Notes: generated from the sequence alone by a model not told the origin. A stretch of 64,000 nt of DNA from an uncultured Bacteroidota bacterium (GCA_902533035.1 CACAKI010000001.1:33917-97916), one strand, 5' to 3'; counted from the stretch's first letter, positions 1 through 64,000 are shown. Numbers and translations: made by a program.

Positions 1-1191
1 AGATTGATTCATAATAAAGTTCAAACTGACTATAGAAAAGACTATACAATTATTACAGACGCTATACATCAAGCTAGTTGCTTTGATAATTGGGTGAATG
101 TATATAAAGATATAATTAATTGGGAATTAGATTTAGATACTTTGAATGATGATTCAATAAAAGAAGTCTTATTAATGCAAAAAAAAGAAGCAAATAAATC
201 TTTTTTTAAATATATAAAAGATGAGTATATTTCTTGGTTTTCTGAAAACATTCATGAATCCCCACTTTTTTCTAATGAACTATTTTCTAAAAAAGTATTT
301 CCAGTAATTTCTCAAAAGCCATTGTTTTTTGTTTTAATTGATAATTTCAGACTAGATCAATGGGTTTTAATTAAGCCTTTTTTAGAACAACTTTTTGTAA
401 TATTAGAAGATTCAACTTACTGTAGCATATTACCAACTTCAACACAATATGCTAGAAATGCTATATTTTCAGGCTTAATGCCGTCTGAAATAAAACAAAA
501 TTTTCCGGATTTTTGGGTTGAAGACTTTCAATCAGGAGGCAAAAATTTATATGAAGACAAATTATTTAATGAACTTTTAATTAGAGAAAACAAATCATAT
601 AAAAAAAGTTATAATAAGATTCTAAATTTAGAATCAGGTAAAAAATTAGTTGATAAAATAGGTGATCTAATGAATAATGATTTAAATATTATTATTTATA
701 ATTTTGTGGATTTTTTATCTCATGCTAAGACCGATATTAAAATGATTAAGGAATTAGCTGGAGATGAAAAATCTTATAGGGATTTAACACTTACTTGGTT
801 TAAAAATTCACCTTTATTTGATTTGTTCAAAGAATTATCTTCTAAAAACATTGATTTAATTATTACCACAGATCATGGAACTATTAATGTTGAAAATGCA
901 TCAAGGATTGTTGGAGAAAAAGATATTTCAACAAATTTGAGATATAAAACAGGAAGAAGGATGAGTTTTGAGAGTAAAAACACATTCCACGTAGAAAACC
1001 CTAAATCAATTTATTTGCCGCATAGTAATATTACTTCATCTTTTGTTTTTGCTGGCGGTGATAATTTTTTTGCTTATCCAAATAACTTTAATCATTATGT
1101 TAATTATTATAAGAACACATATCAACATGGAGGGATCTCTTTAGAAGAAATGATAATACCTTTTGTACATTTGTCTAAAAAAGATGAATAA
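1..1191 (+). CDS. porX: PglZ (alkaline-phosphatase-fold) domain of a PorX-type response regulator. The 5' end, which would encode the receiver domain, lies outside the window.
   Basis: The frame is open to the window edge. PglZ-like motifs are present: DNFRLDQW, LPTSTQYARNAIFSG, TTDHGT, QHGGISLEEMIIPF. The ~395 aa seen equal a ~515 aa PorX minus its ~120 aa REC domain. Confidence 0.55.
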   Translation, partial: RLIHNKVQTDYRKDYTIITDAIHQASCFDNWVNVYKDIINWELDLDTLNDDSIKEVLLMQKKEANKSFFKYIKDEYISWFSENIHESPLFSNELFSKKVFPVISQKPLFFVLIDNFRLDQWVLIKPFLEQLFVILEDSTYCSILPTSTQYARNAIFSGLMPSEIKQNFPDFWVEDFQSGGKNLYEDKLFNELLIRENKSYKKSYNKILNLESGKKLVDKIGDLMNNDLNIIIYNFVDFLSHAKTDIKMIKELAGDEKSYRDLTLTWFKNSPLFDLFKELSSKNIDLIITTDHGTINVENASRIVGEKDISTNLRYKTGRRMSFESKNTFHVENPKSIYLPHSNITSSFVFAGGDNFFAYPNNFNHYVNYYKNTYQHGGISLEEMIIPFVHLSKKDE

Positions 1192-1597
1192 AAAAATAAA
1201 TATTTTTAATGAAGAAGATTTATTTAAAGTCGCTTCTTATATTTTATCTTCTTTTCCAAATCGTATTATTGCAATTAGTGGTAGTCTTGGTGCAGGTAAA
1301 ACAACTTTAATAAAAAGTTTTTGTGCTCAATTAGGAGTGATAGATGTTGTGTCTAGCCCAACTTTTCCAATTATTAATGAATATATGTGTCATAGTGGTG
1401 AAAAAATCTTTCATTTTGATTTTTATAGATTAACTTCCTTACAAGAAGCTTTAGATATAGGTTCAGAATTTTACTTAAATTTGGATGTTTATTGTTTTAT
1501 AGAATGGCCAGAATTAATTATACCTTTGTTACAAGACCAGGTATTGTTTTTAAATTTGGAAATTATAAATACAAAAAGAGTTTTAACTATATTATAA
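1184..1597 (+). CDS. tsaE: tRNA threonylcarbamoyladenosine (t6A) biosynthesis ATPase TsaE
   Basis: P-loop GSLGAGKTTLIK, SPTFPIINEY and HFDFYRL motifs. I prefer the ATG at 1184 (MNKKINIF...), which overlaps the porX stop as ATGAATAA, over the TTG at 1163 in the ORF track. Confidence 0.85.
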   Translation: MNKKINIFNEEDLFKVASYILSSFPNRIIAISGSLGAGKTTLIKSFCAQLGVIDVVSSPTFPIINEYMCHSGEKIFHFDFYRLTSLQEALDIGSEFYLNLDVYCFIEWPELIIPLLQDQVLFLNLEIINTKRVLTIL

Positions 1598-1602
1598 TTT
1601 AA

Positions 1603-2796
1603 ATGACAAAGGAATTTCTTTCATTTACAGAATCAGGTTTCTATCTTCCTCAAGAGGAAGTTTTAGAAACAAAACATGGAAAAAAAGCATTAGATATTGG
1701 AATACCTAAAGAAATTTTTTTGCAAGAAAAAAGAGTTGCTTTGGCTCCAGATACAGTTGCTTTATTAGTTAATCATGGCCATAATATTATTTTTGAAAGA
1801 GGTGCTGGTGTTTCCTGTAGTTTTTTAGATCATGAGTATAGTGAAGCTGGTGCGCAAATTGTAGATGATGTCAAGAAAGTATACCAAGCAGATATTGTTT
1901 TAAAAGTTTCTCCTCCAAATTTAGATGAACTTAATATGATGAAGAATGGATCGACATTAATTTCAGCACTACAATTAAAAATTCAAAAAAAAGAATATTT
2001 TCAAAAATTAATCAATAAAAAAACAACCGCCATTGCTTTTGACTATATAAAAGATGAGGAAGGAATTTTCCCGGTGGTTAGATCAATGAGTGAAATAGCA
2101 GGTAATGGTTCAATATTAATAGCAGCCGAATGTTTAAGTAATTTTAATGGAGGAAAAGGTCTGCTTTTAGGTGGTATTGCTGGAGTGAGTACAACAAACA
2201 TATTAATTATAGGCGCTGGAACTGTTGGTGAATTTGCCGCTCGTTCAGCAAAAGCATTAGGCTGTTCAGTTAAAATTTTTGATACATCTTTACATAAACT
2301 TCGAAGAATACAAGATAAGTTAGGCGTTAGATTAGATACTAGTATTATTCACCCAAAAGCTTTACAGAAAGCAATTAGAAGAGCTGATGTTGTTATTGGC
2401 GCTATAAGATTTAAAGATGAAAGAACACCTTGTGTTGTAAGTGAAGAAATGGTTAAAATGATGAAACCTCTTTCTGTTATTGTTGATGTTAGTATTGATA
2501 GAGGAGGGTGTTTTGAAACCTCAGAATTAACTTCTCATATTAATCCGACATATATTAAGCATGGTGTAATACATTATTGTGTTCCAAATATTCCCTCTAG
2601 AATGGCTCGTACTGCATCATTTGCTTTAAGTAATATATTCTCTTCCTTATTACTAAAAATTGCAAACTTGGGAGGTGTTAAAAATACAATTATACAAAAT
2701 GATAATATTTCTCAAGGTGTTTATGTTATTAATGGGAATTTAACAAATAAAGTAATAGGTGAATGGTATGACTTGCCTTTTAAAACTTTAAAATAA
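1603..2796 (+). CDS. ald: Alanine dehydrogenase / PNT-family NAD-dependent dehydrogenase
   Basis: 397 aa. Rossmann motif IIGAGTVGEFAARSAKALG, plus the AlaDH/PNT N-terminal pattern KE....EKRVALAPD and VDVSIDRGG. Confidence 0.7.
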   Translation: MTKEFLSFTESGFYLPQEEVLETKHGKKALDIGIPKEIFLQEKRVALAPDTVALLVNHGHNIIFERGAGVSCSFLDHEYSEAGAQIVDDVKKVYQADIVLKVSPPNLDELNMMKNGSTLISALQLKIQKKEYFQKLINKKTTAIAFDYIKDEEGIFPVVRSMSEIAGNGSILIAAECLSNFNGGKGLLLGGIAGVSTTNILIIGAGTVGEFAARSAKALGCSVKIFDTSLHKLRRIQDKLGVRLDTSIIHPKALQKAIRRADVVIGAIRFKDERTPCVVSEEMVKMMKPLSVIVDVSIDRGGCFETSELTSHINPTYIKHGVIHYCVPNIPSRMARTASFALSNIFSSLLLKIANLGGVKNTIIQNDNISQGVYVINGNLTNKVIGEWYDLPFKTLK

Positions 2797-2802
2797 TTTC
2801 AT

Positions 2803-3186
2803 ATGTCATTTAGTAATAGATTGATAATTTTTTTTTTCGGAATAATTATAGGTATTTTTTTAATAAGATTTATTTTTCCTTCTGAAAAAATCTCTAAAAT
2901 CACACAAGGTTATGTAAATTACTTCAAGGGGCATGATAAAATTATTGATTTTTTAATTCATGAAAAAGATCTTAAAAAGGAGGTAGAATCTGTTTTAGAT
3001 CTTTCAGAAGAAGACTCTCTTTTTTATTATGATTTGATTCAAAATTCAGATTTAAAAATAATATCCAGAAAACCGTGTTTTCAATACTTATTAAAACCTA
3101 ATGAAGAATATTCTATCTTAGAATTATTAATTGAAAAATGTGAAAAAAAAGTGTCTTTAATTAGATTTGAGTTTAAGAAAGATTAG
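2803..3186 (+). CDS. Hypothetical small membrane-anchored protein
   Basis: 127-aa ORF with one N-terminal hydrophobic helix (LIIFFFGIIIGIFLIRFIF). No motif I recognise. The 3' end overlaps the convergent proline dehydrogenase gene by 14 nt. Confidence 0.5.
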   Translation: MSFSNRLIIFFFGIIIGIFLIRFIFPSEKISKITQGYVNYFKGHDKIIDFLIHEKDLKKEVESVLDLSEEDSLFYYDLIQNSDLKIISRKPCFQYLLKPNEEYSILELLIEKCEKKVSLIRFEFKKD

Positions 3187-4312
3187 CTCTTCTTCTATCC
3201 AATTCTTTTTTTATAAGCTTTAATTCTCTAGAAGTTTGCCCTTTTACTGACGAATTTTCTTCTGCTCTTCGAATTAAATAAGGGATCATTTCTTTAATAG
3301 GTCCAAATGGAATATATTTTGCCACATTGTATCTATTTTTTGCTAAGTTATAGCTAATGTGGTCACTCATTCCTAGTAATTGTGAAAAGTAAATTCGTTT
3401 ATCATTTGGATGTATATTATGCTCTTTCATTATTTTTGTTAGATATAATGAGCTTTCTTCATTATGAGTGCCCACAAATATTGAAATATCATGAATGTTT
3501 TGCACACAATATTTCAATGCATTATTAAAATCTCTATCACAATCTTCTTTAGTCTCTTGTATGGGTGACACAGATTTATTTTTTTTAGCATAAGCACGTT
3601 CTTTTTCCATATAAGCTCCACGAACTAGTTTTAATCCTATTTTAAAATGTTCTTTTTTAGCTTGTAAGTGTAGTTTTTTTATGTAGTGTAATCGATCTTT
3701 TCTATATAATTGAACAGTGTTATATATAATGACTTCAGTTTTATTAAACTCTTTCATTAATATTTCTGTTATTTTATCTATTCCATTTTGTATCCAACTT
3801 TCTTCTGCATCAATTAGAATAGGAATGTTATTTTTTTGTGCAGTTTCAAATAATACTTTGATTTTTTCAGTATTTTTTTGACACCAAAAATCAGTTACAT
3901 AAGAATCGTTCATTAATGTTAAAACGCCACTCATTTTAAAAACACAAAATGGGATATTAATATTTTCTTTACTTGCTTCTAGTGTTTGGAGAATAGCATC
4001 AAATGTTCGTTTTCTTTTGTCACTAGTATTTTTCCCTTCTACACAATAATCAAGAGTAGATTTAATATTATACTGTGACAAATCAATGATTAAATTTTGA
4101 CATTCTTCAATTGTTTCACCTCCGCAAAATTGTTTAAAGAATAGTTTTTTTATTATAGAATTAATTGGAATTCTTAACAAAATAGCAATTTGCAAAAAGA
4201 CCTTTCCTAGCTTTACTAGAAATGTGCTTTTCAATAGTTGAAATAATTTTTTAGATTTTTTTAAATCTTTTTCAGATTTTGAATGGAAAGATATTTCAGT
4301 ATTTTCAAACAT
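3173..4312 (-). CDS. Proline dehydrogenase (monofunctional PRODH family)
   Basis: Motifs LDYCVEG, IDAEESW, YNTVQLYRKDR, KLVRGAYMEKER, FSQLLGMSD and IPYLIRRAEENSSV are typical of the PutA-type PRODH barrel. Confidence 0.85.
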   Translation of the reverse strand: MFENTEISFHSKSEKDLKKSKKLFQLLKSTFLVKLGKVFLQIAILLRIPINSIIKKLFFKQFCGGETIEECQNLIIDLSQYNIKSTLDYCVEGKNTSDKRKRTFDAILQTLEASKENINIPFCVFKMSGVLTLMNDSYVTDFWCQKNTEKIKVLFETAQKNNIPILIDAEESWIQNGIDKITEILMKEFNKTEVIIYNTVQLYRKDRLHYIKKLHLQAKKEHFKIGLKLVRGAYMEKERAYAKKNKSVSPIQETKEDCDRDFNNALKYCVQNIHDISIFVGTHNEESSLYLTKIMKEHNIHPNDKRIYFSQLLGMSDHISYNLAKNRYNVAKYIPFGPIKEMIPYLIRRAEENSSVKGQTSRELKLIKKELDRRRANLS

Positions 4313-4400
4313 AGCTTAATGCAAATATATTAAAACAAGATTTAACGTTTTTTAAGTTGTTTTGATTTATATTTAGATTTATTCTTTTAATAAAAAAATA

Positions 4401-5447
4401 TTGAAAAAATCAATTATTTTAATAGGTGCCGATTCATTTTCTGATGCGCAAGTATTTTTTAATAAATTTGAAAAAGAAAAAATATTTATAATAGTAGACG
4501 CTAATACTAATAAGTTTTGCTTAGATATTTTTTTTTCTTTTTTTCCATTTCTTAAAAAATCTATTATTCTAGAAATAGAAGCAGGAGAGCTCCACAAATC
4601 AATTAGTACTATTATTGCTTTATCAAATCAATTAATTAAATATAAAGCAGAAAAACAATCTTTGTTAATTAATTTAGGGGGAGGTGTGATTTCTGATCTG
4701 GGCGGGTTCTTAGCTTCTATATTGAATAGAGGAATTAGATATGTAAATATTCCAACTACTTTATTGTCACAAGTAGATGCTTCAATAGGAGGAAAAACAG
4801 CTGTTAATTTTAATCAAATCAAAAATAAATTAGGTTTTTTTTATGCTCCTAGTTTAGTGTTAATTATTCCAGGATTTCTTAAAACTTTACATAAAAATGA
4901 ATTAATTTCTGGTTTTGGGGAAATCTTTAAGTATTCTTTGATATATGATAAGAGAATGTGGAATGTATTAAAAAAAACAGAATTTCAATTAGGCTCTATC
5001 TTAGAAGATTTAATATCAAAGTCGGTAATTATAAAAGAAAATATTGTCCAGCGAGATCCATTTGATGATCATGTAAGAAAAACATTAAATTTTGGACATA
5101 CTATTGGTCATGCAATAGAATCAGTATATTTTTTGGATTCTAAATTTAATCACGGTATTTGTGTAGTTATAGGGATGATATGTGAATCATATATTTCAAA
5201 TAAATTAAATTACCTTTCTGATTCTACTTTTTTAGAGATACAGAAAACATTATTCTCTAAATTTTCACTTTCTAAAATTAATAATATAGAAGATGTGTTG
5301 TTTTTCATTAAAGAGGATAAGAAAAATAAATCCAACAAGGTTAATATTATAACTATTTCAGAAATAGGAAAAGCTCATTTTGATGTTTTTGTTAGTGAAG
5401 ATGATTTGAAAGAATCCTTAATATTTTTTAATTCTTTACATGAGTAA
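4401..5447 (+). CDS. aroB: 3-dehydroquinate synthase
   Basis: GGGVISDLGGFLAS, IPTTLLSQVDASIGGKTAVN and the FGHTIGHAIE metal site. The apparent start is TTG, with no in-frame ATG nearby. Confidence 0.9.
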   Translation: MKKSIILIGADSFSDAQVFFNKFEKEKIFIIVDANTNKFCLDIFFSFFPFLKKSIILEIEAGELHKSISTIIALSNQLIKYKAEKQSLLINLGGGVISDLGGFLASILNRGIRYVNIPTTLLSQVDASIGGKTAVNFNQIKNKLGFFYAPSLVLIIPGFLKTLHKNELISGFGEIFKYSLIYDKRMWNVLKKTEFQLGSILEDLISKSVIIKENIVQRDPFDDHVRKTLNFGHTIGHAIESVYFLDSKFNHGICVVIGMICESYISNKLNYLSDSTFLEIQKTLFSKFSLSKINNIEDVLFFIKEDKKNKSNKVNIITISEIGKAHFDVFVSEDDLKESLIFFNSLHE

Positions 5448-6672
5448 GTTCATTTTAAATTTCAAGAATTTTAAGTCTAATCTAAAATTAGAAATATGTG
5501 GTTCGAAAAGTATTTCGCAACGAGCATTAGTTATCAATTTTTTGAATTCGAGCAAAAAAAAAATAATCAATTTGTCTAATTCGGATGATACTAAAACTCT
5601 TTGTCACATTTTAAATGATCTAAAAAATTCATTAAACGTAAAAGATGGAGGTACAACATTACGTTTTTTATTATCTGTTTTATCTTTGAGAAAGGGTGCT
5701 TTTTTTATAAATGGTAGTACGTCTTTAAAAAAGAGGCCTTTAAAACAATTGATTGTTAATTTAAAAAAAATGGGAGTGTTATTTAAATTTCAAAAACAAG
5801 ACTATCAAATTCCTTTGCATATTATAGGTGGCAATTTAAAATCTAAAGAATTAATAATAGATTCTAATGAGACTAGCCAGTTTGCTTCTTCTTTAGCTCT
5901 GATCGCACCATATGTTCATGGTGGTTTGAAGTTAATTTTTAAAGATGGGATTGTTTCTCCGTCTTATTTTAATATGACAATTCAAATGATGAAAATATGT
6001 GGCGCTAAAATTTTTTGTTCTAAAAATTTTCTTCTAATTAAAGATGGCGGGTATCAAAAAGATTATGATAAAATAGAATCGGATTGGACTTCCTTGTCTT
6101 ATATTTATGAAATCATAGCATTTTCAAACAATAGTTCCATTATTTGTTCTAAATTCTATAAGAATAGTTTGCAGCCTGATTCCAAACAGATTTATTTTTT
6201 TAATTTACTTGGTGTTAAAACATGTTTTGATAATGGAAAAATAATTTTAAAAAAAAACAAAAACCTTCCATTACCAAAGTTTATTCAATGGGATGTGTTA
6301 GACACACCAGATCTTACTTTAAGTTATATAGTTTCTTGTTTAGGATTAGGAATTAATTTGAAATTAACTGGAATTCAAACTTTAATGTATAAAGAATCTA
6401 ATAGGTTGAAAGTCATGAAAAAAGAATTAGAAAAATTTAATGTGAAAGTTGTGTTAACTGAAAATTCCTTTTTTATGGATAGTTCTTCGAGAAAATTTAA
6501 ACGACAATTTATAAACACTTATTTTGATCATAGAATAGCATTAGCCTTTTCCCCTTTGGTCTTACTTACTAAAGAATTAGTTTTTGATGATTTTAATGTT
6601 GTTTCTAAATCATATCCAGCATTTTGGAATGATTTAGAAAAAATAGGCATAAAAATTAGGTCAGAAGATTAA
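5440..6672 (+). CDS. aroA: 3-phosphoshikimate 1-carboxyvinyltransferase (EPSP synthase)
   Basis: GSKSISQRALV, GGTTLRFL, LKKRP and DHRIALAF motifs. There is an 8-nt overlap (ATGAGTAA) with aroB. Confidence 0.9.
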   Translation: MSKFILNFKNFKSNLKLEICGSKSISQRALVINFLNSSKKKIINLSNSDDTKTLCHILNDLKNSLNVKDGGTTLRFLLSVLSLRKGAFFINGSTSLKKRPLKQLIVNLKKMGVLFKFQKQDYQIPLHIIGGNLKSKELIIDSNETSQFASSLALIAPYVHGGLKLIFKDGIVSPSYFNMTIQMMKICGAKIFCSKNFLLIKDGGYQKDYDKIESDWTSLSYIYEIIAFSNNSSIICSKFYKNSLQPDSKQIYFFNLLGVKTCFDNGKIILKKNKNLPLPKFIQWDVLDTPDLTLSYIVSCLGLGINLKLTGIQTLMYKESNRLKVMKKELEKFNVKVVLTENSFFMDSSSRKFKRQFINTYFDHRIALAFSPLVLLTKELVFDDFNVVSKSYPAFWNDLEKIGIKIRSED

Positions 6673-6678
6673 TGTTTT

Positions 6679-6686
6679 TACATTTG
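6679..6686 (+). promoter_or_regulatory. Candidate Bacteroidota -7 promoter box (TACATTTG = TAnnTTTG) upstream of marC
   Basis: Exact TAnnTTTG match 20 nt upstream of the marC ATG, in the 33-bp aroA-marC gap. No clear -33 TTTG partner. Confidence 0.3.
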
Positions 6687-6705
6687 CAAAAAAATATAGA
6701 TATAT

Positions 6706-7269
6706 ATGATACAATTTGCAGATTTATTAACTATAACATTAACCTTGTTTGCCGTGATAGATATTTTAGGAAATATTCCTTTAATGATTAGTATTAAACA
6801 AAAAACGGGTCATATAAACGCCCTAAAAGTCACATGGATATCTACTTTTATAATGCTTGTTTTTTTATTTATAGGAGAAGAAATTTTAAATCTAATAGGA
6901 ATAGATTTAAAATCGTTTTCATTGGCTGGTGCTGTTGTGATTTTTTTAATAGCTATTGAGATGATTTTAAATATTGAACTTTTCAGACCTGCTAAGCAAG
7001 CAAAAAAAGTTAGTGATGTAGTTCCTATTGCTTTTCCTTTAATTGCTGGTGCAGGAACATTAACAACTTTATTATCCTTGAAATCTATAGAAGTTTACAG
7101 TTATTTAGAGATTTTTTTAGGTATAATTATTAATGTATTTTTTATCTATATTGTATTGAAAATGCTAATTCCCATAGAAAAATTATTAGGGCCCGTAGGC
7201 ATAGAGATTCTGAGAAGAGTTTTTGGGATTCTTCTTTTAGCTATAGCAATAAAGTTAAGTGGTTTATAG
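6706..7269 (+). CDS. marC: MarC-family (UPF0056) integral membrane protein
   Basis: 187 aa with about 6 hydrophobic helices. IDILGNIPL and PIAFPLIAGAGTLTT motifs are typical of the MarC family. Confidence 0.8.
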   Translation: MIQFADLLTITLTLFAVIDILGNIPLMISIKQKTGHINALKVTWISTFIMLVFLFIGEEILNLIGIDLKSFSLAGAVVIFLIAIEMILNIELFRPAKQAKKVSDVVPIAFPLIAGAGTLTTLLSLKSIEVYSYLEIFLGIIINVFFIYIVLKMLIPIEKLLGPVGIEILRRVFGILLLAIAIKLSGL

Positions 7270-7271
7270 TT

Positions 7272-7778
7272 CTAAGATATTCTAAATTTAAATTTTTCTT
7301 TTTCTAAATCTTGATTAGCTTTGACAATTTTATTTTTCAACTCTTTTTTATAAGCTATGGTTTTAGCAAAGATTTCACTATTATTCGTAGCTAACATTTG
7401 AGCTGCAAGTATTCCAGCATTTAATGAACCATTAATGGCTACTGTTGCTACTGGTATTCCAGGGGGCATTTGTACAATAGCTAATAAAGAATCAAGCCCA
7501 TCTAATGATGCTTTGATAGGGACACCTATTACAGGAACTGGTGTCATAGCCGCAATTACACCTGGTAAATGAGCTGCCATCCCTGCACCAGCAATAATAA
7601 CTTTTATTCCATTTTCCACAGAATTTTTTGCAAATTTTTCAACTTCTTCTGGGGTTCTGTGAGCTGATAAAGCGTTAACTTCAAAGGGTATTTCCATTGT
7701 TTCAAAAAAATCAGCTGCTTTTTTCATTACAGGCCAATCAGATGTGCTTCCCATTATAATACTTACTATTGCTTTCAT
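7272..7778 (-). CDS. purE: 5-(carboxyamino)imidazole ribonucleotide mutase (class I PurE)
   Basis: IIMGSTSDWPVM, SAHRTP and IIAGAGMAAHLPGV motifs. Confidence 0.95.
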   Translation of the reverse strand: MKAIVSIIMGSTSDWPVMKKAADFFETMEIPFEVNALSAHRTPEEVEKFAKNSVENGIKVIIAGAGMAAHLPGVIAAMTPVPVIGVPIKASLDGLDSLLAIVQMPPGIPVATVAINGSLNAGILAAQMLATNNSEIFAKTIAYKKELKNKIVKANQDLEKEKFKFRIS

Positions 7779-7906
7779 GTATTTTAATTTTTAAATTTTG
7801 AAAAAGTAAAAATAATCTTTTAAGTGAAAAAAAGATATTATCGTAATAAATTATTTCATTTTTTTTTGTTTTAATTGTTTAACTTGTAGTTAATTATCAA
7901 TTTATT

Positions 7907-8485
7907 ATGTTAAATATTTTAATTTTTGGTCCTCCGGGTTGTGGGAAAGGAACACAATCTGAATTTTTAGCAATTCAGTATAATTTAAAACACTTGTCTA
8001 CAGGAGATATTTTTAGGGAAAACATTAAAAACAAAACTGATTTAGGAATTGAAGCAAAAACATACATAGATCAAGGACAATTAGTCCCTGATTTTATTAC
8101 CATTAATATGTTAGGTGAAAAAATGCAAAGCAAGAGTGATTTTAATGGGTTCCTTTTTGATGGTTTTCCAAGAACCATAAAACAAGCAGAATCTTTAGAT
8201 GACTTTTTGTTTAAAATGAATCAAGAAATTTCTATGATGATATGTATTGAAGTCCCAAAAGAAGAATTAGTAAAAAGGCTTTTAAAAAGAGGTAAAAGTA
8301 GTGATAGAGCAGATGATCAAAACAAAGAAATTATTTTAAGTAGGATAAAAGTTTATAAAGAACAAACGGAGATACTTAAAGAATATTATGATCAAAAAAA
8401 TAAATTTTTTAATATAGATGGAATGTCCACAATAGATGATGTCAAACAAAAAATATTTTCTTTAATTAATAATCATCAGAAATAA
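7907..8485 (+). CDS. adk: Adenylate kinase (short-lid form)
   Basis: P-loop GPPGCGKGTQ, LSTGDIFR and FLFDGFPRT motifs. Confidence 0.95.
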   Translation: MLNILIFGPPGCGKGTQSEFLAIQYNLKHLSTGDIFRENIKNKTDLGIEAKTYIDQGQLVPDFITINMLGEKMQSKSDFNGFLFDGFPRTIKQAESLDDFLFKMNQEISMMICIEVPKEELVKRLLKRGKSSDRADDQNKEIILSRIKVYKEQTEILKEYYDQKNKFFNIDGMSTIDDVKQKIFSLINNHQK

Positions 8486-8507
8486 CTTTAATTTTTTTTA
8501 AAATATA

Positions 8508-9515
8508 ATGGCGAATTCAAAAAGTAATTTTGTTGATTTTGTGAAAATATTTTGCAAATCTGGAAATGGGGGGAGTGGTTCAGCTCATTTAAGAAGAGAT
8601 AAACTCACTTCAAAGGGTGGTCCTGATGGTGGAGATGGTGGTAGAGGCGGGCATGTTATAGTTAGGGCTAATAGAAACAAATGGACTTTGTTGCATTTAA
8701 AATATACTAGACATATTAAGGCTGATCATGGTCAAAAGGGAGGTAAAAGTTTGAGTTCAGGTTCTCAGGGAAAAGATATTTACATTGATGTTCCTCTTGG
8801 AACAGTAGTTAAAAATACTATAAATGATCAATTTTTATTTGAGCTAGATAATGATCAAGAGGAATTTATTTTATTACATGGAGGAATAGGTGGTAAGGGA
8901 AATGCTTTTTTTAAAAGCTCCACTAGGCAAACTCCAAGGTTTTCACAAAGTGGTCAATTAGGAAAAGAAGGTGAGTTTTCTTTTGAATTAAAAGTTTTAG
9001 CTGATGTTGGTTTAGTGGGGTTTCCAAATGCTGGAAAATCAACACTTCTTTCAGTTATTACTTCTGCAAAACCAAAAATCGCAGATTATGAGTTTACTAC
9101 TTTGGTTCCAAATTTAGGTATTGTAAATTATCGAAATGAACATTCATTTGTAATGGCTGATATTCCGGGAATTATTGAGGGGGCTAGTGAAGGAAAAGGA
9201 TTAGGTTATAGGTTTTTAAGGCACATAGAAAGAAACTCTTGTTTAATTTTTTTGATTCCTATGAATGAAAAAAATTTTTTAGAAAAATATCATATTTTAT
9301 TAAATGAAATTGAAAAGTATGATAAGACTATGTTGACAAAAAAAAGAATTTTAGTAATTTCAAAATGTGATCTAGGGGATCAAAAATTAAAAGATAAAAT
9401 ATCTAAAAAAATTGGAAAAAAAATTCCATTTGTTTTTATTTCATCTATTGCAAGTACCGGGCTAATTGATTTAAAGGATTGTTTATGGTCTATGTTAAAT
9501 CCAAATCATGATTGA
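8508..9515 (+). CDS. obg: GTPase Obg/CgtA
   Basis: Gly-rich Obg fold ([24 protein letters not shown]) followed by the G domain [20 protein letters not shown] and SKCD. Confidence 0.95.
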
Positions 9516-10080
9516 TAGATTAATCCAATTTGATAAAGATCTTTTTTTATTTCTTAATAAAGGAAGTTCTTTTTTAGATAATTTTTTTGTATTTATTACG
9601 AATAAGCAAACTATGGCATTATTTATAATTCCAACAGTTTTTTTTCTTGCTTATAATTATCAAAAAACAAAAATAAAATATATTCTGGGTTGTATTTTTT
9701 TAACTTTCATTTTAACTGATTTGATTCATTTTTATGGTTTTAAAGAAGTTTTTCAAAGACTTAGACCGTGTTGGGATCCTGAAATTTCTGAAATCTGCAG
9801 AATTTTAGTTGAAAAAGGTGGGTATTATGGTTTTGTTTCTGGGCATGCTTCTAGTACAGTAGGTATGATAAGTATGATTTTTTTTTCAATTCCTAATTTA
9901 AAATTATGGGTAAAGGATCTTTTGGTTATATGGGCTATTTTAATTTGCTATAGTAGGATTTATGTTGGAAAACATTTTCCTTTAGACATTATATTTGGAG
10001 CCTTACTAGGTTTTTGTATAGCTTTTATAGTATATAAATTATTTTTCCCTTCTAAGCCAATAAACAATTATAGAAAGTAA
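9508..10080 (+). CDS. PAP2-superfamily lipid phosphatase
   Basis: All three PAP2 motifs are present: FQRLRP, SGHAS and [12 protein letters not shown]. It has several TM helices and an 8-nt overlap with obg. Confidence 0.8.
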
Positions 10081-10179
10081 TACCGCAATTAAAATATCCA
10101 ACCATGGATCTGCTTTTGGATATCCAATATTCCATATAATAACTAAAAAAATCCAAAAAATATAGATTTTATCAATCAT
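10039..10179 (-). CDS. Candidate 46-aa two-helix membrane peptide, below the 60-aa cutoff of the ORF track
   Basis: My translation of the minus strand is [46 protein letters not shown]. Its ATG overlaps the TAA of the upstream O-methyltransferase as TAATG. Its last 42 nt run antisense through the 3' end of the PAP2 gene. Confidence 0.3.
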   Translation of the reverse strand: MIDKIYIFWIFLVIIWNIGYPKADPWLDILIAVLLSIIVYWLRREK

Positions 10180-10820
10180 TAAATTAATTTGCAAATCATT
10201 AATCCATCTCTTATAGGAAGTAAAATATTTTCTACTCTTTTGTCTTCTGTTATTTTCTTATTTAGTTTCATTATTTGTTTTGTTTCTATATCTTTTTTTT
10301 TTATTTCTTGTATAACTTTTCCATTCCACAATACATTGTCAATTAATATATGCCCTCCTTTTGTTAATTTTGGGACACATAAATCATAATATAAACAGTA
10401 GTTTTTTTTATCTGCATCAATAAATATTAAATCAAATTTTTTTTTCATTTTAGAAATAATATCTTTCGCGTCTCCTTGATGTATATAGATTTTTTTTTCA
10501 AGTTGACTTTCTTGAATAAATTTTGATGAAAAATCAATTACTTCTTCATTAATTTCAATTGTGTGAAGTTCTCCATTTTCTTGTAATTCATTAGCTAGAC
10601 ATATTGTAGAATAACCAGTAAACATGCCTATTTCTAATATTTTTTTTGGTTTTTTAAGACTTGAAATTAATTTTAAAAATAATCCCATATAGTGACTACT
10701 CATCATTCTTGGCATCATTATTTTATGATGTGTTTCTCGCGATAATTTTTTTAAAAGTTTGGTTTCTTTACTGCTGAATTTTAAGCAATATTTTTCTATT
10801 TCAGAATTTATAAAATTCAT
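10179..10820 (-). CDS. Class I SAM-dependent O-methyltransferase (family 3, caffeoyl-CoA OMT / YrrM-like)
   Basis: SAM motif ILEIGMFTGYST, plus DLIFIDADKKNY and GGHILIDNVLWNGKV. Confidence 0.85.
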   Translation of the reverse strand: MNFINSEIEKYCLKFSSKETKLLKKLSRETHHKIMMPRMMSSHYMGLFLKLISSLKKPKKILEIGMFTGYSTICLANELQENGELHTIEINEEVIDFSSKFIQESQLEKKIYIHQGDAKDIISKMKKKFDLIFIDADKKNYCLYYDLCVPKLTKGGHILIDNVLWNGKVIQEIKKKDIETKQIMKLNKKITEDKRVENILLPIRDGLMICKLI

Positions 10821-10850
10821 ATTAATTTAATTTTAAATAAAGTTACTAAA

Positions 10851-13418
10851 ATGATTACTTTTGTTGTACATAAAAAAAAACCTATGAATAAAGTAATTTC
10901 TATTTTTCTATTTTTTGCTTTTATAAATATTTCTTCTTCAGATGCGCAAGGCATTTTCAAAAAATGGAAAAAGAATAAACAAGAAAAAACCGAAGAAAAA
11001 ACTCCAGAAAATCCTAATTCAATAAATACAAAAATAAAAGATTGTATTAAACATGAAGGATTGTTTAATGTATATCAATCTAAAAAGGATGGGAAGTCAT
11101 TTATTGAAATTGACATTTCTCAATTAAACAATGAATATATTTATTTTAGTTATGTGGAGGATGGTGTGGTTGATTCATGGAATTTCCGAGGAGGTTTTAG
11201 GGGGTCAAAGATCATAAAGATTAAAAAGTTTTTTAATAAAATTGACTTTATTGTTGAAAATAATAAATATTATTTTGACCCAAATAGCCCTTTGTTTAAA
11301 TCTTCAAAAGCAAATATTAATGAGCCTCTGATTATAAGTGAAGAAATCATCGCAACTAATGATGATAGTACTAAATTTTTAATTAACGCAGATAAAATAT
11401 TTTTAACAGAAGCTTTCCAGCAAGTAAAATCTTCTTATCCTCCAGGTTACAAAGGTTTTAAATTGGGATCTTTAAGTAAAGAGAAAACTAGATACAGTTC
11501 TATTAAAAATTATCCTGAAAATACAGATGTGGTTGTGGATTATGTTTATGAAACTAGATACCCAAGTCAAAGAGGAAGTTCTGCAGTAACTGATTCCAGA
11601 GTAGTTACAATTAAAATTCAACATAGTTTAATTCGTGTTCCAGAGAATAATTTTAAGCCTAGATGGGATGATCCTAGAGTGGGTTATTTTCACACTCAAA
11701 CAAATGATATGACTAGTATTGATCAAATAAACTATAGAGATATGATACATAGGTGGAATCTTGAAAAAAAAGACCCTTCAAAAAAAATATCAGATCCGAT
11801 AAAACCAATTACTTGGTGGATTGAAAACACAACTCCATATGAATTTAGAGATATTATAAAGGAAGGAGTTGAATCGTGGAATTTAGCTTTTGAATCTGCT
11901 GGGTTTTCAAATGCAATTCAAGTAAAAATACAACCTGATAGTGCAGATTGGGATGCTGGTGATATTCGTTATAATGTTTTGAGATGGACTTCTTCACCTA
12001 ATCCTCCTTTTGGGGGTTATGGGCCATCTTTTGTGAATCCAAAAACTGGTGAAATAATAGGAGCTGACATCATGCTAGAGTGGGTTTATGTAACTAATAG
12101 AATTAAGTACGATTTTTTATATGATCATGATGAGGGTAGTTCTTTTTTAAATTCTAATAATTATTGCCTTGCATCTCATGAAACTCAAAAACAAAATATA
12201 TTTGGGGCGAATTGTATTGATTTTTTAAACCTGGGAGATGAAATGCAAAAAGAAATGGTAAAACAATCTTTATATAGATTAGTTTTACATGAGGTGGGCC
12301 ATACTTTAGGTTTGAATCATAACTTTAAGGGAAGCACATTGTTAACTAATGAGGAAGTTAAAAATAAGGAAATTGTTGCTCAAAAAGGTTTATGTTCTTC
12401 TGTTATGGAGTATCCTGCTATAAATATTGCAATTGATCCGGAAAATCAAGGCCTTTTTTATGATATAACACCTGGTCCATATGATTATTGGGCTATTCAA
12501 TTTGGGTACTCTACTTTTCAAGAAAATGATAAAGAAGAATTGAATGCCATACTTTCAAAATCTATTTATCCATCATTGTCTTTTGCTAATGATGCAGATG
12601 ACATGCGTTACCCTGGGAAAGGGATAGATCCTAATGCTATGATTAACGATTTAACAAGTAATCCAGTTGAACATTCAATAGAAAAAATGGAACTGATAAA
12701 TTCTATGATTCCTGATTTAAAAAACAGATACAGTTCTAATGGGGAGTCTTATGAAAGATTAAAAAGATCTTATTATTCTTTGATTGGCAATTATTTCACT
12801 TGTTTAGATATTGTTTCTCGACAAATAGGTGGCGTTTATGTGGATAGATCTTTTATTGGTCAAAATACTAATCAAAAACCTTTTACTGTAGTTCCGGCTG
12901 ATTTACAAAAAAAAGCTATAGAAACTCTTTCTAAATATGCTTTTAGTGATGAAAAAATTATTGTTTTTGAAGATTTAGTACCATATCTACAATCTCAAAG
13001 AAGGGGATTTAATTTTAGATCATCTGGTGAAGATCCAAAAATTCTTTCATTAGTATTATACGGACAAAAAAGAGTGCTTTCTCAGTTATTACATCCAAAT
13101 GTTTTGACACGAATCAGTAATAGTGAATTTTATGGTAACAATTATGACGTAAATAATTTTTTAAAAGACTTAACTAATTCTGTATTTGCATCCGATATCT
13201 CAAAATCTGTTAGTTCATTAAGGATGAATTTACAAGTAGAGTATGTAAAAAAATTAATAACTATTTTAGAAAAATCATCTTATGATAATTTATCTAAAGC
13301 TGCAGTTTATAATAATTTAATTTGGTTAGAGAAAAATTTAAGTACTCGAAATGGAAATAGAAAATCTATTGAGCATAGAAAATATTTACTACATTTAATT
13401 AAAAATATAGATCAATAG
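10851..13418 (+). CDS. Secreted zinc metalloprotease (large Bacteroidota DUF5117/DUF4953-like type)
   Basis: HExxH site LHEVGHTLGLNHNF with a downstream SSVMEYP. The signal peptide MNKVISIFLFFAFINISSSDAQG suggests the true start may be the ATG at 10884. Confidence 0.8.
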   Translation: MITFVVHKKKPMNKVISIFLFFAFINISSSDAQGIFKKWKKNKQEKTEEKTPENPNSINTKIKDCIKHEGLFNVYQSKKDGKSFIEIDISQLNNEYIYFSYVEDGVVDSWNFRGGFRGSKIIKIKKFFNKIDFIVENNKYYFDPNSPLFKSSKANINEPLIISEEIIATNDDSTKFLINADKIFLTEAFQQVKSSYPPGYKGFKLGSLSKEKTRYSSIKNYPENTDVVVDYVYETRYPSQRGSSAVTDSRVVTIKIQHSLIRVPENNFKPRWDDPRVGYFHTQTNDMTSIDQINYRDMIHRWNLEKKDPSKKISDPIKPITWWIENTTPYEFRDIIKEGVESWNLAFESAGFSNAIQVKIQPDSADWDAGDIRYNVLRWTSSPNPPFGGYGPSFVNPKTGEIIGADIMLEWVYVTNRIKYDFLYDHDEGSSFLNSNNYCLASHETQKQNIFGANCIDFLNLGDEMQKEMVKQSLYRLVLHEVGHTLGLNHNFKGSTLLTNEEVKNKEIVAQKGLCSSVMEYPAINIAIDPENQGLFYDITPGPYDYWAIQFGYSTFQENDKEELNAILSKSIYPSLSFANDADDMRYPGKGIDPNAMINDLTSNPVEHSIEKMELINSMIPDLKNRYSSNGESYERLKRSYYSLIGNYFTCLDIVSRQIGGVYVDRSFIGQNTNQKPFTVVPADLQKKAIETLSKYAFSDEKIIVFEDLVPYLQSQRRGFNFRSSGEDPKILSLVLYGQKRVLSQLLHPNVLTRISNSEFYGNNYDVNNFLKDLTNSVFASDISKSVSSLRMNLQVEYVKKLITILEKSSYDNLSKAAVYNNLIWLEKNLSTRNGNRKSIEHRKYLLHLIKNIDQ

Positions 13419-14207
13419 ATGAGGTTAATTGTTTTTATTTTTATTTTTATTTTTTTTCAATTTTCTTTTTCACAGGAGTATTCACCTCAAAGGTATCATA
13501 ATCCAGAAAATAAAATAGACACAAAAGACAGGGATAATAATAGATTGAAAAATTTGTTTAATTCAATTTTATTAAAAAGGAGTAAAACAAAAGATGATTG
13601 CAATTGTCCAGATGATAAATCCTCCTTGTATTATTCAAAATCTAAGTTTAATCTTAAATATAGTATTACTAAAACATTTGTAAATATAGTCCGTTGTAAA
13701 AAACCAGAATTTGGAAACTTAGCTATGCATATTAATTTTCCTGAGTATTATTATACTTGGGGAGCAATTTATGATTATGATCCTTGGCAGTTAGCTGATT
13801 TAAGTATTGGGATGCAGTATTTTGCTGAAAATACTTCGTATGATTTATGGCTTTCTGCGCCAATTTTCAATGAAGATGTTCAACGATATGGATTGAGAGC
13901 TGGTATCAGTTTTTTTCCTGTAGGTCATACAGGATTAGTTCGGCCTTATATAGGTACATCTTTAGGTTTAGAAGTAAAATATCTTTATGAGAATATATTG
14001 GAAAATAATATTTATGTAAATAATTGGTATTCAGAATATTATTTTTTAGCGAGACTACATGCTGGAATCCAATATATGTTTCGTTGTAATTTAACTTATA
14101 AATTTGATGTGTCTTATGCAGCAGGTACTTATATTGATAGAGACGCTAATCAATTCCCTCATTACAGACCGTGGGTTGTTTTCCAATCTTTTGGTATAAG
14201 ATTTTAA
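13419..14207 (+). CDS. Hypothetical outer-membrane beta-barrel-like protein
   Basis: Signal peptide MRLIVFIFIFIFFQFSFSQ, alternating aromatic and hydrophobic stretches, and a C-terminal ...FQSFGIRF ending in Phe. The ATG directly follows the protease TAG. Confidence 0.5.
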   Translation: MRLIVFIFIFIFFQFSFSQEYSPQRYHNPENKIDTKDRDNNRLKNLFNSILLKRSKTKDDCNCPDDKSSLYYSKSKFNLKYSITKTFVNIVRCKKPEFGNLAMHINFPEYYYTWGAIYDYDPWQLADLSIGMQYFAENTSYDLWLSAPIFNEDVQRYGLRAGISFFPVGHTGLVRPYIGTSLGLEVKYLYENILENNIYVNNWYSEYYFLARLHAGIQYMFRCNLTYKFDVSYAAGTYIDRDANQFPHYRPWVVFQSFGIRF

Positions 14208-16003
14208 ATATGGAATCTATATTTTTTATTTTGTATCAAATCTAAAGCAATTTTTCGTCGGATTTCTTTGATATTATATGTAGGCTTTTTTGTGAAACGA
14301 TTTAAAGTTTTTAAAAATAACTTTTTTTCTATTGCAGATAAAGGCAGAGCTTGAATTATTTCAAAGCCTGCTTGTGAACATGTATTTATAGTTTTATATA
14401 GATAATTTTTGCTCATTAAAGTTTGAATTTCACAACTTTCCTTTCCATGTTTCAAGATTAGTTTTTCAGATCGCAATAAACTAGATTCAGCCATATATAA
14501 ATCAATGATCATGTCCGCTAAATTTAACATAATCTCTTGTTCATTTTCTAATTCTTTTTTCAAAACCTGAGTGGACTTTCCAAGTAATATTAAAATTAAT
14601 TTTTTAATATTTTTGATATATATGTTTTCTTTTCCTAAAATTCCCAAAACCTTTTCTTTCTTTAAAAAAGAAAAAATATTTGTTAGTTCTTTGCCTGCTT
14701 TTTTTGCATGAGTAAATAGATCAATTTCTTTTTTCAATGCTTTTTTAATAAACATGCCAACGATTAACATTCTATTGATTTCATTAGTTCCTTCATATAT
14801 TCTAGATATTCGAGCATCTCTATATGCAGGTTCTACTATTGACTCTGCAGAAAAACCCATCCCGCCAAATATCTGAATTGCTTCATCTGAAACCTCTTTT
14901 ATAACCTCTGATCCATGTACTTTTATTATAGAACATTCAATTGAATATTCTATAATACCGTTTTTTTTAGCTTCACATGTATCTAATCCTTCTTTTTCTA
15001 ATTTTCCAGTATTTTGTTCAATATTATAACCCGTTCTATATAATCCTGATATAGTTGTGAATATTGATGTTGCCATTATAGCTAATTTTTCTTGTATCGC
15101 TCCAAAATCAGAAATAGATTTCCCAAATTGTTTTCTTTCAATGGCATATTTTATACATTCGTTTATTACTTTAATGGCTGCTGTTCCAGTAGCTGCTCCT
15201 AATTTTATTCTTCCTGCATTTAATGCATTTAAAGCGATTTTAAAACCCTCTTCTCTAGATCCTAGCATTTGTGATTTTGGAATGCTAGTTTTTTCATAAA
15301 ACACTTGTCTAGTAGAAGAAGATCGGAGCCCTAGTTTATTTTCTTCTTCTCCTAAAGTAATTCCATTTGCTTTTGACTTTTCTAATACAAATCCAGTAAT
15401 ATTTTTATCATTTTCTATTCTTCCAAATACGATGAATACTTCAGCAAAACCTGCATTACTGATCCATATTTTTTGACCTGTAATTTCATAATTCTCACCA
15501 TTATCACTTAATACTGCAATAGTTTTTCCTGAATTTGCATCAGATCCCGCATTTGGTTCAGTTAAATTATAACATGACATCCATTCACCTGAGCAAATTT
15601 TAGGTAAGAATTTATTTTTCACCTCTTCGTTACCATAAAAAATAATAGGTAATGTTCCGATACCTGTATGAGCTCCATATGCTGTTGCTATAGATCCAGA
15701 ATAACTACTAATTTCACCACATATTAACATGGATATATTTAATCCCATTCCTAGTCCACCATATTTTTCAGGAACAGTAATTCCCAATAAGCCCATTTCA
15801 CCAATTTTTCTCATGATGTCTTCTGTGAGCTTATAGTTTTTTTTCTCAAACTCAAAAATATTAGGTTTAATTTCTTTTTCATTAAATTCTTTTGTCGCCT
15901 CTAACATCATTTTGGCTTCTTCATTAAATTCTTCCAAAATGAATATTTCATCAGGTGATGTTTCAGCGATTAAAAAACCTCCTCCTTTTAAATTTTCTTT
16001 CAT
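14204..16003 (-). CDS. Acyl-CoA dehydrogenase (long ~600-aa form)
   Basis: ACAD motifs CYNLTEPNAGSD, GQKIWISNAG and QIFGGMGF, plus a C-terminal extension domain. Confidence 0.9.
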   Translation of the reverse strand: MKENLKGGGFLIAETSPDEIFILEEFNEEAKMMLEATKEFNEKEIKPNIFEFEKKNYKLTEDIMRKIGEMGLLGITVPEKYGGLGMGLNISMLICGEISSYSGSIATAYGAHTGIGTLPIIFYGNEEVKNKFLPKICSGEWMSCYNLTEPNAGSDANSGKTIAVLSDNGENYEITGQKIWISNAGFAEVFIVFGRIENDKNITGFVLEKSKANGITLGEEENKLGLRSSSTRQVFYEKTSIPKSQMLGSREEGFKIALNALNAGRIKLGAATGTAAIKVINECIKYAIERKQFGKSISDFGAIQEKLAIMATSIFTTISGLYRTGYNIEQNTGKLEKEGLDTCEAKKNGIIEYSIECSIIKVHGSEVIKEVSDEAIQIFGGMGFSAESIVEPAYRDARISRIYEGTNEINRMLIVGMFIKKALKKEIDLFTHAKKAGKELTNIFSFLKKEKVLGILGKENIYIKNIKKLILILLGKSTQVLKKELENEQEIMLNLADMIIDLYMAESSLLRSEKLILKHGKESCEIQTLMSKNYLYKTINTCSQAGFEIIQALPLSAIEKKLFLKTLNRFTKKPTYNIKEIRRKIALDLIQNKKYRFHI

Positions 16004-16007
16004 ATAC

Positions 16008-17186
16008 TTAATTTAACAATTCAAATATTCCAGCCGCTCCTTGACCAGTTCCTACACACATCGTTACCATACCTTTTTTTTGTTTTCTTCTTCTCATTTC
16101 ATTTAACAATTGTACTGTTAATTTTGCTCCGGTACATCCTAGTGGATGACCTAAAGCAATAGCCCCACCATTTACGTTAATAATACTAGGGTTGAGATTC
16201 CCTTCCTTTATTACTGCTATTGATTGACAGGCAAATGCTTCATTTAGTTCTATTAAATCTATATCATTTAATGATAAACTTGCTTGTTTTAATGCTTTTG
16301 GAATAGCTTCAATGGGCCCAATACCCATGTGTTTAGGCTCTACTCCACTAACAGCATAAGTAATCATTTTAGCGATTGGTTTTATATTTAATTTTTTTAC
16401 CATTTTTGCTGACATCAACATCACAAAAGCTGCTCCATCTGAAGTTTGAGATGAATTCCCAGCAGTTACTGTTCCATTTTTAGAGAAGACAGGCTTTAAT
16501 TTCGATAATTTCTCAATAGTTGTGTCTTTTCTTGGTCCTTCATCTTCTTTTACAGAGTAGACTCTTTCCTGTTTTTTTTCATTTTCATCTAAATAAGTTT
16601 CTGTAACATCGTAAGGAATAATATCGTTTTTAAATAGACCTTCTTCAATTGCATTTACTGCTTTCATATTCGATTGATAAGCAAATTCATCTTGATCTTC
16701 TCTGCTAATGTTATATTTTTTTACAATTGCTTCAGCAGTAGTTCCCATACCCCAGTACCAATCAGGGTTTTTCTCAGCCACTTTATAATTTGGAACAATT
16801 CTCCAACCTCCAAATGGTATTGGTGACATAGTTTCCACTCCTCCTGCTAATATGCAATCTGCCATCCCTGCATGAATTTTACTAGTAGCAATTGCAATAG
16901 TTTCTAATCCAGAGGAACAAAATCTATTCACAGTCATTCCAGGAACTTTTACTGTATTTAATCCAATTAGAGAAATGAGGCGACCAATATTCAATCCTTG
17001 CTCTGCCTCTGGAGTTGCATTACCAACAATGACATCATCAATTAATTCTTTGTCTAACTGAGGCATTTGTTGCATCATCCTGTTGATTAATTGACTTGCT
17101 AAGTCATCAGGCCTTGTAAATCTCAAAGCTCCTCTTTTTGATTTTCCAACAGCTGTTCTGTATGCTTGTACTATATAAACTTCCAT
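16008..17186 (-). CDS. Acetyl-CoA C-acyltransferase (3-ketoacyl-CoA thiolase)
   Basis: Active-site regions NRFCSSGLE, NGGAIALGHPLGCTG and MCVGTGQG. Confidence 0.95.
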   Translation of the reverse strand: MEVYIVQAYRTAVGKSKRGALRFTRPDDLASQLINRMMQQMPQLDKELIDDVIVGNATPEAEQGLNIGRLISLIGLNTVKVPGMTVNRFCSSGLETIAIATSKIHAGMADCILAGGVETMSPIPFGGWRIVPNYKVAEKNPDWYWGMGTTAEAIVKKYNISREDQDEFAYQSNMKAVNAIEEGLFKNDIIPYDVTETYLDENEKKQERVYSVKEDEGPRKDTTIEKLSKLKPVFSKNGTVTAGNSSQTSDGAAFVMLMSAKMVKKLNIKPIAKMITYAVSGVEPKHMGIGPIEAIPKALKQASLSLNDIDLIELNEAFACQSIAVIKEGNLNPSIINVNGGAIALGHPLGCTGAKLTVQLLNEMRRRKQKKGMVTMCVGTGQGAAGIFELLN

Positions 17187-17189
17187 TTT

Positions 17190-19577
17190 TTAATTTCTTA
17201 AAGGTTTTCCTTTTTCTAACATATATTTAATTCTTTCAAGAGTTTTTGCTTCTCCACATAAAGATAAAAATGCTTCTCTTTCTAGGTCTAAAAGGTATTG
17301 TTCAGACACATATGTAGGTGATGATAAATTTCCGCCACATAATACATGAGCTAATTTTTCAGACATTAATTTTTCATGTTCTGTTATATAATTCCCTTCT
17401 TTAAAGCTATCTGCCCCAACTAAAAACATTCCTAAGGCTTGATTTCCTAAAACCTTTATATCTTTTCTTTTTATCGGATTGGTGTATCCTAGATTATCTA
17501 AAAGGATCACTTTTTCTTTAGCATCTTGAATTAATTTTTCTGTATTTATACTGATATTATCTATTCCTTTTCTTAAATAACCCAACTCAAATGCTTCTTC
17601 TCCAGAAGTACTTACTTTTGCTTGTCCAATGTTTAGGAAGTACTCTTTGAGTCTAGGTAATTCAATATCTCCTTCGTAATAAGCATCAGAAGCTCTAAGT
17701 GCCATTTCTTTAGTGCCTCCGCCACCTGGAATCAATCCTACGCCGAGTTCCACAAGTCCCATATAAGTTTCAGCTGCACATTGCACAGCATCTGCATGTA
17801 GTGTAAACTCACACCCTCCTCCAAAAGTAAAACCGTGTGGAGCTACTACAATAGGAATTTTAGAATATCTTATTAGCATAGATGTATCTTGGAATGTTTT
17901 AATTGCTAAATTTAATTTCTCATATTCTTGTTCTACAGCTAAAGTAAATATCATACTTATATCAGCTCCTGCTGAAAAATGAGTGCCCTGATTTCCTATA
18001 ACCAGTCCTCGATATTTTTCTTCTGCTATTTCAATGCCTTTTTGTACACCAACGATTACATCTTCTCCAATACTATTCATTTTTGTATGAAACTCAATAT
18101 TTGCAACACCATCACCAATATCAAATATTGAAACTCCATCATTTTTCCAAATGATTGAATGAGATCGTAGATTGTGTAAATTAATGAATTTATTGAGTGT
18201 AGGTATATTTTCTTGTTTTTCTTCTGAAATTTCATAATATTTTTTTTCACCATCTTCTATAGTGTAAAATGAAACATTTGAATCAAGCTTTTTCACCCAA
18301 TCAGGTATAGGAAGGTTTTCCTGTTTTATTAAATTAATTCCTTTTTGTACACCAATCGCATCCCAAGTTTCAAAAGGCCCTATTTCCCAACCAAATCCTG
18401 CACACATAGCAGCATCTATTTTATAGATTTCATTTGATATTTCAGGGACTCTATTTGAAACATATGAAAACATTACAGCAAACATTTTTCTATAGAATAA
18501 AGACGCTTTGTCATTACCTTCAAGTAGGATATTTAATCTTTCTTTTAGGTTGTTATTTTTTTTGGCTTTTCCAATTGTTTCAAATCTAACTTTCTTTTTT
18601 TCTTCATATGAAAAAGTATTTAAATCAAGTGATAATATTTTTCGTTTTCCTTTTTTATCTCTACTTTTTTTATAAAAACCTTGTTTTGTTTTATCGCCTA
18701 GCCATTTTTTTCTTAACATTTCATCTATAAAATTAGGTAGTTTAAAAACATTTCTATTTTCATCATTGGGACAATTTTCGTAAACACCTTTTGCTACATT
18801 ATACAGTGTGTCAAGACCTACTAAGTCACACGTTCTGAATGTTGCTGATTTAGGTCTTCCAATAATTGGACCTGTAAGTGAATCAATTTCTTCTATAGAA
18901 AGTTGTAGTTCTTTAATAATTTTAAATAGAGCCGCTATACCCGCTATTCCAATTCTATTAGCTATGAATGCAGGGGTGTCTTTACAGAGAACAGTCTTTT
19001 TTCCTAAAAACTTTTCCCCGTAGGACATTAAAAATTTTATTAAGCTTTCTTCTGTTTTTTTTGACGGAATAATTTCAAGTAGTTTTAAATATCTAGGAGG
19101 GTTAAAAAAATGTGTTCCGCAAAAATTTTTACAAAAATCTTCACTTCGACCTTCTATCATTTGATTAATTGGTATTCCAGAAGTATTAGAGCTAATAATA
19201 GATCCTTCTTTTCTGTATTTTTCTATTTTTTCGAACAGTTCTTTTTTTATTTCAAGATTTTCAATAATTACTTCAATAATCCAATCAGAGTCATTGACTT
19301 TTTCTAAATCATCTGTTAAATTTCCTGTTTTAATTCTATTAGTGAATTTTTTAGCATAGATTGGAGAGGGTTTTGATTTTAAAGTGTTATTTAAAGAATC
19401 ATTTACAATTTTATTTCTTAGTTGTTTATTTTTTATATCTTTTTCTGCATCTTTATTTAATATATCTAACAACAAAACCTCAACTCCAATATTAGCAAAA
19501 TGACATGCGATTCTAGAACCCATAATTCCAGAACCAATTACAGCTACTTTATTAATTTTTCTATTCATTTTTTTCAA
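17190..19577 (-). CDS. Bifunctional 3-hydroxyacyl-CoA dehydrogenase / enoyl-CoA hydratase, with the dehydrogenase domain N-terminal
   Basis: N-terminal Rossmann motif VAVIGSGIMGSRIA and HFFNPP. The C-terminal crotonase fold shows GTHFSAGADI and GGGCEF. Confidence 0.9.
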   Translation of the reverse strand: MKKMNRKINKVAVIGSGIMGSRIACHFANIGVEVLLLDILNKDAEKDIKNKQLRNKIVNDSLNNTLKSKPSPIYAKKFTNRIKTGNLTDDLEKVNDSDWIIEVIIENLEIKKELFEKIEKYRKEGSIISSNTSGIPINQMIEGRSEDFCKNFCGTHFFNPPRYLKLLEIIPSKKTEESLIKFLMSYGEKFLGKKTVLCKDTPAFIANRIGIAGIAALFKIIKELQLSIEEIDSLTGPIIGRPKSATFRTCDLVGLDTLYNVAKGVYENCPNDENRNVFKLPNFIDEMLRKKWLGDKTKQGFYKKSRDKKGKRKILSLDLNTFSYEEKKKVRFETIGKAKKNNNLKERLNILLEGNDKASLFYRKMFAVMFSYVSNRVPEISNEIYKIDAAMCAGFGWEIGPFETWDAIGVQKGINLIKQENLPIPDWVKKLDSNVSFYTIEDGEKKYYEISEEKQENIPTLNKFINLHNLRSHSIIWKNDGVSIFDIGDGVANIEFHTKMNSIGEDVIVGVQKGIEIAEEKYRGLVIGNQGTHFSAGADISMIFTLAVEQEYEKLNLAIKTFQDTSMLIRYSKIPIVVAPHGFTFGGGCEFTLHADAVQCAAETYMGLVELGVGLIPGGGGTKEMALRASDAYYEGDIELPRLKEYFLNIGQAKVSTSGEEAFELGYLRKGIDNISINTEKLIQDAKEKVILLDNLGYTNPIKRKDIKVLGNQALGMFLVGADSFKEGNYITEHEKLMSEKLAHVLCGGNLSSPTYVSEQYLLDLEREAFLSLCGEAKTLERIKYMLEKGKPLRN

Positions 19578-21351
19578 AAATTTTATTGTATAGATTAGAG
19601 TATTTTTCTAAAATATTTCTTCTTTTTAATTTTAATGTTGCAGTTAATTCTCCACCATCAGGTGACCATGCCTTTCCAATTAACACAAACTTTTTAATTC
19701 TTTCAAATTGACTGAAGTTTTCATTGTATTTTGTTATTTCATTTTCAAATACTTCTAATACTTTTGGGTTTCTAATTATTTGTTCAGAGTCAGAGTATGA
19801 AATATTGTTATTTTTACACCAATCTTCTAAATATAAAAAATCTGGGACTATGAATGCGGCGGGATGTTTTTGGTTTTCACCAATTACCATTAATTGTTCT
19901 ATAAAAATAGATTGTTTGAATTTGTTTTCCATTACTTGAGGGGCTATATACTTTCCTCCAGAAGTTTTGAAGATCTCTTTTTTTCTGTCAGTTATTTTTA
20001 AATATTTTCCCTCAATTAAGGTTCCAATATCTCCCGTGTGAAACCAACCGTCTTTGTTAATCACTTTTCTTGTTTCGTCTGGCTTATTGTAATAACCTAA
20101 CATGACATTAGGTCCTTTTACTAAAATTTCCCCTTCTCCTTCTCTCATTCCTTCTTCGTGATTAATTTTTATTTTAACCCCCTGAATTACCGGCCCAACA
20201 GTTCCATAACAAGAATTTTTAGAGTTTGCGAAATTAACTGAAACAACAGGTGAGGTTTCAGTTAGGCCATAACCTTCACTAACAGGCATTTTTGCTGCTG
20301 TAAAAACTCTCGCAAGCCTTTCTTGTAGTGCTGCGGATCCGGAAATAATCATTCTTATTCTTCCACCAACTGCTTCTCTCCATTTATTAAAGATTAATTT
20401 GTTTGCAATTTTTAATTGTAATTCGTACCAAAATCCATTTTTTCCATTATACTCATGTTTTAGCCCTAGGTTTACCGCCCAAAAAAATAACTTCTTTTTA
20501 AATCCTTCTAACGATTCTCCTTTTGTCATGATTTTGTCATATACTTTTTCTAATAATCTAGGAACTGTAGGCATTAATGTTGGTTTAATTATTTTTAGAT
20601 CATCTCCTATTGTCTCAATACTTCCGTAATAAATAGAAACGCCTTTAAACATATAGAAATATTCAACCATTCTTTCAAATACGTGAGATAGAGGTAGGAA
20701 GCTAATTGCTCTATCATTTTTACCCCAATCTAAAGCATCCCTTAAAGCTGAAATTTGGCTGATTATATTGGAATGTGTTATCATCACTCCCTTTGGGTTT
20801 CCAGTGGTTCCAGAAGTATATATTAAAGTAAAAAGATCATCATCAGTTATGCTTTTTTGAATTGTTGCCATCTTTTCGTTTTGAGGTTTTGTGACCCCTA
20901 ATTCTATTAAATCTTCCCAATTTTTTACGTTTTCTATTTTTTCAAAAGAGTATATGAATTGTAATGTGGGAATTTCATTTTCAAGACCTTCTATTTTTTT
21001 AAATATTTCTTCGTTTTCTACAAAAATTAATTTTGCTTCAGAATCATTGATAATATACTTGTAGTCTGATCTAGTTATATTTGAATACAATGGTGTATTT
21101 ATTCCACCAATTTTATTAATACCCATATCACAAAGGCTCCATTCAGTTCTATTATTTGAAATAATACATACTTTATCACCTTTAGAAATTCCGAGATTTA
21201 ACAATCCGCTACCAATTGCATCAGATGTTTGAATATATTCACTACAACTATATTTTTTCCAAGTACCATTTTTCCGGCCAGCAATCATATCTTCTTTATC
21301 AAAAAGATTAGCATATCTTCTATCAAGTTCATAAATTTTTAAATCTTCCAT
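19561..21351 (-). CDS. Long-chain fatty-acid-CoA ligase (AMP-forming)
   Basis: AMP-binding motif YTSGTTGNPKGV, plus EGYGLTE, TGDIG and KTSGGKYIAP. There is a 17-nt overlap with the next gene. Confidence 0.9.
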   Translation of the reverse strand: MEDLKIYELDRRYANLFDKEDMIAGRKNGTWKKYSCSEYIQTSDAIGSGLLNLGISKGDKVCIISNNRTEWSLCDMGINKIGGINTPLYSNITRSDYKYIINDSEAKLIFVENEEIFKKIEGLENEIPTLQFIYSFEKIENVKNWEDLIELGVTKPQNEKMATIQKSITDDDLFTLIYTSGTTGNPKGVMITHSNIISQISALRDALDWGKNDRAISFLPLSHVFERMVEYFYMFKGVSIYYGSIETIGDDLKIIKPTLMPTVPRLLEKVYDKIMTKGESLEGFKKKLFFWAVNLGLKHEYNGKNGFWYELQLKIANKLIFNKWREAVGGRIRMIISGSAALQERLARVFTAAKMPVSEGYGLTETSPVVSVNFANSKNSCYGTVGPVIQGVKIKINHEEGMREGEGEILVKGPNVMLGYYNKPDETRKVINKDGWFHTGDIGTLIEGKYLKITDRKKEIFKTSGGKYIAPQVMENKFKQSIFIEQLMVIGENQKHPAAFIVPDFLYLEDWCKNNNISYSDSEQIIRNPKVLEVFENEITKYNENFSQFERIKKFVLIGKAWSPDGGELTATLKLKRRNILEKYSNLYNKIFEKNE

Positions 21352-21386
21352 GTCGAATAAATTAGGGTTATGTTTACAAAATAAGA

Positions 21387-21417
21387 AAATAAAAATTTAA
21401 AAGTTAAATTTTTATTT
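21387..21417. repeat. Perfect 14-bp-arm AT inverted repeat AAATAAAAATTTAA-aag-TTAAATTTTTATTT in the divergent fad/purL promoter region
   Basis: Read directly from the sequence. It shares the 13-mer AATAAAAATTTAA with the palindrome at 36330..36351. Confidence 0.6.
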
Positions 21418-21465
21418 CTATATTCCATTTTTTGTTATTTAGTTTAATTAATTTTTTGATTTTAT

Positions 21466-23700
21466 ATGCAAAAACATATGGAAAAAACAGCTGATCTTGC
21501 TGATGCCATTGAAATGGGGCTATTAGCTGAGGAATATGATCAAATCTGTCGTATTTTAACTAGAGAGCCTAATTATACAGAGTTATGTATTTTTTCAGTT
21601 ATGTGGTCTGAACATTGTTCTTATAAAAATTCTATTTCTTGGTTAAAAAAATTACCAAAAAAGGGATCAAAAATATTAATTGAAGCAGGTGAGGAAAATG
21701 CAGGTTTAGTAGATATTGGTGATGGATTAGCTTGTGTTTTTAAAATAGAATCACATAATCATCCTTCTGCATTAGAGCCGTATCAAGGGGCTGCTACTGG
21801 CGTTGGAGGTATAAATCGTGATATTTTCACTATGGGAGCTAGACCTATTGCTCAATTAAATTCTTTAAGATTTGGAGACATTAATTTATCACACACACAA
21901 TGGTTAATGAAAGGAGTTGTGAAAGGCATTGGTGATTATGGTAATTCATTTGGAATACCTATTGTTGGAGGTGAGGTTTATTTTGATAAAAGTTACAATA
22001 CAAATCCTCTCGTAAATGCATTTTCTGCTGGAGTAGTGGATACGAAAAATGTTATTTCAGCAGTTGCTTCTGGAGAAGGAAATCCTGTTTTTATTGTTGG
22101 TTCTTCAACTGGAAAAGATGGGATAAATGGAGCTGCTTTTGCTTCGAAAGATTTAACAGAAGATTCAGCTGATGATATTCCTTCTGTACAAGTTGGAGAT
22201 CCTTTTCAAGAAAAATTATTACTTGAGGCTACAATGGAGTTAAGTAAAACTAATGCTATTGTTGGCATGCAAGATATGGGTGCTGCTGGCATTATTTGTT
22301 CTACATCTGAAATGAGTGCTTCAGGAAATTGTGGAATGAAAATTAATTTAGATAAAATCCCTACTCGACAAAAAAATATGAAACCTTTTGAAATTCTACT
22401 TTCAGAATCTCAAGAAAGAATGTTAGTGGTTGTGAAAAAGGGGAAAGAAAAACAAGTTCAAGCTATTTTTAAAAAATGGGATTTAAATTGTGAAAAAGTA
22501 GGTGTTGTTACAGATAGTAAAGATTTAATTTTTTATTTCCAGAAACATAAAGTAGCTCAAGTCCCTGCTGAATCTTTAGTTTTAGGTGGAGGCGCGCCTG
22601 TATACAATAGAGAATATAAAGAACCTGCTTATTTTAACCAGTTTAAGCAATTTGATATAAATAATATTGCTATACCATTTGATATAGTAGATGTAGCTCA
22701 TCAAATTATTTCTTTACCAAATATTTGTTCTAAACGTTGGGTGTATGAGCAATACGATTCAATGGTTGGTACTGTTAATATGACAACAAACAACCCATCT
22801 GATGCTGCTGTAGTTAATTTAAAAGACACACAGAAATGTTTGGCTTTTTCTGTTGATTGTAATTCTAGATATGTGAAAGCAGACCCTCAATTAGGATGTG
22901 AAATAGCTGTAGCGGAGGCTGCTAGAAATATTATATGTTCAGGCGCTGAGCCAACGGCAATAACTAATTGTTTAAATTTTGGTAATCCTTATGATCCTGA
23001 AGTTTATTGGCAATTTGTTGGGTCAATAAAAGGTATGAGTAATGCTTGTAAAAAATTCAAAACTCCAGTTACTGGTGGTAATGTTAGTTTTTATAATCAA
23101 ACGAGTAAAGATGGGAATGTTGAACCATGTTTTCCTACTCCAACTATCGGTATGTTAGGAGTGATGGAGGATAAAAGCTTTTTTACTACGTTAGATTTTA
23201 AAAATGAAAATGATATTATATATTTATTAGGCCCATCTAAAGATGATATTTCATCCTCTGAATATCTAGTTAATATATTAAATGTTTCAGATAGTTCAAC
23301 TCCTTTTTTTGATATTGATTTAGAATTTCAATTACATGAATTAATGAAACAATTAATAAGAGAAAAACACATTCAATCTGCTCATGATATTTCTGAGGGT
23401 GGACTATTTACAGCTTTAGTTGAGAGCTCGCTTCCTAGAGATTTAGGATGTGAAATTTATACAGATCAGGCATTTAGACAAGATTCGTATTTGTTTGGAG
23501 AATCTCAAAGTAGAATTTTAATTTCTATTGATCCTTCCAAAGAAAAAGTATTTAAGAAATTCATGAATAAATCTAAATTCCCTTTTTACAAATTAGGACA
23601 TGTTGTGAAGGGAAAAGTTCTTATTGATGATATTGATTTTGGGAAAATCAAATTCTTAGCAGAAAAATATAATACTGCTTTAGAAAAAAAAGTCAAATAA
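21466..23700 (+). CDS. purL: Phosphoribosylformylglycinamidine synthase subunit PurL
   Basis: 744 aa. Motifs WSEHCSYK, ESHNHPSALEPYQGAATGVGG and DMGAAG. Confidence 0.95.
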   Translation: MQKHMEKTADLADAIEMGLLAEEYDQICRILTREPNYTELCIFSVMWSEHCSYKNSISWLKKLPKKGSKILIEAGEENAGLVDIGDGLACVFKIESHNHPSALEPYQGAATGVGGINRDIFTMGARPIAQLNSLRFGDINLSHTQWLMKGVVKGIGDYGNSFGIPIVGGEVYFDKSYNTNPLVNAFSAGVVDTKNVISAVASGEGNPVFIVGSSTGKDGINGAAFASKDLTEDSADDIPSVQVGDPFQEKLLLEATMELSKTNAIVGMQDMGAAGIICSTSEMSASGNCGMKINLDKIPTRQKNMKPFEILLSESQERMLVVVKKGKEKQVQAIFKKWDLNCEKVGVVTDSKDLIFYFQKHKVAQVPAESLVLGGGAPVYNREYKEPAYFNQFKQFDINNIAIPFDIVDVAHQIISLPNICSKRWVYEQYDSMVGTVNMTTNNPSDAAVVNLKDTQKCLAFSVDCNSRYVKADPQLGCEIAVAEAARNIICSGAEPTAITNCLNFGNPYDPEVYWQFVGSIKGMSNACKKFKTPVTGGNVSFYNQTSKDGNVEPCFPTPTIGMLGVMEDKSFFTTLDFKNENDIIYLLGPSKDDISSSEYLVNILNVSDSSTPFFDIDLEFQLHELMKQLIREKHIQSAHDISEGGLFTALVESSLPRDLGCEIYTDQAFRQDSYLFGESQSRILISIDPSKEKVFKKFMNKSKFPFYKLGHVVKGKVLIDDIDFGKIKFLAEKYNTALEKKVK

Positions 23701-23713
23701 AATTTTATTTTTT

Positions 23714-25801
23714 ATGATTAATTCCTCTTTAGAATATTTAAAGGGAGTTGGGTCTCATCGAGCTTTGCTTCTCTTTGAAGAGTTGGGTCTTAAAACATTA
23801 AAAGATTTAATTTATTTTTTTCCATTTAGGTATATTGATAGAACAAGGTTTTACAAAATCAGTGAAATTGAAGATGTAAATTTAGACATTCAATTGATTG
23901 GGTTTGTGAAATCTATTGAGGAGCAAGGTTTTGGAAGAAAGAAAAGATTAGTCGTGATTTTTTCTGACAATGAGCAAACTATAGAATTAGTTTTTTTTAA
24001 GAGAATTTCTTGGATAAAAAAAGCCATAAAAGTTTCTGGAAAATATGTTGTTTTTGGGAAGCCTAATTTATTTAATGGGGTGTATTCTTTTGTGCATCCA
24101 GAAATGGATTTGATAGATGATTTAAATTCTCCTAAAAGTGCACATTTTCAACCAGTTTATCATTCTACAGAAAGATTAAAAAAGAACAATTTAAACAATC
24201 GATATATTTCTAGACTTATTAGATTAGCTATATTAAAAGCTGAAGGCAACATAATAGAAAATCTATCTATTCAAATTATCAAAAAAAATAATTTAATATG
24301 TAGAAAAGATGCATTATTTAATATTCATTTTCCAGAAACTCAAGAGTTGTTAAATCAATCTGTTTTTAGATTAAAGTTTGAAGAATTGTTTTTTTTACAA
24401 TTATTGATTTTAAAAAACAAAGCTTTAAATCAAAAAATAAAATCTTTTCGATTTAAAAAAATAGGAGATAATTTTAACGGATTATTTCAAAATTTACCTT
24501 TTCAACTTACTAGAGCTCAAAAAAAAGTGATTAAGGACATAAGAAAAGATGTCTTAAGTGGGTTTCAAATGAATAGATTGATTCAAGGAGATGTTGGATC
24601 AGGAAAAACAGTGGTTGCCATAATGTCTTTAATGATGTCTCTTGATAATGGTTTTCAAGCTGCATTGATGGTTCCAACAGCTGTTTTGGCGCACCAACAT
24701 TATAGCACTATACTTAAGTTTTGTGAATCTTTAAAATTAAATGTAGGATTATTAACTGGTTCGACTAAATCTTTAGAAAAAAAACAAATTATTTCAGATC
24801 TTTCTGATGGAAAAATAGACATTATAATTGGAACTCATGCTCTGATAGAAGACAATGTAATATTTAAAAATTTAGGATTAGTTATAATAGATGAGCAACA
24901 TAAGTTTGGTGTAGCTCAAAGAGCAAGGTTGTCTAAAAAATCTCTTTTTCCTCCACACGTGATTGTGTTAACAGCAACTCCAATTCCTCGAACATTAGCT
25001 ATGACTTTTTATGGAGATTTAGATGTGTCAATTATAGATGAATTGCCACCCGGAAGAAAGGAGATAAAAACAGTTCATAAATATGATAAAGATAAAGAAG
25101 TTGTTTTGTCTTTTTTAAGAGAGAAATTAGAATTAGGTCAGCAGGTGTATATTATTTATCCTTTGATTGAAGAAAGTGAAAAGTTAGATTATAAAAATTT
25201 ATTAACAGCTTTTGAATATTTGGATCAATATTTTTCAAATCATGGTTTTGTTGTGTCTATGTTACATGGAAGAATGAAAAATGAAGAAAAGAATAAACAG
25301 ATGAAAAGCTTTTTAAATAATAAAAGTCAAATATTAGTATCAACCACTGTTATAGAGGTAGGTTTAGATGTAAAAAATGCATCTGTGATGTTAATTGAAA
25401 ACGCTGAGCGTTTTGGTTTGGCTCAGTTACACCAGCTTAGAGGTCGGGTGGGTCGAGGAAATAATCAATCATTTTGTATATTAAAAACACCATACAATAT
25501 AAGTTATGAAGCAAAATATAGAATTAATGTGCTGGTGGATTCTTCTGATGGATTTCATATTTCTGAAGCAGATTTGAAGCTTAGGGGCCCTGGGGATATT
25601 ATGGGTACTCAACAAAGTGGAATACTTAATTTGAAAATATCAAATTTGGTTAAGGATACTGATATTTTGATTTTAGCTAGAAAATTTGCAAAAGATTTAT
25701 TATATAATGATCCAGATATAAAAGGTGATCAAAATAAATTGATTAAAAATTTTTATTTATTAAATTTTTCAGAAAAAATAAAGTGGGGAAGAATTTCATA
25801 A
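23714..25801 (+). CDS. recG: ATP-dependent DNA helicase RecG
   Basis: Walker A GDVGSGKT, DEQH box, TATPIPRT, and HQLRGRVGRG near the C-terminus. Confidence 0.95.
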   Translation: MINSSLEYLKGVGSHRALLLFEELGLKTLKDLIYFFPFRYIDRTRFYKISEIEDVNLDIQLIGFVKSIEEQGFGRKKRLVVIFSDNEQTIELVFFKRISWIKKAIKVSGKYVVFGKPNLFNGVYSFVHPEMDLIDDLNSPKSAHFQPVYHSTERLKKNNLNNRYISRLIRLAILKAEGNIIENLSIQIIKKNNLICRKDALFNIHFPETQELLNQSVFRLKFEELFFLQLLILKNKALNQKIKSFRFKKIGDNFNGLFQNLPFQLTRAQKKVIKDIRKDVLSGFQMNRLIQGDVGSGKTVVAIMSLMMSLDNGFQAALMVPTAVLAHQHYSTILKFCESLKLNVGLLTGSTKSLEKKQIISDLSDGKIDIIIGTHALIEDNVIFKNLGLVIIDEQHKFGVAQRARLSKKSLFPPHVIVLTATPIPRTLAMTFYGDLDVSIIDELPPGRKEIKTVHKYDKDKEVVLSFLREKLELGQQVYIIYPLIEESEKLDYKNLLTAFEYLDQYFSNHGFVVSMLHGRMKNEEKNKQMKSFLNNKSQILVSTTVIEVGLDVKNASVMLIENAERFGLAQLHQLRGRVGRGNNQSFCILKTPYNISYEAKYRINVLVDSSDGFHISEADLKLRGPGDIMGTQQSGILNLKISNLVKDTDILILARKFAKDLLYNDPDIKGDQNKLIKNFYLLNFSEKIKWGRIS

Positions 25802-25854
25802 AAAGCGATTTATAAATGATTAATTTTTTACATTTACTACAAATTATTTTATAA

Positions 25855-28332
25855 ATGAGAGTTTCTTATAATTGGTTAAAGGAGTATTTAGATTTCAACT
25901 CTTCTATTGAGGAAATTTCTGAGATCTTAACTAATAGTGGCTTGGAAGTTGAAAAAGCACACCCATTCTTTAATAATTTTGATTCATTCAGTGATTTAGT
26001 TATTGGATATGTTGTGGATTGCAAACAACATCCAAACGCTGATAAATTAAAAATAGTTCAAGTTGATATTGGAAAATCAATTAAGAATATCATTTGTGGT
26101 GCTTCAAATATTAAAAAGGATGTATTTGTAGTCGTTGCAAAATCAGGTACTACAATTACCAATTTAAATAATGAATCTTTTACAATTAGTAAAGTAAAAA
26201 TAAGAGGAGAGTACTCTGAAGGAATGATTTGTTCTGAGTTTGAGATAGGTATTGGAAGTAGCAATGAAGGTGTAATGATTTTGAATAAAAATTTAAAATT
26301 AAAATCAGGTCAAGGATTAGTAGAATGTTTGAATCTAAAACAAGATTATTTTTTAGAAATAGGCTTAACTCCAAATCGAACGGATGCTTTTGGTCATATA
26401 GGTGTTTGTAGAGATATAAAGTCTGTATTAAATCTCCAAGGATATAATTTAGAATTAAAACTACCTGATTTTGAGTTTAAAAATGATAATACAGAGTTAC
26501 CTATTTTAATTAATGTGAAAGATATGGATATTTGTCCTTTTTATTGTGGTGTCACTATTCAAAATGTTTCTGTATCAGAATCACCAATGTGGTTAAAGCA
26601 AAAATTAAATTCTATAGGAATTTCATCTGTTAATAATATAGTGGATATTACAAATTTCGTTTTGTTTGAAACGGGCAATCCATTACATGCTTTTGATTAT
26701 GATTTAATTGATCATAATGAATTAGTTATCAAAAAAGTTGAGAAAAATTCTGTTTTTAAAAAAATAGATGGTGAGGAGATTAAATTACATAAAGATGATT
26801 TAATTATCTCTGATTCTTCAAAACCTTTATGTCTTGCTGGTATAATAGGTGGTCAAGAATCTTGTGTTACAAAAGAAACAAAAAATATTTTTTTAGAATC
26901 AGCGTATTTTTCACCTAGTTCAATTCGTAGGTCTTCTAAAAGACATGGTATTCAGACAGATGCATCTTATAGATTTGAAAGAGGAGTGGATATTGGTAAT
27001 TGTGAATTTGCTCTAAAGAGAGCAGCTGTGTTAATAAAATCTATTATTCCTGAAGCTCAAATAAGTTCTAAAATTGTGTCAATTTTTGACAAAAAAACAA
27101 TAAAAAAGAAATCTATTAAATGGTCTTTTGAAAAATTTGAAAAGTTATTGGGGCAAAAAATCCAAAAATCTATAATAGAAAAGATCTTAATAGATTTAGA
27201 TTTCAAAATTTTGGGAAAAGATGGATTGATTGACGGTTGTTTTTTGGAAGTGCCAAGTTATAGAGTGGATGTTTATAGGGATGTTGATGTTTTTGAGGAA
27301 GTTCTTCGAATTTTTGGCTTTGGGAAAATTAATAATTCTAAAAACATTTCTTTTCCAGTTTCAAATAACCATAATTCATATGAGAATCATAGTGTAAAAG
27401 AAAAAGTTTCTAATTTTTTATCCAATATTGGTTTTTTTGAGATCAAGACTAATTCATTAGTTAGTTCGCAAATTTTAGAAAGATACCATGTTCTAAATAA
27501 TAGTGTGAAAATTATAAATGCAGTAAGTTCTGATATGAATGTTCTAAGGCCCTCGATTTTGTTTGGTGGCTTAGAATCAGTTAGACACAATTTAAATCGA
27601 CAAAATAGGAATCTTCTTTTTTTTGAATTTGGAAATATTTATTTAAAAGATAAAAAAATTATTGAAAAGCCATTTTTAGATTTATTTTTTACTGGGGATT
27701 ATTTTGATGAGAATTGGAATCAAAATAGTAAAAAATTAGATTTATTTTCTATTAAAGGGTTTATAAAAAGAATTTTTAATTTATTTTTTATAAGTAATTC
27801 TGTTGATTTTAAGCAAGGCGGAATAGAGTCGTTAGTTTTTTTAAATAATAAAGAAAAAATATTTAAAAAATCAATGTTATATAAAATAGAAGAAAAAGTA
27901 ATAGCCCAATTAGGTTCTCTTTCGGATGGTGTTCTTAAAGATTTTAATATTAAAGAAGACGTGTTTTATTGCTCTATTGATTGGTCTTTTTTTATTTCAA
28001 ACATTAAAAGAGATAATGTTAAATTTAAGAAACTACCTAAATTCCCTAAGGTAAGACGTGATTTAGCTATTGTTATTAATGAGAATGTGTCTTTTTTAGA
28101 GTTACAAAAATCAGCATTTAAAATTTCAAAAAACCTACTGAAAGAAGTAATTATTTTTGATGTTTTTCGTGGAAAAAATATAGAAAAAGGAAAAAAATCT
28201 TATGCTCTTGGTTTTGTTTTTCAAGATGAAAATAAAACTTTAACTGATCAATTAGTAGATGGGATTATAAAGAAAATATATTATGATTTTAAAGATAAAT
28301 TTTCTGCAAAACTTCGAGATGGAGAATTGTAG
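25855..28332 (+). CDS. pheT: Phenylalanine-tRNA ligase beta subunit
   Basis: 825 aa. It begins MRVSYNWLKEYL, has an HPNADKL tRNA-binding domain, and ends ...KLRDGEL. Confidence 0.95.
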   Translation: MRVSYNWLKEYLDFNSSIEEISEILTNSGLEVEKAHPFFNNFDSFSDLVIGYVVDCKQHPNADKLKIVQVDIGKSIKNIICGASNIKKDVFVVVAKSGTTITNLNNESFTISKVKIRGEYSEGMICSEFEIGIGSSNEGVMILNKNLKLKSGQGLVECLNLKQDYFLEIGLTPNRTDAFGHIGVCRDIKSVLNLQGYNLELKLPDFEFKNDNTELPILINVKDMDICPFYCGVTIQNVSVSESPMWLKQKLNSIGISSVNNIVDITNFVLFETGNPLHAFDYDLIDHNELVIKKVEKNSVFKKIDGEEIKLHKDDLIISDSSKPLCLAGIIGGQESCVTKETKNIFLESAYFSPSSIRRSSKRHGIQTDASYRFERGVDIGNCEFALKRAAVLIKSIIPEAQISSKIVSIFDKKTIKKKSIKWSFEKFEKLLGQKIQKSIIEKILIDLDFKILGKDGLIDGCFLEVPSYRVDVYRDVDVFEEVLRIFGFGKINNSKNISFPVSNNHNSYENHSVKEKVSNFLSNIGFFEIKTNSLVSSQILERYHVLNNSVKIINAVSSDMNVLRPSILFGGLESVRHNLNRQNRNLLFFEFGNIYLKDKKIIEKPFLDLFFTGDYFDENWNQNSKKLDLFSIKGFIKRIFNLFFISNSVDFKQGGIESLVFLNNKEKIFKKSMLYKIEEKVIAQLGSLSDGVLKDFNIKEDVFYCSIDWSFFISNIKRDNVKFKKLPKFPKVRRDLAIVINENVSFLELQKSAFKISKNLLKEVIIFDVFRGKNIEKGKKSYALGFVFQDENKTLTDQLVDGIIKKIYYDFKDKFSAKLRDGEL

Positions 28333-29490
28333 TTAAACATATTTTTTTATATCATCTATAGATATTGTTTTATCTGTCAATATAATTAACCTTTCAATTA
28401 CATTTTTTAATTGTCGTATATTACCTGACCATTTTTTTTCTTTTAATAAACTAATTGCTTCTTGTTCGATATATTTTTTTTTAATTCCTTGTTCGTTACA
28501 AATTTCATTAGTAAAATAATCAATTAAAATGGGTATATCTTCTTTTCTTTGTCTTAAAGGTGGAACTTGTATTTTGATTACACTTAATCTATGATATAAG
28601 TCTTCTCTAAATTTTTTTTCTTGTATTTCTTTTTCAAGGTTTTTGTTTGTTGCAGCGATTACTCTTACATCAATTTCTATTTCTTTTTCTCCGCCAACTC
28701 TGCTAATTTTATTTTCTTGTAATGCTCTCAGTACTTTAGCTTGAGCAGACAAGCTCATGTCTCCAATTTCATCTAAAAAAATAGTCCCTCCATTTGCAAT
28801 TTCAAACTTTCCTTTTTTTTGTTTATTGGCCGATGTAAAAGATCCTTTCTCATGTCCAAATAATTCACTTTCAATTAATTCTGATGGTATTGCAGCACAG
28901 TTGACTTCAATTATTGGTATTTTAAATCTGGGGCTTTTTTCATGAATAGCATGTGCTACTAATTCTTTTCCTGTTCCATTTTCTCCTGTGATTAAAACTC
29001 TGCTGTTGGTAGGTGCAACTTTTTCAATCATTGCTTCAATCTGTATGAGTCCCTCAGATTTCCCAATCATTTGATATTTCTTTTTAACTTTCTTTTTTAA
29101 TATTTTATTTTCATGATTTAAATTTTTATTATTTAATCCATTTCTGATAGTTGTCAATAATCTATTTAAGTCAGGTGGTTTACTTATGTAATCATACGCT
29201 CCATTTTTTATGCATTCTACGGCGGTTTCTAAATCTCCGTGACCTGATATCATAATAAATGGAAGATGGTAGTCTAATTTTTTGATTTTTTTTAATACCT
29301 CAAGGCCATCTAATTTAGGCATTTTGATATCACATAATGCTAAATCATAATTATTTGCAAAAATTTTTTTAACTCCTTCTTCTCCGTCAGATGCTTCATC
29401 TACGATATAATTTTTATTTTCATCAATTAGAATATTTTTTAATACATTTCTAATTGACTTTTCATCTTCTATAATAATGATTCTTGCCAT
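28333..29490 (-). CDS. Sigma-54-dependent response regulator (REC + AAA+ activator) with no C-terminal HTH DNA-binding domain
   Basis: REC domain with the phospho-acceptor context LALCDIKMP. AAA+ module has Walker A GENGTGKE, Walker B GTIFLDEIG, a GSFTSA loop in place of GAFTGA, RVIAATN and FREDLYHRL. The protein ends ~30 aa after sensor II (WSGNIRQLKNVIERL). Confidence 0.85.
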   Translation of the reverse strand: MARIIIIEDEKSIRNVLKNILIDENKNYIVDEASDGEEGVKKIFANNYDLALCDIKMPKLDGLEVLKKIKKLDYHLPFIMISGHGDLETAVECIKNGAYDYISKPPDLNRLLTTIRNGLNNKNLNHENKILKKKVKKKYQMIGKSEGLIQIEAMIEKVAPTNSRVLITGENGTGKELVAHAIHEKSPRFKIPIIEVNCAAIPSELIESELFGHEKGSFTSANKQKKGKFEIANGGTIFLDEIGDMSLSAQAKVLRALQENKISRVGGEKEIEIDVRVIAATNKNLEKEIQEKKFREDLYHRLSVIKIQVPPLRQRKEDIPILIDYFTNEICNEQGIKKKYIEQEAISLLKEKKWSGNIRQLKNVIERLIILTDKTISIDDIKKYV

Positions 29491-30392
29491 GGTATAAGTT
29501 TATTTAAAATGTTTGAAAACACTCCTTCATTTAGAGAGAGTTTAGTGGTGTATATATTTTTTATTTTATTATCCATCAAGAAATTTATTAAAATAATTGT
29601 AATTATTATATTTTCCGCTCTCATTTTTGTAAGGCCAGCTATTTTTGTTCGTTCATAAACAGTACTATTTAAAATTAAAGGGGCAATAGTAGTTTTGTAA
29701 TTTTCAATATTCAATTTATGATAATTAGTATCATATTTTTGGTTTAGTTCAATATTCGTTATGCAGTTAAAAGATCCAGAAGAGCCTATTAAATTTTTAA
29801 TACTATGTTTCTTTAGTAAAAGTATAAGTTCTTGTAATTCTTTTTTGAAAAATAAATAAATTTCTTCTTCTTCTTTCTCTTTTAATCGTTTGGAGGGGTT
29901 AAATTTCTGTATCAATAGTTGACTTCCAAATGAATAACTTTTACTAAAAATAGATTTCTTATTTTTTGTGATTATAAATTCAGTACTTGCTCCTCCAATA
30001 TCTACAATAACAAAGTTTCTTAGTTCTTTGATATTATTTGTTATGCCATCAAATATTAGTTTAGCTTCATTGTCTCCTGAAATAACATTTATAATTAAGT
30101 CAGTTTCCTTTTTGCATGTTGCTATAAAATCAGTTTTATTTAAGGCATTCCTTAAAGATGCGGTTGCTATTAGGTATATTTTTTCACAATTTAATTTTTT
30201 GCATATTTTTTTAAATTTTTTAATCTTAAAAATAGATTCAGAAACGGTTTTTTTTTGAATAATGTTTTTTTTTGTTCCTTTTCGTATACCAACATACTCT
30301 TCTTTTGAATATAAAGTTTTTTTTGAGTCAGTACAAGACACTAGTAAATTGAAAGTATTACTTCCAATATCAATAATTCCAATTTTTGACAT
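29469..30392 (-). CDS. Short Ppx/GppA-family phosphatase (ASKHA fold only, ~307 aa)
   Basis: N-terminal IDIGSNTFNLLV, plus VDIGGASTEF and SGDNEAKL motifs. It starts 1 nt after dnaJ and overlaps the activator gene by 22 nt. Confidence 0.7.
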   Translation of the reverse strand: MSKIGIIDIGSNTFNLLVSCTDSKKTLYSKEEYVGIRKGTKKNIIQKKTVSESIFKIKKFKKICKKLNCEKIYLIATASLRNALNKTDFIATCKKETDLIINVISGDNEAKLIFDGITNNIKELRNFVIVDIGGASTEFIITKNKKSIFSKSYSFGSQLLIQKFNPSKRLKEKEEEEIYLFFKKELQELILLLKKHSIKNLIGSSGSFNCITNIELNQKYDTNYHKLNIENYKTTIAPLILNSTVYERTKIAGLTKMRAENIIITIILINFLMDNKIKNIYTTKLSLNEGVFSNILNKLIPWQESLL

Positions 30393-30393
30393 T

Positions 30394-31503
30394 TTAATTG
30401 AACATTTCTTTTATCTTTTCAAAAAAAGACTTTTCTGATTTGTCAATTTTTGGAATAAATTCCTCGCAGTTTTTATTTTCTTCAAAAAATTTTCTTTGCT
30501 TGGGATTTACTTTTTTTGGAGTCCAGACATTCACATGTACTAAAAGGTCTCCTTTTTCTCTAGAGTATTCGCTAATATTAGGAATGCCTTTTGATTGTAA
30601 TCTGAGTATCTTTCCATTTTGAATACCTGAAGGAATATTTATCTCTACTTTTCCCTCAATTGTTGGAATTTGTTTTTTTGTTCCTAAAATTGCTTCAGAA
30701 ATATTTATGTATAAGTTATAGTGAATATTTACTCCATCTCTTATTAATTCTTCATGTTTTTGTTCTTCAATTAAAACTAGCAAATCACCATTTACACCTT
30801 CGAAGGGAGCTTCATTTCCTTCGTTTGGTATCTTTAACTGCATTCCTTCAGACACACCAGGTGGGATTTCAATTTCTGTAAAAGTTTCCTTTCGTATCAT
30901 GCCATTCTCATCTGCCTCAATTGGTTTTTTAGTAATTATTTTTCCTTTTCCAGAACATTGAGGGCAAGTAGAGCTAGTTTGCATTTGTCCTAGGATTGTG
31001 TTAGTAATTCTGGTTACTTGGCCTAATCCATTACATGCGTTGCAATTTGAAAACTCAATGTCTTTTGCTTGAATTAATTTTTTTACCTTTATTTTTTTCG
31101 TAGTACCCTCTGATATTTCTTGAAGGTTAAGTTTTATTCTAATTCTTAAATTAGATCCTCTTAATATGCGAGATCTACTGGAGCTTCTTCCTCCAAATCC
31201 TCCAAATCCTCCAAAAATATCTCCAAAGCTTTCAAAAATATCTTCCATATTCATACCTCCCCCAAATCCACTATTCCCACTTACTCCTTGATGTCCAAAT
31301 TGGTCATATCTACTTCTTTTTTCAGAGTTGCTTAATATACTATATGCTTCAGCAGCTTCTTTAAACTTCTCTTCTGCTTCTTTGTTTCCAGGGTTTTTAT
31401 CAGGATGGAATTTTATAGCTAATTTTCTATATGCTTTTTTTATGTCTTGGGAACTTGCATTTTTTTCTAAACCAAGAACCTCGTAATAATCTCTTTTATT
31501 CAT
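30394..31503 (-). CDS. dnaJ: Molecular chaperone DnaJ
   Basis: J domain DYYEVLG...KFHPDKN, a G/F-rich linker, and Cys-rich zinc-finger repeats ([16 protein letters not shown]). Confidence 0.97.
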
Positions 31504-31986
31504 TTATTTTCCAATTATAACTTTTGTAAATCTTATAATTTTTTCATTTAACAAGTATCCAGCTTCAATTTCTTCTACAATTTTTCCTTTTAACTTTTTT
31601 TCTTCGGTGGGAATTTGACTGATTGCTTCATGTTGATTGACATCAAATTCTTCTCCTTTAGACACGGAAATTTTTTTTAATCCTTCTCTTTGTAAGGCGT
31701 CAGATAATTTTTGATTTATTAATAAAAAACCGTCTCCTTTTTTCTGCTCTTCTCCGGCTTTTTGAGCTCTGTTAAAATCATCTAAAATTGGCAGTATTTT
31801 TGATATAATTAATTCTTTTCCATATTCAATGGACACTGATTTTTCTTTAATAGTTCTTTTTCTATAGTTTTCCCATTCTGCTAATAAACGCAGATATTTT
31901 TCATTACTTTCAGAAACTTTTTGTTCTAGTTCTTCTATTTTTTTCAGTTCATTATTTTTTTTAACTGATTTTCTTTTTTTTGTCAT
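31504..31986 (-). CDS. grpE: Nucleotide exchange factor GrpE
   Basis: 160 aa. Coiled-coil N-terminus, WENYRKR motif, C-terminal beta domain. The stop abuts the dnaJ start. Confidence 0.9.
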   Translation of the reverse strand: MTKKRKSVKKNNELKKIEELEQKVSESNEKYLRLLAEWENYRKRTIKEKSVSIEYGKELIISKILPILDDFNRAQKAGEEQKKGDGFLLINQKLSDALQREGLKKISVSKGEEFDVNQHEAISQIPTEEKKLKGKIVEEIEAGYLLNEKIIRFTKVIIGK

Positions 31987-32012
31987 GTGTTTATTGTGTT
32001 TATTGTATGAAT

Positions 32013-32028
32013 AGCAAAATCTTTGCCA
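32013..32028 (-). promoter_or_regulatory. Candidate sigma-54 (RpoN) -24/-12 promoter TGGCAaagattTTGCT upstream of grpE
   Basis: The minus strand reads T-GG-CA-N6-TT-GC-T, with GG and GC spaced exactly as in the consensus TGGCAC-N5-TTGCW. The only consensus mismatch is C6 to A. The predicted +1 is near 32002, 16 nt upstream of the grpE ATG. Confidence 0.5.
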
Positions 32029-32039
32029 AAATAAATATT

Positions 32040-32054
32040 ATGACAAGTTGTCAT
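32040..32054. promoter_or_regulatory. Perfect palindrome ATGACAA-g-TTGTCAT just upstream of the candidate -24 element
   Basis: 7+1+7 inverted repeat read directly, centred about 45 nt upstream of the predicted grpE transcription start and 7 nt downstream of the murA stop. Confidence 0.3.
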
Positions 32055-32060
32055 GATAGA

Positions 32061-33362
32061 TTAATTTCTTTTAATATTTGCGCCAATTTTTTGTAATCTT
32101 TCTACAATTTTTTCATATCCTCTATCTATTTGGTTGATATTATAAATAACACTTTTCCCTTTAGCAGAAAGCGCTGCTATTAATAGTGCTATTCCTGCTC
32201 TTATGTCAGGAGAGCTCATAGTGGTGCCTTTTAAAGAATATTTTCGATTGATTCCCACAACGGTTGCTCTATGAGGATCACATAGTATAATTTTTGCTCC
32301 CATATCTATTAACTTATCTACAAAAAAGAGTCTACTTTCAAACATTTTTTGATGAATTAAAATACTCCCTTTCGCTTGAGTTGCTAAAACTAAAATTATG
32401 CTAATTAAATCTGGCGTGAATCCTGGCCATGGCGCATCAGATATAGTTAAAATAGAGCCGTTCATAAACGTTTTAATTTCGTGTGTTTTTTGTTTTTTTA
32501 TAATAATATCGTCATCCTTTACCTTTAATTTTACACCTAGTTTTTGAAAAGTATTTAATATAATTCCAAGATTATCAATCGAACAATTTTTTATTGTTAG
32601 GTTAGATTGGGTCATTACAGCTAGACCAATCCAACTGCCAATTTCAATCATGTCAGGTAGTATCTTATGAGATGTTCCATGTAATTTTTTTACTCCTGTT
32701 ATTTTTATTAGATTGGTGCCTATTCCACTTATTTTTGCTCCCATTTTATTCAGCATTTTACATAATTGCTGAATGTATGGCTCGCATGCAGCGTTATATA
32801 TTTCCGTTATGCCTTTTGCTAATGTTGCTGCCATAATAATATTTGCTGTTGCAGTCACTGATGCTTCTTCTAACAATATTTTTTTTCCAATTAAACTTTT
32901 TCCTATAAGTTGATAAATGTTATTTTTTTTGATTTTTATTTTAGCTCCTAGATTTTCTAATCCTTTAAAATGAGTGTCTAGTGGCCTTCTTCCAATTTTA
33001 TCCCCCCCAGGTGTTAATACATTTACTTGACCTTCTCTAGCAATTAGCGGTCCCATAATCATAATAGAACCTCTTATTTTGGAACTAAGTTTTTTAAATT
33101 TTTCTTTTTTGACATAATTTTTATCTATTTTCTTAGCTTCAAAAATGAAATTATTGGCTTTTTTCCTTGTTACTTTTACTCCTAATATTTTTAATAATTT
33201 TATCAAATTCAGGACATCCGTTATTTCAGGTACATTTTTTAGTTCGATTTTTTCAGTTGTTAATAAACATGCTGAAATAATTTGTAAGGCTTCATTTTTT
33301 GATCCTTGTGGAGATATTGTTCCTGATAAACTTTTTCCCCCTATGATTTCAAAATTACTCAT
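32061..33362 (-). CDS. murA: UDP-N-acetylglucosamine 1-carboxyvinyltransferase
   Basis: 433 aa. Motifs GSKNEALQI, PGGDKIGRRPLD and RAGIALLIAAL. Confidence 0.95.
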   Translation of the reverse strand: MSNFEIIGGKSLSGTISPQGSKNEALQIISACLLTTEKIELKNVPEITDVLNLIKLLKILGVKVTRKKANNFIFEAKKIDKNYVKKEKFKKLSSKIRGSIMIMGPLIAREGQVNVLTPGGDKIGRRPLDTHFKGLENLGAKIKIKKNNIYQLIGKSLIGKKILLEEASVTATANIIMAATLAKGITEIYNAACEPYIQQLCKMLNKMGAKISGIGTNLIKITGVKKLHGTSHKILPDMIEIGSWIGLAVMTQSNLTIKNCSIDNLGIILNTFQKLGVKLKVKDDDIIIKKQKTHEIKTFMNGSILTISDAPWPGFTPDLISIILVLATQAKGSILIHQKMFESRLFFVDKLIDMGAKIILCDPHRATVVGINRKYSLKGTTMSSPDIRAGIALLIAALSAKGKSVIYNINQIDRGYEKIVERLQKIGANIKRN

Positions 33363-33369
33363 TACTTAC

Positions 33370-33987
33370 TTAAAATTTTTTTTTTATTCTGTGATTTGTT
33401 TTTTTTCTAATTCCTGATTTATGTTGTGAGTGATGTTTATGTTGAACATGAATATGTTCTAGGGTTAAATTTTCTGGAATTTCCACATTTTCATTAGAAA
33501 TTTCTCTTATTTGTTTGAAAATAAATTCATCTAATACACTAGATTTGTTCCAGTTCACAGAAGATCTTTTCATTTGATTTGCAATTGAACTAATCAACCT
33601 ATTTTTAACTGCCTCATCCTTTATATCAGGAACTTTATCTAACATGTTAATTACAAATTTACCATAATGCCTGTATTTTACTGTTCCTTGTGTATTATTT
33701 ATCATTTGAGGCCTTTCTAATTTTTCTGGTTTTTTTGGTATTGGGTATGGTGAATCTACATCAAGTTGAAAGTCAGACATGATAAATAGATGATCCCATA
33801 ATTTATGTTTAAAATCATTTACATCTCTCAAATGTGGGTTCAGGTTGCCCATAATTTGTATTACAACTTCAGCTTGCTGGTTCCTTTTTGTTCGATCTTT
33901 TATCAAACAAAGATTTTCTATTATTTGATGAATATGTCTTCCGTATTCGGGTATAATTAGTTTGGAAAGTTCTGTGTTATATTTCAT
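33370..33987 (-). CDS. DUF4290-family protein, the conserved Bacteroidota partner upstream of murA
   Basis: IPEYGRHIHQII, MGNLNPHLRDVNDFKHKLWDHLFIMSDF and a His-rich basic tail. The position directly upstream of murA is as expected. Confidence 0.65.
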   Translation of the reverse strand: MKYNTELSKLIIPEYGRHIHQIIENLCLIKDRTKRNQQAEVVIQIMGNLNPHLRDVNDFKHKLWDHLFIMSDFQLDVDSPYPIPKKPEKLERPQMINNTQGTVKYRHYGKFVINMLDKVPDIKDEAVKNRLISSIANQMKRSSVNWNKSSVLDEFIFKQIREISNENVEIPENLTLEHIHVQHKHHSQHKSGIRKKTNHRIKKKF

Positions 33988-34040
33988 AATATTTTTCTAG
34001 GATTCTTTAGTATAGATATTTTACATAAATATAATTTTTT

Positions 34041-36275
34041 TTAATCAATTATATCAAATTTTGCATATCTAACTAAAATAGTTTTTATGTTATTGTTTTT
34101 AAATTCTATTTTCATTTTTTGATTTGATTCCGTTAAATCGAGGATTTTTCCTATTCCAAAAATATTGTGTTTTATTTTTGTGCCAATTGTTAAATTTAAT
34201 TTTTCATTATTTTTTTCGTGATTTTTTAAATGAGGAATTTTAATTAGTTTCTTTTTCTGGTAACCAATTTTAATTTCACCTTGTATCTTTTTTTGCATAA
34301 ATTTTTTTTTTGCAACATGATTTTTGGTATTAGAAAATTCTAATTTTTCAATACATCTTTGGTCTATTTCGTTAAGAAACCTACTGGGTTCGTTATTTAT
34401 ATAACTATTGAAACGAAATCGTGTATAACAATATGAAAGATGTACTTGTTCTTTAGCTCTAGTGATAGCTACGTATAGCAATCTTCTTTCTTCTTCAATG
34501 TCTTTTATTGAAAACATGGCTTGTTGTGATGGGAAAATATTCTCTTCCATGCCTATGATATGTACATGTGAAAATTCTAATCCTTTTGATTGATGAATTG
34601 TCATTAAAGAAACATAATTTTTATTTTCTAAAGATTCAGTATTTTCATTTTCGTTTACAAGAACAGACTGGTCAAGAAAATTAGAAACAGTATTATTTTT
34701 ATGTTCATCACAAAATGATTTAATAGCATTTAATAATTCTCTGATGTTTTCAATTTTTGATGTGCTTTCAATTGTATTTTCTTGTGAGAGAATCTCAATT
34801 AAACTGAGGCTATCAATCAAGGCGCTAGTTAAAACAAATGCATTTTCAAATGTTTCAGTAGAAAACTTTTTCAATAGTTCATAAAAACTATAAATTTTAT
34901 TTTTAATTCCTTCATTTATATTAATTTCGATTTCATATATGTTCTTAAAAACTTCCCATAGCGTCATTTTATCTTTTATTGAAAAATCCCTCATTCTTTC
35001 AATGGATGTTTTTCCAATTCCTCTAGTTGGAAAATTGATTATCCTTAATAATGATTCTTCATCCTGTGTGTTAACTAGTACTTTTAAGTATGCTAATACA
35101 TCTTTTATTTCTTTTCTTTTGTAAAAAGACATTCCAAAAACTTTATAATTTATATTGAGTCGTCTTAATCCATCTTCAATACTTCTAGATTGGCTATTCA
35201 TTCTATAAAGTATTAAATGATCTGAGTAATTGTTTGTTGGGAATGCTGCTTTTATTTTTTTTGCAATTAATAATCCTTCCGATTTATCTGAATCTGTTTT
35301 TGTTAATTGTATTTTTTTTCCAGTCCCTTGTTTTGTCCAGATGATTTTTTCAAGTTTTTGTTCATTGTGTGAAATGAGGCTGTTTGCAGCATCTAAAATA
35401 ATTTTAGTTGATCTGTAATTTTCTTCTAATCTGAAAACTTTCGCATTAGTGTATAAAGTGCTAAAACTTAAAATATTATTAATATTTGCTCCTCTAAAAG
35501 AATATATACTTTGTGAATCATCACCAACAACACATAAATTCTTATTTTTTTGTGCTAAAATTTTTATTATTTCTAATTGTAAAATATTGGTATCTTGAAA
35601 TTCATCTATAAGAATGTATTTAAAAGTATCTTGATATTTATTTAAAGCTCCGGTATTTTTTTTAAATAGATTTAATGTATTGACTAATAGGTCATCAAAA
35701 TCCATATTGCCATTTTGCTTACATCTTGCAATATATGTTTTGTAAATGAAAAGAAATTTAGGTTGATTTTTAGTGTTGTCAGTTTTTTGCATTTCATAAT
35801 CTTTCTCATATTTTTCAGGATCTATTAAGTTGTTTTTTAATAGAGATATTTTGGAAAAAATAGCATTAGGTTTATATATTTCTTTGTCTAATTTATGATC
35901 TTGAATTATTCTTTTTATCATAGATTTAGAGTCATCATTATCTAGAATTGTAAAATGTCTACTAAATCCTATTAGTTCTGCTTCAATTCTTAATATTTTT
36001 GCAAATATTGCGTGAAAGGTTCCTGCCCAAAGATTCCATAGTGGCTTTTCTGTTACTATGGATTGTATTCTTGTTACCATTTCTTTAGCAGACTTGTTGG
36101 TAAATGTTAAAGCTAGAATATTATGAGGATTAATTCCCATATTTATAATGTGTGCTATTTTACACGTTATAACTCTTGTTTTTCCAGATCCTGGGCCGGA
36201 TATTATTATCATAGCCCCCTCTGTATTTTCCACACATTCTTTTTGAATTGAATTTAAGGAGTCAAGGTATTGCAT
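34041..36275 (-). CDS. uvrD: UvrD/PcrA/Rep-family ATP-dependent DNA helicase
   Basis: Walker A GPGSGKTRV, DEFQDTN, VGDDSQSIYSFRGA, TIHQSKGLEF and VAITRAK. The C-terminal Tudor-like tail is GTKIKHNIFGIGKILD. Confidence 0.9.
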   Translation of the reverse strand: MQYLDSLNSIQKECVENTEGAMIIISGPGSGKTRVITCKIAHIINMGINPHNILALTFTNKSAKEMVTRIQSIVTEKPLWNLWAGTFHAIFAKILRIEAELIGFSRHFTILDNDDSKSMIKRIIQDHKLDKEIYKPNAIFSKISLLKNNLIDPEKYEKDYEMQKTDNTKNQPKFLFIYKTYIARCKQNGNMDFDDLLVNTLNLFKKNTGALNKYQDTFKYILIDEFQDTNILQLEIIKILAQKNKNLCVVGDDSQSIYSFRGANINNILSFSTLYTNAKVFRLEENYRSTKIILDAANSLISHNEQKLEKIIWTKQGTGKKIQLTKTDSDKSEGLLIAKKIKAAFPTNNYSDHLILYRMNSQSRSIEDGLRRLNINYKVFGMSFYKRKEIKDVLAYLKVLVNTQDEESLLRIINFPTRGIGKTSIERMRDFSIKDKMTLWEVFKNIYEIEININEGIKNKIYSFYELLKKFSTETFENAFVLTSALIDSLSLIEILSQENTIESTSKIENIRELLNAIKSFCDEHKNNTVSNFLDQSVLVNENENTESLENKNYVSLMTIHQSKGLEFSHVHIIGMEENIFPSQQAMFSIKDIEEERRLLYVAITRAKEQVHLSYCYTRFRFNSYINNEPSRFLNEIDQRCIEKLEFSNTKNHVAKKKFMQKKIQGEIKIGYQKKKLIKIPHLKNHEKNNEKLNLTIGTKIKHNIFGIGKILDLTESNQKMKIEFKNNNIKTILVRYAKFDIID

Positions 36276-36329
36276 GTAGTAGTTTTATTAATTGATAAAT
36301 ATAAATTCTTTTTATTAAATCTGTTAATT

Positions 36330-36351
36330 AATAAAAATTTAAATTTTTATT
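36330..36351. repeat. Perfect 22-bp AT palindrome AATAAAAATTTAAATTTTTATT in the divergent uvrD/rpsL promoter region
   Basis: Read directly from the sequence. It shares AATAAAAATTTAA with the inverted repeat at 21387..21417. Confidence 0.6.
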
Positions 36352-36436
36352 TTGTTTTTTTTGATTATAACTAGCTCTTTAACAGATATTTGAGTTTTTT
36401 AGAAATAATTATTTTTAAAAAAAAGAAATAATATGG

Positions 36437-36467
36437 TTTGATATAAAAATTAAAAATTATAGATTTG
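36437..36467 (+). promoter_or_regulatory. Candidate Bacteroidota sigma-A promoter TTTG-N19-TAGATTTG for the ribosomal superoperon
   Basis: -33 TTTG at 36437..36440 and -7 TAnnTTTG at 36460..36467, with a 19-nt spacer. It lies ~67 nt upstream of the rpsL ATG. Confidence 0.5.
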
Positions 36468-36533
36468 CACACCTTTTGGGGAAGCTTATGCTTTTTCAAG
36501 AGGGGTTTAGGTAATTAAAATAATTTAAAAATT

Positions 36534-36908
36534 ATGCCAACGATACAACAGTTAATAAGAAAAGGAAGAAAAGTCTTTAAGAGTAAAAGTAAGTCAGGTG
36601 CTTTAGATACTTGCCCTCAAAGGCGAGGCGTTTGTACCCGTGTGTATACAACTACTCCAAAAAAACCAAATTCTGCGATGAGAAAGGTTGCGAGAGTAAG
36701 GCTTACTAATGGAAATGAGGTTAATGCATATATACCAGGAGAAGGTCATAATTTACAAGAGCACTCTATAGTACTTGTTAGAGGTGGTAGAGTAAAAGAT
36801 TTACCAGGGGTTAGGTATCATATAGTTAGAGGCGCTCTAGATACTGCTGGTGTAGAAGGAAGAAATCAGAGAAGATCTAAATATGGTTCGAAAAAACCTA
36901 AAAAATAA
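36534..36908 (+). CDS. rpsL: 30S ribosomal protein S12
   Basis: [12 protein letters not shown]..., [22 protein letters not shown]. Confidence 0.98.
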
Positions 36909-36917
36909 AATTAATAC

Positions 36918-37391
36918 ATGAGAAAATCCAGAGCTAAAAAAAGAATATTGTTACCAGATCCAAAATTTGGAGATACATTGGTGACTAGATTTGTTAACTG
37001 TCTTATGATTAGTGGTAATAAACAAAAAGCATTTAAAATTTTTTATAATGCATTAGATATAGTAAAAAAGAATGAAAATATAGATGAAGATCCATTAGTT
37101 GTTTGGAAGAAATCACTTTCAAATATAATGCCAGAGGTAGAGGTCAGAAGCAGGAGAGTAGGTGGAGCTACTTTTCAAATTCCTATGCCAGTGAGGCCAG
37201 AAAGAAAAATTTCAATGGGAATGTCTTGGTTAATAAATTTTTCAAGAAAACGAAGTGGTAAAACTATGGCTGAAAAATTAGCTGCTGAAATTGTTGCGGG
37301 ATTTAATGAAGAAGGTGGTGCTTATAAGAAAAAAACAGAGGTTCATAAAATGGCAGAATCTAATAAAGCATTTTCTCATTTTAAAATTTAA
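36918..37391 (+). CDS. rpsG: 30S ribosomal protein S7
   Basis: LPDPKFGD..., VEVRSRRVGGATFQIP. Synteny after rpsL. Confidence 0.98.
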   Translation: MRKSRAKKRILLPDPKFGDTLVTRFVNCLMISGNKQKAFKIFYNALDIVKKNENIDEDPLVVWKKSLSNIMPEVEVRSRRVGGATFQIPMPVRPERKISMGMSWLINFSRKRSGKTMAEKLAAEIVAGFNEEGGAYKKKTEVHKMAESNKAFSHFKI

Positions 37392-37397
37392 TTATAG

Positions 37398-39503
37398 ATG
37401 TCAAAGAGAGATTTAAAATATACTAGGAATATTGGAATTATGGCTCATATTGATGCTGGTAAAACAACTACTACTGAGCGTATACTATATTATACTGGAT
37501 TAAGTCACAAAATTGGAGAAGTTCATGATGGCGCGGCTACAATGGATTGGATGGAGCAAGAACAAGAAAGAGGAATTACGATTACTTCAGCGGCGACTAC
37601 AACTAATTGGAAATTTAGAGGTGAAGAATTTAAAATGAATATTATTGATACGCCTGGTCACGTTGATTTTACTGTTGAAGTGGAAAGGTCATTAAGAGTG
37701 TTGGATGGAGCTATTGCTCTTTTTTGTGCATCTGGAGGTGTAGAGCCTCAATCTGAAACTGTTTGGAGACAAGCAGATAGATATAAAGTACCAAGAATAG
37801 GCTTTGTGAATAAAATGGATAGAATTGGTGCTGATTTTTTTAGATGTGTAGATCAAATCAAAGACAGATTAAATGGAAACCCAGTACCAATTCAAATTCC
37901 AATTGGTGCTGAGGATGATTTCAAAGGGGTTGTTGATTTAATTAAAATGAAAGCTATTATTTGGAATGAAGAAGATTTAGGAATGACTTATGAAGAATTA
38001 GATATTCCAGAAGACTTAAAGCAAGATGCCTCTGATTGGAGAGAAAAACTTCTTGAAGCTGTAGCAGAGTCTGATGAGGCATTAATGGAAAAATATTTTG
38101 ATAATCCTGAATCTATTACAACTGAGGAAATTGAAAGAGCTTTAAGAAAAGCAACTTTAAATATGTCAGTAACACCTCTAATGTGTGGTTCTGCTTTTAA
38201 AAATAAAGGAGTTCAAACAGCATTGGATAATGTAATGCTATATTTACCTAGTCCTCTTGATGTAGGGAGTGTAGAAGGAACAAAACCTTCTACTGAAGAG
38301 GTGATTTCTAGAGGTCCATCTAATGATGAACCATTTAGTGCTTTAGCTTTTAAAATTGCTACAGATCCTTTTGTGGGAAGACTATGTTTTTTTAGAGTTT
38401 ATTCAGGTAAATTAAATGCTGGTTCTTATGTACTTAATACTCGATCTGATCAAAAAGAAAGAATATCCCGTATATTTCAAATGCATTCAAATAATAGGAA
38501 TTCACTTGATGTTATAGAAGCGGGTGATATAGGTGCTGCTGTTGGATTTAAAAATATTAAAACAGGAGACACTTTATGTACTGAAAATGCTCCTATTTCT
38601 TTAGAATCAATGGATTTTCCAGAGCCAGTAATTGGAATAGCTGTTGAACCAAAAACAAAAGCAGATTTAGATAAATTAGGAAATGGTTTAGCAAAACTTT
38701 CGGAAGAAGACCCAACTTTTCAAGTGAAAACTGATGATGATTCTGGTCAAACTATTATTTCAGGAATGGGAGAATTACATCTTGAAGTTTTAATTGATAG
38801 GTTGAAAAGAGAATTTTCTGTAGAATGTACTCAAGGCGCACCTCAAGTTAATTATAAAGAAGCAATTTCAGGTTCTTCAGATCATAGAGAGATTTATAAA
38901 AAACAAACGGGTGGTAGAGGAAAATTTGCAGATATTGTTTTCACAATAGAACCAAATAATGATCCTGAAAATCCAGGTTTTAATTTTATAAATAAAATAA
39001 AGGGAGGTAATATTCCAAGAGAATATATACCATCTGTGGAAAAGGGTTTTAAGCAAGCAATGAGTAATGGTGTTTTAGCTGGTTTTGCAATGGATTCTAT
39101 GCAAGTTACATTAACAGATGGTTCTTACCATGCAGTTGATTCAGATTCCTTATCCTTTGAGATTTGCGCAAAATTAGCTTTCAAAGAAGCACTTCCAAAA
39201 TGTAATCCGATTTTATTAGAACCTATCATGAAATTAGAAGTAGTTACTCCAGAGGAAAATATGGGTGATGTTATAGGTGATTTAAATAAACGAAGAGGAT
39301 TAATTGAAGGAACAAATGAAAGAAGTGGTGCAACAATCATTAATGCTAAAGTTCCTTTGTCTGAAATGTTTGGTTATGTAACTGATTTAAGAACAATTAC
39401 TTCAGGTAGAGCAACTTCAACTATGGAGTTTTTTAATTTTGAAGAGGCTCCAAAAAATATTGCACAAGAAGTTATTAATAAAGTAAAAAAAATAGAGGCT
39501 TAA
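37398..39503 (+). CDS. fusA: Elongation factor G
   Basis: [32 protein letters not shown]. 701 aa. Confidence 0.98.
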
Positions 39504-39507
39504 AGTT

Positions 39508-39819
39508 ATGAGTCAAAAAATTAGAATAAAATTAAAGTCATATGATCACAATTTAGTAGATAGAACTGCTGAAAAAATTGTAAAAACTGTAAAGCCAACA
39601 GGAGCTGTAGTAAGCGGTCCAATCCCTCTTCCTACACATAAGAAACATTTTACAGTATTGAGATCGCCACATGTAAACAAAAAAGCTAGAGAACAATTTG
39701 AGTTGAGCTCTTTTAAAAGGTTGTTAGATATTTTCTGTGCGACAAATGCTAATAAAACAGTAGATGCTTTAATGAAATTAGAGCTTCCTAGTGGTGTTGA
39801 AGTAGAAATAAAAGTATAA
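39508..39819 (+). CDS. rpsJ: 30S ribosomal protein S10
   Basis: [10 protein letters not shown]..., [15 protein letters not shown]. Confidence 0.98.
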
Positions 39820-39823
39820 TAAA

Positions 39824-40480
39824 ATGGCTGGTATAATAGGAAAAAAAATAGGAATGACTAGTGTCTTTGATACAGATGGATTGAATATGGCATGTACCAT
39901 TATTCAAGCTGGGCCATGTGTTGTTACTCAGTTAAAAACTATGGCAGTGGATGGGTATGATTCTGTTCAAATTGGATTTGAAGATAAAACTTTAAAAAAG
40001 TCTATTAAATCAGAAATTGGTCATTTAAAAAAATCAAAATCAACTCCTAAAAAAATATACAAAGAATTTTCTGATTTTGATATTCAAATTAGTGATCAAG
40101 AAGGAAATTCTTCATCTAAAGAGGTGAAAATAGGGGATGTTTTTACTATTGATCAACTTTTCAAAGAAGGAGAGTTTGTAGATGTCAGCGGAAAAAGTAA
40201 AGGAAAAGGATTTCAAGGTGTTGTTAAAAGACATGGTTTTCGTGGAGTCGGAGATGCGACTCATGGTCAACATAATAGAATGAGAGCTCCGGGTTCAATT
40301 GGAGCAGCTTCTTATCCAGCAAGAGTATTTAAAGGTATGAGAATGGCGGGGAGAATGGGAGGTAAAAGGGTTACTTATCAGAATTTAAAAATCATAAAAA
40401 TTTTAGCTGATAAAAATCTTATGTTAGTAAAAGGAGCTATTCCAGGGCCAAAAAATAGTTATGTTGAAATAACTAATTAG
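39824..40480 (+). CDS. rplC: 50S ribosomal protein L3
   Basis: [32 protein letters not shown]. Confidence 0.97.
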
Positions 40481-40486
40481 TGAATT

Positions 40487-41113
40487 ATGAAACTGAAAGT
40501 ATTAAATATAGAAGGAAAAGATACAGGAAAAGAATTATCACTAAGTGATAAAATTTTTAAAATTGAACCTAATTCTCATGTAGTTTATTTAGCTATTAAA
40601 CAGTATATGGCTAATAATAGACAAGGTACTCATAAGGCAAAACCCAGATCAGAAATTATTGGTAGTACTCGAAAAATTAAAAAACAAAAAGGAACAGGAA
40701 CAGCTAGAGCTGGAAGTATAAAATCTCCTTTATTTAGAGGTGGAGGAAGAACTTTTGGACCTCTTCCAAGAGATTATTCTTTTAAATTAAATAAAAAGGT
40801 TAAGAAATTAGCTAAGCAATCTGTTTTTAGCTCAAAATTAGCTAGCAATAGTATTTTAATATTAGATGATTTTTCTTTTGAAGAACCAAACTCAAAGAAA
40901 TGTATCAAAATGTTGTCAGATTTAGGTGTTAACTCAAGTAAATCACTTCTTATATCTGAAGATAAAAATGATAATTTATTACTTTCGTCAAGAAATGTTG
41001 AAAAGGTTAGTGTTATTAATTCGAATGAAATAGATATTTTTTCATTAATGAATGCAAGTAAAATTGTGATTTCTGAATCTGCAATGAAAAAAATAGAAAG
41101 TTTATTAAAATAA
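40487..41113 (+). CDS. rplD: 50S ribosomal protein L4
   Basis: RQGTHKAK.R.E..GS.RK..KQKGTG.AR.GS, with S10-operon synteny. Confidence 0.96.
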   Translation: MKLKVLNIEGKDTGKELSLSDKIFKIEPNSHVVYLAIKQYMANNRQGTHKAKPRSEIIGSTRKIKKQKGTGTARAGSIKSPLFRGGGRTFGPLPRDYSFKLNKKVKKLAKQSVFSSKLASNSILILDDFSFEEPNSKKCIKMLSDLGVNSSKSLLISEDKNDNLLLSSRNVEKVSVINSNEIDIFSLMNASKIVISESAMKKIESLLK

Positions 41114-41121
41114 TATAAAAC

Positions 41122-41409
41122 ATGGAAGTAATTATTAAACCTATAGTAACAGAAAAAATGACTCAGAAAACTGAGCTTTTAAATGATTACGGATTTATAG
41201 TAAGTAGAAAAGCTAATAAAATAGAAATAAAAAAAGCAGTTGAAAAAAGCTATAATGTAAAGGTAGAATCAGTTAGGACTATGATTTACAGAGGAAAAGA
41301 AAAAAGTAGATTTACAAAAACAGGGGTAATAAAAGGGAAGACAAAATCTTTTAAAAAAGCGATAGTTAGATTAGAAAAAGATAATAGTATAGATTTTTAT
41401 AATAATTAA
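41122..41409 (+). CDS. rplW: 50S ribosomal protein L23
   Basis: 95 aa. [23 protein letters not shown]. Confidence 0.96.
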
Positions 41410-41411
41410 AA

Positions 41412-42233
41412 ATGGCAACAAGAAAATTAAAACCAACGACACCGGGACAACGTTTTAAAGTTGTTACATCTTTTGATGTTACTTCTTCTAAGCCTGAGAA
41501 AAGCTTGTTGGCTGTTAATAATAGAAGTGGTGGTAGAAACAAAGATGGGAAGATGACAATGAGGCATATAGGTGGAGGACATAAGAAAAAATACAGGCTT
41601 ATTGATTTTAAAAGACAAAAAAACGATATTCCCGCTATTGTAAAAGCAATAGAATATGATCCTAATAGAAGTGCAAGAATAGCTCTTTTATATTATTTAG
41701 ATGGACAAAAAAGTTACATTTTATGCCCTAAGGGTTTGAAAGTTGATGATACTATTATATCTGGGAAAAAAGCAGCTCCAGAAATAGGAAATGCATTATT
41801 TTTATCAGATATACCTTTAGGTACGTCCATTCATAATATAGAACTTACTCCTGGAAAAGGCGGTGAATTAGCTAGAAGCGCTGGTTCTTTTGCTACTTTA
41901 GTTGCTAGAGAAGGAAAATATGTGACTATTAAATTGCCTAGTGGAGAGATTAGAATGATTTTGTCCACTTGTTTAGCTACTATAGGAGTTTTATCTAATT
42001 CAGAAAATAATTTACAAAAATCTGGAAAAGCAGGAAGAAGTCGTTGGTTAGGTAGAAGGCCTAGGACTAGAGGTGTTGCGATGAATCCAGTGGATCATCC
42101 TATGGGTGGAGGAGAAGGAAAATCGTCTGGAGGTCATCCAAGATCTAGAACTGGTGTTCCTGCAAAAGGTTTTAAAACTAGAAAAAAGAAAAAACCATCA
42201 AATAAATTTATTGTTGAAAGAAGAAAAAAATAA
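41412..42233 (+). CDS. rplB: 50S ribosomal protein L2
   Basis: [39 protein letters not shown]. Confidence 0.98.
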
Positions 42234-42236
42234 ACT

Positions 42237-42506
42237 ATGGCAAGATCTCTAAAAAAAGGACCATTTGTAAACGTTAAGTTAGCTAAAAAGATAGCTACTG
42301 CAGTTGAGTCAAATAAAAAGTCGGTAATTAAAACTTGGAGTAGGGCTTCAATGATTATTCCAGATTTTGTAGGACAGACTATTGCGGTTCATAATGGCAA
42401 ACAATTTATTCCAGTTTTTATTACTGAAAATATGGTTGGACATAAATTAGGAGAATTTTCACCAACTAGAAATTTTAGGGGTCACTCAGGTAATAAAAAG
42501 AGATAA
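42237..42506 (+). CDS. rpsS: 30S ribosomal protein S19
   Basis: [31 protein letters not shown]. Confidence 0.98.
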
Positions 42507-42519
42507 AAGATAAAATAAA

Positions 42520-42936
42520 ATGGGAGTAAGAAAAAAAAATAAAGCAAATTTAATTAAGGAAGCAAATAAAAATATTGCATTTGCTAAATTAAAAAAATGC
42601 CCAACTTCTCCAAGAAAAATGAGGTTGATAGCAGATCAAATAAGAGGCTTAAATGTAAATATTGCTTTAAATATTTTAAAAACTGACTCGAAAGAAGTTG
42701 CGAATAGAATGGAAAAACTTTTATTGTCTTGTATGGCAAATTGGAAACAAAAAAATAAAGAGAAAAACATTGAGGATACTGATCTTTTTATAAAGGAAGT
42801 GTATGTTGATTCTGCAAGAATGTTAAAAAGAATTCAACCAGCTCCTCAAGGAAGAGCGCATAGAATTAGAAAAAGATCAAATCATATAACTATGATTGTT
42901 GATGAGTTAGAAAAAAAAGAAGAGAATATAAATTAA
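42520..42936 (+). CDS. rplV: 50S ribosomal protein L22
   Basis: SPRKMRLIADQIRG, RIQPAPQGRAHRIRKRSNHIT. Confidence 0.97.
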   Translation: MGVRKKNKANLIKEANKNIAFAKLKKCPTSPRKMRLIADQIRGLNVNIALNILKTDSKEVANRMEKLLLSCMANWKQKNKEKNIEDTDLFIKEVYVDSARMLKRIQPAPQGRAHRIRKRSNHITMIVDELEKKEENIN

Positions 42937-42942
42937 AATAAT

Positions 42943-43629
42943 ATGGGACAGAAAACAAATCCAATAGGAAATAGGTTAGGTTTTATAAGAGGCTGGGATT
43001 CAGTTTGGTATGGTGGTTATGATTTTGGCGATCGATTATCTGAGGATTACAAAATAAGAAAATATATAAAAGCAAGACTTTCTAAAGCAAGTGTTTCAAA
43101 AATAGTTATAGAGAGGTTAAAAGCAATTACTATTACTATAAGTACAGCTCGTCCAGGTATTATTATAGGTAAAGGAGGTCAAGAAGTAGATAAGTTAAAA
43201 GAAGAATTAAAAAAATTAACAAACAAAGATATTCAGTTAAATATTTTTGAAATCAAAAGACAAGAGTTAGATGCTCATCTTGTTGCAATGAATGTTGCTC
43301 GTCAAATTGAAGGGAGAATTAATTATCGTAAAGCAGTGAAAATGTCTATTTCCTCATCAGTTAGGATGGGTGCTCTAGGTATTAAAATACAAGTTGCAGG
43401 AAGATTAAATGGAGTTGAAATGGCTAGAACAGAAAGTTGGAAAGAAGGAAGAATCCCATTGCATACTTTTAGAGCAGATATTGATTATGCTTGTGAAGAA
43501 GCGTTGACAACTTATGGTTTAATTGGGATAAAGGTTTGGATATTTAAAGGTGAAGTTTATGGAAAAAGAGACTTAACACCAATAGAGACTTTGAATTTAG
43601 GGAGAAAAAAATCTAATAGAAAAAAATAA
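42943..43629 (+). CDS. rpsC: 30S ribosomal protein S3
   Basis: [15 protein letters not shown] domain [21 protein letters not shown]. Confidence 0.98.
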
Positions 43630-43633
43630 AAAC

Positions 43634-44056
43634 ATGTTACAACCTAAGAGAACAAAATATAGAAAGATGCAAAAGGGTAGAATGAAAGGCCTTGCTCATA
43701 GAGGAAGTAATTTAGATTTTGGTTCTTTTGGAATAAAGGCTTTAGAGCAGTGTTGGATGACTTCAAGGCAAATTGAGGCTGCACGTATTGCAGCAACACG
43801 TTATATGAAAAGAGAAGGTCAATTATGGATTCGTATTTTTCCTGATAAACCAATAACTAAAAAACCTGCTGAGGTTAGAATGGGAAAAGGGAAAGGCGCT
43901 CCAGAACATTTTGTTGCTGTGGTAAAGGCGGGTAGAGTAATGTTTGAAGTAGATGGAGTTTCTTTTGAGGTAGCACAAGAAGCACTAAGACTTGCTTCCC
44001 AAAAACTTCCTATTAAAACAAAATTTATTGTTAGAAGAGATTATGTAAGAAATTAA
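43634..44056 (+). CDS. rplP: 50S ribosomal protein L16
   Basis: [31 protein letters not shown]. Confidence 0.98.
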
Positions 44057-44071
44057 TAATTTGGACCAATT

Positions 44072-44266
44072 ATGAGCAATAAAATATATAAAGAGATGAC
44101 AAATGAAGAATTAAAAAAGAAACTTTTTGATTCTAAATTAGATTATCAAAAAATGAAATTACAACATTCAGTTTCGCAAATCGAAAAGCCATCTCAAATA
44201 AAATATGCGAGAAGAAATATAGCGAGAATGATGACTGAGTTAAAGAAAAGAGATATAAATATTTAA
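44072..44266 (+). CDS. rpmC: 50S ribosomal protein L29
   Basis: 64 aa. Helical with an ARRNIAR motif. Synteny between rplP and rpsQ. Confidence 0.93.
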
Positions 44267-44267
44267 A

Positions 44268-44531
44268 ATGGAATTAGAAAAAAGAAATTTAAGAAAAGAA
44301 AGGATCGGTATTGTTACTAGTAATTCTATGGATAAATCTGTAGTTGTTTCTGTTGAAAGAAAAGTGAAGCATAGGATATATGGAAAGTATATCAAAAAAA
44401 CGACTAAGTTTTTTGTGCATGATGAAAATAATCAGTGTAATATAGGTGACCGTATATCAATTATAGAAACTCGTCCCCTTAGTAAAAAAAAGTGTTGGAG
44501 ATTAATGAAAATTATTGAAAAAGCTAAATAA
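44268..44531 (+). CDS. rpsQ: 30S ribosomal protein S17
   Basis: [26 protein letters not shown]. Confidence 0.96.
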
Positions 44532-44533
44532 TT

Positions 44534-44902
44534 ATGTTACAACAAGAATCAAGATTAACTATTGCAGATAATACTGGAGCTAAAGAGGCTTTATGCATTC
44601 GTGTGCTTGGTGGCACAAAGAGGAGATACGCATCGTTAGGTGATAAAATAGTAATTACTGTTAAATCAGCTACTCCAAATGGGATGGTAAAAAAAGGTCA
44701 AGTTAGCACAGCTGTTGTAGTGAGATCTAAAAAGGAAGTTAGGAGAAAGGATGGATCCTATATTAGGTTTGATGATAATGCATGTGTTCTTCTAGACACT
44801 AATAATGAGATGAGAGGTACTAGAGTTTTTGGTCCAGTGGCTAGGGAGCTTAGAGAAAAAAAATATATGAAAATAATATCACTAGCTCCAGAAGTTTTAT
44901 AA
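44534..44902 (+). CDS. rplN: 50S ribosomal protein L14
   Basis: [25 protein letters not shown]. Confidence 0.98.
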
Positions 44903-44913
44903 CAAAAAGAAAA

Positions 44914-45234
44914 ATGAGAAAAACATATTTAAAAAAAGGGGATAATGTTCAGGTTATTACAGGTCGTGATAAAGGGAAAAAAGGTAGAATTATATCTATT
45001 AATAAACCAAATTATACTGCTATAGTTGAAGGGATTAATTTAGTTTCTAAGCATACTAAACCTAATCAAGAAAACCCTAAAGGTGGAGTGATAAAAAAAG
45101 AAGTAGGTATAAATATTTCTAATTTATTATTAGTTGATGGAAAGGGTAAGGCTTCTAAAATAGGCAAAAGACTAAATAAAAAAACTGAAAAAAAAGAAAG
45201 ATATTTTAAAACAACTGGAGATTTAGTAAAATAA
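44914..45234 (+). CDS. rplX: 50S ribosomal protein L24
   Basis: KKGDNVQVITGRDKGKKG KOW motif. spc-operon synteny. Confidence 0.96.
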   Translation: MRKTYLKKGDNVQVITGRDKGKKGRIISINKPNYTAIVEGINLVSKHTKPNQENPKGGVIKKEVGINISNLLLVDGKGKASKIGKRLNKKTEKKERYFKTTGDLVK

Positions 45235-45240
45235 AGAGAC

Positions 45241-45786
45241 ATGAAACCTAGATTAAAAGAAAAATACAAAAATGAAATTGTTCCAAAATTATTAAAAGAT
45301 TTGGATTATCAGAATATCATGGAGGTTCCTAGAATTGAAAAAATTTGTTTGAGTCAAGGTATTGGTTCGGCAGTTTCTGATAAGAAGATGATTGAACAAG
45401 CAGGTTTAGAAATGACAAAAATTTCTGGTCAAAGATCTATAATTACAAAATCTAAAAAAGATATTGCAAATTTTAAATTAAGAAAAGGTATGCCTATAGG
45501 TGTAAAAGTAACTCTTCGAAGAAATAGAATGTATGAGTTTTTAGATAGGTTAATTTCAATTTCAATGCCTGGTATTAGGGATTTTCAAGGCATTAACCCT
45601 AAAGGGTTTGATGGTAGGGGGAATTATACTGTGGGAATAAAGGAACAAATTATTTTTCCTGAAATCAAGGTAGATGAAGTAAAAAAAATAACAGGAATGG
45701 ATATTACCTTTGTTACTTCTGCTAAATCGGATGATGAAGCTCGAAGTTTATTAGAGTGTTTTGGATTACCATTTAAAAAAATATAA
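45241..45786 (+). CDS. rplE: 50S ribosomal protein L5
   Basis: [34 protein letters not shown]. Confidence 0.98.
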
Positions 45787-45793
45787 ATAGATT

Positions 45794-46063
45794 ATGGCAA
45801 AAGAATCAATGAAAGCAAGAGAAGTAAAGCGTCAACGTTTAGTTGCTAAATATGCAGCAAAACGAAAAGCTTTAAAAGAAGCAGGTGATTATGTAGGTTT
45901 ACAAAGTATTCCTAAAAATGCTTCTCCAGTTCGTTTACACAATAGATGTAAAATTACTGGAAGGCCTAAAGGTTATATGAGAACATTTGGAATTTCTCGT
46001 GTTTTATTTAGAAAAATGGCAAATGCTGGATTAATACCTGGTGTTAAAAAATCAAGTTGGTAA
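45794..46063 (+). CDS. rpsN: 30S ribosomal protein S14 (long form without a Cys cluster)
   Basis: [27 protein letters not shown]. 89 aa. Confidence 0.97.
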
Positions 46064-46075
46064 AATTAAATTAAT

Positions 46076-46474
46076 ATGATAACAGATTCTATAGGTAATT
46101 ATTTAACTAAGATAAGAAATGCTTACATGGCTAACCATAAAGTGGTTGATGTGCCTAGCTCGAATATAAAAAAAGATATGACTAAAATCTTGAAAGATCA
46201 AGGTTATATTTTGAATTATAAATTTATAGATAATGGCAATCAGGGAGTTATAAGAATTGCTTTAAAGTATGATCTTCTTACTAAGATGCCAGCTATTAAA
46301 AAAATAAAGAGAATAAGTAAACCAGGTTTAAGGAATTATACAGGAATGGATAACCTTCCTAGAGTCTTAAACGGATTAGGGATAGCAATTATATCTACCT
46401 CTAAAGGAGTTATGACAGATAAAGAGGCAAGAAAAGTAAATGTTGGTGGTGAAGTTTTATGTTTAGTTTATTAA
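46076..46474 (+). CDS. rpsH: 30S ribosomal protein S8
   Basis: DSIGNYLT.IRNA, GIAIISTSKGVMTD..AR. Ends GGEVLC.VY. Confidence 0.98.
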   Translation: MITDSIGNYLTKIRNAYMANHKVVDVPSSNIKKDMTKILKDQGYILNYKFIDNGNQGVIRIALKYDLLTKMPAIKKIKRISKPGLRNYTGMDNLPRVLNGLGIAIISTSKGVMTDKEARKVNVGGEVLCLVY

Positions 46475-46489
46475 AATAAGAAAAGGAAA

Positions 46490-47038
46490 ATGTCACGAAT
46501 TGGAAAAAAAATTATTGCAATACCAGAGAATGTTGATCTCTCATTTAAGGATGGGGTAGTCTCAGTTTCTTGTAGTGAAAAATCGATGTCTTTAGAAGTA
46601 GGGTCAGATTTTGATTTTATTATTAATGATTCAGTTTTAGAAATTAGAAGATCTTCTGATGAAAAAGAAATAAAATCTAAACATGGTTTATTTAGATCTC
46701 TTGTGTTTAATATGATAGAAGGTGTTTCAAAGGGATTTACAAAAGAATTGGAGTTACATGGAGTTGGTTTTAGAGCTTCTAATCAAGGCCAAAAACTAGA
46801 TATTTCTTTAGGTTACTCTCATAATATTGTTTTTGAAGTTTGTCCTGAGGTGAAAGTAGAAACACAAACAGAAAAAGGCTCAAACCCAAAAATAATACTA
46901 AAATCATACGACAAGCAATTGTTGGGTCAGGTTTGTGCTAAAATAAGATCTTTTAGAAAACACGATCCTTACAAAGGAAAAGGAATTAGATTTGTTGGTG
47001 AAAGAGTAAGAAGAAAAGCAGGAAAAACAACAGCTTAA
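46490..47038 (+). CDS. rplF: 50S ribosomal protein L6
   Basis: MSRIGKK.I.IP, L.GVGFRA, PYKGKGIR. Confidence 0.97.
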   Translation: MSRIGKKIIAIPENVDLSFKDGVVSVSCSEKSMSLEVGSDFDFIINDSVLEIRRSSDEKEIKSKHGLFRSLVFNMIEGVSKGFTKELELHGVGFRASNQGQKLDISLGYSHNIVFEVCPEVKVETQTEKGSNPKIILKSYDKQLLGQVCAKIRSFRKHDPYKGKGIRFVGERVRRKAGKTTA

Positions 47039-47048
47039 AATTTTAGTT

Positions 47049-47402
47049 ATGAAATTAACAAAAAACAATAGAAGATTAAGAATAAAAAGAAGAATAAGAA
47101 AAATCTTGTTTGGGACAGCTGATGTACCAAGGTTAACAGTTTTTAGAAGTAATAAAGAAATTTATGCTTCTGTTGTCAATGATGAGAATAGTCAAACAAT
47201 TTGTTCTACGTCTTCACTTACTAAGGATTTTAAAAATAAAGGAAATAAAATAGAACAATCAGTAGAAGTGGGAAAAAATATAGCAAAACTAGCACTATCT
47301 AAAGGAGTGAAAGAATGTTGTTTTGATAGAAATGGTTATTTATATCACGGAAGAGTAAAATCATTGGCGGAAAGTGCCAGAAAAGAGGGTTTAAAATTTT
47401 AA
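47049..47402 (+). CDS. rplR: 50S ribosomal protein L18
   Basis: [44 protein letters not shown]. Confidence 0.97.
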
Positions 47403-47412
47403 TAATTTTTTT

Positions 47413-47937
47413 ATGAAAAAGTATAAAGATATAATTGAATATGTTAGGCCAAGTGGCTTAGAGTTAGAAGAAAAAGTAGTGGGCATACAACGTGTTACTA
47501 AAGTAACTAAAGGAGGGAGAACTTTTACTTTTTCTGCTATAGTTGTTGTAGGAGATAAAAATGGAGTAGTTGGTTATGGTCTTGGAAAAGCAGGTGAGGT
47601 GACTTCTGCAATAGCAAAAGGATTGGAAAATGCTAAGAAAAATTTAATGAGGATACCTATTATTAATGGATCAATTCCGCACGAACAAAATGGTAAATTT
47701 GGTGGTGCTACTGTTTTTATGAGACCTGCTTCAAGTGGAACAGGTGTAATTGCTGGTGGTGCTATGAGAGCTATTATGGATTGTGTGGGAATTAAAGATA
47801 TTTTATCGAAATCAAAAGGTTCATCTAATCCTCATAATGTTGTGAAAGCCACGTTTCAAGCTTTAATTAATTTAAGAAGTGCTAATAAAATTGCTAATAC
47901 AAGAGGAATTAGTTTAGAAAAAGTATTTAATGGTTAG
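47413..47937 (+). CDS. rpsE: 30S ribosomal protein S5
   Basis: [35 protein letters not shown]. Confidence 0.98.
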
Positions 47938-47941
47938 AAAA

Positions 47942-48121
47942 ATGGCAAAAATAAAAATAAAACAATTAAAAAGTAAGATTGGGCGACCTGAAAATCAAAA
48001 AAGAACTTTGATTGCTTTGGGATTAGGTAAAATTAATAAAATGGTGGAGTTGGAGGCTACACCACAGATATTAGGGATGGTAAACAAGGTTTCTCATTTA
48101 GTACAAATAGAGGAAATATAA
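47942..48121 (+). CDS. rpmD: 50S ribosomal protein L30
   Basis: [28 protein letters not shown] prefer the ATG at 47942, 4 nt after the rpsE stop, over the overlapping ATG at 47930 in the ORF track. Confidence 0.93.
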
Positions 48122-48131
48122 AAAAAACAGT

Positions 48132-48584
48132 ATGGATTTATCAAATTTAAAACCAAATACAGGATCTATTAAAAATAGAAAAAGAATTGCTAGAGGACAA
48201 GCTTCTGGAGGAAGTACAGCGGGTCGTGGACATAAAGGTCAAAAATCTCGTTCTGGTTATTCAAAAAAAATTGGATTTGAGGGTGGGCAAATGCCTTTAC
48301 AGCGTAGAGTTCCAAAGTTTGGGTTTTTTAGTCCAAATAAGAAAATTTTTTCTCCATTGAATTTAGGGAGAATACAAAAATTAGTTGATGAAAAAAAAAT
48401 CAAAGAAAAATTAGATTTTCAAGTTATGATTAAGCTTGGTTTAGTTAAGAAAGATGAGAAAGTAAAGATTTTATCTGATGGTGATTTTAAATCTAAATTA
48501 GAAATTTCTGCACATCAATTTTCAAAATCTTCTGAAGAAACTATTACAAAAAATGGGGGTACAATAAATATAATAAGTGATTAA
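48132..48584 (+). CDS. rplO: 50S ribosomal protein L15
   Basis: [30 protein letters not shown]. Confidence 0.97.
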
Positions 48585-49927
48585 TGAAGGGGTTATTACA
48601 AACAATAAAGAATATTTTTAAGATAGAAGAGCTAAGATCTAGAATTTATGTTACTCTTGGTTTTGTTTTGATCTATCGTATATGTGCGTTTGTTACTCTT
48701 CCTGGAGTTGATGTAGATAAATTAGAAAGATTCACAGAGCAAAGTGCAGAAGGGTTACTGGGTATATTAAATTTATTTACAGGTGGTGCGTTTTCACAAT
48801 CTTCTATTATGGCTTTAGGGATTATGCCTTATATTTCTGCTTCTATTGTGATCCAATTATTAGGTATAGGATTGCCTTACATTCAAAAATTACAAAAAGA
48901 AGGGGAGAGTGGTAGAAATACAATTAACCAATTAACTAGGTATTTAACTATTGCAATATGCGCAGTTCAAGCACCGGGTTATTTAACTGCATTATCAGCT
49001 TATGGAATTTCATTAACACCTTCAGCATGGTGGACTTCTTATCTTGTTTTAATTACGGGTACTTTGTTTGCTATGTGGATTGGGGAAAGAATTACAGAAA
49101 GAGGTATAGGTAATGGAATATCTTTATTAATTATGATAGGTATTATAGCAGCTTTGCCATTATCTTTTGTAACTGAATTCACTACAAAATTAGCTGACAC
49201 TGGAGGTGTATTAGTTTTAATGTTAATAGAAATATTATTTCTTTTATTGGTTATTCTTGTTTCAATATTATTGGTTCAGGGAACACGGAAAATTCCAGTG
49301 CAATTTGCAAAGCGTGTAGTTGGAAATCGTCAGTTTGGTGGAGTGAGACAATATATTCCACTTAAAGTAAATGCTGCAGGTGTTATGCCTATAATTTTTG
49401 CTCAAGCTTTAATGTTTTTACCTATGACTTTCTCTGGCTTTGGAGGCACTCCTGATCCAAATACTACTGGAAAATTTGCTATGTGGTTATATACTACATT
49501 TGCATCTCCAGACTCTATGTTTGGTTTTTGGTATAATTTTATTTATTTCTGGATGGTTGTTGCTTTCACATATTTTTATACTGCAGTTACAGTTAATTCT
49601 TCTCAGATGGCAGATGATATGAAGCGAAATGGTGGATTTATACCCGGAGTAAAACCAGGAAGACAAACCGCGGAATATTTAGATACAGTAATGTCAAGAA
49701 TTGTTCTTCCAGGTTCATTATTTTTGGCATTTGTTGCTATTTTACCGGCTTTTGCGGGCATGTTAGGTGTTAGTCCTCAATTTGCTTTATTTTATGGAGG
49801 AACTTCACTTTTGATTATGGTTGGGGTAGTGTTAGATACTTTACAACAAATAGAAAGTTATTTACTAAATAGACATTATGATGGATTAATGAAAGGAGGA
49901 AGGATAAAAGGAAAATCAATGATGTAG
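48584..49927 (+). CDS. secY: Preprotein translocase subunit SecY
   Basis: 447 aa with 10 TM helices. Motifs LGIMPYISASI and GNGISL. TAATG overlap with rplO. Confidence 0.98.
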   Translation: MKGLLQTIKNIFKIEELRSRIYVTLGFVLIYRICAFVTLPGVDVDKLERFTEQSAEGLLGILNLFTGGAFSQSSIMALGIMPYISASIVIQLLGIGLPYIQKLQKEGESGRNTINQLTRYLTIAICAVQAPGYLTALSAYGISLTPSAWWTSYLVLITGTLFAMWIGERITERGIGNGISLLIMIGIIAALPLSFVTEFTTKLADTGGVLVLMLIEILFLLLVILVSILLVQGTRKIPVQFAKRVVGNRQFGGVRQYIPLKVNAAGVMPIIFAQALMFLPMTFSGFGGTPDPNTTGKFAMWLYTTFASPDSMFGFWYNFIYFWMVVAFTYFYTAVTVNSSQMADDMKRNGGFIPGVKPGRQTAEYLDTVMSRIVLPGSLFLAFVAILPAFAGMLGVSPQFALFYGGTSLLIMVGVVLDTLQQIESYLLNRHYDGLMKGGRIKGKSMM

Positions 49928-49929
49928 TT

Positions 49930-50703
49930 ATGATTATGTTAAAAACAAAAAGAGATATAGATTTTATAAGAAAGAGTTCCTCTTTATTAGTTAGGACGCA
50001 TGCGGAATTAGCAAAAGTTATAAAACCGGGTGTTTCATCACTATTTTTAGATAATTTAGCAGAGGAATTTATAAGAGATAATGGGGGTGTTCCAGCATTT
50101 AAGGGTTATAATAATTTTCCAAACACCTTATGTGTTTCTCCAAACAGTGAAGTTGTTCATGGAATCCCTAATCAAAAAAATATAGAATCAGGAACTATTT
50201 TGTCTGTTGATTGTGGTGTCATAAAAGATGGATATTTTAGTGATTGTGCTTTTACGTATGAAGTTGGTGAAGTATCAGAAGAAAACAAAAAGCTTTTAGA
50301 AGTTACAAGAAAATGTCTTGATTTAGGTGTTTCAGTTGCAACTGTTGGGAATCATGTGGGTGATATAGGTTATGCTATACAGAATTATGCAGAGTTTTTT
50401 GGCTTTAGTGTAGTAAGAGAATTAGTTGGACATGGTGTTGGTAAAGCGTTACATGAACCACCTGAAGTTCCTAATTTTGGAGTTAAAGGAGAAGGTGTTT
50501 TAATAAAGTCGGGTTTTGTTTTAGCTATAGAACCGATGGTGAATATTGGTCAAAAAGATATAATTACATCTAACGATGGATGGACTATAATCACAAAGGA
50601 TAATAAACCATCTGCTCATTTTGAATATACGGTGGCTATCACTGAAAAAGGAGTAGAGATTTTATCTCCATTTGATTTAATTGATAAATCTTTAAATAAA
50701 TAA
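49930..50703 (+). CDS. map: Type I methionine aminopeptidase
   Basis: VVHGIP, the D..D metal site in SVDCG....[18 protein letters not shown], and FEYTVAIT. Confidence 0.96.
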
Positions 50704-50705
50704 CA

Positions 50706-50921
50706 ATGGCAAGGCAAGCATCAATTGAACAGGATGGAATTATAAAGGAATCATTATCTAATGCAATGTTTAGAGTTGAATTAGAAAATGGGCATGTTAT
50801 TACTGCGCATATTTCTGGAAAAATGAGGATGCATTATATTAGACTATTACCTGGTGATAAGGTAAAATTAGAAATGTCTCCTTATGATTTAACAAAGGGG
50901 CGTATTACATTTAGATATTAA
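50706..50921 (+). CDS. infA: Translation initiation factor IF-1
   Basis: 71 aa. FRVELENGH...AHISGKMR...IR.LPGD.V..E.SPYDL.KGRI..R. Confidence 0.98.
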
Positions 50922-50927
50922 AGAATT

Positions 50928-51044
50928 ATGAAAAAAAGAGTTTCAATAAAGAAAAGAAGTTCTGACTGTAAGTTAGTTAGAAGAAAAGGACGTTTATATG
51001 TTATAAATAAATTAAATCCAAGATTTAAACAAAGACAAGGTTAA
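50928..51044 (+). CDS. rpmJ: 50S ribosomal protein L36, absent from the ORF track because it is under 60 aa
   Basis: My translation is [38 protein letters not shown] (38 aa). It fills the infA-rpsM gap at the canonical position. Confidence 0.93.
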
Positions 51045-51063
51045 TTAAATAAATAAAAAATTT

Positions 51064-51441
51064 ATGGCTAGAATAGCAAGTGTTGATATACCAAAAAATA
51101 AAAGAGGAGTAATTAGTTTAACTTATATTTTCGGAATAGGTCCTAGTAGATCTAAAGAAATATTATCAAAAGCTAATGTGGATTTTAATAAAAAAGTTCA
51201 AGATTGGACAGATAAAGAACTTACTGAAATTAGAAAGGTTGTTTCAAATGATTATGTTATAGAAGGAGAGCTTCGTTCAGAGGTTCAATTGAGTATAAAA
51301 AGATTGATGGATATTGGTTGTCAAAGAGGAATAAGACATAGATTGGGATTACCTCTTAGAGGTCAGAAAACTAAAAATAACTCTAGAACAAGAAAGGGTA
51401 AAAAGAAAACAATTGCAAATAAAAAGAAAGCAACTAAATAA
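51064..51441 (+). CDS. rpsM: 30S ribosomal protein S13
   Basis: [12 protein letters not shown]....[25 protein letters not shown]. Confidence 0.98.
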
Positions 51442-51448
51442 TTTTTAA

Positions 51449-51835
51449 ATGGCTAACACAAAAAATAAAAAGAAAAGAAAAGTTAGAGTAGATGCAGCAG
51501 GTTTTGCTCACATAAGCTCCACTTTTAATAATATAATTATATCGATAACTAATAGTTCAGGAGAAGTGATAAGTTGGTCTTCTGCGGGGAAACAAGGCTT
51601 TAGAGGTTCAAAAAAAAACACACCTTATGCTGGTCAAGTTGCGGCAGAAGATTGTGCGAAAGTTGCTTTTGATGCAGGTCTTCGTTCTGTTAAAGTATAT
51701 ATGAAAGGGCCTGGTAATGGAAGAGAATCTGCTGTTAGAGCTATTGATGGTTCTGGTATTTCAGTTACTGAAATAATTGATGTTACACCGACCCCTCATA
51801 ATGGTTGTCGACCACCAAAAAGAAGAAGAGTTTAA
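51449..51835 (+). CDS. rpsK: 30S ribosomal protein S11
   Basis: G.AHI..TFNN.IISITN..G, GFRGS.K.TP.A. Ends [13 protein letters not shown]. Confidence 0.98.
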
Positions 51836-51852
51836 AAATATAGAATAAAATT

Positions 51853-52458
51853 ATGGCTAGATATATAGGACCTAAAACAAGAATAGCAAGAAAATTTGGA
51901 GAACCAATTTTTGGCCCAGATAAGTATATGCAGAAAAAAAATTATCCACCAGGAGAACATGGTGTTTCTAAAAGAAGAGGAAAAAAGTCAGAATATGCAA
52001 TTCAATTATCTGAAAAACAAAAAGCAAAATATACTTATGGTATTTTAGAAAAGCAATTTTCTAATTTATTTAAAAAAGCATCAAAAAGTAAAATGGTTAC
52101 AGGTGAAGCTCTCCTTGTTTTTTGTGAATCTAGATTAGATAATACTGTTTTTAGACTGGGTCTTTCTAACACTAGAAGTGGGGCTAGACAGTTGGTTTCT
52201 CATAAACATATCACAGTTAATGGATCTGTTGTAAATATTCCTTCTTTTTCGTTGAAACCAGGGGATTTAATTTCCATTAGAGAAAAATCAAAATCATTAG
52301 AATGTATTACTAATTCTTTATCAATGAACAAGGAAGTAGTAGATTGGCTGGAATGGAATCCTGATAATATGATTGGAAAATATTTAAGCTTTCCAGATAG
52401 AAATCAAATACCAGAAAATATTCAAGAACAGTTAATTGTTGAATTATATTCTAAGTAA
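51853..52458 (+). CDS. rpsD: 30S ribosomal protein S4
   Basis: [13 protein letters not shown], an S4 RNA-binding domain (RLDN.VFRLG...R..ARQLV.H.HI.VNG). Confidence 0.98.
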
Positions 52459-52496
52459 TAATTTATAAGTGTAAAAGTTAAATAAAAATAAATATT

Positions 52497-53489
52497 ATGT
52501 CAATACTAAATTTTATAAAACCAGAAAAAGTAATAATGGTCAAATCTACAGAATCTCAAGGAGATTTTGAATTCCGTCCACTTGAACCTGGTTATGGACT
52601 CACGATTGGGAATGCTTTAAGGAGAGTTTTGTTATCTTCTTTGGAGGGTTATGCGATAACGTCAATTCGAATTGATGGTGTTGAACATGAGTTTTCTGTA
52701 ATTGATGGTGTACTTGAGGATGTTGTCCAAATTATTTTAAGTTTAAAACAAATTAGATTAAAAAAACAAGTTGAGGAGTTTGATTCAGAAACTGTAAAAG
52801 TTTCAATTTCAAATCAAGAAAATGTTAATGCAGGAGATTTAGGACGATTTATATCTGGTTTTCAGGTTTTAAACCCGGATTTACATATTTGCACTTTGGA
52901 AAAAAACATTAAGTTAGATTTTGAAATATGTATAGAGAAAGGAAGAGGGTATGTTTCTTCAGAAGAAAATAAAAAAGAAGATGCTCCTTTAGGTACAATT
53001 CCTATGGACGCTATATTTACTCCAATAAAGAATGTTAAATATTCTATTGAAGATTATAGAGTAGAACAAAAAACAGATTATGAAAAATTAATTTTTCAAA
53101 TTTTTACTGATGGTTCTATTCTTCCAAAAGATGCTTTAACTGAAGCGGCAAAAATATTAATTCATCATTTTATGTTATTCTCTGATGAGAGGATATCTAT
53201 TGAAACAGATGGAGGTTCTAAGGAAGATGAATATGATGAAGAATCACTTCATATGAGACAATTATTAAAAACAAGACTTATAGACATGGATCTTTCAGTG
53301 AGGGCTTTAAATTGTTTGAAGGCAGCCGAAGTAGATACTTTAGGTGATTTAGTTTCATATAATCGAAATGATTTAATGAAATTTAGAAATTTTGGAAAAA
53401 AATCTTTAACTGAATTAGATGCGTTAGTAGAAGATAAAAATTTATCATTCGGCATGGATTTAGAAAAATATAAACTAGAAAAAGAATAG
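52497..53489 (+). CDS. rpoA: DNA-directed RNA polymerase alpha subunit
   Basis: PLE.GYG.T.GNALRR.LLSS..G.A. C-terminal domain with [11 protein letters not shown].....GDLV. Confidence 0.98.
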
Positions 53490-53493
53490 TAAA

Positions 53494-54096
53494 ATGAGGC
53501 ATAGAAATAAAAATAAATCGTTAAGTAGAACATCAAGTCATCGAAAGGCTATGTTAGCTAATATGGGTTGTTCGTTGATTATGCATAAGCGTATAAAAAC
53601 AACTGTAGCTAAAGCGAAAGAGTTGAAAAGATATTTAGAACCGATTATCACAAAGTCTAAAACTGACTCTACTCATTCTAGAAGAGTTGTTTTTTCTAAG
53701 TTGAAAAATAAAGATGCTGTAAAAGAATTGTTTTCTACAGTGGCAGAAAAAATATTAAATAGACCAGGTGGTTATACTCGAATTATTAAATTAGGAAAAA
53801 GATTAGGTGATTCGGCGGAGATTTGTTTTATTGAGTTGGTTGATTTTAATGATGTTTATGAAACTAATAAAGAAGAAACAAAGAAAACAAGAAGATCAAG
53901 AAGATCAAAATCTTCTACAAATAAAGATAAGAATCCATCTTTATTAGATCAAAAACAATCACCTACTGAAGAGGAAGTACCTACTGAAGAGGAAGCTCCT
54001 GCTGAAGAGGAAGCTCCTGTTGAAGAGGAAGTACCTACTGAAGAGGAAGCACCTGCTGAAGAGGAGGAAAATAAAGAAGAGGCTGAAGAAAAATAA
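53494..54096 (+). CDS. rplQ: 50S ribosomal protein L17 with a ~70-aa basic-then-acidic repetitive C-terminal tail
   Basis: MRHRNK...L.R.SSHR.AMLANM, GGYTRI.KLG.R.GD.A. The tail carries six P-x-E-E-E-x repeats. Confidence 0.97.
53962..54069 (+). repeat. Six tandem 18-bp repeats (cct-nct-gaa-gag-gaa-gyn) encoding [36 protein letters not shown] within rplQ
   Basis: Read directly. The units begin at 53962, 53980, 53998, 54016, 54034 and 54052 and differ from each other at only 1-3 nt. Confidence 0.9.
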
Positions 54097-54130
54097 TAGT
54101 TATATAAATATTAATTACGTTTATTTGATT

Positions 54131-54166
54131 AAGGACAGAGCCTCTTGGGGTTTTGTCCTTTTTTTT
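54131..54166 (+). terminator. Rho-independent terminator closing the ribosomal superoperon
   Basis: 12-bp stem AAGGACAGAGCC / GGTTTTGTCCTT (two G-U pairs), hexaloop TCTTGG, then a T tract. It is among the very few G/C-containing hairpins I saw in the window's intergenic DNA. Confidence 0.8.
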
Positions 54167-54177
54167 AAAATAGATAT

Positions 54178-55287
54178 ATGAAAAAAGAACTTGCTAATGC
54201 TATTTTAATACTTGAAGATGGAACTGTTTTTTACGGTAAATGTGCTGGTAAAACAGGAACTTCTTTTGGTGAAATTTGTTTTAATACTGGAATGACAGGT
54301 TACCAAGAAGTGTTTACAGACCCATCATATTATGGCCAAGTAGTTATTACAACTAATGTGCATATTGGTAATTATGGTTATAATCTAAATGAAATTGAAT
54401 CAGATTCAATGAAAATATCAGGTTTAATTTGTAAAGATTTCAATTTAGATAATTCTAGATACGATTCAGAAGGACATATAAAAGAGTATTTTGAAAAAGA
54501 AAATATTTTTGTTATTTCTGAAGTGGACACTAGGACTTTGGTTAATTACATAAGAGATAAGGGTGTGATGAATGTATTAATATCTTCTTATGTTAATAAT
54601 GTGGATTCTTTAAAAGATCAATTAAGTAAAGCTCCTTCCATGAAGGGGTTAGATTTATCTTCTTTTGTTTCTGTTTCTGAAAGTTATACGTTAGGTAAAG
54701 AAAACTCAAAATATAGAGTTGCTATTTATGATTTTGGTATAAAAAAAAATATAATTAGATGTTTAGAAAGCAGAAATGTTTTTATGAAGATTTTTCCATT
54801 TGACACCGATCCTAAAGAAATTTTTGATTGGAATCCTACGGGTATATTTTTTTCAAATGGGCCAGGTGACCCAGCATCAATGACTAATGTAATTAATAAT
54901 ATAAAAGAGGTTCTTGAAAAAAACATTCCCATTTTCGGTATATGTTTGGGGCATCAATTAATAGCTTTAGCTAGTGGTTTAAAGACATATAAAATGCATA
55001 ATGGGCATAGAGGAATAAATCATCCAGTTTTTAATTTAAAAACAAAAAAATGTGAAGTGACTTCACAAAATCATGGTTTTTCTATTGATGAATCAAGTTT
55101 AGATGGGAAAAATAATATAATAGTTACTCATAGAAATTTGAATGATGATACTGTTGAAGGTATTATGTTTACTGATAAACCTATTTTTTCAGTTCAATAT
55201 CACCCTGAATCATCTCCTGGCCCTCAAGATTCAAGATATTTATTTGATCAGTTTGTTTCTAATATGGATAGTTTTTTAAATCAATGA
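54178..55287 (+). CDS. carA: Carbamoyl-phosphate synthase small (glutaminase) subunit
   Basis: LEDGT.F.G, TGYQE..TDPSY.GQ, the GATase triad in GICLGHQ and QYHPES. Confidence 0.95.
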   Translation: MKKELANAILILEDGTVFYGKCAGKTGTSFGEICFNTGMTGYQEVFTDPSYYGQVVITTNVHIGNYGYNLNEIESDSMKISGLICKDFNLDNSRYDSEGHIKEYFEKENIFVISEVDTRTLVNYIRDKGVMNVLISSYVNNVDSLKDQLSKAPSMKGLDLSSFVSVSESYTLGKENSKYRVAIYDFGIKKNIIRCLESRNVFMKIFPFDTDPKEIFDWNPTGIFFSNGPGDPASMTNVINNIKEVLEKNIPIFGICLGHQLIALASGLKTYKMHNGHRGINHPVFNLKTKKCEVTSQNHGFSIDESSLDGKNNIIVTHRNLNDDTVEGIMFTDKPIFSVQYHPESSPGPQDSRYLFDQFVSNMDSFLNQ

Positions 55288-56570
55288 GTTCTAAAATAAA
55301 AAATATAAAAGCCAGACAAGTTTTCGATTCTAGAGGTAATCCAACAGTTGAAGTAGATATTTTTTCAGCAAAAAAATTTGCTCGTGCTTCTATTCCATCA
55401 GGTGCTTCTACTGGAAAACATGAAGCAGTTGAGTTTAGGGATGGGGGATCTATATTAATGGGTAAAGGGGTTGAGAAAGTTGTTAAAATTATAGAAAATA
55501 AATTAAAAGATCACTTAATTGGATTTGATGTTTTTGATCAAGAAGGAATAGATTTAAAAATGTGTGAATTAGATGGAACACCTAATAAATCATCACTAGG
55601 CGCAAACTCTATTCTTCCTATTTCTTTAGCAGCGTCTAGATTAGCAGCGTCTATAAAAGGTTTAGAATTATATGAATATTTGATGTCATATTGCCCTTTT
55701 TCATCTTCTTTTTCACTTCCTGTTCCTTTGATGAATATTTTAAATGGAGGAAGTCATGCTGATAATTTAGTAGATATTCAAGAATTTATGATTGCTCCTG
55801 TTGGTGCAAATAGTTTTAAAGAATCTTTGAGTATGGGTGTTGAGATTTTTCATCATTTAAAAAGTGTTTTAAAATCAAAAGGACTTTCTACAAATGTGGG
55901 TGATGAAGGTGGTTTTGCTCCTAGTCTTCATACTAATGAAGAAGCACTTGATTTAATTTTATTAGCTATTGAAAAATCTGGATATATTCCAGGAAAAGAT
56001 GTTTATTTAGCTATTGATGCAGCCTCTTCTGAGTTTTTTAAAGAAGGTAATTATTTTTTTAATAATGGAGATGTTTTAAACTCTGATGATATGATTAATT
56101 TTTGGAAAAGTTGGACAGATAAATATCCAATTTTTTCTATTGAAGATGGATTACATGAAGATGATTGGAAGGGGTGGATATCTTTAACTAAAAAAATAGG
56201 TAATAATGTTCAGTTGGTGGGCGATGATTTATTTGTCACTAATATACATCGACTAGATCGTGGAGTTAAAGAAAACGCTTCAAATTCAATTTTGATTAAA
56301 CCTAATCAAATTGGAACTTTATCAGAAACTTTTAATGCTATGAGTTTTGCAAGAGAAAATAATTTCACCACTGTGATGAGTCATAGATCCGGAGAAACAG
56401 AAGATACTTTTATCGCTGATTTAGCAGTGGCTTTTTCTTGTTCTCAAATAAAAACAGGTTCATGTTCTAGATCTGATAGAGTGGCAAAATATAATCAATT
56501 AATTAGAATAGAGGAAAATTTAGCTCAAAAAGCTATTTTTTCCGGAAAAAATTTTAAATACTGTAAATAA
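55284..56570 (+). CDS. eno: Enolase (phosphopyruvate hydratase)
   Basis: [50 protein letters not shown] overlap with carA. Confidence 0.98.
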
Positions 56571-56574
56571 AAAA

Positions 56575-57879
56575 ATGGAAAATAAATTAAAACAAAAATT
56601 TGAAAAAAAAATTCAACCAGCTAGGGATGAAAGGAAAGAATTAATATCAAACCATGGAAACAAAGTAATAGGAGATATAACATTACGTCAAATTTATTCT
56701 GGCATGAGGGGTATGATTAGTATGGTAACTGAAACATCCAAATTAGACCCAGAAGATGGTATAAAATTTAGAGGGTATTCTTTAGATGAGTTATTAAATT
56801 TACTCCCAACCTATAAAGGTGGTAAGCAGCCAATGCCAGAAGGTATATTTTATTTAATGTTAATAGGTGAGCTTCCTACTAAAGAAGATGTTGAATTAAT
56901 TAGTGAAGAATGGAAAAAAAGATCAAATGTTCCTGATCATGTTTTTTCTGTCTTAGATTCATTTCCAAAAGATGCTCATCCAATGACACAATTTTCTGCT
57001 GCTATATTGGCTTTGAGGGGTGATAGTTATTTTATGAAAGCTTATAATGATGGTGTGAGAAAAAAAGACTATTGGGACTCTTCATATGAAGATTCTATGA
57101 ACTTAATTGCTGCACTTCCAAGGATAGCAGCCTATATTTATAGACGAGTATATAAAGAAAATCGGCACATTTCTCCTAATCTCAACCTAGATTGGTCTGG
57201 TAATTTTGCACATATGCTTGGTTTTGATAATGAAGAATTTCATGAATTAATGCGTTTATATTTAACGATTCATGCTGATCATGAAGGAGGTAATGTTTCT
57301 GCTCACTCCTCTCATTTAGTTAGTTCTGCACTTAGTGATGCTTATTTGTCATTTTCTGCTGGAATGAATGGTTTAGCAGGGCCATTACATGGTTTAGCAA
57401 ATCAAGAAGTTGTTAAGTGGTTATTAAAAATGAAGGAATATTATAATGGAGATATTCCAACTAAGGAACAAGTTTCACAATATGTTCAAAAAACATTATC
57501 AGATGGTAGAGTTATACCTGGTTTTGGTCATGCTGTTTTACGAAAAACAGATCCAAGATATGTTGCGCAAAGAAATTTTGCTTTAAAATATTTAAAAGAT
57601 TATGATTTATTTGATTTGGTAAGTAAGGTTTATGAGGTAGTTCCTCCTATTTTAGAAGCTACCGGAAAAGTTAAAAATCCATGGCCAAATGTTGATGCTC
57701 ATTCTGGAGTTTTATTGTTAAAATATGGGATGCAAGAGTATGACTTTTTTACTGTATTATTTGGTGTTTCTCGTTCATTAGGTATTCTTTCTCAATTAAT
57801 TTGGAATAGAGCTTTAGGGAGCCCAATAGAAAGGCCTGTTTCTATGCCTACAGATATTATAAAAAAGAACTTAATTTAA
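56575..57879 (+). CDS. gltA: Citrate synthase
   Basis: 434 aa. [36 protein letters not shown]. Confidence 0.95.
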
Positions 57880-58619
57880 ATTCTTTGTCTTTGTAATTCA
57901 GATAAGATTATTCCTGCTGCTACAGATACATTTAGTGAAATTATTTCTCCACTTGTGGGTATTTTTATCAATTCATCACTAATATTTATTATTTTATTTG
58001 AAACGCCTTCTTTTTCCGAACCTAAAACTAAGATAGAAGGTTCTTTTAAATTAGTTTCAAAGATGTTTTTTTGAGCATGTTCAGAAAGAGAGCATATCTT
58101 TAATCCACTATTTTTTGCAAAGCTCAGTGTTTTTACTAAGTCATCTGTTCGACATATTGGTATTTTAGTTAGGGCTCCAGAAGATGTTTTTATTGAAACT
58201 TCATTTATTTCCGCTGAGTTTTTTTTTGGTATAATAATCCCATGGGCACCTAAAACTTTGGCTGTTCTACAAATTGATCCAAAATTCCGAACATCAGTCA
58301 CTTGATCTAAAGCAAAAAAAACAGGAATTTCACCCTTTTCATAAATATTTGGTAAATAATTTTCAAATACAACAAAAGATATTGGAGAGCAAAAAGCAAA
58401 CACGCCTTGGTGGTTTTTTTTTGTTAGTCTATTTAATTTTTGAATAGGTACGTATTTGAGTTCAATGTTTTTATTTTTCGCTTTTTTTACTAGTTCTAAA
58501 ATTGATTCATTTTTCAAGTTTTTTTGAATGTAAATTTTTTGCACATCTTTTTCACTGTTTAATAATTCAATTATAGGCCTTATTCCATATATTCTTAGGT
58601 TATCATTTGATTCTTTCAT
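57876..58619 (-). CDS. rlmB: 23S rRNA (guanosine-2'-O)-methyltransferase RlmB (SpoU/TrmH family)
   Basis: N-terminal SpoU substrate-binding domain ([11 protein letters not shown]) and a C-terminal SPOUT knot ([13 protein letters not shown]....[11 protein letters not shown]). Confidence 0.85.
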
Positions 58620-58622
58620 TAT

Positions 58623-60053
58623 TTAAAATTTTAAGATGTAATTAAAATGAATTTTTGAATTATTGATTTCTATGTTTTTATTGTATTTTGGAATAGCATA
58701 GTTTATTAAAAATATATCATTTTTCATATCTATTCCTATTCCTAATCCAAATGATTCTAATTTCACATTTAAATCATAAAGTTTACCAAAATCATAAAAA
58801 AATGAAATATAAGACTTATTGTTAAAAAAGTATTTATTTTCCAGGTTTATAATACTTAATGATTTGCTAAAAAAACTATTTTCTAAAAACCCTCTAATTT
58901 GATTTATTCCACCGATTCCTATTTTTTCGTTTTCCAAGATGTTTTCTCCGATTAAAAATTTATTATTTGAATTTAGGTAAAAATTATTATTTTCAAAAAG
59001 AGGTAATTTGAATTCAAGATTTAATCCTATTTGTTGCCGTATATTTTTCTCATTTGTTATCTTATTTATCCCAATCCTATATTCTTTTGAAATTTTATAG
59101 TTGATTCTTTTTAAGAAATTAATTTTTTGGTGAGTCCAATTTAATAATATTAAATTTTTTCTATAATCTTGTGTTGAATTGTTGATGGAATTATTTAAGA
59201 TGTTAGATCTTTTGTTTAAATAACCTAATTTTAAAAAATAAGCTTCTTTTTTAAATTCTAAACTAGATATAAATTCTTTATTTATATATGAGTTATTATA
59301 TTGTAAAATATTGAATTTAGTGTTTAGGAAAAAAGTAGAATTTAAAAAAAAAGGAAAATTAAAATTTACTGAAAGCTCTTGTGAACTTGCAGTCATTTTA
59401 TTCCATTTTATATTGATAGACTCCCACATATTTAAAGCGTTCGAAAGATTTAGATTTACTTTTCCATATAAAGAGGTGGTTTCTTGATTGTTATTCAGGC
59501 CTAAGAACCCGTCTATTGAGTTATTGTGTGTTTTTTCTAAATAAAGAAATAATATAGTTTTCTCTGGGTTAAATAAAATACTATTGTTTTTATATTCTTT
59601 TAAAAAAATATTTTGTTGTAATTTTTCTGAGATTAAATCTATTTTTTTTTGCTTATATCTTTCGTTTTTTTTAATGTTCAGAAATCTACTTATTAAGTAT
59701 TTTGGGAACTTATTATATCCCTTTAAAGCTATACTGTCTATTTTAGTTAAATTTCCTTTTTTTACAAAAATCTTTCCATATATTTTTTTAGTTTTTATTG
59801 AATCATAACGAAATTCAATAGTTGAAAATGGGTAGCCATTGTTTTCTAGTTTTTTTGCAATGATGTAAAAAATAGAATCTATTTCATTTTTTTTTAATGC
59901 AGTTTTAGTTTTGGTTGTGAATTTATTTGTGTTAGTAATAATCCAGGTATAATTCTTATTATTTAAAATAGTATCTGTTTTATTGTTTTTTTCAATTGAA
60001 AAACACATCAATGAGTAAAGAAAGAATAAAAAAAATAGACTTTTTAAATACAT
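58623..60053 (-). CDS. Outer-membrane beta-barrel protein with POTRA-like N-terminal modules (Omp85 superfamily, ShlB/FhaC-like)
   Basis: Signal peptide MYLKSLFFLFFLYSLMCFS. POTRA-like segment I.SIALKGYNKFPKYLISRFLNIKKNERY. IDGFLGL motif. Alternating beta pattern ending ...HFNYILKF. Confidence 0.45.
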   Translation of the reverse strand: MYLKSLFFLFFLYSLMCFSIEKNNKTDTILNNKNYTWIITNTNKFTTKTKTALKKNEIDSIFYIIAKKLENNGYPFSTIEFRYDSIKTKKIYGKIFVKKGNLTKIDSIALKGYNKFPKYLISRFLNIKKNERYKQKKIDLISEKLQQNIFLKEYKNNSILFNPEKTILFLYLEKTHNNSIDGFLGLNNNQETTSLYGKVNLNLSNALNMWESINIKWNKMTASSQELSVNFNFPFFLNSTFFLNTKFNILQYNNSYINKEFISSLEFKKEAYFLKLGYLNKRSNILNNSINNSTQDYRKNLILLNWTHQKINFLKRINYKISKEYRIGINKITNEKNIRQQIGLNLEFKLPLFENNNFYLNSNNKFLIGENILENEKIGIGGINQIRGFLENSFFSKSLSIINLENKYFFNNKSYISFFYDFGKLYDLNVKLESFGLGIGIDMKNDIFLINYAIPKYNKNIEINNSKIHFNYILKF

Positions 60054-60101
60054 GCTTTACTTTTAATTTTGTTTTTAGAATATTTTTTCATTATAAATTA
60101 T

Positions 60102-60109
60102 TAAATTTG
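60102..60109 (+). promoter_or_regulatory. Candidate -7 promoter box TAAATTTG (TAnnTTTG) upstream of the small lipoprotein ORF and lipA
   Basis: Exact TAnnTTTG match 20 nt upstream of the ATG at 60129. No correctly spaced -33 TTTG. Confidence 0.3.
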
Positions 60110-60128
60110 GTTCATAAAATTAATTATA

Positions 60129-60254
60129 ATGAAAAAATTTCTTTTCTTTTTTTCTTTACTCTTCATTCTCTTTTTTCAATCTTGTTGTATTACAGCAAAT
60201 TGTCCAGGTTTATCCGATGGAAATGATGTTGAAAAAGAGAATATAAACTCTTAA
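60129..60254 (+). CDS. Candidate 41-aa Cys-rich lipoprotein, absent from the ORF track because it is under 60 aa
   Basis: My translation is MKKFLFFFSLLFILFFQSCCITANCPGLSDGNDVEKENINS*. It has a textbook lipoprotein signal: a KK n-region, a hydrophobic core and a lipobox-like FQS-C. The 76-aa ORF the track lists here is in a different frame. Confidence 0.45.
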   Translation: MKKFLFFFSLLFILFFQSCCITANCPGLSDGNDVEKENINS

Positions 60255-60307
60255 CGAAAAAAACTATTAATTATTCATAAAAATAGTTTTTAATTCAAAT
60301 TAAAACT

Positions 60308-61231
60308 ATGGATCAGGGAGATACTTCAAATGATTGGCATGTTATTGATTTGAAAAAAAAATTTTCAAAACCTAAATCTGTTTCTTCTTTTCAAAAAAAA
60401 CCAAAATGGTTGAGGGTGAAATTACCTGTAGGTGAAAAATTCACAAAACTTCGTTCGATAGTGAACACACATAATTTACATACAATTTGTGAAAGTGGGC
60501 ATTGTCCTAATATGGGAGAATGTTGGGGTGCTGGCACTGCAACATTTATGATTTTAGGAAATATTTGTACTAGATCATGTGGTTTTTGCTCTGTCTTAAC
60601 TGGAAAGCCTAAAGAAGTAGATTGGTCTGAGTCAGAAAAAGTAGCTAATTCAGTTTCTTTAATGAATATTAAACACTGTGTTTTAACATCTGTAGATAGA
60701 GATGATTTAGAAGATGGAGGTTCTATTTTATGGGTGCAAACAATTCAAGCTATAAGAAGGCTGTCTCCCAAAACTACTATTGAAACGTTAATACCTGATT
60801 TTAAAGGGAATACATTAAGTTTAGATCGAATTATATCTGTTCATCCAGAAGTGGTGTCTCATAATTTGGAAACAGTTGAAAGATTAACAAAAAGTGTGAG
60901 AATTCAAGCTCGTTATACTAGAAGTTTATTTGTTTTAGATTATTTAAAAAAATCAGGTCTAAAAAGAACAAAATCGGGTATAATGCTAGGTTTAGGAGAA
61001 ACAGATGATGAGATTTTACAGGCTATGGATGATTTGTTGAATGTGGGAGTTGATATTTTAACACTTGGTCAATATCTTCAGCCTACTAAAAAACATTTAC
61101 CGGTTCATAAATATATTACTCCGGAAAAATTTCTTTTTTTTAAAGAGAAAGGATTGGAGCTAGGATTTAAGTATGTTGAAAGTGGACCATTAGTAAGATC
61201 TTCTTATCACGCTGAAAAGCATTTATTTTAA
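60308..61231 (+). CDS. lipA: Lipoyl synthase
   Basis: Two Fe-S cluster motifs: [13 protein letters not shown] and the radical-SAM CTRSCGFC. C-terminal RSSYHA. Confidence 0.96.
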
Positions 61232-61235
61232 AATT

Positions 61236-62231
61236 ATGATAAAGATAGCTATAAATGGTTTTGGTAGAATAGGAAGAACTTTTTTTAGAGTTGTTTTTAA
61301 TAATCCAAATTATAAAATAGTTGCAATTAATGATTTAAGTGATGTTAAAGTTCTGAGTCATTTATTAAAATATGATTCAATTCACGGTCGATTCCCTTTT
61401 TTAGTTTCATGTGATAATAACAACTTAATTGTTAAAGGTGAAAAGATACCAATTTTAAATTTCCCTGAAAATAAAAATATTCCTTGGAAAGATTTCTCAG
61501 TTGATCTAGTAATAGAGTCTACAGGTAGTTATTTAACAAAAAAATTAGCCTTAAATCATATAAAATCAGGTGCTAAAAAAGTTATATTAACTGCGCCACC
61601 AAAAGAAAAATCGATAAAAACAGTTGTTTTTGGTGTTAATAATAATATAATTGATTTTAACGATTTAATGGTTTCCAACGCATCTTGTACCACTAACTGT
61701 GCTGCACCTATGATAAAAATTTTAAATGACTATTTTGAAATAGAAAAAGCATATGTTACAACTATTCATTCTTATACTACAGATCAAAATTTACATGATT
61801 CTAATCATCATGATTTAAGAAGAGCGCGTTCCGCTCCGAATTCTATTATTCCAACTACAACTGGTGCCGCTAAAGCCTTGTCAAATATTTTCCCTGAAAT
61901 TAAAATAGGTGGTTGTGGAATAAGAGTTCCTGTTTCAAATGGATCTTTAACTGATATTACTTGTATAGTGAAACATAAAGCAACAGTAGAAGAAGTGAAT
62001 AAAGTTTTTAAAAAAGCTTCTCTTGGTTTATTTTCTGGGATTTTATCTTATTCTGAAGATCCTATTGTTTCAGTTGATATTTTATCTTCTCCGTTTTCTT
62101 GTGTATTTGATTCAAAATTAACTTTTTGTTTAGATAATATGATTAAAATAGTTGGTTGGTATGACAATGAATATGGATATTCTAGTAGGTTAGTTGATTT
62201 AGCAGATTATTTATTTAAAAATAAGTCTTAA
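61236..62231 (+). CDS. gap: Type I glyceraldehyde-3-phosphate dehydrogenase
   Basis: INGFGRIGR, active site SNASCTTNC, WYDNEYGYS. Confidence 0.96.
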   Translation: MIKIAINGFGRIGRTFFRVVFNNPNYKIVAINDLSDVKVLSHLLKYDSIHGRFPFLVSCDNNNLIVKGEKIPILNFPENKNIPWKDFSVDLVIESTGSYLTKKLALNHIKSGAKKVILTAPPKEKSIKTVVFGVNNNIIDFNDLMVSNASCTTNCAAPMIKILNDYFEIEKAYVTTIHSYTTDQNLHDSNHHDLRRARSAPNSIIPTTTGAAKALSNIFPEIKIGGCGIRVPVSNGSLTDITCIVKHKATVEEVNKVFKKASLGLFSGILSYSEDPIVSVDILSSPFSCVFDSKLTFCLDNMIKIVGWYDNEYGYSSRLVDLADYLFKNKS

Positions 62232-62940
62232 TAAAATGATTTAACAAATTTTCAGATTCTTTTGCTTCAAAGCATTTAGTGTCTAAGAATTCTTGTGCAG
62301 ATATACCGAGTATTTTTTTTATGTAATTAGGGTATGTTTTCATTCTGTATTTTAGATCTTTTACTCTTAATTCTGGATGAAACTGAGTACAATAAATCGG
62401 TTTATTATTAAAACAAAAAGCCTCAATTTTTATTTTTTCCGATGACGCTAATATTGTTGAGTTTTTTGGTTTTTTAATAACAATATCTTCATGCCCCATT
62501 TGGCAAAAAAAAGTATCGGGAAGATGTTTAAATATAGGATCTTTTTTTCCTTCTTTAGTAAGTTTTAATTTAGTAGTTCCTAATTCTGCTAATTGTAAAT
62601 CGGTAATAACTTCACCTTCCATAGCTTTTGCCATAGCTTGAAACCCCCAACAAGATGCAAATGTAGGTTTTGATTTTTCATATAAGAATTGCATTAGATT
62701 TAATGTTTTTTTCATAAAAACTCCTCCACTTGCAATTGAGTAATCACCACTTCCTCCTATTAAAACTATATCAAATTTTTTAATAATTTTTGGTGTAATA
62801 ATTTCTCTTGTTATATCTAGAGTTTCGATATTTTTCGATCTTAAATTTATAATTCTTTTGAAACATTCTAATTCATTTTTTATCATAGGATCATGTAACT
62901 TTCTTGCTTGAATTAGTAAAAAATTTAATTTATTTTTCAT
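62215..62940 (-). CDS. Class I (type 1) glutamine amidotransferase-like protein
   Basis: Nucleophile elbow FASCWGFQAM and the His-Glu pair in TQFHPE. 241 aa. It overlaps convergent gap by 17 nt and the upstream deacylase gene by 11 nt. Confidence 0.75.
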   Translation of the reverse strand: MKNKLNFLLIQARKLHDPMIKNELECFKRIINLRSKNIETLDITREIITPKIIKKFDIVLIGGSGDYSIASGGVFMKKTLNLMQFLYEKSKPTFASCWGFQAMAKAMEGEVITDLQLAELGTTKLKLTKEGKKDPIFKHLPDTFFCQMGHEDIVIKKPKNSTILASSEKIKIEAFCFNNKPIYCTQFHPELRVKDLKYRMKTYPNYIKKILGISAQEFLDTKCFEAKESENLLNHFIKTYF

Positions 62941-63961
62941 TTTGAATAATATAAAACCCCTCGTTTCCTTGCTCTTGATATAGGGGCATTAATACTTTTC
63001 CATTAAATTGAGAATAAATTTTTCCTTTTCGATCAAAACCTATTAGGTCTCCTTTTTTTATTTTTTGAAAATTAGTCACATTTGGTTTCATAATAAAATT
63101 ATCTAATTCAGAAATTTTATGAATGTATTTTACTTTATATGTTTTATAATTGTTTTCTTGTTTTTCTGTCAATTTTTTAGGTGTAGATTTTGGCACATCT
63201 TCTTTTTTTAGTATTCTGCATTTTTCCAGAATTTTAAAAATACCTCTTTCGTGATTATATATTGATGCAGGGTCTCCAATTGATCCTCCTTCAAAAACAA
63301 TAGATGATATGTTTTTCGAGTTATAATATTCAGAGAAAGATCCTTTTACTTTACTGAATAATTTTGTAATAATAGGAATCTTGATTGCAGATGCAATTTT
63401 CTGATCATTTTTATTATTTATAATTGTAAATAGACCATTTACAGATGAAGTGTTGTGAAGGTCTATAATAATTATATTTTCCTTTTTTTTCTTTTTCATG
63501 ATTACTCCAAGTATTTCATGTATTTTTTTTAACTCTTTGTATTCATGTTTATCATTTAGTTTTCCTGTTTTTATTTGATTTATAATTTTTTGTTTCCAGA
63601 TTCTATTTAAATCAATATCTATAAATCTTTCTTTCTTTTCTATTGCTTTTAAATTTCCTTGGATACCTATGATGTTTCCGGAGATTTCAATAGATTTTTC
63701 CTCTAAATAATTAAATACTTTTTGAAGTGCTTTTTTTCCAGATAATTCATTTCCATGAATTCCACACATAAAAATTATAGTTTTTCCTTTTTCTCCGCTA
63801 TGGTAGTTTCCAACTATTCGATCTTCATTTCTTAATATCTCTTGTTTTGTTAATAATTTTGGAGAATCAAACTCATATTGAATTAAAAATTTTTTTTGCA
63901 GCATACCTATAAATAATTTTTTTTCATTAACAGGTAATATGTTTATATTTTTCTTCTTCAT
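62930..63961 (-). CDS. Succinylglutamate desuccinylase / aspartoacylase (AstE-AspA, M14-like) family zinc hydrolase
   Basis: Zinc-ligand motifs CGIHGNE and IIDLHNTSS. The frame stays open upstream of the ATG at 63961 to the window edge, so the true start could lie beyond nt 64000. Confidence 0.7.
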   Translation of the reverse strand: MKKKNINILPVNEKKLFIGMLQKKFLIQYEFDSPKLLTKQEILRNEDRIVGNYHSGEKGKTIIFMCGIHGNELSGKKALQKVFNYLEEKSIEISGNIIGIQGNLKAIEKKERFIDIDLNRIWKQKIINQIKTGKLNDKHEYKELKKIHEILGVIMKKKKKENIIIIDLHNTSSVNGLFTIINNKNDQKIASAIKIPIITKLFSKVKGSFSEYYNSKNISSIVFEGGSIGDPASIYNHERGIFKILEKCRILKKEDVPKSTPKKLTEKQENNYKTYKVKYIHKISELDNFIMKPNVTNFQKIKKGDLIGFDRKGKIYSQFNGKVLMPLYQEQGNEGFYIIQNEK

Positions 63962-64000
63962 TATTTTTATAGCACTGGAAATTTTTTCGCTTGGCGTTAT

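Follow-up and report, generated by a model that had tools for sequence, protein, structure and literature searches.

Sequence evidence supports a sigma-54 promoter in the gap between murA and grpE of an uncultured Bacteroidota bacterium, which would drive the chaperone operon grpE-dnaJ. What is apparently undescribed is a small inverted repeat (dyad) upstream of its −24 box, which seems to be a hallmark of heat-shock promoters throughout the phylum and of those in its phages. The analysis was performed with a stretch of 64,000 nucleotides (GCA_902533035.1 CACAKI010000001.1:33917-97916), referred to in the following as the window, from whose first letter all positions are counted. The features are:

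32061..33362, minus strand: murA (TIGR01072 and NF006873 above their cutoffs), the upstream neighbour bounding the promoter gap
32041..32053, minus strand: inverted repeat with the core TGACAACTTGTCA (TGACA-N3-TGTCA, 13 bp), proposed site of a heat-shock-specific regulator
32013..32029, minus strand: sigma-54 −24/−12 element TTGGCAAAGATTTTGCT (TTGGCA-N6-TTGC), assigned from its conservation and from the layout that it shares with SM4 promoters of mapped transcription start in Flavobacterium psychrophilum
32001..32002, minus strand: predicted transcription start, by analogy with these SM4 promoters (5′ UTR of about 15 nt)
31504..31986, minus strand: grpE (160 aa; NCBIfam GrpE models and homologues)
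30394..31503, minus strand: dnaJ (369 aa; NF008035 with 342 bits, cutoff 338)
29469..30392, minus strand: ppx, Ppx/GppA-family phosphatase (307 aa; PF02541)
28333..29490, minus strand: gene for a REC-AAA+ sigma-54 activator (385 aa; Response_reg, Sigma54_activat and AAA_lid_14 in Pfam)

The five gene identities had already been given in a first-pass annotation of this DNA and are borne out by NCBIfam and Pfam; it should be noted that the ppx product scores under the cutoff of TIGR03706 (NCBIfam). The ORF coordinates likewise agree with the spacings given there: grpE and dnaJ abut, dnaJ and ppx are 1 nt apart, and ppx and the activator gene overlap by 22 nt. The murA stop (32061) and the grpE ATG (31986) leave a gap of 74 nt. 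The tight packing from grpE to the activator gene is kept in relatives, and near ppx and the activator gene neither a terminator-like site on the minus strand nor a TAnnTTTG box was found. A single transcript grpE-dnaJ-ppx-activator is plausible, and we infer the extent of the operon from these gene positions; an internal promoter inside dnaJ may serve ppx and the activator gene. A search of the whole window with Rfam for an RNA thermometer or leader gave zero matches. The lineage is one of low GC content (27–32%), and Tara Oceans data are the source of some related GrpE proteins.

The minus strand from 32028 to 32013 reads TGGCAAAGATTTTGCT and ends 27 nt ahead of the grpE ATG. It differs from the RpoN consensus TGGCAC-N5-TTGCW by one mismatch, and GG (32027-32026) and GC (32015-32014) are spaced by 10 nt, exactly as described in the first-pass annotation, which was also right in calling TGGCA-N6-TTGC unique in the window (one occurrence counted). 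Its argument that a chance match would be unlikely has to be given up: shuffled sequences yield 0.41 matches per window, and at least one match was present in 32 of 100 shuffles. The plain motif match by itself is not significant, and the element is significant because of its position and its conservation. An AAA+ activator, as a sigma-54 promoter requires, is encoded in the window itself (PF00158 at 28333-29490, 3e-71). No RpoN box was found in the six-frame translation of the window; rpoN, if present, lies outside it.

Conservation was analyzed at two distances. Seven close relatives from a metagenome scan, with GrpE 71–83% identical, were used for the footprint, and a scan of a genome collection with a GrpE alignment, in which GrpE was at most 49% identical among the matches listed, for the phylum-wide comparison. 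At both distances the element is retained in orthologous grpE upstream regions, as would be expected of the proposed promoter. In the seven relatives GGCA and TTTG of the element are invariant, and the flanks and the rest of the gap diverge. GG and TTG are kept in 7/7 relatives and GC in 6/7, the exception (L083) having GT in place of GC at −12, which is normal across the phylum yet departs from the proteobacterial rule. When the eight sequences are aligned, the mean column identity is 75%, and the invariant columns gather in TGACA, TGTCA, TTGGCA and TTTG. At the level of sequence, the sigma-54 element is a clear phylogenetic footprint. Of 114 Bacteroidota loci (among the matches listed), 87 have TGGCA-N6-TTG ahead of grpE; the record titles of the loci include Flavobacteriales, Bacteroidales, Cytophagales, Chitinophagaceae, Saprospiraceae and Sphingobacterium. 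Scored with a weighted consensus, 25% of the grpE upstream regions reach at least 12.5, versus 1% of random segments.

Sigma-54 promoters ahead of grpE-dnaJ in Flavobacteriia, of which the first-pass annotation knew no description, have already been published. Mapping of 5′ ends in F. psychrophilum revealed a sigma-54 motif, SM4, at grpE-dnaJ, dnaK, groES-EL, lon, htpG and clpB (Guerin 2021; PMC9723704); the SM4 promoters of grpE-dnaJ, dnaK, groES-EL, lon and htpG make up the co-expression cluster B254, and mutagenesis of SM4 lowered the activity of the remF promoter. A PSSM survey (PLoS One 2025; PMC12316311) predicted sigma-54 promoters before GrpE, DnaJ, DnaK, GroES/EL and IbpA and found them enriched at chaperone genes in Bacteroidota, most strongly in Flavobacteriia. 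The promoter in the window adds one lineage to this published pattern of sigma-54 driving Bacteroidota chaperone genes. It resembles the SM4 promoter of grpE-dnaJ in F. psychrophilum (same operon, TTGGCA-N6-TTG(N), short leader; PMC9723704) and differs from it in that the −12 box has a perfect GC and in that dnaJ and the activator gene are not separated by the ABC-transporter genes, so that ppx and the activator gene are in the same tight gene string. In the available part of the F. psychrophilum work, the mapped 5′ ends of groES, skp and asmA lie 14 nt past the G of the −12 TTG, and the −12 box of the SM4 promoters compared is TTG followed by any base (PMC9723704). By analogy, GG and the G of TTGC in the promoter of the window are predicted to be at about −26/−25 and −14, respectively.

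The inverted repeat, in its extended form ATGACAACTTGTCAT (32054-32040) with wider arms at 32036-32046 and 32048-32058, is located 12 nt upstream of TGGCA. Its centre precedes the predicted start by about 46 nt, a distance unusually short for a classical enhancer. TGACA and TGTCA are invariant in the seven relatives when aligned with the window. Of 83 unique grpE upstream regions, 71 have TGnCA-N3-TGnC, with spacings from 11 to 13 nt that peak at 12 (57 regions). No further copy of the composite of dyad and sigma-54 element was found in the 114 loci (among the matches listed) or in the window. The first-pass annotation had seen no CIRCE-type element in the gap. This is correct for CIRCE itself (TTAGCACTC-N9-GAGTGCTAA: 0 matches in the window with up to three mismatches allowed); the implied lack of an operator is not, the conserved dyad having been overlooked.

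CIRCE/HrcA and HAIR/HspR are conserved inverted repeats common to chaperone-gene promoters, where they overlap the sigma-70 promoter. The dyad of the window is likewise a conserved inverted repeat at chaperone-gene promoters, but it has another sequence, it is fixed 12 nt upstream of a sigma-54 promoter, and its putative binding protein may be an activator. If the dyad is a phylum-wide heat-shock signature, it would be the Bacteroidota counterpart of CIRCE or HAIR, attached to sigma-54 promoters. In the searched literature neither an earlier description of the dyad nor a regulator or operator for the Bacteroidota sigma-54 heat-shock response was found. The available part of the F. psychrophilum work does not mention a dyad (PMC9723704), and in the PSSM survey, which is statistical, no mention of the dyad, of an activator without DNA-binding domain or of phage copies was found (PMC12316311). 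The cellular evidence for the dyad beyond grpE is a single TGTCA half-site, 11 nt before TTGGCA and with the spacing seen at grpE, in the groES promoter of F. psychrophilum, the sole heat-shock promoter compared; the dyad is absent from the six non-heat-shock promoters remF, dxs, asmA, skp, Rfp36 and 710561 given there (PMC9723704).

The activator has a receiver domain (PF00072, 2.4e-31) with the acceptor Asp at residue 54 in LALCDIKMP, followed by the AAA+ domain and AAA_lid_14. A C-terminal HTH DNA-binding domain (HTH_8) was not found with Pfam: the AAA lid forms the C-terminus, and the orthologues (386–406 aa) end at the same point. Where GAFTGA is expected the loop reads GSFTSA, and in 25 orthologues it is G[AS]FTSA, F and T being kept and the second G being replaced by S; no earlier account of a GAFTSA-type loop was found in the searched literature. 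The nearest solved structures are the Aquifex NtrC-family regulators 4l4u and 1ny5 (E ~1e-95, REC + AAA+), 1ny5 being NtrC1 from Aquifex aeolicus and 4l4u presumably NtrC4. FlgR from Helicobacter pylori and CtcC from Chlamydia are also composed of REC and AAA+ without HTH and presumably reach the holoenzyme from solution. To our knowledge their hosts have a single activator each, so that promoter choice is no issue. The protein of the window has the same composition and shares the loop G[AS]FTSA with its orthologues; Bacteroidota, unlike these hosts, have several activators, for example three in F. psychrophilum (PMC9723704).

What connects the activator with the grpE promoter is synteny. In 37 of the 114 loci (among the matches listed) grpE-dnaJ is followed downstream, on the same strand, by the gene of an orthologue with 59–68% identity, often 8–107 nt from the preceding gene and without a sigma-54 motif of its own; in some lineages 1–2 kb lie between. 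Clustering of the ORFs over the 114 loci yielded as recurrent neighbours a uvrD/pcrA-like helicase, DUF4290, murA, an ABC transporter, ppx and the activator; no conserved DNA-binding gene near grpE emerged from it (among the matches listed). Additional members of the activator cluster turned out to be unrelated receiver proteins and were discarded. A second activator gene near grpE was found in none of the loci examined.

We consider a model likely to be correct in which the sigma-54 promoter, the heat-shock dyad and the operon-encoded activator as probable ATPase work together. RNA polymerase with sigma-54 would bind TTGGCA-N6-TTGC as a closed complex, and an AAA+ activator would remodel this complex such that transcription starts near 32001-32002. 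The transcript would span grpE-dnaJ; in this lineage, which is marine and streamlined, it would probably extend through ppx and the activator gene. We infer that the acting ATPase is most likely the REC-AAA+ protein encoded at the operon end and that the dyad, the heat-shock-specific part of the module, is most likely bound by a putative dimeric regulator; we favour one on which activation depends, or which gates it, over a simple repressor. Having no DNA-binding domain, the activator, once phosphorylated by a kinase, would need to approach the holoenzyme from solution or be brought to it by the factor on the dyad. Its co-transcription would render induction self-reinforcing, and a positive-feedback loop of this kind, as the first-pass annotation proposed, is plausible from the gene arrangement.

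Alternatively, the sigma-54 promoter is real and the activator of the operon is not cognate to it. The dyad would then be a promoter-proximal enhancer for an HTH-bearing activator, ppx and the activator gene would be merely adjacent or have their own promoter, and there would be no feedback. This possibility, which we regard as rather unlikely, draws on the fact that a protein without DNA-binding domain is unable to read the dyad, on F. psychrophilum, which has three PF00158 proteins and whose sigma-54 promoters fall into several co-expression clusters (PMC9723704), and on the lineages with 1–2 kb before the activator gene. It does not easily explain why the same-strand synteny is phylum-wide with often short gaps, nor why other activator genes are missing near grpE in the loci examined, and an enhancer consisting of one dyad near −46 would be atypical.

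Much less probable is a Bacteroidetes sigma-A promoter in which a −33 TTG lies inside the dyad, a −7 TAnnTTTG overlaps N6-TTG and the TGnCA motifs are repressor half-sites, sigma-54 having no role. Two TTG motifs are indeed about 29 nt apart, the Flavobacteriaceae versions are TGGCAGTACTTTTGCC, which contains TACTTTTG, and L083 has TAATTTTG overlapping the −24 box. However, the minus strand of the gap in the window lacks TAnnTTTG, which occurs nearest within dnaJ and at the start of murA; the 8 nt up to and including TTG are AGATTTTG. Moreover, sigma-A does not account for GGCA, the best-conserved bases, and according to the available part of the F. psychrophilum work the starts are 14 nt and not about 5 nt past the G of TTG, with grpE-dnaJ and groES classed as sigma-54 promoters (PMC9723704). 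The sigma-A reading was dismissed because of the missing TAnnTTTG and these mapped starts. A chance match, for which the frequency in shuffles speaks, or an E. coli-type sigma-70 promoter (TTGGCA, 16 nt, TACAAT; 10/12 at 32029..32002 in a sigma-70 scan) is hardly conceivable, since the −24/−12 bases are invariant in relatives, which effectively refutes chance, and TACAAT is not conserved, the sigma-70-like matches in the region are not in excess (29 versus 24.2 in shuffles), and this consensus is not the one used by Bacteroidetes sigma-A (PMC9723704).

The module also has copies in viral contigs, where the composite occurs 61 times with N12, 21 times with N11 and 15 times with N13 between dyad and −24 box; at the control spacing N17 there were 2 matches. 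These composites precede Hsp70 and Hsp20 genes: HSP20 accounts for 18 and HSP70 for 11 of the 47 distinct proteins encoded downstream. Our confidence is evenly divided on the full proposal that the dyad, 12 ± 1 nt upstream of the −24 box, is an undescribed phylum-wide heat-shock signature read by a dimeric factor, which steers the activator lacking a DNA-binding domain, and that the module has been captured by Bacteroidota phages, including very large ones, for their Hsp70/Hsp20 genes. A short dyad at a fixed promoter distance together with one conserved candidate ATPase offers a concrete handle on heat-shock regulation, and the phage copies suggest that the stress circuit of the host is exploited by phages, a matter of relevance for the interplay of infection and proteostasis in gut and marine Bacteroidota. 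When the Hsp70 of L139 was used as query for cellular dnaK loci, contigs of 108–817 kb with genes for T4-type RNA ligase and endolysin-like proteins were obtained; the matches were rejected as cellular dnaK promoters, their contexts being probably those of very large phages and not of cells.

Between the murA stop (32061) and the grpE ATG (31986) lie 74 nt, which precede a compact gene string on the minus strand:

32053..32041, minus strand: dyad (inverted repeat) TGACAACTTGTCA, 12 nt upstream of TGGCA; extended span 32040-32054
32028..32013, minus strand: sigma-54 -24/-12 element, TGGCAAAGATTTTGCT
31504-31986, minus strand: grpE, ORF call
30394-31503, minus strand: dnaJ, abutting grpE
29469-30392, minus strand: Ppx/GppA-family gene (ppx), 1 nt past dnaJ
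28333-29490, minus strand: REC-AAA+ gene (the activator), overlapping ppx by 22 nt

The first-pass annotation had placed a sigma-54 promoter in front of grpE-dnaJ; the feature is real, and this reading of it is very probably right. The sequence of the element, its GG to GC spacing of 10 nt and its single mismatch to TGGCAC-N5-TTGCW were all as described, the ORFs with their abutments, 1-nt gap and 22-nt overlap were found again, and the family assignments (grpE, dnaJ, ppx, REC-AAA+) stand on profile comparison. TGGCA-N6-TTGC is indeed present only once in the window. The argument that base composition makes a chance match unlikely does not, however, establish significance, since dinucleotide-preserving shuffles gave 0.41 matches per window, with at least one match in 32 of 100.

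Promoters of this class have been mapped. In Flavobacterium psychrophilum, 5′ ends defined a motif, SM4, with typical sigma-54 -24/-12 elements, which precedes groES-groEL, lon, dnaK, grpE-dnaJ, htpG, skp and clpB, among others, and when SM4 was mutated in the promoter of remF, its part in transcription was confirmed (Guerin et al., 2021; PMC9723704). A 2025 survey found that in Bacteroidota, and above all in Flavobacteriia, sigma-54 promoters are enriched before GroEL, GroES, IbpA, GrpE, DnaJ and DnaK (PMC12316311). In view of these two papers the earlier statement that no sigma-54-controlled grpE-dnaJ operon had been described is out of date: the grpE-dnaJ promoter belongs to a published class and is not a new circuit. 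What is added here are the dyad, an activator without DNA-binding domain and with a G[AS]FTSA loop that is kept beside grpE-dnaJ, and copies of the module (dyad plus TGGCA-N6-TTG) in phages, none of which was found described in the searchable literature. Since in the accessible part of PMC9723704 transcripts typically begin 14 nt past the -12 G, the start in the window is predicted at 32001-32002, with some 15 nt of leader, in agreement with the start guessed at first.

The GrpE homologues compared came mostly from metagenome assemblies, a few of them from Tara Oceans, and three lie on contigs of 1.56-1.67 Mb. Seven metagenome loci with GrpE 71-83% identical share the string DUF4290-murA-grpE-dnaJ-ppx-activator. 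In the promoter-gap alignment of close relatives, which the first-pass annotation had proposed, both halves of the dyad (TGACA, TGTCA) as well as TTGGCA and TTTG are invariant and the remainder of the gap drifts; the GC dinucleotide did not hold throughout, being GT in one relative (L083). Across many Bacteroidota lineages TGGCA-N6-TTG lies shortly 5′ of grpE in 87 of 114 loci, and a weighted consensus score of at least 12.5 is reached by 25% of grpE upstream regions versus 1% of segments drawn at random from those loci. The base following TTG in the 83 unique grpE regions is A (40%), C (31%) or T (29%), never G, so that the canonical -12 C is no requirement at sigma-54 promoters of this phylum. 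The -12 regions in the accessible part of the F. psychrophilum Table S2 include CTGA (groES), TTGA (skp), TTGC (asmA) and TTGG (710561), and TTGT also occurs among the mapped promoters (PMC9723704).

The dyad lies within a longer inverted repeat (11-nt arms, 1 nt between them). Of the 83 unique grpE regions, 71 have it in the form TGnCA-N3-TGnC, placed 12 nt from TGGCA in 57, 11 nt in 7 and 13 nt in 7; no further copy of the composite was detected on either strand of the 114 loci or in the rest of the window. In the accessible part of PMC9723704, the groES promoter has a TGTCA half-site 11 nt before TTGGCA, nothing comparable was seen in six non-heat-shock SM4 promoters (remF, dxs, asmA, 710561, skp, Rfp36), and a palindrome or inverted repeat is not mentioned there or in the accessible supplements. 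An inverted-repeat scan also showed an exact recurrence of the dyad's left half-site at the grpE start, ATGACAA (31980-31986); this start is kept in close relatives and may merely reflect Met-Thr-Lys coding.

The activator (385 aa) consists of a receiver domain, a sigma-54 interaction domain and an AAA lid, with nothing C-terminal of the lid; its best solved homologues are the Aquifex NtrC-family regulators 4l4u and 1ny5. Its sigma-54-contacting loop reads GSFTSA where GAFTGA is expected. G[AS]FTSA recurs in 25 orthologues, all complete ones stopping just past the lid, and the string GAFTSA was not found in the searchable literature. The orthologues are 59-68% identical, above GrpE conservation, and in 37 loci they follow grpE-dnaJ on its own strand, usually in the order grpE-dnaJ-ABC ATPase-ABC permease-(ppx)-activator, often after a gap of just 8-107 nt; no sigma-54 motif of their own was found in these grpE-linked loci. 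Synteny is thus far the one kind of evidence that would link activator and promoter. The window's lineage has lost the transporter genes, so that ppx and activator directly adjoin dnaJ. Neither a terminator-like site (minus strand) nor a TAnnTTTG box was seen near ppx or the activator. Co-transcription of grpE-dnaJ-ppx-activator, and because of it the positive feedback proposed earlier, is plausible. Over the phylum (L001-L114) a one-strand order recurs: uvrD/pcrA-like helicase, DUF4290, murA, grpE, dnaJ, ABC ATPase, ABC-2 permease, (ppx), activator; the two transporter genes are missing in the window's lineage, and one locus, L088, has no ppx as well.

Most probably, sigma-54 holoenzyme binds TTGGCA-N6-TTGC and an AAA+ activator opens the complex; a dimeric factor on the dyad would confer heat-shock specificity. 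That the dyad keeps a fixed distance suggests that its factor touches the holoenzyme or the ATPase in a stereospecific way, and we therefore consider a factor that gates activation, or is needed for it, more likely than a plain repressor. Unable to bind DNA, the linked activator would either act from solution, the mode reported for FlgR and CtcC, or be recruited by the dyad-bound factor. That the dyad is instead used by a different, HTH-bearing activator is rather unlikely. As an explanation of the conserved block, a sigma-A promoter combined with operator repeats is very improbable; the mapped starts and the missing TAnnTTTG box speak against it. A chance match or an E. coli-type sigma-70 promoter is contradicted by the conservation and can practically be dismissed.

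The sigma-54 module is also found in viral contigs. With x=12, a scan of IMG/VR for TGACA-N3-TGTCA-Nx-TGGCA-N6-TTG matched 61 loci, against 21 with x=11, 15 with x=13 and 2 with x=17, the spacing control. The frequency of dyad-less phage sigma-54 promoters cannot be read from these counts, because the pattern itself included the dyad. In nearly all x=12 matches the next ORF begins 26-84 nt downstream; the 47 distinct downstream products include HSP20 (18), HSP70 (11), UVR motif (8) and sigma-70-family (2) proteins. These spacings and products mark the composite as a chaperone-gene signature with tightly constrained spacing that phages carry too. Genes adjoining the viral module fit phage families (DNA polymerase, RNase H, RNA ligase/tail-fibre attachment, DprA-like). 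Relatives of one Hsp70 occur on contigs of 108-817 kb, possibly very large phages of Bacteroidota; at L214, L216 and L217 on such contigs the Hsp70 gene is preceded by the module and neighboured by UvdE as well as T4-type RNA ligase and endolysin-like (Amidase_2) genes, among many ORFs without any family. The 135-kb contig IMGVR_UViG_3300012920_000022 carries four module copies (L127, L137, L160, L162) with an identical TGGCACGATTTTTG core, which precede genes without family match, next to phage genes for DNA polymerase and RNase H; it looks like a phage that drives several of its genes from promoters of the host's heat-shock type.

Elsewhere in the window, two large ORFs (10851-13418, plus strand, 855 aa; 58623-60053, minus strand, 476 aa) had no NCBIfam match at E <= 1e-20, and a fatty-acid beta-oxidation gene run (14204-21351, minus strand) comprises acyl-CoA ligase, FadB-like dehydrogenase/crotonase, thiolase and FadE-like acyl-CoA dehydrogenase.
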